Assembly (NCBI GenBank): GCA_039545335.1
Contig: BCIN01000002.1
Location: 496,001-560,000, forward strand
Length of the DNA: 64,000 bases
From: Kondoa subrosea
Lineage: Eukaryota
Direction of reading: 5' to 3'
This document shows, piece by piece, positions 1 to 64,000 of this stretch. Positions within the stretch are counted from its first letter, which is position 1; each line of letters starts with the position of its first letter. The position numbers and the translations under genes were made by a program. The notes beneath the pieces are model-generated. The model was given only the letters and a program-made list of their open reading frames with translations, did not search any database and was not told the origin of the DNA.

Positions 1-1617
1 TTCGCTATCCGATGAACAATTGAATGCAGCCATTGATCAAGAACTTTCGCATAGTGGCGAAGAAGAAGATTCTTGGGAACAAATTCTATCGTCAGATCAA
101 ACAATGCCATCTACAGCTGCCAAAACGATGCTCAGCACTGTGGACTTGTGTCGATCAGCCACACCGGCTATCGAAATCGTACTGGCGAGGCTGCAATTTG
201 GTTTGACCACATACCCAGCAACGAATCAAATGGCAACCCGACTGAAGTTATCAACTAATTCTCTGGAGATTCTGGACGGTATAAAGACTTCCACTTGGCA
301 TAAGTTTTTGACCGAACTTCGAGTGGGGGACGGGGGTTTTGCCAGACCGGCTGAGGAGCCCATGTTGCGCGTCTTGTTCACTCAAATGAGGTCTGCGAAG
401 CAATTGAACGGGACAGAAGCTCGATTGAAGGTTGGTCATAATCAAACATTGTTGCAATTTGGACTCTGCTGACCGTGACAATGTAGCTAAAAATCGCTCC
501 TCTACGTTTGCATGTGGATCAAGATGCTGTAGACTTCCTTAAACGATTTGGCAGCTTTAAGAGCAGCAAACCCGACGTCTCGGCACCTCAGGCAAATGAA
601 GCCTTCATTCGTAAGAACGAATCCCTTCGAACATAGCTCTACTGATGCAGATTGCAGAACGGATCGAAATCTACCCTGTCAAGATCAAACTAGATTACAA
701 ACCGAAGCGTGTGGATTATACTGCTTTGCGCGGAGGCAAGCTATCGGAAATGATGAATTTCTTCCACTTTGATGGCTCCGAGATGATTTTACGATATATC
801 TCGCTTTCGGATGTGAGAATATGAATCTGCTCCTAATACGCATCGCTCAATATTTATAGATCACTGGCTGGTCTCGCATGTCAGATATGCTTCAAGACAT
901 ATGGACTCCAGATGTCAAAGCCAATCAGCTAGCAGGAGTTCTCGCTGGAATAGCTCCTATTCGCTCTGTCGTCAATGTTGGCAGTGGTGTAGCGGACTTG
1001 ATCCTTTTGCCCGTCGATCAATACCGGAAAGACGGAAGACTGCTGCGCGGACTCCAGAAAGGCGCTGCCTCTTTTTCTAAAAGTTCCGCTCTGGAAGCAC
1101 TGCGACTTGGAGCAAGATTGGCGACTGGGACGCAAGTCATCTTGGAAAAGGCCGAGTCGGTAATTGGAGCTCGAATTGGCTCCACCATGAACATGGAAAC
1201 CATCACTACCGAAGCTAGCCGCTCTCGGTATGCAGCACAACCGATAACAGCTGCAGCTGGCTTGAAAGGTGCTTATGAAGATCTTGGCGAAAATCTTCGG
1301 GCAACCGCACAAACTATCCTCGCCGTGCCAATGGAAGTGTATGAGCGCTCGAGTACTGATGTGAGTCCGATTCTTGCGATTAGGCTGCCTCTGATTTGCT
1401 GGACAGGGCTCTGTCAAGGCTGTGCTTCGCGCTATTCCAATTGCTATTCTTCACCCTGCGATCGGAGCTACAAGCGCAGTATCCAAGACCTTGATGGGCT
1501 TGACAAATCAATTAGATCCGTCAGAGTAAGATACTGTTCTTTTAGCACAACCTGAAAGGTTGCTAATCATTGTCATTTTCCGACAGTCTCGCTCGTCAAT
1601 CTGACAAATGGCGTTGA
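1..1617 (+). CDS. ATG2: Autophagy protein Atg2, C-terminal part (5'-truncated, spliced)
   Basis: Spliced translation gives LKIAPLRLHVDQDAVDFL, KLDYKPKRVDY, IWTPDVKANQLAGVLAGIAPIRSVVNVGSGVADLILLP, ILAVPMEVYE, typical of the Atg2 C-terminus; stop TGA 1615-1617. Confidence 0.9.
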
Positions 1618-1814
1618 ACTCATTTTTGTGGCATGCTGTCTATATTGTACTAACCCTTGTATCTCATCACATTCGTTACTTGTACTTCATCTCATGTCAT
1701 TATTAGCATTGTACTAGTATTACAAACCATATTTTCGCTCTACTATTTATGCCCATTACGTATTGGATATGTCTCAGACATGTGATATCTCATTCCCTTT
1801 GAATCCCTTTTGAC

Positions 1815-3973
1815 CTAGAACCATGATAATTGTCCATACACTACCGCTAAACTGATAGTCGTCAATATCGTTACCGGCAGAGCGTTCCATATTGCGAATT
1901 GCATGGGAGTGATATGAATGCCTTTCTGTTTGAGTATTTCTCTCCAAAGTAACCCAGCTAAAGAAGCCGCGAACGACAAACTAAGAGCGCCTGTCGGGGA
2001 AATTCAGCTCGATTGTTCTGGTAGCCTATAAGATTTCGATGGAGCTCACCGACGTTACTGCCCAGTGCTACTGCATAAATGGCGCCTTTGAGAATATTTG
2101 GGTTTGCCACGACATGAGAAGAGGAAGCGAAAGAGGGATGTTGTCTGTTCGTAACATCAGTATATATAGACCGTTTGAATCCGGAAAAAGTCTGCTTACA
2201 AGATCTGTACGACCAGAATAGTGGCTCCCTGATTTCCGTAATCGTTTTAGTATGAGGTAAGTAAGAGCGCACAATTCACTATCAACGTACGATGTTAGTG
2301 CCGCAGAAAGGACTGCGAAATACAACTCAGTCGTCAATTGACGGTGTTGGCCAAGAAAAGGAAACATACCAAAGAAAGATAGCTGTTAAATAACCAACAA
2401 AGAAGACTGATTTTGCCGGAGTAGTACAAATCGCTGCAAACCAACCAGCGAAAAGATCGATCCAACCCAAATGAGAAAGAGATCTGACCAAGATGAACAT
2501 ACAAGCTGCGAAAGGTAGTAAAGGGATAGGTAATTTTTTGATTGTAGTGCTTGTGACTGGAAATCTTGTACTGAATTTATGTGCTAAATAAGGTAAAGTA
2601 ATCCTATTAGAATTTGAGGAGGAGGAAGAGGAGTTGGAATTGGGTAAAGAATAATCAGGTTGATCCATCTTTGTTGCATCTGGGATCTTATCCATTTCTA
2701 ACGATTTCTCCTGAACAAAAGGACTTGTTGGACCTCTCTTGTAGTCGATGAGTAGATCATGAATCAAACCGATTCCTCCACCAGCTAAAGTGATTTCCCA
2801 TACTTTGACCAAATCGTCAGGTATGAAAGTGCTTCCTACTAAAACACCTAAAGTGGTGATCATTAGACAACCATGGAAAATAGCACCGTGTGGATCAATC
2901 AAGGCTGATCTTGGGTTAACATCGGGCATGACTAAAGTAGCTGGAATCGAGGTTGGTCTTGCTGTTCGAAAGAGGAAGAATAGAAGGATTGATCCAGCGA
3001 AAGCGGTAATGAAGGATGGTAAGATTGTGTATTTCGTAAAGCCTGTGATGAAATTCAGCTCAAATCCGCCAGCGATGAGGATGTTCGTTGGATTTGAAGA
3101 GACTAAGTGACTGGTAAGCAAAAGTCGCAAGGCACGGAGTTGTTCCACCTACCAAGGACAGCGGAAGCGATACTGAGATCTCGCGTGTCAGCGTGAGGAA
3201 CAAAGCCAACAAATTCGCTGCCTTACTTTGCTGCTGCAAATTCAGCAAAGACGAATGCTAAAGGTGGATTGATTCCAGTGATTCTGATGAAATAAGCCAA
3301 GAATGCCGAGCCACTCAATATAATAGGATCCTATATTATCAATAGAATTTGTTAGCTTGTGCAGGCTTTTTGAAGATAGAGACGAGAGACCAACATTGCC
3401 AAATATTACGCCAAAACTAAAGAAGAACCAGAAGAGCAGGAAGAATAGAAATGGACCAGATGTGCCTCCCTTTTGTGATATAAGAAACGCTAGCGATCGA
3501 AGAGCTCCCGTTCCGTCCAAGGCTATCGCTATGTAGGCGAGCGAGACGAATAGAACCAGAACATCGTAAGGTCTGGCGTGTCCTTCTCCTCCTAATCCTA
3601 AGCGTAAGACTTCTCTATCTATGGACGTTGTAGCCAGTAAGAGCAGTACTCCAATGACTGGTGCTGTTTCAAGCGAAAGATGTAAATGCCATGGACGATT
3701 CTTGCCTTCTTTTCGACTGATCAAACGAAGACGATAAGCGACGAATTCCAATGGCTTTTGTAGCCAAGAAGGCAGAAGAATGACTATTGGGTGCACAACG
3801 AGAAATACTATTTATACCCTTTTTTTCAGGTCTGGCACTGCTTTGAAAGCTGGAAGTGAGACTGACCGACGATGATGAAGACTGCCAAACCAAAGCCTGC
3901 ATAGCAATGAGTATGTCTTCGACGCATTACATGAGATTGTTTACTTACCAGAAAATCCATTCAAGTGTGCCAT
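1815..3973 (-). CDS. ArsB/NhaD (ion transporter superfamily) permease, fungal arsenite-efflux-like
   Basis: Multi-TM protein with YDVLVLFVSLAYIAIALDGTG, FGND-PIILSG, NIASAVLVSSNPTNILIA, GSNVGA...ASLAGLLW; several GT-AG introns; ATG 3973, TAG 1815. Confidence 0.8.
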
Positions 3974-4150
3974 GGTCGCTTGTCCGTGCCTTGTCAGCTT
4001 CCCTCTTATATCATTCCTGTACACGTTTTGCGCAGCATTTTTTCACCGCTCGCTCTCCCGTTCAAGGCGACGCGAGGCGGTTTGGGTATGACATCTTTTT
4101 TTTTTGTGATCGAAGGTTTCTTATCCTGCTTCAACCATTCACAGAGAAAC

Positions 4151-6255
4151 ATGGTAGAACAGAAGAAGAAAAGTGTGCTTATCGTTGGTGCTGGTGCTGC
4201 GGGAATGGCTGCAGCAGATACACTGGCTCAGCATCCAGATCGCTTCGATGTCACTTTAAGTTCGTTCCTTTATGCTGTAAATCTGGGATGTTGACTGATT
4301 CAAGATGGCTATAGTCGATGCTGTTGATTACTGCGGTAAGATTACTGAAGTCCAACTGCGCTCTGATCAAGCTGAGATCCGATTAAGGGGGTCAAGCATT
4401 CTCGATACCGATCGACAAAGAGCGACATGGAGCAAGTTGGCTCAATCAAGGTGTTCAAGGCGGATCCTACATCTATCATCATTCTTTCAAGATGTTTGAG
4501 AAACAAGGTCATATGTCTACACCAGTCAAACTTCAAGTTTCATTTGGGAAAGATGAGACTTTCTGGACAAACGTCTTCCCTACCAAGCTTGTTGAGAAAC
4601 ATCGAAGCGAAATCAAACGCTTTCATAGAGCTTTGAGAGTCATCAAGTATACTGAATTGCTATGGGTCTATATTCCAATCAAGGTTATGGGAAAGATGTG
4701 AGTACATTCTCTTATTCAGCTCTATACTATCTGAATCATGACTGATCCAGATTCTTCTTGTCGTATGTAATCTCTAGCTTTTGGTCATATATCGGCTGAT
4801 CAAAAGTTTAGCAACGATTTCTTGAATTACATGATTCTCCCTACGATTGCGCTCTTCTTGGGTACCGGAAACGCTACTCCAGATGTGTCGTCGCTCGTAA
4901 TGGAACGACTCTTCACTAGTCCCACATTCGGTGAGTCTGCCTGCCATCGACGAGAAATAGCTGAACATGTTTTATAGGCATGTGGTACCCTGGTGATCCC
5001 GAGTCTCTGATATCGAATCTTCCACCTATGGTGTATGTAATGTGTCTCAGTCAGAACGCCATATAGCTGATAATACACACAGTGTCTTTCCCGAATTTAG
5101 CAAGGTGAGATCTCAGGCCTACATTACGAGCGATGACTCCTCTGACTTGCTATGTGCTAGTTTTATGGAGACTGGAAAGAAGATTTAGAGAGCAAAGGAG
5201 TCAAAGTTCGCCTATCGACTGAATTATCACACGTCATTTCTAGAGACAAACATTCAGTCAAAGTAGCTATCCGACCTCGCAGACCAGTAGAAGATGGTCA
5301 TAACCCAGTAGGAGAAGATCATGATTTACCTTTGGGAGAAGAAGAGTATGATGAGTTGATACTTTGCGTTTTGGCTGATACGGCAAAAATCATTCTTGGC
5401 AAACAAGCGAGGTGGATCGAGAAACGTGTTTTGAGTGGTGCCAATTTCTCAGACGATATTACTGTTACCCATTGGGATAGTGATTGTGAGTTTTGACCCG
5501 CGCGCACAGAAGGAGAAAACTCATCTTGGTGTCCAATAGATATCAAGAAATACTATGAAAGTTTCTATAACGAGAAAGAAGCTGTGGAAAACTTGCATGG
5601 AAAAGATGAAACTGCTCGGATTGAAGTTGGCAAGAAAGAATTCAAACCAATGTACTACATTCGGCAACAAAAAGAAGATCCAAGGAAGTTGGACATGTGT
5701 TTCGATTGCACCAATTATCAAGCTCAATTCCCTACTGATGTACCTTTTGATCGACATATCTTCCAAACTATCTTCCTCAACAAAAAGGACAAGCATTTAT
5801 GGACGATGGATGAAATCGATCCTGACAAGATTATTCGCAAAGATTGGTGGCATGTAAGAGGGTTTATCATTCATGCAAGCTGATTGCTCAGATGCTGAAC
5901 TTCTTACAGCAACTGTGTCATCGATTTACACTTTACGCTTTAGTTGTACCCTGGATGTGGCTCTTGAATGGACGAAAGCGAACAACTTACGCAGCAGCTT
6001 GGACTTTAGTGAATGCACATGAAGTGGCAATTATCTCAGGAATGGCAGCAGCCTATCGTTTGGGCGGTGAGTTTCAATTCAGTACAACCTTTTGATCTTT
6101 GCTAAAGATGTGAACACGCCACTTCAGCTGCTTACCCTAAAGATCTTGAAGATGATAGCTTTGCTCTACTCTGCTTCCGTCTTTACCTCTTGCTTGCTCA
6201 TGGTACATGGTACAAGAAGGGTTCTCATGCTCAGAATGATACAAGACACGACTAG
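4151..6255 (+). CDS. Flavin-containing amine oxidase-like FAD/NAD(P)-binding protein
   Basis: N-terminal Rossmann motif VLIVGAGAAGMAAA, WLNQGVQGGS, ALFLGTGN, WTLVNAHEVAIISGMAAAYRLGA; many introns including microexons. Confidence 0.8.
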
Positions 6256-6499
6256 AATCGTTCTTGTATACAATGCTTGTATATATAGTCCTCATGATGT
6301 ACATCCCTTGTGTGTATAGAGTCCCTGCAGATTCCTTCGCTCTTCAACTTGTAAACAACGGATCGGCCATGTCCATTTGTAACTTTCAACTCGAAGCGAG
6401 GATTGCCCATTCCCTTACGGCCAACAAGATACCCTCTCTACTTGGAAGGATGTGCTGTAGATCAGCATAAGTGTCGTTGCTTTGAGACGGTAGCAAGTC

Positions 6500-8415
6500 A
6501 TGTCTGCGCAATCGTTAGCTCGCTCAAGCAGCAGCAATGTCAAAACTTCAAAGAAAACAGTCAAAGTACCGAAGCGACAGAAGAGCAGGCGCGATAGGGC
6601 TACAGAAGACAGTGATGGAGCGGATACAGATGAGTCAGTGCAAGAGGAGGAAGAGGACCAAGGGAATGATTCTTCAAGCTCAAGCGATTCTTCAGCAAGA
6701 AGTCGTTCGAGTTCCCAGTCTTCAGCTAAAAGCAACAACCTGGCCAACTCACTCATCCTTACTGCTGGTGCTGATACGGATGTCATATCTCCAGCTACTT
6801 CAGAGGGCGATGCTCGGTCAAACATACCTAAACAAGCTTCTCAAATCTCTCTCGCTCCTGATCTGGATTCTTCTGCTGTGTCGTCGATACAAGGATCAAC
6901 TGCTATGCCCAATGGTAGACCAAGGCAGAAAAGCATCAGAAGAAGCTCAGCCGTATCGTATGATCAGAATGAACCTAAACCCGAGGCAAGAAGACCGAAA
7001 CGAGTGCAACAGGAATCCTTCTCTATAGAGCCGCCCGAAGTAGAGCAACAGTCAGCAGTAGAAGAAGAAGAACAGAAACCGCATGTGGATCTGGCCTCTT
7101 ATCCAACTGCTCATCTTCTGCATCTTCTCGCCGAGCTTTTACAACAAATAGCTTCTGCAAACGAAAATCTTCGACCGAATGGTCAATCAACCTTTCCCTT
7201 TCCTTCTCCTTCTGCACCTATTTCAACAGCTGCAGGTCTTTTACCAGATACAGCAGAAACGACTCTGTCTCGTATGACGCCCTTCATGACGCCCTTTGAT
7301 ATCAGTTCAAGCACAGCAGCTCATGCCGAAGACTATTTTGCAGCTCGTTCAACAGCAACTTCTACAGATGTGGAAATGAATTCACCTGCTACTCCTTTTA
7401 CGCCATTTCAAACTTATCAACCTATGCCTTCTACTTCAAAAGGATATCGAGATTCGGCAGTTTTGACAGCTAGTAAATCTGCACTTAAAAGCTCAAGTGG
7501 TACATTATGCTTTCATGCGAGAAACATACCTGGCATTGGCATTGAGCAATATTTATTGCGAATACTCAAGTGTGAGTGACATCTGCATGTCTTTCACAAT
7601 TGTGTCTGACGTGTTGTGTCCCAATCACAGACTGTCCGACAACAAACGAAGTGTTCATAGCCCTCCTCATCTACTTCGATCGAATGGCTCAAATCACCCA
7701 AAAAGCAGCATGTGGTCTTCTATTCTCCCAACCTGAACCCTCTTCTTCAAAGGCTCGACATCCGCCTCGAGTGTTTGCCGTCGACGCTTTCAACATTCAT
7801 CGACTTCTTATAGCAGGCGTTACCGTCGCTTCCAAATTCTTTTCGGACGTCTTTTACACCAATTCCCGTTATGCTAAAGTTGGTGGTTTACCTCTTCACG
7901 AATTAAACCAACTAGAACTACAATTCCTGTTGTTAAATGATTTCAACTTGGTCGTCCCGTTGGAAGAAATGCAACGTTACGCCGATGGTCTGCTCTATTA
8001 TTTCAAAGATGCGCAACGTAAGCCACCACCTTCAACATCATCTTCTTCCCCTATTGTACCTCCTACATTGAATGCAGCTACTTTATCACAAAGAGAAAAG
8101 GCAGCAGCAACCAACAACAACAACATACCTAATCAACGTCCACCTAACGTACCTCATTTAGCTCATATGCGATCCTATTCCAATTCTATGCGATCTTCTT
8201 CAACTACTTCAGAAAGCGGTAGTTCAACTGTTGGAGGAAGAAGTGATTGTTCTAGTGTTGCTTCAACGGGTACGATTAGGAATATGGAATCTAGTAGGGA
8301 AAGTTCAGATGTTGATGATGGAGGAGGAGGAGCAGATTCGGATAAGGATTCGGATGAAGATGAAGAAGCTGAAGATGATGAAGAAGTTGAAAATAGTAAA
8401 AGAATGGAAGAGTAA
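6500..8415 (+). CDS. Pho80/Pcl-family cyclin (Pho85 partner)
   Basis: [86 protein letters not shown]; one intron about 7571-7631. Confidence 0.88.
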
Positions 8416-8542
8416 TGGAATGGAATGGTTGTTGTGGTTGTTGCATGTATCTTGGATCGTAATCGTATCGTATTACTCGGGCTGTCAATAGTGTATATAG
8501 GGCATATTTCTATAATAGATGAGGTCTCTCTTAAACCGCAAC

Positions 8543-11403
8543 ATGACTGATCTGGAAGACAAGCCTTATTGGGAGCAACAGCTCAATGTGGCTCCCATCA
8601 AGACTGAGTTTGTGTTATGGGATCAGATCAATGAAGCCAAGGAAAAGCGAATGAAAGCGAAATTAAATAATCCAGTCGAGAATTCAGACGATGCAGCAGA
8701 GAAGGGTACATTCATTGCTGCTCATTCAACGCAGGATGATGCTGCTGAAGAGAGTGGCCGACCAGCCAAGAAGCAGAAAATGGATCATAGGGGAAATGAC
8801 AAGCAACCTCACAAAAAGGGCAAGAAGGGTAAAGCTAGTGCTTTGAAAGGTTGTGATGGACTGTGTCAGGTAAGGCTTGATTGCTACAATTTTGTCGAGA
8901 TATTCAAAAAGATGTGTTCGTAGGCTACAGCTCGAGGCAAAGAATGCAAGCGATCTACTGAACCTCGAGGGTAAGCACAAAGATCTATTTCATTCCGCTC
9001 GTGTTATTGATCTTCTTCTTCTTCTACAGATGCAAGCTTTCGCACGATCTGATCGCTTACCTCGCAACGAAAGAAGCAGATCTGACTATTCCTACTTCCG
9101 AATCACACGAAGCCTATATCACCAATCTCGACGTGCCACAATACACACCTTCTTGTCCAGCATATGCAGCACTAGGTGTCTGTCCACAAGGCTTCAAATG
9201 TCGTTTCCTCTCTTCCCATATTCAGACCGTTCCAGCCGGTGAAGGAGTACTAGGATCCAACGCTCGACTTCTTTCGGATGAGAACAAACTCCGAGAAACT
9301 TGTCTTATTGTTCTGAGAGGCGATCAATCCAAACTGGATAACATGTCCGTCAAAGAAATGGAAGATCTCATTTACCTTACTAAAGGGGAACTCAATTTCG
9401 TCGGAGCGGAACAGCAAAAGTTTCATAGAGGGAAGAAAGCGGAAGCTTACCCAAAATCAGTCGTTTATTTCGAAAGCATTGGTGAAGTTTGGGATAAGGA
9501 AAATGATTCTTCTGGTCGAGGTGGAAAAGGCGGAAGAGGTAGAGGTAGAGGAGGGGAACGAGGTGGAAAAGGCGGAAGAAATGGTGTGCCAGAAGTGCAA
9601 ATGAAAGAACCCGAACCTGAATCAAAGCAAGATCAAGCACCTCCGGAAACATCACCATCTGAACTTAAAGAGGCAGTCTCTACTTCCGTTGCGTCAGAAG
9701 CAAATTCTACAGACATTCCGCTAGAATCTCCGGCTGATGAAAGTCGCATCATCATGGAGCCAGCTATTGTCGGACTGGAAGACAAAACGAGGAATTCATC
9801 CAAACCAGATCGCGGTATATTAGCTCCTAGAGAAAAGAAGCGACTCGACTTTAGAGATAAGCTATACCTGGCTCCACTGACAACTACTGGCAATTTGCCT
9901 TTTCGACGACTTTGCGTCAACTACGGAGCCGATGTTACCTGTTCCGAGTAAGTTTATCTCTTCACTTGAGTAGATCTTGCTAAGTGTTGAAATAGGATGT
10001 TAGTGATAGACCATGATACTCTCTCATTGCTCATATCTCGTAAAGGGCGGTCGCTTCCGAATTCATGGTTGGAAACCCAAGCGAATGGTCTCTAGTCAGA
10101 CGACATCCATCTGAGAAGACTTATGGTGAGTACATCAATCTGATTAGTGAAGAGTCACTGATTTCGCGATCTGGTAGGTGTGCAGATTTGTGGATCAAGA
10201 CCTATGCAGTTGGTACCAGCAGCAGAAGCTGTTCTTGCTACATGTCCAGACGTAGATTTCATCGATGTCAATTGCGGATGCCCGATCGATCTTATCGTGA
10301 GCTATCCGTATTAGCTCGTATACTTGATTCTCATCCCTTCGGGTAGTTCAACAAAGGAGCTGGTTCAGCTTTACTTGAGCATGCTACAAAGCTTGGAAAT
10401 AGTCTAGCAGGACTCAATAGTGTGCTCGGTGAAACGCCTTTAACTGTCAAACTTCGAATGGGCGTCAAAGACAACTCGCCTGTGGCTCATAAACTCATTC
10501 CTCGTTTATCAAAAGAATGGAGTATCAGTGCTGCTACTGTATGTTTTCAAATCGCCATCATTCTTGCGAATCTGACCTATGCGTGCCAGTTACATGGTCG
10601 ATCGAGAGCGCAACGATATTCAAGACAAGCAGATTACAGCTACATAGCAGAATGCGTCAATGCTCTGCGATCAACAGAAGAAGAACATTCTTTACCTCGA
10701 ATGCCTTTGCTTGGTAATGGAGATGCTTACGATCCGGTTATCTATTGGGACACCATTGAGAAGACTGGTGTAGACGCTATCATGGTCGCCAGAGGGGCTT
10801 TGATCAAACCCTGGATTTTCACTGAGCTGAAAGAAAGGAGACATTGGGATATTTCTGCTAGAGAACGGTTGGATGGTATTGGCAATTTGGCAAGAATGGG
10901 TTTGGAACATTGGTAAGCTAGACAAAGTGATATGTGACAATGCATATGCTGAGTTCCTCTTAGGGGAGCTGACACCAATGGAATCCAAACCACTCGTCGA
11001 TTTATGTGCGAAGCTCTATCATTTCAGTATCGCTATGTTCCATTAGTAAGTGGTTTTATAATGTCCTGCTGCCTCATCTCATTGATCTAATAGGGAATTC
11101 TGGACCACACTCCTGTTAAGATGACTGATCGCCCGTGAGTTCCTCACCTAATCTAGCCATCCACTTTGCTGACAATAGCTCAGAATGGCTTTCCGCGGTC
11201 GCAATGAGCTCGAGGTGCGCTTTGTCCACTAACCCGAGATTTGAAGCTGATTCATCATCATGTAATAGACTCTGCTGGCTTCTGACAAAGCCTCGGATTG
11301 GATCAAGTTGACCGAGATGTACTTGGGCAAAGACGAGAGTTTCGAGTTTGCAGCAAAGCATGCGAGCAAGTCATACGATCGGGATGAGAGTGCTATGGGA
11401 TAG
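8543..11403 (+). CDS. DUS3: tRNA-dihydrouridine(47) synthase Dus3 with CCCH zinc fingers
   Basis: APIKTEF N-terminus, [74 protein letters not shown]; many introns. Confidence 0.93.
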
Positions 11404-11578
11404 TCTAGTGTAGAATACAAAGCACACAAGATCGTTCTATGCAATAAACACGGGAAACACCGGAATTGCGCGTAACACCTGAAGGACTATATGCACACTG
11501 CTTTTGTGCAGTTCAGATCAGAGGCCGGAAGCGCAAGAGCATTCTCATGTGAGCATTCCTGTAGCTTGATGGGGATAA

Positions 11579-11878
11579 CTGCAAAAGAACAGAGCGGATC
11601 AGCTTAAGTACATCTAGGCAAAGCAACGATGCAAGGGCAAAAAGAGGGAAATTTAACGAAGTCCAGGAACTCTTATTGGGTGCGATTCACTTGTGAGGAT
11701 TCCCGCGGGCAAAAGCAGAATCGCATGACCAAGGCTCGCATGGAAAAGAAAAGCGTCTCATGGGATGGCAAAAGCAAGTGATGACCATTGACCTCCCGCA
11801 GGAGGCAGTGACAGTACATACGAGACGCAGGCTAGAGCACGGAGACGCAGACAAGATTGTCCAAATTTGAGGACTTAC
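11579..11878 (-). other. Candidate 300-nt structured intron or ncRNA in an apparently non-coding spliced locus
   Basis: Minus strand has GTAAGT donor (11878), GCTGAT branch and TTTTGCAG acceptor (11579); several internal inverted repeats; no recognisable ORF in the flanks. Confidence 0.35.
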
Positions 11879-12189
11879 GCTTTAAGATCGAGGTGAGATG
11901 GCCGAAGGCTTGAAATTTTGGTCTTCTTCAGATGGAGCGGCAGATGGAAGAGCTGAGCAGTAAGCGCAAGTGAAGGCTAGCCTCGAATGTACAGTAGATG
12001 GACACTTTGTAGATGTGATCAACAGAGAGAGTACGCGACGCAATGAAGATGTAGATAACAATTGCCGCCGAGTGCACTGAGAATAAGAGCATAGAGCGGC
12101 CGGAACACAAGAGCCCGACACAAAAGCTTGATGACTGTAACAGGAAGAGAAATGCTTGAACTCATTCAGCGATGTGACTCGGACCCAGC

Positions 12190-13411
12190 ATGGGTCAGCC
12201 GAAGACTTGCTGGCTTCTCCGACTTCCTGACGAGCTCATTGAACAAATTCTGCTGGACATCCCTCGTCCGCCTTGCTTATCTGCTCAAAGACGACGAGTC
12301 TGCTCCCTTCTATTCATCTGTCGGCGCATACATCGCATCTTCAGCCCTATATGTTATGTCCATCTTATCGTGCCCAAGCGCTTCCACTCTTTGGCTCAAG
12401 CTTTGAAGCTACAGCCTTATATTGCTGTATCGGTGAAATCCATCAAGCTGTCAAGACTTGGGCAACCTTTCATGTCTATGGCTTTGCGTAGTATCGTCAT
12501 GTCATGTCCGAATGTTACGGAAATGGATATAGCGTTGAAGCATACAATCAAGAAGGAAACGGATGTGAGTTTGATCGCGTGCCAATGGCTTCATCGCTTA
12601 GGTATGGCCTATCAGCTTGTGACTCTGCTGCAGATCGCTGCTCTAGCCAAGCCGAAACATCTGACTATAGGCTACGATCTTCCGCGGAGGCAGGAGGTGA
12701 GTCTTCGCCGTTCATCTATAACCTCAAGACTTATACTTTCTGCAGCACGTCGATACCCTCTCAGAAGCTGCTTTCATACCTGAAGGAGCTCTCATCAAGT
12801 CCTTTCTCGCTGATAATACAAATCATATCCTTGATTCACTAACGTATGTTCCGCATTCAGCACCTCAGAATCATTCTGATTGGTGGGTGTGAGATCATAC
12901 AGACTTTGTACTGGCTGGGAACTCTTCCTACCTGATCTCGTCACATTCCCTGTCCGAACTCTCTATATCTCTCATCTCCAACTATGGCCCATTTCAGATC
13001 TCACAAAAATCATTAAAGACAACCCATTCCTCGAGAAAGTCTATCTTGGTACTATACACAAAGCACATGATCCAGTTTGGACTATGAACAATAAAGATGT
13101 GACGAACAAACTCAAGGTGGGCAGATTTGATCTTCAACCTCGTATATTCGAGTCGAAGCGTCAGGTTGCTTCCACAGATGCTCAAGAAACGACTGAAGTC
13201 GGAACCTGAGAAGCTATTACTGCTCAAGCAGCTACAATACTGTATGTTCAACCTCAATACTGCAGGTAATGGTTGATCGAAAGCTGTAGCTCGAACATAT
13301 ATTAAATCAGCTATGCAACTCATTGAAGAAGAACAAGCCAAACTAGCAAAATTGAAATTGGATTTGCCTGCTCCTTCTGCTCACAGAGAGTATGAGCCTT
13401 GGTGGTTGTGA
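12190..13411 (+). CDS. F-box-like hypothetical protein
   Basis: N-terminal LLRLPDELIEQIL...LLFICRRIHRI is F-box-like; five GT-AG introns join the frames to TGA 13409-13411. Confidence 0.6.
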
Positions 13412-13746
13412 ACCTTGTGCTAATCATTAATCATTGAGAGGGTTTATGATATCCATGCATTGATAGGGACAATATGTATCTGTACATTAGAACATTTGTG
13501 TAATGCTATTCGCGAATACCCTCATCTATTTCCACTCGACCTCTCTTTCTCTCAAAACCACCAATGGCGAAGCAAATTGACTTTATAAAAGTCTCATAGC
13601 TACACTAAGGACATGGCACAACCTTTATGAATCCGGACTTGGTACAAGCCTATTTTATTGGTCAGAGCAAAAGCAAAGCAGAGAAATAAGCCGGCACGAG
13701 GGGGATTTCTCAACTCATCTGGTGTGACTATTGATCTAGCTACAAT

Positions 13747-14638
13747 TCAATCTATTGTATGAGGTTCTATAGTATACAATGGTGGTCTTTCCTTTTCGCC
13801 TTTACTGTTTTCTTGTTCTATTTCTTCCCTTTTTGCTGCTTCTTCAATTCGAAGATTTTCTCCCAAGGTCTACCAAAATCTGAACCTTATGCTCTCTAGA
13901 CTGGTGTACGAACCAAACACACCTTTGTTTCCAACAACGCTTCCTCCACTTGAGTAGCCAAATCCGCTTCATTAGCCAAGAGCATTTCTTTTTCCGGATG
14001 AACGATATAATAATGACCAGGTAATAACCAATTCTTGGGCGTTTCCCTTCCTTCAACCGGTTTGACTGCACCACCTCTTTGAACGCAAAGCCTAACCAAG
14101 TTTTTGAATTTTTTACGAAACGCATTTCGAATTACAGCTGATTTGTGAATACGTTTCTTGGATAGGATGATGGTTAATCTCATAACGTAAGGTTTGTTTT
14201 TTATTTGATTCTTGATCTTCTGACGTTCTTCAGTTGATAGATCAGGATCATTGAGTTTGATTCGAGATAAAGTAGGTGGGATATTAGGTAATTCTTTTAG
14301 TGAAGAAGGTTGAGAAAAGGGATAAGGGTTGAATGGGAATTGTTTAGGAACATGAGAGTGATTAGGAAAGACTACTAGAGTGAATAAAGGTTTGGTGCAA
14401 ATGATGCTTGGTCCATTCTTGCTCTGCCTGATGGCTGTTTCTCTTTTCGTTGATGTTGACCAGAGAGGAGGTAGAGCAATTCGTTGATCCCATAATGTGC
14501 TCCGGTTGACGAGGCCTTTGAACTGATCAAGCAAAACTTAAGAATGCCAAAACATGGAGAATAGTTAGAGAGGTGATTCACACTCAGTCTACAAGGTGCT
14601 TTAGGCCATTGCGCAGGACGGAAGATCTTCGTGGGCAT
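13747..14638 (-). CDS. Bacterial-type RNase P protein (RnpA)-like protein, probably mitochondrial
   Basis: RLTIILSKKRIHKSAVIRNAFRKKFKNLVR...LLPGHYYIVHP...LATQVEEALL matches the RnpA core and RNR-helix pattern; basic N-terminus; two predicted introns. Ends are approximate. Confidence 0.65.
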
Positions 14639-14789
14639 GCCCAGATCATCCTTTTACGTGCAAAACGCGTCGCTTCGGGTCAAGACGCGGAAATGCTTAA
14701 TGACAATAAGTAGACTTGCGAACGACGATACAGACTTATGTACACACTAATATTCTAAAGAAAAGAGAAGAACTCTTATCTATTCCAGA

Positions 14790-15578
14790 TCATTCGCTAG
14801 TTGGACCGCTGAATTTTGCACAACCTGGTACAGCCTGATCGATATCGCTTTTGCTATAGTAACTACCACAGTCTACATGGAGCGTTTGAGCCGAGTCTCA
14901 AGAGCGATGAAAGGAATAGAGCATACTGTAATTGGCTTGAGCACAAGCAGCTTGTTCTGTAGGGAGATTACGAGATTGTGAAGCCTGTTTGAAGAAGATT
15001 AGCTCAAAGTCCGACAACATGAAGAAGGAAGATTCAAACTGACCGCATTGAGGGAAGAAAAGCAAACTGAAAAATCACACTTGCATTGGGGTGTAGCGTT
15101 GTCAATCAAAGTAGCAGTAGCTTGCAAAGCGTCAATAGCATAGAGCGTGTTGCTGACTGGTCCCGCAAGTGTTTGAGAGCTGTCAAGGCGCAGCTCTTGC
15201 TGCAAAGACTGATGAAGTGCAAGCTTAAAGATAGAGATCAGTCTCCTCGCCCAAAGAGAAATGGACGCGAAGACTAACCAGATATGATAGCAACGGTGAA
15301 AGCAGCGTGTGAGAGGGTTTTAGCTGAAAGGTGTGTTTGAAGTCTGAGATCAGGCTGTGATCCACTTCTGCGCGATCAGGAAGTGCGATAGCTGAGGCAG
15401 GAGCTTGAGAGGCATAGGGAGATCAAATATGGATTTACCAGGAGTGGGAAGCCAGAGTAATCTCTACAGCGAAGGCTGAACCTTTTGAGCCTGCCAGCGC
15501 AAGATTGGCACAATTGACAAGGTAGACACCAAAATCAGAACAACGGGAAAGAGTAGTATCGCGCTTCGAGGATGACAT
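14790..15578 (-). CDS. Hypothetical multi-exon protein with Cys-containing C-terminus
   Basis: Short exons with canonical splice signals join to ...CKCDFSVCFSSLNA-ASQSRNLPTEQAACAQANYNCGSYYSKSDIDQAVPGCAKFSGPTSE*; 5' end uncertain. Confidence 0.4.
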
Positions 15579-15971
15579 AACAGCAATGCTCAAGAGCAGA
15601 AGGACAGAGAGCAGTAACAAGAGTCATCAGTAGTGCAAAGAGACGCGGTTCATAAAGCAGAAGAGAGCTTCTCAGCCAAAGATCGATCGCTTAGTCTTCA
15701 GATCGAGTATGTAAGATAAAAGAGATAGAATCAGCTGATAGACGGCAAAACATAGTATCTAATCGGCAGGGACTACCGCATGAACGACGTTTCAGACGAA
15801 CATGCAAAAATCTTGGAACGAGCTTTTCTTTTGCTCACATCCACTCTCAAGCCAGCTCTTGTCCGCAAGTCTTCAAGCGAGCATATCTCGAAACGTCACC
15901 TTACTAACAGCAGCCCGTACTTCCCAGCAATCCCCTTTCGTTCAGTAGTCTCCCCTTTCTGCAAACCGATT

Positions 15972-18900
15972 ATGACTTCCAACCAAGCATTCTCTTTCTT
16001 GAAGCAAAGCACAGCACCTCCTAGCAGGCATTCACGTCAATCTTCCCTCAATGCGGCCGCAGTCAATGGTACTCAGCATGGTGTAGCGAATGGCAGAGGA
16101 TCTCGACGAACTCCTTCAGCTTCATTTCATTCTGTTCCACCTGTCAGTCAGGTCGATAGTAGTACAGTCGAATCACCGACGCAAGATGAGACGAATCCTC
16201 AGAAAGTTTTTGTCTATTCTCGTTCGCAAATGCTCGCACTTTGGTCAAATGATAAAACCTACAATGTTCCAGCTGAATTAGCTAGCATCATGACTGCTGA
16301 AGATGTGGTTTCAGTCAAACCTTTATCACCTTTGGGCTTGCAAGCGCTGGATCAGCAAACAGAGGAAGACAAATCTGGGGTTTCGTTAAATTCTGATATT
16401 AGTCTGGGCGGCGATCGCGGCGATAGAGGAGGTGAAAGATACTCAAGCACGAGGAATCCTGCAATGGGTAATGGTCATCGAAACAATGGAAGCAATAGTG
16501 GAAATCCATCAGGGGCAGGAGAAAGATCAAGACCGATGAGGAGCACGGAAAGGGGCTCTATTGGTATTCAAGGTGGTGTTTTAGCTGGTTTAGGTTCACC
16601 AAGCGATCAAATCAGTCCATCTTTTGCTAGAAGACATCGAAATGGTGAACCTTCTATTTCCGCAAATCTCGATGAAGCCAACAATACCCCTTCTCGATAC
16701 CTCAACAAGAAAGCTTCAGGTCATAATCTCCTTTCGGATACTTCCTCTAGTCCTGCTGTTAACGGTCCTCCGGCAAATGCTCAAGACGTGTATAAGCCTC
16801 CTGCACATAGAGCGGACGAAGCAAACAGCTGGCGTAGGGCTGATGCAAAGAAGGTGAGTTGCTGGGTACTCTTTCAAACGGTATTCAGACCTAGATTCGT
16901 CTTTCTTAGCCAAATGGTTTACATGCAAAGCACCTAGAAGATACGAATGTCGACACAGCTTCGCCTCCGCTCAACTGGGATTCAGAAGAGGAAGGAGATG
17001 TAGGGTCTGCAACTGGCTTGGAGCAATCAGTAGAATCGCTTTCTATGTCCAAACTTCTTCCCGCAGCAACATCAACGGATAGTCGAAGATCTTCAATGAC
17101 TTCCGCTGCTGCAGCGCAAGAACCAGAACGACTTTCACTGTCTACTCTTCTGGCTGACGAAGAAGAGCCTTCTTTGCCTACTGTCCCAGAACTATCAAGC
17201 ACGAACGTAATGAGTCTAGAGGAAGATCCTTTGCTATCAAGAAGGGTCATCTCCAATTCCGGTAGTCCAAATCAGCATCGGCTGTCTGGAACTCCACAGC
17301 CGTCAACTGCGACACCTCGTTTGGCTAGCCCTGCTCCGCCTGGTCTATCCAAACCGGCTGAAGTCTCGCCTGAGAATGTGCAATGGGTCTATACGGATCC
17401 CAGCGGCACAATACAAGGTATGCAGTGGTTTCAAGATCAGGCTCTTATTGAGCTTTCTCTGTTCCATGGTATACAGGTCCCTTTTCTGGAAGCCAAATGC
17501 ATGGTTGGTTCTCCAGTGGGTATTTCCAAGGCAATCTGCTAGTCAAGAAAGTCTCTTCAAGCGGTGCTTTCGAAACATTGAATCAACTTATCGCTCGATT
17601 AGGAGAGCAAAATCATCCTTTCCTTATTCTCGAACCTCGAGCTCTACCAGTACATCAATCACCGCATCATGTTCGACCTGATGATCTTCGGCGATCGATC
17701 TCTGGCAAATGGCAACATCCGCAAGCTGCTGCACCCTCACCTATGCCCTCTGATTTTGTTCAGCAGCAAACGTTGAATGCTTTGTTGGCACAAGCTCAGG
17801 CTCAAGTGCCGCATCGAGATTCACCTTTACAGCACAATCAGCAGCAGTTGCACGCAGCTCGACAGTTCTCGAATAATTATGATCCTTTCTATTCCGCCAC
17901 TGCCGCACTTCCGCTATCTGTAGCTAGCTCTATGCCATTGCCGCAACAGAATCATCTTCAACATGCTTCTCAGAATTTATCTGCTCCTTTAGATCCATGG
18001 GGTGTACCAATCCAACCGCAAATGCAGCATGTTCCAGCTTGGCAACAGCAACAATCGATGCACCAACAGCATCATCAACAACACATGACACCTTCTCCTT
18101 ACCACCCATCTATGCCTTCCAGCCAATCTTCTTACAATGCATCAGATTTATCTCACCCAACTTCTCGCCAGCCGTCCATCTCTGGTTACGGATCCACTCC
18201 AACTGTGGAATCTCCCATTCAAGAGATGCAACAAAAGCCGCCTTGGGCAGCTCCTTTGAATCAACCAATATGGAATGATGCTCGATCCTCCATGCATCAA
18301 GATTCGCAGGATGAGACTAGGCCGCTTTTAGCTGACTTGAACAACGACGAGCTATCTGAACAACCTTCACCGAGACCTATTGGTACACCTGTGGATTCTG
18401 TTCCTCAATCTCCATCTGCTGCACCACAACCCTCTCCACCTCAGATCAAACAAAAGCCAGGCAAACCGCTCAATGTCCCTTCTCCTGCTGTACCTTCAGC
18501 TGCTAGTCCTTCTTTGAGCGATGCTACTCCTTTCACAGAAGTCTCCCATAAATCCAAACAATCTTCCGCCACTCAACCTCAATCTGTGCAACCTGCTCCA
18601 GCTCAAGAAAAGAAGCCAAGTAAAGTCAATATCATTTCTCAAGCTGATTTTGCTAAACAGCAAGAGCAAATCCGAGCTGCAGAAGCGTCCAATGAGACTT
18701 CATTCACTCATGTTTCTACACCCTCCACAGCTAAAGCTGCTCCTTGGGCGCCCTCACAACCAAAGGAAAGCGCTGCTATACCAACGACCTCTAGTACTGG
18801 TCCCTCTTTACGTGAGATTCAGGAGAAAGAAGCTAAAGCTGAAGAACAAAGGAAAGCTATTGAAAAGAAACAAAGAGCTATGCAAGCTGCTAAAGAAGAA

Positions 18901-19883
18901 GCAGAGCATGCAGCTCGATTAGCTGCTGAGCAAAGCGAAAGTTTACCTGCTGGTTCCAGTTGGGGTGGAAAGATTGCTTCTGCGCCTCCTGCTCAAGCGA
19001 ATGCCGGCAAAGGTTGGATGAAAGCTGATGGATCTGGCAAGAAGACATTGAAGGAGATCCAAGAGGAAGAAGCTAGGCAGAAAAAAGTATTGGCTCAGAA
19101 ACAAGCGCAAGCTCAAGCGGGTGCTACGAGAGGTTATGCCAACATGGCTGGAACAGCTACTGCTAAAGTCAGTTCCTGCGGCTGTGCACAGCCTACTCCA
19201 GCTTATTGACTTGAGCAGCCAAATGACGGGCCTTGGTCCGTGATCGGCTCAAGTGGAAAACCCACTGTTCCCAGTCCCGCTCCTGCAGCGACTCGTACTG
19301 CATCAGTGACGAGCGGTCCACGAAGTGTTCCAGGTGTATCTGCGACTTCCTCTGCGCCTAAGCAATCGATCACTGTCCAACGTACAGCAACACCAGTTCT
19401 AGCAGCCAAACCGACCGTCGCTCAGAAAGCGAAAGCATCACTTCCTGTCGTACCTGATACTCCAGCACCTTCTGCAGAATTTATGGCTTGGACAAAGAGC
19501 GCTCTGCATGGTCTGACAGTAAACAGTGAGTGATGTTGAATTTAGCTCGACTTGTTGCTTTGCTAAGACTTGCAGTAGTTGACGAGTTCATTGGCATGCT
19601 ACTCTCCTTCCCTCTCAACCCAGATTCAGCTACTATGGAGATCATCTCAGATGCCGTTTATGCCAATTCTTCTACACTTGATGGTCGTCGTTTTGCTGAA
19701 CAGTTTGCGCTCAAGAGAAAGGCAGATGCTGGTCTTTCCATCAAGGGCAAGCAACCTACAGTACCGCCAGCGACACCTTTCGCTCGAACGGCAGCTGATG
19801 CACTGAAGATGCAACCCAAATCAGCTGATACATCTATTCCTTTCAAGCAAATCAAGTCGAAGAAAAGAGGAGGAGCAAAGTGA
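15972..19883 (+). CDS. GYF-domain protein (Smy2/Syh1/GIGYF-like)
   Basis: WVYTDPSGTIQGPFSGSQMHGWFSSGYF (GYF domain), SLREIQ/TLKEIQ repeats, conserved C-terminal DEFIGMLLSFP...ISDAVYANSSTLDGRRFAEQF. The frame is open back to ATG 15780. Confidence 0.9.
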
Positions 19884-20405
19884 GATACAGCAGGAAGTAT
19901 TGTAACTTGGACATAGCAATGAACACTCCGCTCGGCATTCAGAGTTTTTTTCAGCCAGAATTGAGCTTTGCCTAATAGAGTACGACGCTTAAGCGCGTGC
20001 AATTGAGAGTACGCAAGCACTGCGCATGATGACAGTCTATTTAGTTTGCTCAACTATCATTAGTCAGCATGTAAGCGTAATCAGATCAAGGAAGGCCTCG
20101 ACCCCAGGCAGTCGAGAACAACTGCAACATTTCTTGCTTCTGCTCGCTCCGCGCATACATTGAGCAGCTCCGCGATAACCTAGCTTTGTCTTCATTGGGC
20201 CAACCGGCTACACAACACGGCCTCACGCCTCAGTGAAGGCAAAAAATCGTCATCAGAAGATTCAAAGCTTTTTCCACGGCTTGAGAGGTAGCAACTTGCG
20301 AAACATCCATCAAGATTGAACAGTGGCACATTCTCAAGTATATCATCCTTCACAGGAGGCTCACCATTTGTCCCTTTTGCACCCCTCGACTTCTTTTGAG
20401 AAGAC

Positions 20406-23215
20406 ATGGACTTTCGCCGTCGTGCTCCTCCTAAGCTAGGCAGCTTGCCTGCTATGGCTCCAATGGGGACACCAGCGCCTGCACGAGAGGATAGCAATGG
20501 CTCCAACTCATATTTTGCTGCTGAAACTCGCGCCACTGCTGCCAGCAATTCATTACCGCATGATTCCTTTGCAAGTGTAGCAACGCCCTTCAATGGTCCT
20601 CCTACAGTGCATCCTTCCAGAACATTGGCACCCATAATAGATCAGAATGCTGGATTTGCTGCTGCGTTGTCAGGTCAAGGCCAAAGTCATTCTTACTTAT
20701 CGCCTGTTCCTTCTGGTCTCTTACCGACATCAATACGCGACAACAAGTCAAAGCCCAAGCGGCCTTCGGGTTTATCTGCCTGTCCTCAACCTCCGTCATC
20801 TCCAGCAAATAAGACTGATTCTGAATCTCCTCTGACATCCGATATACGGTCTCTATCTTTTGAAGGCCGCTCAGAACCATCCTTTTTCGGCGAACAATCA
20901 AGAGTCTCAAGCCCGAAAAAGCAACAATCCATGTTCAACTTGAATGCGCCCCCGCTGCCTTCTCAAGTACCTTCGAAAAGGACGTTAGCAGCACCGACAA
21001 AATCAGCTTCTGCTCCTACTCCAGTACAAAACAGGAATAAGAATGCCAGAATCGTAGCTGACAAATACACGGCTTTATCTCAAACCGAATTGGACAAACT
21101 GCTCTCACACACTGATTCAGGAGATTACGTACTTATAGTGGATATCAGACCTCATACAAAATTCATCTCTCAAGAACAAGGTCATCTGCAAAATTCAATC
21201 AATCTTTGTGCGCCGACAACTTTGTTGAGAAGGGCTGCTTTCGGTTTGGATCGATTGGCGGATACATTACCGGACGCGTATGAGAAAGAGCGCTTCTTAT
21301 CAGCTGGATCACCCGACTCTGGGCTGAAGGTCATTTTGGGAGTGGACCAAGATTCAACAGCTCTTTTCGACGATTCGCCTTTATGTTCCCTTTTGACAAA
21401 ATTCGAGAAAGCTGGCTTTCAAGGAAAGCTACAATGGGTTCATGGAGGTTATCAATCATTACAGCAAGATTCGTCTTTCATGGAGCGCCATCGACATTCC
21501 GAAGAAGATACAGATAACCTATCTTCTCTTTCCAGTTCCCCTCATTCTATAAGTCTTCATCCACCAAACCAACGTACTCACTCGTCCGGAAGTTCATCTT
21601 CCGGTTCTGCTTCTTCTTCGCTCGCGGCTTCCTTCACTGGCTCTGGTTCGTCCGAAGTGAAAACCTCAGTTTCTTCTTCCTCTTCCTCTTCTCTCATCAA
21701 CGCAAGGCTCTTACCTGGTCAAGCTTTCGATTCGAGATCCACTCAAGCACACATTTTGGGCAAAGGTCAAAAAGCTGGTGAAGCCGTACAGCAGCAATGT
21801 GCGAATCCTTTCTTTGATACTATAAGGCAGAATCATGAAGTCAGTTCAGCAATGCGCTTTCTTTCTTTACGAAGGAGTTTGCTCACGTATAGACTTACAG
21901 GTTCTATCACTCGAAAGCTCAATGAGCAACGTCGTTGATGTACATCTTCGACCTGAATGTGAAAGTCCTCAATTCACTAAACAACTTCCATCCTGTTTGA
22001 AAACTCTAGCTCAAGCTAAACCCAGACAGAGAGGGGAGAAATTGGCTCATGAGTTCTACCTCGTCGAAGCTGCTGAACAAAAGAGGTTGCAAGAAGTTTT
22101 GGCTTGGTCCGGTCAAGTTCGATCCGCCGATGAACCTGATCACCCTTTCGGGATATCTGCTGGAATGGAGAAAGGTCATTTGAATCGCTACAAGAACATC
22201 TTTCCAGTATGTCCGATTTATCACTTAAAAAGAGATAACTAAGCAGACATTGGGTATACAGTACGAGCATGCCAGATGCAGACTGAAAGAACATGACTCA
22301 GCAGCAACGGATTATATCAATGCTTCTTACGTCAACTTCAAAGATGATCCCAACAAACAATATATTGCCTCACAAGGACCGTTGCCAGCAACATACGAAG
22401 ATTTTTGGCAAATGATTGATCAAGAGAACGTTGGTGTCGTAGTCATGCTCACCAACCTTACAGAAGGAGGAAGGGAAAAATGTGGCAAATACTATGTTCC
22501 AGGTCAATATGGACGATTCGAAATCTTATGTCCATCAGGCGAGGTACATACATATCCTGGTGAGGATTCAGCACCTGGAAAATCCCCCGGTCAATCAAGT
22601 GGCTTCTTTTCTTCCTTCGATCTGGCGGCATCTTCAAAAACTACGCCTCGAGCTGCCAATTCTCCCTCTGTACCTGTCTGTCGAAGTACGCTGTCTCTCA
22701 AAAGACCAGACGGCTCTGCGAGAGCAGTTAAACACATCAAGTTTGCTGGCTGGCCAGATTTTGATGTACCTCCCGATGCCGAGGCTTTGTTGGACCTTAT
22801 CAATGAAGTCAATCAAGCGAAGCAGGATATGGCTCGACAGAACGAGACCACTATCGGACCGGTAGTAGTACACTGTTCGGCCGGTGTAGGCAGGACAGGC
22901 AGTAAGTTTTGATCATCCAGCAGTGAAAGATGAAGCTAAACGTTGGGTCTAGGTTATATGCTTATCGACGTACTGCTGGACATGTATGAAAAGGCCAAAC
23001 AACAACAAGAGCCTTCTTCTTCTAAGATGGACGTTGATGTTTCACCTTCTGTCCCGTCGCTGGAATGCCTCAACCAGCCCGATTACCTTCGACAATTGGT
23101 CGATGAGATGCGTCAACATCGGATGAGCATGGTTGCCAATTACGCTCAGTATCAATTCTGCCACCAAGCAATTCTCCTAGGTTGTCAAAGAATAAACCAA
23201 AACTGGCATCGATAG
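20406..23215 (+). CDS. Rhodanese-domain protein tyrosine phosphatase (Ptp2/Ptp3/Pyp1-like)
   Basis: Rhodanese-like IVDIRP...SINLCAPTTLLRR; PTP motifs NRYKNIFPYE, DYINAS, YIASQGPL, WPD, VHCSAGVGRTG. Confidence 0.92.
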
Positions 23216-23361
23216 CCCGATGAAGCAAAGAGTATTACATATAAATAGTGTTCATAAAGTCGCACGCCCGCATGTCGTTAGTTGCATCATATCATTATTT
23301 ATCGTTCATATTAATGTATAATTATGAGCTAAACCTATATACAACGGCTCTGTTGACATAT

Positions 23362-24775
23362 CTACGCTTTCCCTGTCCCTACGATCTTGTCCCCTCTCAA
23401 GTAGTCTGTTAGGTTCCGTAGTTGTTCCAGTATCATGAAGACACATATTGTATTCGGACTCAATCTCAGCCTGAAGGGGGCTTAAGCAATGCCACGAGCA
23501 GCTGCATCGGATTACGACGCTTACCAGGCTGGAGTCCATCCTTTGAAAAAGAAGCGAACACCTTCTTGCCTGTACGATCTTGTCATTACTTGCAAGGCCT
23601 GAGTGGAAGTGAGCTGGAGAATGGAAAGATAAATCCGAAACGAACTGTTTCCGAACCAGCAGATGCCATCAACTGTCAACATTGGATCAGAAAGTTGCAG
23701 TAAGGAAGGGGATGGATTGTACTCTAGACTTCACAACGTCAAATGGAGCGCAAACTGTCGTAGCAACTGTTCCGGCACAGAAGGAAGCAGAAAAATGCAG
23801 CGGCATCCCTTCCTTATAGAACCCAGAATGTAGCAAGAACTCCTTGAAGGTATCGTATCTAGCATTTTGATGAGAAATTGCGGTGCACAAACAACCTGTA
23901 ACTCACGTTGCCAGCTGTGAGGCATTCATAAGCATCGCTCGTCCGACATTCGGTCCCAGTCCTCGCGCCAACGATGACGCTCCCTCCAATTTGGTCATCT
24001 TATAGGCACCATCCAGCGCATTTTTATAGCCTAGTCGCTCTGGCGCAGGTTTGACTGAATCTCCAATCATTCGTACCAAGATCTCAACAACAGTACATAA
24101 ACACAAGCGACAGACTTAAGTCACCGACATACAATATCAGCAGGGTTGCCAGCAACACCGCCCAGTGCTCCTGCTAAACTTGCTGCTAAAGCGAGTTTAT
24201 ACAAAGGCAAGACCTTTTCGCTAGGTGATTTTATCCGCTGCTTTATCACATCGTCTTCATTGAAATCAGCTATGGATCTGATATACTACCAGGCGAAACC
24301 TACAGGTCCCAAAGCGTGTTAGCGAATACGTCAATTGTCTAAAGATTGAAGCCGAAAGGCCTGGATATAGACCTTGTCTTATGCCTTGTTGCTTGAAGCT
24401 TGTGACCATTGTCCCAAGCATTGAGGTACTGGGAGATGTTTCTAACCCTGAACTTGAGCGGAAGAGTGGGTCAAGCAGGTAGTTGCTCACGTAGTCGCTA
24501 GACGAGAATGACTCTCAGTGGCAGAAAATCAAGGAGAGATAAGCGACAGACAACTTTAGATACATCGAGAGGATGCTACAGGAAATTCAGGACAGAAAAC
24601 AGTAATAGCAAAAGATAGCGAACAGTCAAAACTGCAGCGCAAGATGCAGCAACTCCTGCAATGCAGGTCTAAGAAGTCTATCCAATCGTGGATCATCTGA
24701 CGTACCGCCCAAGTACCAAGGATACTGCTTGGGTTTTGCCAAATTTTGTTTTCCATTATGTTCGCGAGGACTCAT
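23362..24775 (-). CDS. DIC1: Mitochondrial dicarboxylate carrier
   Basis: YPWYLGGVAASCAA..THPLDVSKVRLQ, GLSASIFRQLTYSLTRFG, GNPADIILVRM, RAMLMNASQLATYD, WTPAWLRLSPNT. Confidence 0.88.
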
Positions 24776-25028
24776 TACGCGACGGTCAAGGGTTATCGGA
24801 TATGAAGAGAATGTGCTGTACAGCAAGAGACCATGTATCGGTATTTTATACAAGCGGGTATCTGTTGAAAGAGCGAGATTTGATGACTGTCTACAGTAAG
24901 AGCAGAACTCGAAGCAACACGATATATTCACAATCCTAATGCAACAACGGAAGCCCAGGTGAAACATAGAAGTATACAGTGATGTGCATGCAAGGTATCC
25001 TGTACAGCTCTAAGAAGCACACGACAGA

Positions 25029-26891
25029 TCAAGCGTGTCGCGTCTTCTTTTCCAAGATCAGAGGGGTTTGAAAAGGCGCCTCAAGATGACTCACAGCCGC
25101 TAGTTCAGCCAATTGACCTAGAGCATCATTCCACGCCGGATGGGTTTCGTCTTCTTCCCTTTTCACTCGAATCGCGAGTTCATTTTCTTCCACTTCTATA
25201 GCTGAAGTACTCTTTCCTTCTTCAGTTTCAGCCTGATGAAGAGTCGTTTCGCCATGTAGCTGCACGGATGCTGTCGCTGGAGACGCTTCGATAGTAGGCA
25301 GAGTACGATTGTGATCTTGCGAGAGAGGCAATCTAGCCAGTGCTCTACCAAAATCGCTCGAGGAGGGATTGGTTTGAGGATCCGACCGAACCTCCATTGA
25401 AGCAAATGGGCGAGAAATAGGATCCGAAGGAGAACGTTTACGGCCTTGCCCTTGGGAAGAGACGGTTAAATGGTTGGCTGAGACCCAAGCCGCAGTAGGT
25501 GCAGCATTTTCGCTGGAAGAGGACGTCGTAGAGTCGCTCGACATGGAAGTGATAGAAGTGATGGAAGAGATGCGCGGACGGTGAGTCTTGTAGGCTTCGA
25601 GTGATCGCTCTTCGCCTTCCATAAATTGATCTGAATAACACTGTTGAGCAAGAGACAAGTGTACAAGTCCAACAACGTACGGATGTTGCTCTCGAACAAA
25701 GGGAACAATCTGTCAACCAAACCAAGCGATTCGGCATGCTCCTTCGCAGCTTTGAAAGGAATCCAAACACCCTAAAACGGATGGACATTAGCTTTACTAA
25801 AGTATCTGATGAGACTCATGAGCCACCTTCAAATTCATACTGCGATGAGATGTAAGCTCAGAGACTTGAAAGGGGATTTCGAAGACTAACCTCCCATGTT
25901 TGATGACTTCGCGTCCTCCTGTGCCTTTCAGGATGCCATCGCGTTTGCCCCTTGTCATTTGAACACCTCCAGTATTCAACATCTTCGTCCCGTTTATATA
26001 GTTATCGGTCACTCTCCTTCTATAAGACAGTCAAGAAGGACAGACATGAGCGAACGTTGTTGCTTCTGAAAAGACTCTTGACATACGATACGGAAATCCC
26101 TTTGACATCGACAGCCCAACACATTGCATCTTTCTCTTCCCAGCTTTTTCGAATGTCAGAGCTGTGCTATGTACGAAAGCAATGTACTGAGAACTTACTA
26201 AAACTCTGTAACTTTTGAATCATCCGAAGTATTGTTCCGCTGGTTCATTGCTTGACGATGTGATACAACGCTGTTGTTGCTCAAGCCAGAGTAGCTTGGT
26301 CGAGATGTTGGTCCTTCTGCTGGAGTATATCGGCTGGAGCCTACTGATGCAGACCTTTGTCGTCCACCTGAATCTATAAAGCAGAGGTCAGATATCGCTT
26401 TTCGGTCTATAGCATTACTACTTACAGGCATGAGTACTTGTGAAGCTTGCTAACGAGAGACGGAAAGGATCCACTGTAGAATGCGCTTGAGAAGGTTGCG
26501 GATGACTGATTCGGGTAGGTAGAATGGGTTGAATCTCCTCTCTAGCTGGCACAACCCAAGGCTCATATTGCGCACGAGCGATCCGAGCAGCATCGGGCGA
26601 GCCTGAAGTTAATGTTTGAGCGAAATGAGGGAGTGAAAGCGGCGCCTTTGTTTCTTCTTCGCTTTGAACCGTCTGTTTATTCACTGTGAATGGATGCTGC
26701 GAGACGAAACCGGCAGTGGATAGTGTGGATTGACCTGAAGCTGCAAACCCTGTTGAATTTGGCAAAGTAGGTCGAGGAGAATCTTCAATCGTAGACTCTG
26801 AGTTCCTACGTTGACCAACAGCAGCTGAACTCCATTCTGAATTGACCGAATTCTGATTGTTGTTGAAGAGAGAGAAGACAGAATCTGCCAT
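25029..26891 (-). CDS. APSES transcription factor, StuA/Sok2/Efg1-like (divergent)
   Basis: Spliced WEEKDAMCWAVDVKGISVSRRVTDNYINGTKMLN...MTRGKRDGILK...KHGSMNLKGVWIPF...LFPLFESNI. Confidence 0.85.
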
Positions 26892-27429
26892 TTCAAGATG
26901 CAGAGAATGACACAGAGAGACGACGGTTGTGTGGAAAGAGAGGAGAGACTTCACGATGCAGTCATCGGATTAGAATGACAATACTACTGATGAAAGGGTA
27001 GGAATCTGGCTTCTTAATGAAAGCCCGCAAGGCTGATCTACAGCATCTTCATGTGTCACGCTGGGTGCTCTGGACTTTGCATGCACAGCGAAGGGGCACT
27101 GCTTACAGACGCAAGCTGTACATACGGCATATTGAAGAATTCGCTTCGACCCGCAGCCTAACTTGCAGTTTGATTTATGATTCAAACGACAGCATTCATG
27201 ATGAAAGCAGCACAGCTTGCGAGAAAAACAGAAGCGTTTCGCGGGCAGGAGACGAAATCAGACTGTGCCAAGGACATGATAAAAGGTCACATAGTGCGCG
27301 CAAAGCAGGAGGGAACATGTGCATAACATGTGCATAAGCTATGCATAAAAGTATCCGTACAATTGATCGCTATCTAACAACATCTTTCATAATGTCCACC
27401 TGTTCAATCACTTTTCAAGCATGACGGGT

Positions 27430-28463
27430 TCACACCCAGCGGGCCAAACGAGCTGAGGCAGAAGCTGAAGGTGAGGCTGATGCAGCACAGTAGGTAGTGT
27501 AGTTGCCGACAGTAGTGGGGAAAGCCATGTCTACGTTAAAAAATATCAGCGAGCGGTAGACCATTCAACGACACAACGCACTGGCAGAGAAGTTAGGGCA
27601 CTTCTCGCCGAAACCTTGAGATAAAGTCTCGTTGCCAATGGTGAGATTTCCAACTTGAGGGAAGACCATTTCAATTTCTTCATATGCAGCGAAGTTGCAG
27701 TCTGGTTAACGTCAATTAATCCAAATCGCTGATCTATAGAGGGTCTCGAGACATACCGGTGCAAACGGTAGAAGAAGGAAGACCGGTAATGGTGCTGATC
27801 AACTTGTCCACACCACCATTTTGACCTAATGAAGAAAGAACTTGACCAAGGTAGCTGGTACTGAGAGTGACATTCAGGTCCTTCTCAAGGTTGTTGAGGA
27901 AATCTTGCAAGCAGAAGACGGAACCAGAAGAGCAGGTAGAGCCCGAAGAGGATGAGGTCGTTCTACCAAAAGTCATGAATAAGTGCAGGAAACCTTTGAG
28001 CAGCTGACTTACTCGTTGCGTAGGCAGATGATATCCTTGAGTAAGAGATACACTGGAGCAGCGTATTGTTGGATCTTGCTTTGAGTTGAACTTGAGTTGA
28101 CATTCAATCCAGCACTCGATAAATCACTTGAACATCCGTTAACGACAGACTGGACCAAAGTAGTAATGGTATCGTTGGAGCATGTGGGTGCTGCGCAAAC
28201 TGCTGTCTCGTATGAGGCGATGACTGGGACAAGCGATTGATCCGAAGGAGTAGATAAAGCCGGGATCAGAGCGCTGATAGCCAAGCATGAGGTTACTTGA
28301 GTGTTGGTGAGGGAAGAAGTCAAAGCCGAAGTGCAGCTAGAGCTTAAGCTGTTCAATGAATGGAATAAGTTCTCTGCAAGGAAGTTGCGGGAATTAAACC
28401 TTGCCCGGCAATCTGAGCCAAAGCTGGGGCAGCAAGTGCGATGATAGCAACTTTTGAGTACAT
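27430..28463 (-). CDS. Secreted Ser/Thr-rich, Cys-patterned protein
   Basis: Signal peptide MYSKVAIIALAAPALAQ; spaced Cys (SCT, SCL, VC..PTCSN, GC, ICL, FCL, CTDC); four introns. Confidence 0.75.
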
Positions 28464-29048
28464 TTGCGTATTATGAGGTGTGAGAACGGGAACAACCACG
28501 GAAAAGGAAAAGACTTCAAGCAAGCGGTACTGCGGAATGGCCCAAATTCGAATGACATCACCGGGTAGGCGAGGTTGCCTGAGACATAGGCTGACACCTG
28601 GTAGGGCTGGTAGGGCAGAGAACAGCCGTGCCTGCGCAAGCGCAGCGATCATCAAATACGTGCGTGCACTCCATAACGAGAGGGAATCCGAAAGTGCGGC
28701 AATCATATCGTTTGAATCAATTAATGGAGAAACTCCTTACAAGTGAGCGATGGTCCGGTGCACAACAAAAGAAGAGATCACGAATGGAAGTTGAGTCCAG
28801 CCTTCACATCTCCTCGGTTAGAGTGTCCTACGAACCAAAATACATTTTCAGCATTCTACCCCGGTACAAAAGACCTTAAAGCTTTTCTGCAAACCCCATG
28901 CAGCCCAAAAGAACGAATATCGGTATAAAGGTATTGCCATGAGTGAAGAAGGATATGCTGTCTATGGTGAGAGAAGAAAGGAGAGGGAAAGCGTTGCTTC
29001 GTAAGAGCTTCGTAAAGGTCGATATGATGTTGTAAAGCTTCAATGAAG

Positions 29049-29873
29049 TTACAGGATGGTGCATTTCCGTTTCTTGCTCTTTTTAGGGGCTTCGATGCCC
29101 TCTCTTTGGTCTGATAGCGGATATTAGCTTAAATCACAACGTTACGGCGCGTCAGCTCACTCCGGATCATTCTCACTACTGTGAAGTATGCAGCTTCCAG
29201 ATTCACTCTAGTTTTCGCTGATGTTTCGACTGTTCAGAAGAAAGCTCTTTCAACCAAAGCTGGCAAACAGAGAGACTGTCCACGAACTGATGTCGCAACC
29301 CAACCTCCTAGCCATAGCTTGCGCTTCCTCCTTGCTGACTTCCCTTTCATTCGCCCTATCCACCTTGTTGCCTACTAATATTAATGGCACATTATCGCTA
29401 TCCTTCACCCTACTTATTTGCGACCGGAATTTATCGATTCGCTCAAACGTCGATCGTGCCGTTATTGAGTATATAAGAAGAAAGCCTTCTCCTTCTCTGT
29501 GCTCAGGAATTTAGCCTTTATACTACAATTCGCACCTCGAATACAAACCTTATCCATTGATCCCGTAGTGCAGTGTATTCTTCTTGCCCTGCCGTGTCTA
29601 GAATCTCAATCAAGCAAGGTTGATCGTCTATCACTGCATGCTTTCGGTAGCTGTCTTCGATTGTCGGATCGTACGCCGTCACGAAGTGGTTTAGGCACAG
29701 CTGGATTGTCAACGCAGTCTGTGAAGTCCAACTATCAGCCATGATACAGCGCGCCTGATATCAAAGATCAACCTTGCCGACACTATTCATTGCTAAATTA
29801 GCTCCGTTGAAGCAAATACAGGCTGAGCAGCTCACCCTCCGTCGCCCAGACAGACCAATTTGAAGGTCAACAT
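29049..29873 (-). CDS. RAS2: Ras-family GTPase, fungal Ras2 type
   Basis: [63 protein letters not shown], polybasic tail and CTIL CAAX. Confidence 0.92.
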
Positions 29874-31283
29874 AGAATGGTAAGATCTTGGAAATTAATG
29901 GCTCGTGCGTCCAAAGAAAGCGTAAGAAGGGAGTAGATACAGCAAAGCCAAAGCCCAAAACGAAGGTCGGTCGTTAGTACAACGGATCAAGAGGTACAGA
30001 TTAGTCGTTAAAGTCGTCAGAACAAGAAGGAGCGAGGAGGTCGTGGGTATAGGTAAAGCTTGCTCTGAAATTGGAAAGCGGAGAACGAGCTTGTTGGCGA
30101 GACACCACGAGATTGGCGGATAGAAGAGACAGCAGGAAGAGCAGACGGGCACCTCGGACAGCAAACAATAATCAAAGCAAGCAAGGAATCAAGGCGCAAG
30201 ATAGAAGCCGGCAATATGGGCAGAGCACATCTAATTCATTGGTCCAGATCTCAGTTGGATCATGCTTAAGCGGCATATGTACACGCCAGAAACCCAGTAG
30301 TGTAGTCACAGTTGGCATTCTTGTTGCTGGACCTCGAGAATCGAGAATCGCATTTCAGAAGTCAGAAGCATCTGTCATGGACATTTGCACGCCCTCAGTC
30401 TATGGACATCTGTCGCAGCAGCTCGCTCGCTATGGCTTTCATACACGAGATCGCTCGAAGAGACCTGTGCAATTGAGGCATATATTCTACTGCGTTCTCT
30501 CTGCTTGCTTCACCTCAAATCCGGTTACATCATTCTCTGATACCAGCTATGCTATGCGTCGCAAGGTTTGGACTGCAGCCTTCCGCTCATTGTGGCTACA
30601 GGCCTACATAATCGTTCTGATCTGCATATGTCTCTGCTTTGTAATCTGCTTGAAGAGTGGCTCGACATCGACTGCGTAGCACCAGTGCAACTTGAGCTTG
30701 CGCGTGTGGCATATGTTCCTCTATGATTTATCAAGTGACGAATTGAACTGAATGATCATCGTGAATACAATACTACGAAGTTACTTTACTTCAGTATATC
30801 TTGTTCCTTCTGTCCCGTAAATCCATCCGTCAATTTTCAAGCTCCCTGTCAGAAGACGTACTGCGCAACGCTCAATCCGTATGGAATGAATACTGGCTTG
30901 ACACGTACATACTTCTTAGCCCATTGCTGTCTCGTGTATGCTCTCTCGAATTGAATAGTGTAATTCATTCTCAGCTACCTCTCGCTCTTACCCTCTCCGT
31001 ACTCAACAGAGAAGTCTCATGAAACCAGCAGGTGACTTCAGGGATTGGCATGGGTTGCCTTCGTCGATTTCGAATTTCATTTCAAGGATGTCGCGATACC
31101 CTTTCATCGAAATGTAGTCACGGGTGTACATGTAGCTTGTGTAACCAATGCCACCGATATTTGACCTTTGTCACTTGCATAATTTCCAATGTTGATCATC
31201 AACCAACTTCACTTGCTTCGCGAGACTGCCGTGATACCACTACTGTAGCCAGTACCTCGTCACATTGATACACGTCCCGAATC

Positions 31284-46402
<15,119 letters not shown>

Positions 46403-46598
46403 AGGACTGGTGTATTGTATGTGGAATGAACGTAATATAGTACATTGACTGGCCACTGCGCGTGAAGCGCAAAGTGAATAAATAATATTGCATCACTCTC
46501 TTTGTTCTGGGTCGTGACTTTGAAGGCTGACCTCTTTCAAACTACAACCATCGTTCGCTTGAGCTCCTCCTGATTGGGCATAGTCGAAAAGAAGAGCA

Positions 46599-48357
46599 AT
46601 GAGCACGTTTGGACAACTTTTTCGAGTCACCACATATGGAGAATCGCATTGCAGTTCAGGTGAGCTTACATAGCTGCTGTTACTCGCGGATTACGCTCAA
46701 GCTGTCATTTTAATATCAATCAGTTGGCTGCATAGTAGACGGATGTCCTCCTGTAAGATGTTTCGTATTACTCTGCTTGTAAAAGGTCTGATACAGTTTG
46801 TATTAGGGCCTGCAAATATCTGAAGCACAGATTCAGAAACAGCTTTCAAGGCGTAGACCTGGTCAATCTGCTCTGACTACACCTGTAAGCTGAAGAACGA
46901 AATTCTTTAATGAGCAGAAGGAGATGCTTATTCTCTTCAATTGTGTGATTAGCGAGATGAAGCGGATCAAGTATCAGTTCAATCAGGTTGCGAATTTGGA
47001 GTAACATTAGGAACACCTATTGGTTTACGAGTCCAGAATAAAGATCAAAGACCTCATGATTATACCGAAACGGATTTATACCCTAGACCTTCTCATGCGG
47101 ATTGGACTTATTTGCTCAAGTATGGTTTGAAAGCTTCTAGTGGAGGTGGAAGAAGTTCAGCTCGTGAAACAATTGGTGTGTCTAGGCCAGTTCATCATGC
47201 GAGACCATGTTTAGAGCAGCTTTTATGGTACACAGGCCGAGTTGCTGCTGGAGCGATAGCAGAGCATTATCTATCTATAACACACAACGTTCAAATCGTC
47301 GCTTTCGTCTCCGGCGTAGGCAAAGTTCATCTACCTACTACTCCTTCAGCTGCCAAGAATCTTTCCAATGGTCATACAACTGGAGCAGACAGTGATGCGG
47401 AAGAGGATATTTCAAGGGAATATATGGATCTACTCAATACTGTCACTAGGGAACAAGTGGACAGTACAACTGTCAGATGTCCGCATGCTGAATCTGCAGA
47501 AAAAATGGAGCAGGTCAGCCGTGGCTTTAGAATCCTGTTCGGGCAGATTTCTGAAGAACTCGAGCCCTGACAGCGTATTCTTCGAGCAAAAGAAGCATCA
47601 GATTCGGTAGGCGGTACTGTCACTTGCGTCATTAGAAACGTCCCAACCGGTTTAGGCGAACCATGTTTCGACAAACTAGAAGCAAAACTAGCTCATGCTA
47701 TGTTATCTATTCCTGCTACAAAAGGTTTCGAAATTGGATCAGGGTTTGGTGGGACGGAGATGAGTGGAAGCAAGCACAATGATCAGTTTGTGAGGAAAGA
47801 AGGTGGTGGATTAGCTACTGCTTCGAACAAGAGTGGAGGTGTTCAAGGAGGTGTGACCAACGGAGAGCATATCTACTTCAGGTGTGTAGCGAAAACAGGG
47901 ATAGTCAACTGTCTGACTTATTTGTTCCGCCATTTACAGAGTTGGCTTCAAACCTCCTGCTACCATTTCTCAAGAACAGTCAACAGCTCAATATGATGGT
48001 ACACCTGGTGTGCTGTCGACAAGAGGAAGAGTACGTGATATACTACACACTGTTCGCTTGACAAGCTGACATTCCTCACAGCATGATCCTTGTGTCGTAC
48101 CTCGAGCAGTACCGATAGTGGAAGCTATGGCAGCACTTGTCATCATGGAGTAAGTACTCAGCTGCTCATTGACCTGTTCTCACTAATGATGTTTCTTCAG
48201 TGCGTTCTTGATTCAGGCTTCTCGATCAGCCTCTGGAGCACTTCTTCCGCCCGTCACGCATCTTCCGCCTTCAATGAGGCTCGAACAGTTGAAGACAGCA
48301 GAAAAGGCAGCACCGAGTGAAAAGGAAGTGCAGTTACCAAGTGAAAAGGATGCTTAA
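46599..48357 (+). CDS. ARO2: Chorismate synthase
   Basis: [88 protein letters not shown]. Confidence 0.96.
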
Positions 48358-48417
48358 TTTACATTGCATTGCATTACACCATCACTCTTTGTGTCTCTTC
48401 TTCTCCCAGATACGCCC

Positions 48418-51297
48418 TCATCTACCAGGAGCTGGTGAATCAATCCATTCTAGGCCTTGGGAGGCAGCAACGAAAGTCCACTACTCAAGCGGTCAGCTTT
48501 ATCAAATTCATCAACGAGTAGATGTAGACCTTGTCCGAAGCTTCTTCGATGCGCTTCTCGACCGATTTACCAGCGCCATGTCCGCTTGAGAGATCCACTC
48601 GTAGCAGAAGGGGATTTGGATTGTCTTTGCATGTGTGTTGTAGTTCAGCAGCTAATTTCAGTGAATGGAGTCTGTGACAAAGTATCAGTTTCAGACTGGA
48701 TCGTGGATACGAGAACCTACGGTACTACTGTGCAGATAGAACAGATGTAAGCTCAGACACAATGTGAGGGACTGTGTTGACTTATCGATCATCATGGTCT
48801 CCGGTCAGTAACATCATCGGTGGATATACTTGCTTCGTGACATTGTGTAAAGGCGAATATCTATATAGCGTTAGTCGAACAGCAACTTGCAAGCGAATAG
48901 CTCACTCGTAAAGGTAGTCGAATTCTTCTGGTTTGTCAGCACAGCCATAATCAGCCGTCCAAGCGCGCCCGATCGTGAATAGATGGAATTTGAGCATATC
49001 CATTCTAGAGCAGCCAAGAAGCACACGCGTAAGCGAACAATCACACTTTTGCTATAAGGGCTTGACATACACGCCGACATCGGCTACAGCTGCTGAGAAG
49101 AGCTCTGGCGCTTGATTAGCGCATGCCGCAACTAGAAGTCCGCCGTTGCTGCCTATATCAGTCTGTCAGGGCTGCAAGGATAATCTTTTGACGTCTTACT
49201 GACCGCCTGAGATTGCAATCTTCCCAGCAATAGACTCTTGCATAAGGTATTTTGCGGCCCATTGGAAGTCGTCAAAGACGTTTTGCTTGCGTTCTAGCAT
49301 TCCGCCTTTATGCCATTCTTCACCGTACTCCGAGCCACCTCTGATATTTGGTACAGCAAGAACAGCGCCAAAGTGCTTGACGAAGGTCATCCAAGCGGGA
49401 GCTGCTGGCTCGTTTGAGCTAGATTCGACGAACGAACGATGAGCTCACAGAAAGCGGGCTCCACATTGACAGCAAAGCCACCGTATCCGTAAAGAATGGC
49501 TGGAGAACTTTTACGCTTCTGACCCTTCTTGTACACCAGGAACATGGGTATCTGGTGATCAGGGAGCGTAAGCAGTTATTGCTCAAAACAGAACAAATCA
49601 CTGACTTGTGTACCATCTTTCGAAGGATAGAAGACCTGTTCTGTTTCAAAGTCCGCAGCATCAATACCAGCGACCGCACTTTCTCTGTACAGTGACAATC
49701 TCTCTGCTTCAGGTTTTTTGAACTGATAGCGAAATGTTTGTCCAGGAGATACGAAATTGCTGAAAGTAAAGAAGAACTGATCATCTTCTCTTCTGCCAGC
49801 AATACCACCAACGGTGCCAATCAAGTCAGGAGCGATCCTTTCTATTCGTTTACCGGTCTTCAGGTCATGTAAGTAGATCTCATCTTTGACATCTTTAGAG
49901 TAGACGAGTAACAGCTTGTCTTCATTGTGAATGCTAGAAGAAGCCAAAACCGCTTGAGAATCTTCGGGAACAAGATCTTTGAAGCCTTCTTCCGGTTTAG
50001 ACAGATCATAGGTGACGATTTTGTCTTTCGGTGCGTTTGCGTTGGTGCGGATGTAAAGCAATGAACTGCCTTCTCCAGCACTATCGATTACCGTGTACTC
50101 GTTGCCCCATTCAGTAACGAGTTCAGTGTACTTCAAGTCTGGACCGATAGATTGATTGCGTAGATCGGCGACTTTGAGTAGATTGCTTCGACCGGTGTCT
50201 TTCGATGTCGTTACAGAGAGGAAAGATCCACTACAGTCATTTTTTTTTAGCTTATTAATGTTTACAGCACAGGAAACGAACTCTTTGGTGACGCTTAGGC
50301 CATACATGTTCGGTGACTTATCGTTATTAGCATCTTCAATGACCATGACATCTTCATCTTGCGATGTTCCCAATCGATGAAAGTAGATCTTCTGATTCAC
50401 GTTAGATTCCGTTTCCCTTTTGCAAGCCATGATTAAGTAAAGCATTACTGTTCTGGAAGCATACTTGACTCACGTTCCAGCTTTATCATCCATTACTGTC
50501 GTCTTGAATCTTCCGTAAAAGAAACCGGAATCATCATGCATCCAAGTGATCCCAGAGAATTTGACATTTCTAATCACATCGGGTAACCGACCTTGATCTT
50601 GACCTTTGGGTTGATTTGGATCATGAGGTGAATCGGTCGATCGAACATAGATGGTAGACCAATCCGATCCTCGAGAAGATGTACCGTAAGCATAGTATTT
50701 GCCTGATTTAGGAAAGGCGGTCGTTGATAATGCTATTGTGCCATCGGTTGAAAGAAGATTTGGATCGAACCATAATTCAGCTTTGTCCGTTGATGCGGAA
50801 TCGAGATCTGATTTAGCGATACGGTAGATAGGTGTTTGTGATTGTAGGCCAGTATTCCAAGAAAAGTAGACACGACCATCACCTTTGATTGAAGGCGCAG
50901 AGAAGCGTGCATAGTCGTAGTTGAGAGTGAGCTCCTTCTTGAACTTCTGTCGTAGATCATCGAAGCGCGAGAGGTAGCTTTCCGTGAATGCTGCTTGTTT
51001 CTTGACGAAAGCCTTTGTTACTTCTGCTTCTGGCTGATGACAATAGATAAGATAACGCGAATATCACCGAGAGCTAGGACTAACATCCTCCAAAGCAGCA
51101 TAGGGGTCAGCTACCGTTACTTCGCCTTGCGCTCGAGACTTGTACACTCGCTTGACGGTATCGTCTCGTGCTATTTGAGGATAGGAAGACTGTGAAGGTT
51201 CCCATGCAGTGGAGGAAGACATTCTAGTAGCTGTCAAGGCAAAAGTGGAAGCAAGAGACAATGATCGAGCGGAAGTTCGAATGACCAAACGGATCAT
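48418..51297 (-). CDS. Prolyl oligopeptidase (S9A)
   Basis: [51 protein letters not shown], catalytic GGSNGG, DHDDRVVPLHS (needs an AT-AC intron), GHGAGK. Confidence 0.93.
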
Positions 51298-51827
51298 GCA
51301 AAGTCAAGGAATAGCGCCAGTCAGAGGATAGTATCAAGACAGACAGACAGATAGACAGAGGTAGACCGCAGGCAAATTGAAGCTCTGCTTGAGTTCAAGC
51401 TTCAAGCTTGTTTCGGACGATGACTTCAGCTATGCTTTCTAGTGCTTTCTTGCTTCTCTGTACTGATTCTTGGAAATCCAGACCACACGGTTCTCTACAC
51501 TTTACTGCTGGATGCTCTAGTTCAGCTGCGGTACAAGACTCTTGAGGCTGTTCTTTAATTTCTTGCGCCGACAGCTTAAAGGACGCTGTCTGCTCTGGCG
51601 AGGCTCATCAGCTCCATCTGCAAGACTCTCAACCTAGCCTGGCTATCAGGGACCTCGACGAAAGACCAGCTCATCGATAACACAAAGGGGTACTTTTGCG
51701 GTGCTCGCGAGATTGGTTTCATATTATCTTGTTCTCTGCTACTATAATCATCTTTGCTGCGCTTCTCGTCCACGCTTTACCTAAATAGGCAGCCTGAGCA
51801 GTCGACATAATCTTACTTCAACTAGCC

Positions 51828-53423
51828 ATGTTTTCAGCCAAATCAAAGCAATCAAAGAAATCGAAGCAAGAGAAATCATTGTTCGACGGAATCGCTTCCC
51901 AAATCGTGTCTCCTAGAACAGTCAAGGGCTGGAATTCTTCAAACTCCACTACAAGAAAAACTGCTGCTGACAACCGTGTTGGAAAGACTTTGGCCCCGTC
52001 GGCTGTTACACAGCCTCAAGACCACAGTCATTCAGCCCTCTCCTATCCTCAACCAGCTCATGATGAGAATCACTTTGACTTTGCTGAATTTTCGCACCCG
52101 ACTACCCCAGTGCCCGACTGGCGAGAGCACGCAAATGCTGGGTCCCATACCGGAGAAATGCCCTATTCAGATTTTGCACAGCATCAAGGACTTCAGTATC
52201 CAGCCTACTCGAATCATTCTCAGACTCATCATGACTATTCTAACCCTGCTTCTGCTCCATCGTCGCACCCAAGTTTACCTGGCTACGTCCATCCCCACGA
52301 AGTCGGAAATCCTTATCACTCCTCAGCCGTACAGTCACACACAGCTCTTCCTTCAACGCCAGTCCAACCATATCATGAATCCGGCTATTTCAATCCGCAT
52401 TCGGCAGCTACGTCAATAGCTTTACAGACTCGAGATCCTACACCCGTACAAACGCATCATGCATATCAATCACAGACTTCACATCAGGCTATCCCGACAG
52501 CGATAGAGGGCTACGTAGTCGACCGACCTCCGGTAGCGCCCGCAACCAGAAATAATCAACCCCTGTCGTACGCCACCAGAAATAATCACCCATTGTCATA
52601 TTATCACGGTGTCGATGCGAACGACTGGTATGTCCTGTACCATGATGTTTTCCAATGAGCTCTGAAAGTCCGTCACCCAGCTTGTGGATAACTCTAATGA
52701 GGATTCTGGGACTGTCATATAATGAATTCTGGTCTTCTGGCTTGATCCATACATTGCACCGCCGGCGTGCTCGTCTTTTCGATGGGACGGGATTTACTCA
52801 TGATGAAATCTCTGAAGTGTTTGAGCTCTTTTATGTTAGGTCCCTGAACTTTGTCAAAGTCACAGCTCACAGTCCCTCTGTAGGAAGCCGATTCTGAAGC
52901 ATTCGGATTCGGTATCTGGCAATGTTTCTCTTCTGATCCGCGTAGCGCCTGGAAGATACTTAATCATGCGAAGGAAGTGCATCGAAGTCCGTACAACATC
53001 AGTATTTTCGGGGCTGTCTTTTGTTGGAGTGCCTTCTTGACCACGGAGAATGGCCGTAAGAGAGAACACCCACCGCAAGGGCATGTATTGAATGTTGAGA
53101 CTTTCGATGGGCAGGAGGTAAGCATGAGTGATCTCCTTTGTCCCGCTCTCACTGGATGATGTTCAGTTCCACTTTGTTGACCATCAAAGCGCACCCATGG
53201 GCGGATACACAAAAGATGCCTTCGTAAGCGAAAGACTGAGGCATCCACTCTTTAACACTCCCACCATCAGATTGTTCTGGTTTTACAATCCTTCGCTTGC
53301 AAAAGCAGCTGTTCTCGCCAGTGGACATTTTGGTATTCTTCAGTGCCCGTACACAGCCCAGGGACATGTGGATTCAAACAGGCACTCGAGATTATAGCTG
53401 AAATGGTCTTCTTGTTCTTCTGA
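51828..53423 (+). CDS. Hypothetical protein (His/Pro/Ser-rich N-terminus, spliced C-terminus)
   Basis: 276-aa first exon followed by exons joinable through GT-AG introns; no recognised family; 3' end uncertain. Confidence 0.5.
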
Positions 53424-53929
53424 GTTTCTTTGTACAGTACTCAGAAGGATGCAATTTTATTACTTCTCTTGAATTTCATCAGTAGAGTCATGGGTGAAAT
53501 TCGATGTCGCAAAGCAGAGAGCCACACCGAAACTGTTTATCAGGCAAGTTACCAGCTCAAACCAGCTCGTTGGGTGACTTGTATTACAATGTTGCTCTTG
53601 ACAACGACTTGAGAGCTCTGCCGCTTCTCAGTCTTCACAGCTTGGTCTTTCGTCAATATCTCCAGGTCTAGCTGCGCGCTCTTCCACTGTCATAACATAG
53701 TCGCGCTCAGACTTGAAGTTTTTGGCTCGTTTCTCAGTGCATAACTGGAGTCTGCATTGCGAGACTCGGTGTATATGTCAAGAGTTCCCATACCTACACG
53801 CTACAGAGTACACTATTGTCCACTGCCATCAATGCCGGGATCTCAATGTTGATTCTGTCTCCCTGTTTGCAGACAAACGAACAAGCTCCTTCGCCTGAAC
53901 GACCTGAATCTTACTATCAACCAGACGCC

Positions 53930-56236
53930 ATGAGTAATAGAGGCAGTCCTGCACCAAGAAGACCAGTCGAATCTCTCGTCAGCGTCAATTCCACAAGTTC
54001 AGATGTTAGCGACACGCGTAAAAGACAAAACAAACGCGACGAGGTCCGTAGTCAGTTGCTGTCAGACTGTTAGAGTCTTATAGAATGCTGGCGGACAGGC
54101 TATTCGCAAAAAGATAGAGAACGAATTGAATCGCAAACGACCTGGATCAGCAGCTCGTCGTGGACCTCAACAATCAAGCAAACGCGGTGGTGCGGCCAAC
54201 TCAAGCAAAAGAGCAGCTGGAACTGTATCCGCTTTGCGACCATTGCCCGCTTTGACTGTTCCATCTTCCATCACTGTTGCCGATGCTTCTCAGCTATGCG
54301 CGGCCAAACGAACAGATTGCGTCTTGGTCGTTGATGAGGATGAGCATCTTTGTGGTATCTTTACAGCGAAGGACTTGGCTTTCAGAGTAGGCTCATTCGG
54401 CCGGCAGTCATTTAACTCTTGCTTAGGTGAACTTTAGGTCATCGGAGAAGGTCTAGATCCTCGAAACACTCTAGTTTCCGCTATCATGACTCCTAATCCT
54501 ATGGTCACTCGCGATACTACTTCAGCGACCGATGCTCTTCAAACTATGGTTTCAAGAGGTTTCCGTCATTTAGTCAGTCATGCCTTCAAGCTACTAGCAA
54601 TTTACTCATATATGTATTTAGCCCGTCTGTAACGAAGAAGGAGATGTAGTCGGTCTACTCGATATTACCAAAGTCTTTCACTCTTCTTTAGAAAAACTTG
54701 AACGGGCATATGGTTCCTCGCAGCAACTCTATAGTGCCCTTGAAGGCGTACAATCTGAATGGTCAGGAGCAAACGCAGCTTTAGTAGCCTACGTGGAGCA
54801 GATTCGAGAATCTATGGCTGCACCCGATCTCTCTTCTTTGATCGATGCAAGAACCAGCGCGGTGACTGTAGGAGTCAAGACTTCTGTTAGGGATGCAGCT
54901 AAATTGATGAGAGAACATCATACTACTGCGGTAATCGTTATGGAGAACGCACCTGGACAAGGGGAGGCACCTAAGATTGCTGGAATTTTCACGAGCAAAG
55001 ATGTGGTTCTTAGGGTTATTGCCGCTGGATTGGATAGCAAGACTTGCAGTGTGGTCAGAGTCATGACTCCTCATCCGGATACAGCTTTCCCTTCTACTAC
55101 TATTCAAGAAGCGCTAAGAAAGATGCATGGTGAGTGCAGATCTGTAATATGCAAGTTCTTGCTTATTACTAATTGGCCAACACAGATGGACACTACTTAA
55201 ATCTACCTATTGTCGATCATGATGGCTCATTGGTTGCTTGCGTGGATGTACTCAAGTTGACTTATGCCACTCTAGAACAGGTCGGTGCAGCGCTTTGTAT
55301 TGCTCTTCATCGGTTCTGAGGCATGCAATATCACAGATCAGCACCATCAGCGCTGGAACTGAAAGCGGCGGAAGTGCAGACGCAAACGGCGGACCAATGT
55401 GGTCGAAATTCTTCAACTCTTTCGCTGGAGCAGGACCTGAACCACTCAACGATGCAGGAGATGGTGATACGGAGTCAATCATCTCTGCCTCTGACTTACC
55501 TTCTACACCACTTCGACCAGCTCATCATCGGCTAGAGTCAATGGACACACCTGGATCTGAATTAGCTCCAGGTGATTCAGCTTCAGTAACACATGAAGAG
55601 TCGATCGCTCCTTCCGCTTTACCCGCTTCTGGCGTCATAGATGAAGACGGAACTTATCTCTTCAAGTTTTCTGCTCCAGGTGGAACAACTCATCGATTCC
55701 AAGCGAGATATTCAGGTGAAGAAGTTTACGATACCATTATTGAAATTGTGACTGGCAAACTTTCTTCCGATTCCTTCTTCTCTTCTTCCTCCTCTGTCAA
55801 TGATGCGGAAAAGAAAAGGGATGCGACTGATTTTACTTTAAGTTATATGGACGATGATGGAGATTTGGTTCGAATCAGTCAGGATTCAGATATTGAAGAT
55901 GCGGTCAAGACTGCTCGAAAAGCAGGGAAAGATCGAGTTGTCCTTTTACTCAAAGGTGGGAAAGGTTGGGAAGATGAGATGGACAATTCAAAGAAAGCAG
56001 CTACAGCAGCAGTACAAGAGAAAGCACAGAATTTGGCTGCGATTGTAGAAGATGAAGCTGGAGAAGTGAATGAGAAGGTCAAAGCAGCTGGGAAGAAGTT
56101 GGGACACAAAGTCAAAGGCGACGATGGGTTGGCTTTCGGTTTCTTGCCTCAGGAATACCTCATTCCTGCAGCTGTGGCAGTAGGAGTAGCAGTCATTGGG
56201 ATCTTTGCGGTTTCTAGAATGGGTGGAAGCAAGTGA
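53930..56236 (+). CDS. CBS-domain + PB1-domain protein with C-terminal membrane anchor (Mug70-like)
   Basis: TRKRQNKRDEAIRKKIE, CBS repeats (CVLVVDEDEHLCGIFTAKDLAFRV; IAGIFTSKDVVLRVIAAG), PB1 acidic loop SYMDDDGDLV, C-terminal hydrophobic helix. The start may lie further upstream. Confidence 0.85.
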
Positions 56237-56532
56237 TTTGGTTCGGACAGACTATTATACATCATTTTCTTTTTCGAGCATGACCCAAGTGCACAGTTAC
56301 AAAGCAAAGAATGCAATAATCATTATATTATTTTCGAATGCAAAGCAATTATACTGAAGAATAAATGTACACAAGTTGTAACAAAGGATGTGTGTTCATG
56401 TATACTAAGGAAAAGGCCAACAAAAGCTACTATTACTACTAAACGAACATTAGCTTTCCACTCTCTTGTATACGATGTACTTTAGCCTTCTTCCTTCCTG
56501 CCTTTCTCTCTAGGATGTGTGCAAAAACGAGT

Positions 56533-57837
56533 TTAGTTTACAGTTGATCCTGTGGTGTAGTACTTCTCTTCAGTTTCGTAGTCTACAATGAGATGAAATA
56601 TTAGCTAATGCAAGAGCAATGATGAGGAAGGGGGAACGCACCATCTTTGCTTGATCTCCTTCCGAAACAGCAGGCCAAGAAGAAAGGTAGGACAGAGAGG
56701 AGTGAAGCACCAACAGCGGCCCTAAATGAAAACACATTTAGTACGGTACATCATCGACAAGAAGAGATTAGACTGACCATGTAATCCAAAGACCGTTTCC
56801 GTATGATACGTGAACACCTAGATTTTGTCCACCAAGAGTAGCGCCGTTGATTCCAGAGCGAACACGGTGAAGAACAATCTATATTGTTTCGTTACATCAG
56901 TAAAGAGCATCCAAGAAATCTTTGGTGGAAAGAGCAACTGACAGTCCAGATAATTGCTGCTGCTGCCAAAGCCAAGAAAGCGACAATGCCGAAAAGAGCA
57001 GAGAAGAGGAAAGCAAATCTATGCGCCAACAGACCGAGGATGAATGAAACGCCAATGGCGATTGCTCCAATGAAGTAAAGGTAGAAAGCGGCTTGACTGT
57101 GTGCAAAAGTTCCTTGTCAGAAACCATTCTTTCCATTTTAGGGAATCTAGACAAACGTGATCTTTCCTAGATAGCCATTAGAAGAGAAGGTAGTGGAAGG
57201 TAGAGCGTTGTTGACGGTAGTTTGAAGATCAGTGGGCACATCAGCCAAGATAGCGGTAGCGGGAGTGAATCTGTTGCCCCAGTGAGTGTTTGAGCAGTAG
57301 ACGTTTCCTCCAGTTCCGCTCTTTGATGGAGATCCGCAGTATGCTAAAGCGCAAGCGAAATGAGTTTGTGAACATCATGACGAAAATGGCAAACGTACCC
57401 CATAAACCGTATGAGTAGAATTGTCTGAGACCTTGTCCGTCCGCTGTCCTTGATCCAGTTCCATACAGGTTGTTTGTGGATGATCCTGCAGCTGCAAGGG
57501 CTGTGCCTAATCCAGTAGTGTCTCTGCAAATTAATTCGTCAAGACTGATGCAATGATGCCTTCTTTTCCAAGGATAAGACTAACACTGTGGCCATACGGA
57601 TAGACCTCGGTACAACTTGCTTGCTGCTGATTTGACTGATCTGTTACGGAAAATTATGAGTCTTGCCATTCTAGGCAATTCTTGTTTTGATGGACACACC
57701 TCGGCGAAAATCATGAGGATGACAGCAGCCAGAGCCCTACAGGTAGTGTTAGTCTATACTTGCAGTGTGTGTTCGGAGACCGCGCACATAAAGAGACCGA
57801 TAGAAGCACAGCTGTGAAAAGAATGGGAATTAGCCAT
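56533..57837 (-). CDS. SUR7/PalI-family tetraspan membrane protein
   Basis: N-terminal TM helix, extracellular YSYGLWAYC...C motif, three further TM helices; spliced. Confidence 0.78.
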
Positions 57838-58472
57838 GTTTGGAATTCAGCGATTGGGTCATGTAACTTGCATATTGAGACGAGCCATTATTGTAGTATT
57901 ATATGTATGAAGGTATGTGCAGAAGGTGCTTCTGAGATCTTCTTAGGTGAATGGTCTGAGAGAAAGAAAGTCCTTTGGGCAAAAAACAAGCGAGAGACTC
58001 GACTTGCCCTTTTCCGGCGATCAGCCGCGCGTGACGTAGAACTTGAGTTCAACGACTTTTGTAAAATAACAAATGAACAAGGATCTACATAATGATTCTA
58101 CCTGCTACATCATATCATCGCGAGACCGCAGCTAAAGAGATAAATGAAGTGCCTGCGACCTATATAAATGACATCAGCTTGAGGTCATTACCCTCATACC
58201 AGCACCAGCAGTGAAGAAGTCAGTGAGCTCAAGTCACGTGGTCTGAAGGTATATCAAGGGAAGAACAGGACAGCATGGAAGTACAGGATGGAATACTATT
58301 GAGTCTGAAAGAAAAGGAGAAAACGATGGAGCCAAGTCAGGCAAGAGAATGAAGCAAGCGTGACCTGGAGCGAGTTATGACCATAAGATAATCGAGCTCT
58401 TATTGAATACTGTCCAAGCAGAAAGACATCCTCAGCCATAATGCATCTAACCACTGACATCAAACGTACATT

Positions 58473-61081
58473 CTATTGCTGACCTCCAGCGCCAAACATA
58501 GCTTGCAATCTTGCTCTTATTCCAGCAGCATCCGCCGGTTCTCTATTCGGTGGTTCTTCTTCCTCTTGATCTTCATCATCTTCTCCATTAGCGCCAGGAA
58601 AAGCGCCAGGTGGTTGTTGAGGCCCAATAGCTTCAGCTAACATGCCCATCTGTTCTTGTACAGCAGCTCGAGTATCATCATCTGCATTAGTCCAATCTTG
58701 ACCTGGTACCCCAAGTCAGATTTGCAAATCAGGAGGAGGGATCCAGGCTGCTTACCTAGTAGCTGCTGCAGTTGTGCCAGTAAGCCTTGCCGAGTCCATC
58801 CTTGTTCGCCTGCTGCATTGCTAGTTTCCGCTGCTCGATCTTTCCTACGAACTCCAGCGAAATATGTTTCATCGTAGCTGTCACACAATGAGCGAAAGCC
58901 TGTAAGCGTGGTAATCACTCACTGAGTAGCTCCCATTGGAGGTAAAGGGTCGTAAGAATATTTGATCTGCTGTAGAACACCAGGAGGATAAAGTGGTCGA
59001 AGAGTAGCTACATCTGCAGCTAGTATATGTCTCTGTGATACTAGTCAGACTCTGCCAGCCTGGATTTCACTCAGCTCAGCTTACCAAAAACCCAGCTGGA
59101 ATGATATCTTTGCCATATAGTGCTTCACCGCTGTACATTGCTTGACCAAACGCGACTTCGGGATTTGAGCTATCCGAAAGTAGAGGAGCAGCTTGGTTGA
59201 CCACTTTCGTGATCCAGGCCTGCGAAGTTCTTTACTTAGTCATCTAGGCGATTTGGCATAGGACATACCATCAGCTCAGGTGGTCGGAACAAATTCCACG
59301 AGCGGTGCACATAGTACTGAGCCAACAGGTGTAGTATCGAATCAGGTCGATTCGTCCTTTACCAAGTATCAGCACATCAACCTTCTGGCGAAGAATGCGA
59401 ACCTACTCAAAAGTCGTTCGAACTTCACTCCTCTTATCCGATCTGAACACCTCCGGTATCTTTAGACCCAATTGATCGCATAACATAGGTACGACGAAAG
59501 GGAATCGTAAGACCGCTTTCAATAATTCTTTTTCGCTTTCCGGATGAGCTACATCTTCCGATTTCTTCCCACTTTTGCTTTCTTCCAAATCAAACATGAC
59601 TAAAGCTTTAGCGAAAGCTAAACCAGGATAGGTATCGAATTTGAGTATACTGTCTGAAGGAAGGTTGGCTGCTTGATATGCTTTTGGCAAAGTTTCCAAC
59701 AGATCAAGGAACCATTCGCCTTGTTGAGCTTTAGGTGCCAAAAATTCGAGACTATGCTTCCCTCCTTCAGCCTCTCAATATTCGTCAAAGCGCGGAAACT
59801 TACTGTAGCATAGATGCATAAGGATCTGAATATGGATCCAGGCATAACAACACTTTAGTCGTTTCGAAAGCAGTCCGCCAACAACCTCTCTTAGTCAGAC
59901 TAGCAATTTTCCGATCCAAAGCTCGGAACAAGCCTCTGTTTTCTATTCGTTCGAAAGCAAGTCGAGCAGATCCGTTGCTTAGCGAGAAAGATGCGGCGAA
60001 AGCTCTTTCGTACGCATGCAGAGCTCGATTGAGGAAATCATCAGCTTGACCTGCATCTCCTTGTTCTGCGTAACAATATGAGAACCATGACTGCAAGTTG
60101 AGAATAGAAGGAGACTAACGATTAGACATATCCGCAAGTGTTTGCAGTGTATCAAGATGATAAGGATGAAGGTAAAGAAGCGCTTGTAAGCCATTGACAT
60201 CGGAAGAAGCGACAGCTTGTAAGAACATGGATTGACATTCCTTGTAGCTGTTGGAATGTAAATAAGCGTAGATCGCTTCTCCTCCAGCACAGATCTCATC
60301 ATCCATTACTTCCATAGATAAACCAGATCGAACTGAATTGATTGGAGCCCAATGAGGTTGAGGTTTAGCTAAAGAACTACGTTGACGTGATGCTGGATTC
60401 GGGGGAGCTCTTCTGCCTTTGGGTACATTGGTTGTCGCTGCTGCTGCATTGATGACTCTGCTACCGAACATCTTTCGTAGCTCGGCATCAGGATCAAGGT
60501 GTTTGGAGTCGATGGAAAGCAGAGGTCGAAGTAAAGAAGGAGCGGAAGAAGTGCCTTGAGCAATTGGAGTAGATGAAGATGTCGAGGACTGCTCTATCTG
60601 AGGCTTACTGAGACCTAAGTCTTGTAGCGCCTGATCGATATCATCCAGCTTCTTTGCTTTGGCTTTCTTTGGCGTTGCAGCAGGCGATAGGGTCTGCTCA
60701 GTTTCAGCAGCATTCGTTTGTGTCTTCTTCTTCTTCTTTTTCTTGCTCTTCTTCTTGGGCTAGCTCGAAAGGTGAGCAGATTGACAAATGCCTTACAATG
60801 ACACATACTCTCACTTCCTCAATTTCAGACTCAGGTTCCGACTCGTCCACATCGTCTGGTTCCAGCTGATCATAGGATGCAGATCAGAGAGAGCCTTCAT
60901 CCGTCGCTAGACTACGCACTGATGCGAAAGCACTTTTCGATGTTGAAATTGCTGCCCCTTCTTCCGTACCAGATTCTTCATCCAGCGCTTCCTGTGCTTT
61001 TTGCAGACTTTCTAGCTCCTGCTGAGCTTTTGCTTGCCTTTTATTGACCATCCCTTGTGGTTGAGCTTTGCGAAGCGTCAT
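58473..61081 (-). CDS. RQC1: Ribosome quality-control subunit Rqc1/TCF25
   Basis: LDPDAELRKMFGSRVI, HPYHLDTL, RALHAYERAF, RIENRGLFRAL, RGCWRTAFETTKVLLCLDPYSDPY. Confidence 0.88.
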
Positions 61082-61230
61082 TTCTTCTCACTTTGCATGA
61101 CATCGGCTTCTCAGCTAGGGCTATTTGAACATACGCTCGTGTATTTTGTGCCGATCATCGATTATCATCTGGATGTCTCTTCCTGCTCTCCTCCTCCCGT
61201 ATCACCTCTTCTGGGTCATGCGAATTTGCA

Positions 61231-61320
61231 ATCTTCACAATCATTCACAATCATAACAATCATAACAATCATTTACAATCATTGAAATCATTGACATCAT
61301 ACAGATCATACAAATCATTC
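61231..61320. repeat. Degenerate 9-bp tandem repeat (CAATCATAA-like)
   Basis: About 10 imperfect units, e.g. caatcattca caatcataa caatcataa caatcattta caatcattga. Confidence 0.75.
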
Positions 61321-61657
61321 CCTTCAAACCCATTTTGCTGTAGATTTCTCTTTTTGCCGTGCTATTCCGGCACCTTGTATCGAAGCTTGGAACGAACCTT
61401 GGACCGAAACTTGAGCTAAAGTACTGCCTGATTCTTTGATTCATACTTTGATTGTTTTCTTGCTGTGTCTTGCTCTTCATCGATTTGCGTGGTCTACATA
61501 AGCAGGGAAATAGCAATACAATTAGTGTTTTCTCCATCCATCCGCCCATCCAATTATTCATCCGTCCGATCCTCCAAACATCCAAACCTCCAGCTACACC
61601 TCTATTAGTTTTGAAGCTACCTATAAAGCTGGATTGACCTCTGCCGTGATCAGTGAC

Positions 61658-62423
61658 ATGAAGGTGAGCTGGAATCATCTTCCTTACTTCTTGTTTCGCT
61701 GAGCAGAGTGCAGATCCCCAATTCAACGCTCGATATCGTGACCTCAACTTGCAATATCTGTCAAGGACCATTCTTCCGTCCGATCATTCTCGAATGCAAT
61801 CACACCTTCTGTTTTGGATGTATAACGAATTGGCGGAAGATCAATGTACATCTCACCGATAACTTGCCTTTCTGCTAGCTGACGATTATGACTAGAAGAA
61901 TTCATGTCCAACATGCAAGTATTTGGCTATAAACAGGCAAAAGCGTCAGCTCCACCTGGAAATTCAATCAAAAGCATACTTCAGCTCTCATCTAAAAAAT
62001 CTAGCTACTTCTGGTCAATCTGATCGATTCTGGTCTGCTATCAGTTAAAGAAAGAATCAGATAGATGAATTGGCTAGGCTTAGATGTATAGGAGAAAAGG
62101 AAAGATTCAAGGAAGATAATCAATTGCTAATTCTTCAAGTCTCGGTCAGTGTGCTTGTTTGTCAAGTATGTCTTTCTAGTAGAACTCTTCAGGCTCTCGC
62201 TCTGATTCCGAACAAGCGTCATGCAATCGAAACTTATCTTCAATTTCAGCTCAACATCATTAACGCTTCTTCCTCCACAAACGCGATGCTGAATGTCGAT
62301 TATCAAGGTTTCTGTTTTCGTTTACTGGCAGGTATCGACTACCGCTTCAACCCAGAGTTGTGGTATGCTCTAGCTGCAGCGTTAGGGCAAGATGAAGCTC
62401 GGCGAAGGGCTTACGTAAAGTAG
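61658..62423 (+). pseudogene. C3HC4 RING-finger gene with an in-frame premature TAA
   Basis: CNIC..PFFRPIILECNHTFCFGCITNW..(intron 61846-61895)..SCPTC; TAA at 62046-62048 interrupts a frame that continues into the 62070-62423 ORF. Confidence 0.6.
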
Positions 62424-62740
62424 GTGCTTGCAAGACACATTTACGCGCGATGACATTCGTATCTGCAATGCACAAAGATCATCCATATTACCTGGATACT
62501 GCGACGACAGGTTACGATAGGTTACATACGTCGACACGGCGGACAAAGCCAAGTCCGTTTTTGAAAACGAACATCAAGTACTTTTTTACGGCCGACTTAT
62601 GTCCGTTCCATTGTTTGGGCATTCTCTAGTGACGAGTAGACGATGAATACCCTAGTCTGATTAGCAACGATATACCTGTCTTTACTCGAACCCTTCCTGT
62701 GATCATTCTTGCTTAAGTACATCAAGATTTATCGTTCAAG

Positions 62741-63409
62741 ATGAATGAGCATTTCTATCCACCTGGCCCAACCGCGCCCAATAGTGATGATTTACTCGCT
62801 CGATTCGAGCACATGATGGCGGAAGAAAGGCAGAAGAACGCTCAGGCTCTAGTCGAGCTGGAGAAACGTTCAGCAGCAAGAGAGGCGCACTTGATATCGC
62901 TACTAAACAGGAATGGCTTGAATGGCGATGGTAACCCATTGCAGAATGAGAACAGCTCCTCTCCCTCTTCTTCTTCTCCACTGCCTCAAAATCCAAGCAA
63001 CTATCATCGGGCAGAAGACGCAGACATAGAAGACGCAGACATAGAAATCCCTCTTCCTGCACCAGCTACTCCCAGAAGATCGGTCAGGTCTAGAGGTCGA
63101 GCAACGCCAGCCGCTACAAAACACCCTTCTGTCAACACCTCTTCACTTCCAAGTTCACCGTCGCAACCAAAGAGCCTGGACATGGCCAAAATGGATTTCA
63201 AGAAAGCAGCGGCTCACGTGCATAAAGTGACCAAGAATGAGCTAGACCCAGAACAGGAGGCTATGCGTGTTCGTCAACCCTGCTTACTTAAATTTCCTGA
63301 ACTAATTACTTTTCACTTGTACAGAACTTCCATATTCGAGTTCTGGCCGAGAGCAGAGTTCTTTTGCGCAAGAGAGGGGATAAATTTGGTGACATTTCGG
63401 ACAGCATAG
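62741..63409 (+). CDS. Hypothetical coiled-coil, low-complexity protein, probably the transposon accessory ORF (truncated)
   Basis: 222-aa ORF with a 15-nt tandem duplication (EDADI x2); its 3' end overlaps the antisense transposase fragment. Confidence 0.45.
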   Translation: MNEHFYPPGPTAPNSDDLLARFEHMMAEERQKNAQALVELEKRSAAREAHLISLLNRNGLNGDGNPLQNENSSSPSSSSPLPQNPSNYHRAEDADIEDADIEIPLPAPATPRRSVRSRGRATPAATKHPSVNTSSLPSSPSQPKSLDMAKMDFKKAAAHVHKVTKNELDPEQEAMRVRQPCLLKFPELITFHLYRTSIFEFWPRAEFFCAREGINLVTFRTA

Positions 63410-63981
63410 GGACCGTTGTAAGATTGGATCGAGGTTGAGGTGTTTGAAAAGTGTCCGGATATCTTTAGGAAGTGGTGGTACTTCTGGCTGGGACGCTTGA
63501 CTTCCTTCTTTTCCAGCTCTTGACAGACCCAAACTAACAGCCAAAGCAAGCAGCAACCTTATAGTAGCCAAACAGATGCCAGCTTTCCTCCGACTGAGTT
63601 GACAGTATAGCGCAAGCCAGGCGACGAATGCGAGAACTCCAGTTCGAATTGCAATTGTATACTGAGCGATCGAGTAGCTTTCCGCAAGAGGTTCTACGCC
63701 AATGGTGTGAATGAACATCTGCCGAAAGGAGAATGGGAATCTAAATCACCTTCTGTCGCAATACCAAGCGATGGTTCTGATTGATCTGACGCATGACAAG
63801 ATGCCTGGGCCAAGTTTGTAGTGGCATTCGCTGCTGCTTCCTTTCGATCACGAATCCAATGGCTGGTCTTGGTTTTCGGGCGTCGCAAGCTGCCAGGGAC
63901 TATCTGGCCAGCAGAATTTGTGTATGTACATTTGATAACGCAGACGGTGCATGTGCAGGGCACCAGGCCCTTGCCAACCAT
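63302..63981 (-). pseudogene. N-terminal fragment of a fungal CACTA-type transposase
   Basis: CTC..C...H start, FVAWLALYCQLSR, LPKDIRTLFKHLNLDP..CCPKCHQIY. The two frames join through a 71-nt intron (63694-63764) or a frameshift; it stops long before any catalytic core. Confidence 0.6.
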
Positions 63982-64000
63982 GGTATGGGCTTGAGAAGGA

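Follow-up and report, generated by a model that had tools for sequence, protein, structure and literature searches.

Intron 9 of the prolyl oligopeptidase (POP) gene of Kondoa subrosea is very probably a genuine AT-AC intron that the U2-type spliceosome takes out in the ordinary course of making the active enzyme. We infer splicing at the AT-AC ends from the DNA and from protein homology, and dependence on U1, U2 and U6 from the signals of the intron together with the snRNA content of the genome. The intron is probably a further example of the already known, rare class of AT-AC type II introns and one of several in this genome.

The POP gene and its ninth intron

The gene occupies 51222..48418 on the minus strand of the window, the 64,000-nucleotide stretch that was analysed, in a genome of 18.9 Mb in 27 contigs. 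The hand-built model has 12 exons and encodes 742 amino acids with 0 internal stops. Of the 11 introns, ten have GT-AG ends and lengths of 45-66 nt, and the remaining one is a 56-nt AT-AC intron. The parts of the model, with their support, are as follows.

51085..51222, minus strand: exon 1, with the ATG at 51222 (gene model and homologue alignment)
50474..51033, minus strand: exon 2, beta-propeller (Pfam Peptidase_S9_N, E 1.6e-40)
50282..50416, minus strand: exon 3 (gene model; identical introns predicted ab initio)
49606..50230, minus strand: exon 4, beta-propeller (Pfam Peptidase_S9_N, E 6.5e-28)
49449..49551, minus strand: exon 5 (gene model and ab initio prediction)
49204..49401, minus strand: exon 6, where the catalytic domain begins (Pfam Peptidase_S9, E 1e-12)
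49071..49152, minus strand: exon 7, catalytic Ser588 in GGSNGG (gene model and homologues)
48906..49004, minus strand: exon 8 (gene model and spliced profile alignment)
48786..48860, minus strand: exon 9, YSPLHN...DHDD and the first two bases of Arg672, with catalytic Asp670 (matches porcine POP 614-642)
48730..48785, minus strand: intron 9, putative AT-AC intron, 56 nt, phase 2 (sequence, gene model and spliced profile alignment)
48721..48729, minus strand: exon 10, 9-nt microexon AGTAGTACC, the last base of Arg, Val, Val and two bases of Pro (porcine POP)
48672..48720, minus strand: intron 10, GT-AG (GTAGGT...TCACAG), 49 nt, phase 2 (sequence, gene model and spliced alignment)
48530..48671, minus strand: exon 11, catalytic His706 in GHG (matches porcine POP 647-695)
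48418..48480, minus strand: exon 12 through the stop codon (gene model and ab initio prediction)

Pfam matches on exons 2, 4 and 6 are above the cut-off (Peptidase_S9_N or Peptidase_S9), and exons 9 and 11 match Peptidase_S9 below it. The features that define an S9A enzyme, namely the Peptidase_S9_N propeller, the Peptidase_S9 domain and the motifs of the Ser-Asp-His triad, are all present. Known S9A prolyl oligopeptidases (porcine 1qfs/1h2w; fungal 5n4f and 7zaz) likewise combine a propeller with an alpha/beta-hydrolase and carry the Ser, Asp and His motifs in register with ours; against these structures the protein has no unusual feature. POP is single copy, the only such gene found in the genome. 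Its best relatives are Pucciniomycotina proteins (54-57% identity), and in a quick tree of 48 rows it falls among basidiomycetes, outside the sampled Microbotryomycetes and rusts. A predicted plus-strand gene (46598-48357) stops about 60 nt from the POP stop (48418), and the 3′ untranslated regions of the two probably overlap.

Around intron 9 the minus strand reads ...GAT GAT CG, then ATAAGT...GCTTAC...TCTGCAC, then the microexon and the GT-AG intron 10. With both introns removed the product at the junction is DHDDRVVPLHS. The sequence and coordinates first proposed for the two introns (48785-48730 and 48720-48672) and the microexon hold on the DNA. The original prediction that the AT-AC intron and microexon together yield DDRVVP also agrees with the reading frame, the spacing in homologues and a spliced aligner. 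The prediction described the intron as building the catalytic-Asp motif, which is right in that the motif is restored, but exon 9 alone encodes the catalytic Asp, and the codon that the intron interrupts is that of the Arg two residues on.

The protein fixes this junction closely. In porcine POP exactly four residues (643-646, RVVP) lie between the equivalents of exons 9 and 11. We compared 156 homologues, many of them close kin: the spacing from D668 to S678 is 11 residues in 155/155 that reach the motif, the other one being truncated before it. The Arg of DDRVVP is present in 154/156, the exception being a degenerate rust paralogue. In the porcine enzyme the Asp is the catalytic Asp641 and the Arg corresponds to Arg643, a residue lining the substrate pocket (PMC8727363). 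From background frequencies, the chance of an A, a top-five donor pentamer and YAC occurring exactly at the junction fixed by the protein is about 3e-5. Placing the junction one base later (TA...CA) is equally valid and leaves the mRNA unchanged.

Alternative splices at the catalytic-Asp junction

We enumerated donors and acceptors between exons 9 and 11 and found no GT-AG or GC-AG pair that keeps both the reading frame open and the catalytic Asp in the protein. The closest GT donor (48781) retains an in-frame TAA, as had been predicted. If intron 9 is retained the protein ends at residue 672. Just beyond the AC two AGs follow, the first two bases on (48728..48729) and the second ending at 48725; both are out of frame with the donor at 48785, and use of either causes a frameshift and loss of the catalytic His. 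One canonical in-frame route, which the original prediction missed, does exist: exons 9 and 10 are removed within a 234-nt GT-AG intron, and 28 residues including the catalytic Asp are lost.

A spliced aligner with a profile of 121 mostly fungal proteins took the AT-AC intron and microexon unaided, at 1082.5. The GA-AG alternative scored 1053.0 and an AT-AG skip 1049.3, while GT-AC (1016.5) and the canonical-only path (1015.2) both read through the TAA. Gene finders that allow only canonical ends were expected to miss the intron, and a canonical-only finder indeed took the 234-nt skip, dropping exons 9 and 10. To finders restricted to GT/GC-AG introns, then, the enzyme looks dead, with 28 residues including the catalytic Asp gone. 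A finder that allows AT-AC introns, run without homology, kept the 48785 donor; in one training round it chose the AC at 48730, and the following round placed the acceptor at an AT 6 nt upstream.

That AT acceptor belongs to one of two other non-canonical splices, both in frame: AT-AT (48785-48736), giving DHDDRCTVVP, and GA-AG (48786-48728), giving DHDDLVP. The first adds residues and the second removes them, whereas the length of the motif is constant in 155 homologues. The GA-AG splice also loses the Arg, as predicted, which in the porcine enzyme lines the pocket (PMC8727363), and it scores 29.5 below AT-AC. We give the two only a slight chance of being the true splice.

An assembly artefact could also produce these ends. 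Two more G at the donor in the real DNA would make an ordinary GT-AG intron running to the CAG at 48728, with an identical mRNA; no other contiguous indel of two bases restores both a canonical intron and the right protein. Such mimics are permitted by the exon-end and intron-end sequence of 186/2490 predicted introns. No single-base error suffices: among all substitutions, insertions and deletions over 48800-48721, 0 give a canonical intron with the right protein. The coding sequence of 2229 nt has no further frameshift. For the artefact to hold, two bases must have been lost at precisely this point of a coding sequence otherwise free of frameshifts, and we therefore consider it improbable. 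Several other observations speak against it. The three U1 copies that were read are identical to one another, as are both U2 copies; the three other checked AT-AC introns (below) cannot be such mimics, and none is followed by AG; the A that precedes the Val codon is nothing unusual, with CGA accounting for 2158/5216 CGN codons; and an intron at the position that the artefact requires occurs in 0/48 related loci.

The ends might instead be real mutations in a broken or crippled gene, the transcript of which would be mostly retained, mis-spliced or skipped and would yield little active enzyme. Rescue of A+1 mutants by C-1 leaves splicing less efficient (PMC1557818), the decoy AG is adjacent, and the in-frame canonical skip is available. 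POP is, on the other hand, the sole copy in the genome, it keeps all triad motifs at 54-57% identity to its Pucciniomycotina orthologues, and both ends are altered to the one pair known to work, behind a strong donor. A crippled gene is thus hard to credit as well. A GT-AG intron on the antisense strand was considered and rejected, as the plus strand reads GT...AT.

Splicing signals and the choice of spliceosome

Three signals bear on how intron 9 would be recognised.

48780..48785, minus strand: donor ATAAGT, with +2 to +6 complementary to the 5′ end of U1 of the same genome
48747..48753, minus strand: likely branch site AGCTTAC, with its A 19 nt before the end of the intron (consensus and spacing of branch sites in this genome)
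48728..48729, minus strand: decoy AG, two bases past the AC

The donor matches U1 at 5/6 positions and is the sole perfect match at +2 to +6 among the 11 donors of the POP gene. Its score lies at the 85th percentile among 2430 GT donors of the genome, and its pentamer occurs in 8.3% of predicted introns. Relative to the genome consensus, the heptamer at the branch site is a minor variant, CTTAC occurring in 4.6% of introns. A branch distance of -19 is found in 4.8% of the genome's introns (mode 13-14), and the base at -3 is a pyrimidine, C.

AT-AC ends are typical of minor introns, so that a U12-type intron has to be weighed. The donor agrees with the U12 consensus (PMC5029451; a donor of the ATATCCTT type) at 2/7 of positions +2 to +8. 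The branch candidates, CCCTCAC (-36) and AGCTTAC (-19), do not correspond to the U12 branch consensus CCTTAAC (PMC3033335). In the genome we found 4 matches to U1 (below the Rfam cut-off; three were read and have a normal 5′ end), 2 to U2 and 1 to U6, with normal pairing motifs in all three snRNAs. The same tool gave 0 matches each to U11, U12, U4atac and U6atac, in a search whose control genomes were also silent. According to the accessible text of two surveys, Basidiomycota have no reported minor introns (PMC10639083, PMC11347168). Taken together, these results largely refute a U12-type intron, the least likely of the readings and one with next to no chance of being correct.

A U2-type AT-AC intron, as originally predicted, is by comparison supported by the donor, which is the published consensus of animal U2-type AT-AC introns (ATAAGT; PMC5029451), by the minor snRNAs not having been found, and by other such introns in the genome. 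We propose that U1, and then U6, would hold the donor through +2 to +6, offsetting the A at +1, as work in yeast and human suggests, and that U2 would pair with the branch site 19 nt from the intron end. At the second step the first A would pair with the last C, in place of the G-G of normal introns. This A-C interaction has been described for the first and last intron bases (PMC11585973, PMC1557818), and we suggest that it makes the spliceosome prefer the AC to the AG two bases on. The 9-nt exon would then be retained through removal of the normal intron 10. Failed splicing, by retention or by use of the decoy AG, would give a truncated protein without the catalytic His.

Several natural and engineered introns resemble this one. 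AT-AC type II introns are known in human SCN4A, SCN5A and TAF2, with 15 in human, 6 in mouse and 3 in fly (Sheth et al. 2006, PMC1557818). Like intron 9 they combine AT-AC ends with an otherwise major-type donor, and ATAAGT is their consensus (PMC5029451). The animal introns are, however, conserved across species and two are proven by experiment, whereas intron 9 is fungal, 56 nt long, not conserved in the loci that we examined and known from DNA. In Saccharomyces cerevisiae an AT-AC intron occurs in RPL30, and an engineered intron with A+1 and C-1 was described by Parker and Siliciano 1993 (cited in PMC5029451, PMC11585973). Like the splice proposed here, these AT-AC splices belong to a fungus without a minor spliceosome, which Kondoa subrosea too apparently lacks; they are accounted for by a pairing between the first intron base and the last. 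The RPL30 AT-AC splice is a 1-2% side product from a non-consensus donor, whereas intron 9 would be the sole route to active protein.

If real, intron 9 is a natural and apparently obligatory addition, from a fungus that apparently lacks a minor spliceosome, to a small class otherwise described mostly in animals. With the decoy AG two bases off, it would offer a ready test of whether pairing of the first and last bases alone sets the 3′ splice site. It leaves the current understanding of splicing unchanged. We found no AT-AC intron in a prolyl oligopeptidase gene in a literature search for which most subscription papers were out of reach. A scan of viral contigs gave 0 matches to the intron-specific pattern and 4 weak loci.

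AT-AC introns elsewhere and the history of intron 9

At least three more AT-AC introns in the genome were checked by homology, two in FKBP genes and one, found blind, in a GH3 glucosidase. These and further candidates are listed here; the names SEN1-like and ARV1-like are our assumption.

L077:8027-8075, plus strand: AT-AC intron in an FKBP-glutaredoxin-like fusion gene (glutaredoxin label read from the sequence), beside a 12-nt exon
L080:4098-4153, plus strand: AT-AC intron in FKBP12, beside a 4-nt exon
L088:9110-9162 (G000:C1:1269110-1269162), minus strand: AT-AC intron in a GH3 beta-glucosidase, 53 nt, ATAAGT...TTCAC, found blind
L081:1777-1834, minus strand: AT-AC intron predicted by the gene finder in DNA polymerase delta, 58 nt, ATGAGT...TGCAC
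L085:5345-5394, minus strand: AT-AC call in a SEN1-like gene, with a possible 41-nt GT-AG reading, outside the conserved domain
L081:8877-8933, plus strand: AT-AC call in an ARV1-like gene, with a possible GT-AG reading

The FKBP junctions restore motifs of the genome's other FKBPs. The GH3 intron splits the Asp codon of SDW, an Asp that we take to be the catalytic nucleophile. Its flanking exons end at 299 and begin at 301 of PDB 7ey1, which by homology makes it real. Two loci found for VMA11 contain no AT-AC intron. The model of a V-ATPase proteolipid gene (L072:1726-1834, minus strand) contains a 4-nt exon and 13 predicted introns; it reads GNAG where GDAG would be expected, perhaps through a misplaced junction.

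The self-trained gene finder, which modelled AT-AC and eight decoy splice classes, recovered both FKBP introns, the DNA polymerase delta intron and the POP donor. In 800 kb picked blind it called 2 AT-AC introns among 2178 (GH3 and SEN1-like). The decoy classes in the same 800 kb, at the mildest penalty, gave 1-4 in each of seven and 0 in the eighth, and AT-AC enrichment is thus not shown. The rough rate is 0.05-0.09% of introns (95% interval 0.001-0.33%, uncorrected for sensitivity), or about 24-47 among about 51,000 introns genome-wide. This falls between the published figures of 0.019% of splice sites in 130 fungal genomes (PMC7072748) and 0.5% of RNA-seq junctions (69/14305) in Trichoderma longibrachiatum (PMC4324775), and the three have in common a rare class in Dikarya. 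In their available text those two studies name no POP gene and do not sort AT-AC introns by spliceosome type.

Microexons are ordinary in basidiomycetes. In Coprinopsis cinerea 1165 genes (about 9%) have an exon of ≤15 nt (PMC12230235), and 53/1848 internal exons predicted in our genome are ≤9 nt; the POP microexon differs in having an AT-AC intron on one side and a GT-AG intron on the other. An exon of ≤12 nt flanks 3/5 of the AT-AC introns examined, compared with 162/2178 introns (7.4%; within-gene p 0.045), in a biased set of which 1/5 was found blind. One could read the AT-AC ends as a lock: the mismatched ends would force the active-site exons in, because skipping the microexon needs AT...AG and skipping exon 9 alone needs GT...AC. 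Four of the five AT-AC introns were not picked blindly, the blind find has no adjacent microexon, and joint skipping of exons 9 and 10 is still canonical. We therefore hold it doubtful that, jointly, the ends act as a lock, AT-AC introns are kept preferentially beside microexons, and intron 9 may record the birth of an AT-AC intron.

A metagenome scan returned 60 loci, of which 12 were discarded as chance matches after reading their translations; the 3′ part was mapped in the other 48, none a close relative of the window gene. In these 48 loci we found 0 with an AT-AC intron, 0 with any intron at the position of intron 9 and 0 with intron 10, and since intron 10 is absent the microexon is lineage-specific in this sample. 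The original prediction had raised a control point of splicing efficiency. This is unsupported, the intron being absent in 48/48 related loci and the RNA across the junction having no special fold (z -0.01). Intron 9 is probably lineage-specific and tolerated rather than selected as a switch.

In four of the 48 loci (three distinct; Sporobolomyces clade) the same Arg codon holds a GT-AG intron, placed one base upstream of intron 9; at two further sites the introns of these loci coincide in position with those of the POP gene. A GT-AG intron lies in the His codon in 33 Agaricomycete-like loci and one codon earlier in 3 more; of the remaining loci, 2 aligned elsewhere, 1 is truncated and 5 lack an intron in the region. 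Intron 9 may have arisen by a one-base slide from the Sporobolomyces GT-AG intron or by a one-step loss of two G from a GT-AG intron, the latter with the mRNA unchanged. The evidence for a slide from a Sporobolomyces-like intron is suggestive only: the chance of one pair of introns one base apart is 0.085, and that of two pairs within two bases is 0.011. The second near pair is formed by intron 11 (48529-48481, minus strand), which has a weak donor (GTCTAC, 2/6 to U1) and is located two bases away from where a Sporobolomyces intron sits. Across Basidiomycota three intron positions fall within 10 nt of the DHDDR codons (loci L012, L025, L037 and L048 vs Agaricomycete-like loci such as L011 and L013), and two of the three, 9 nt apart, follow an identical four exon bases.
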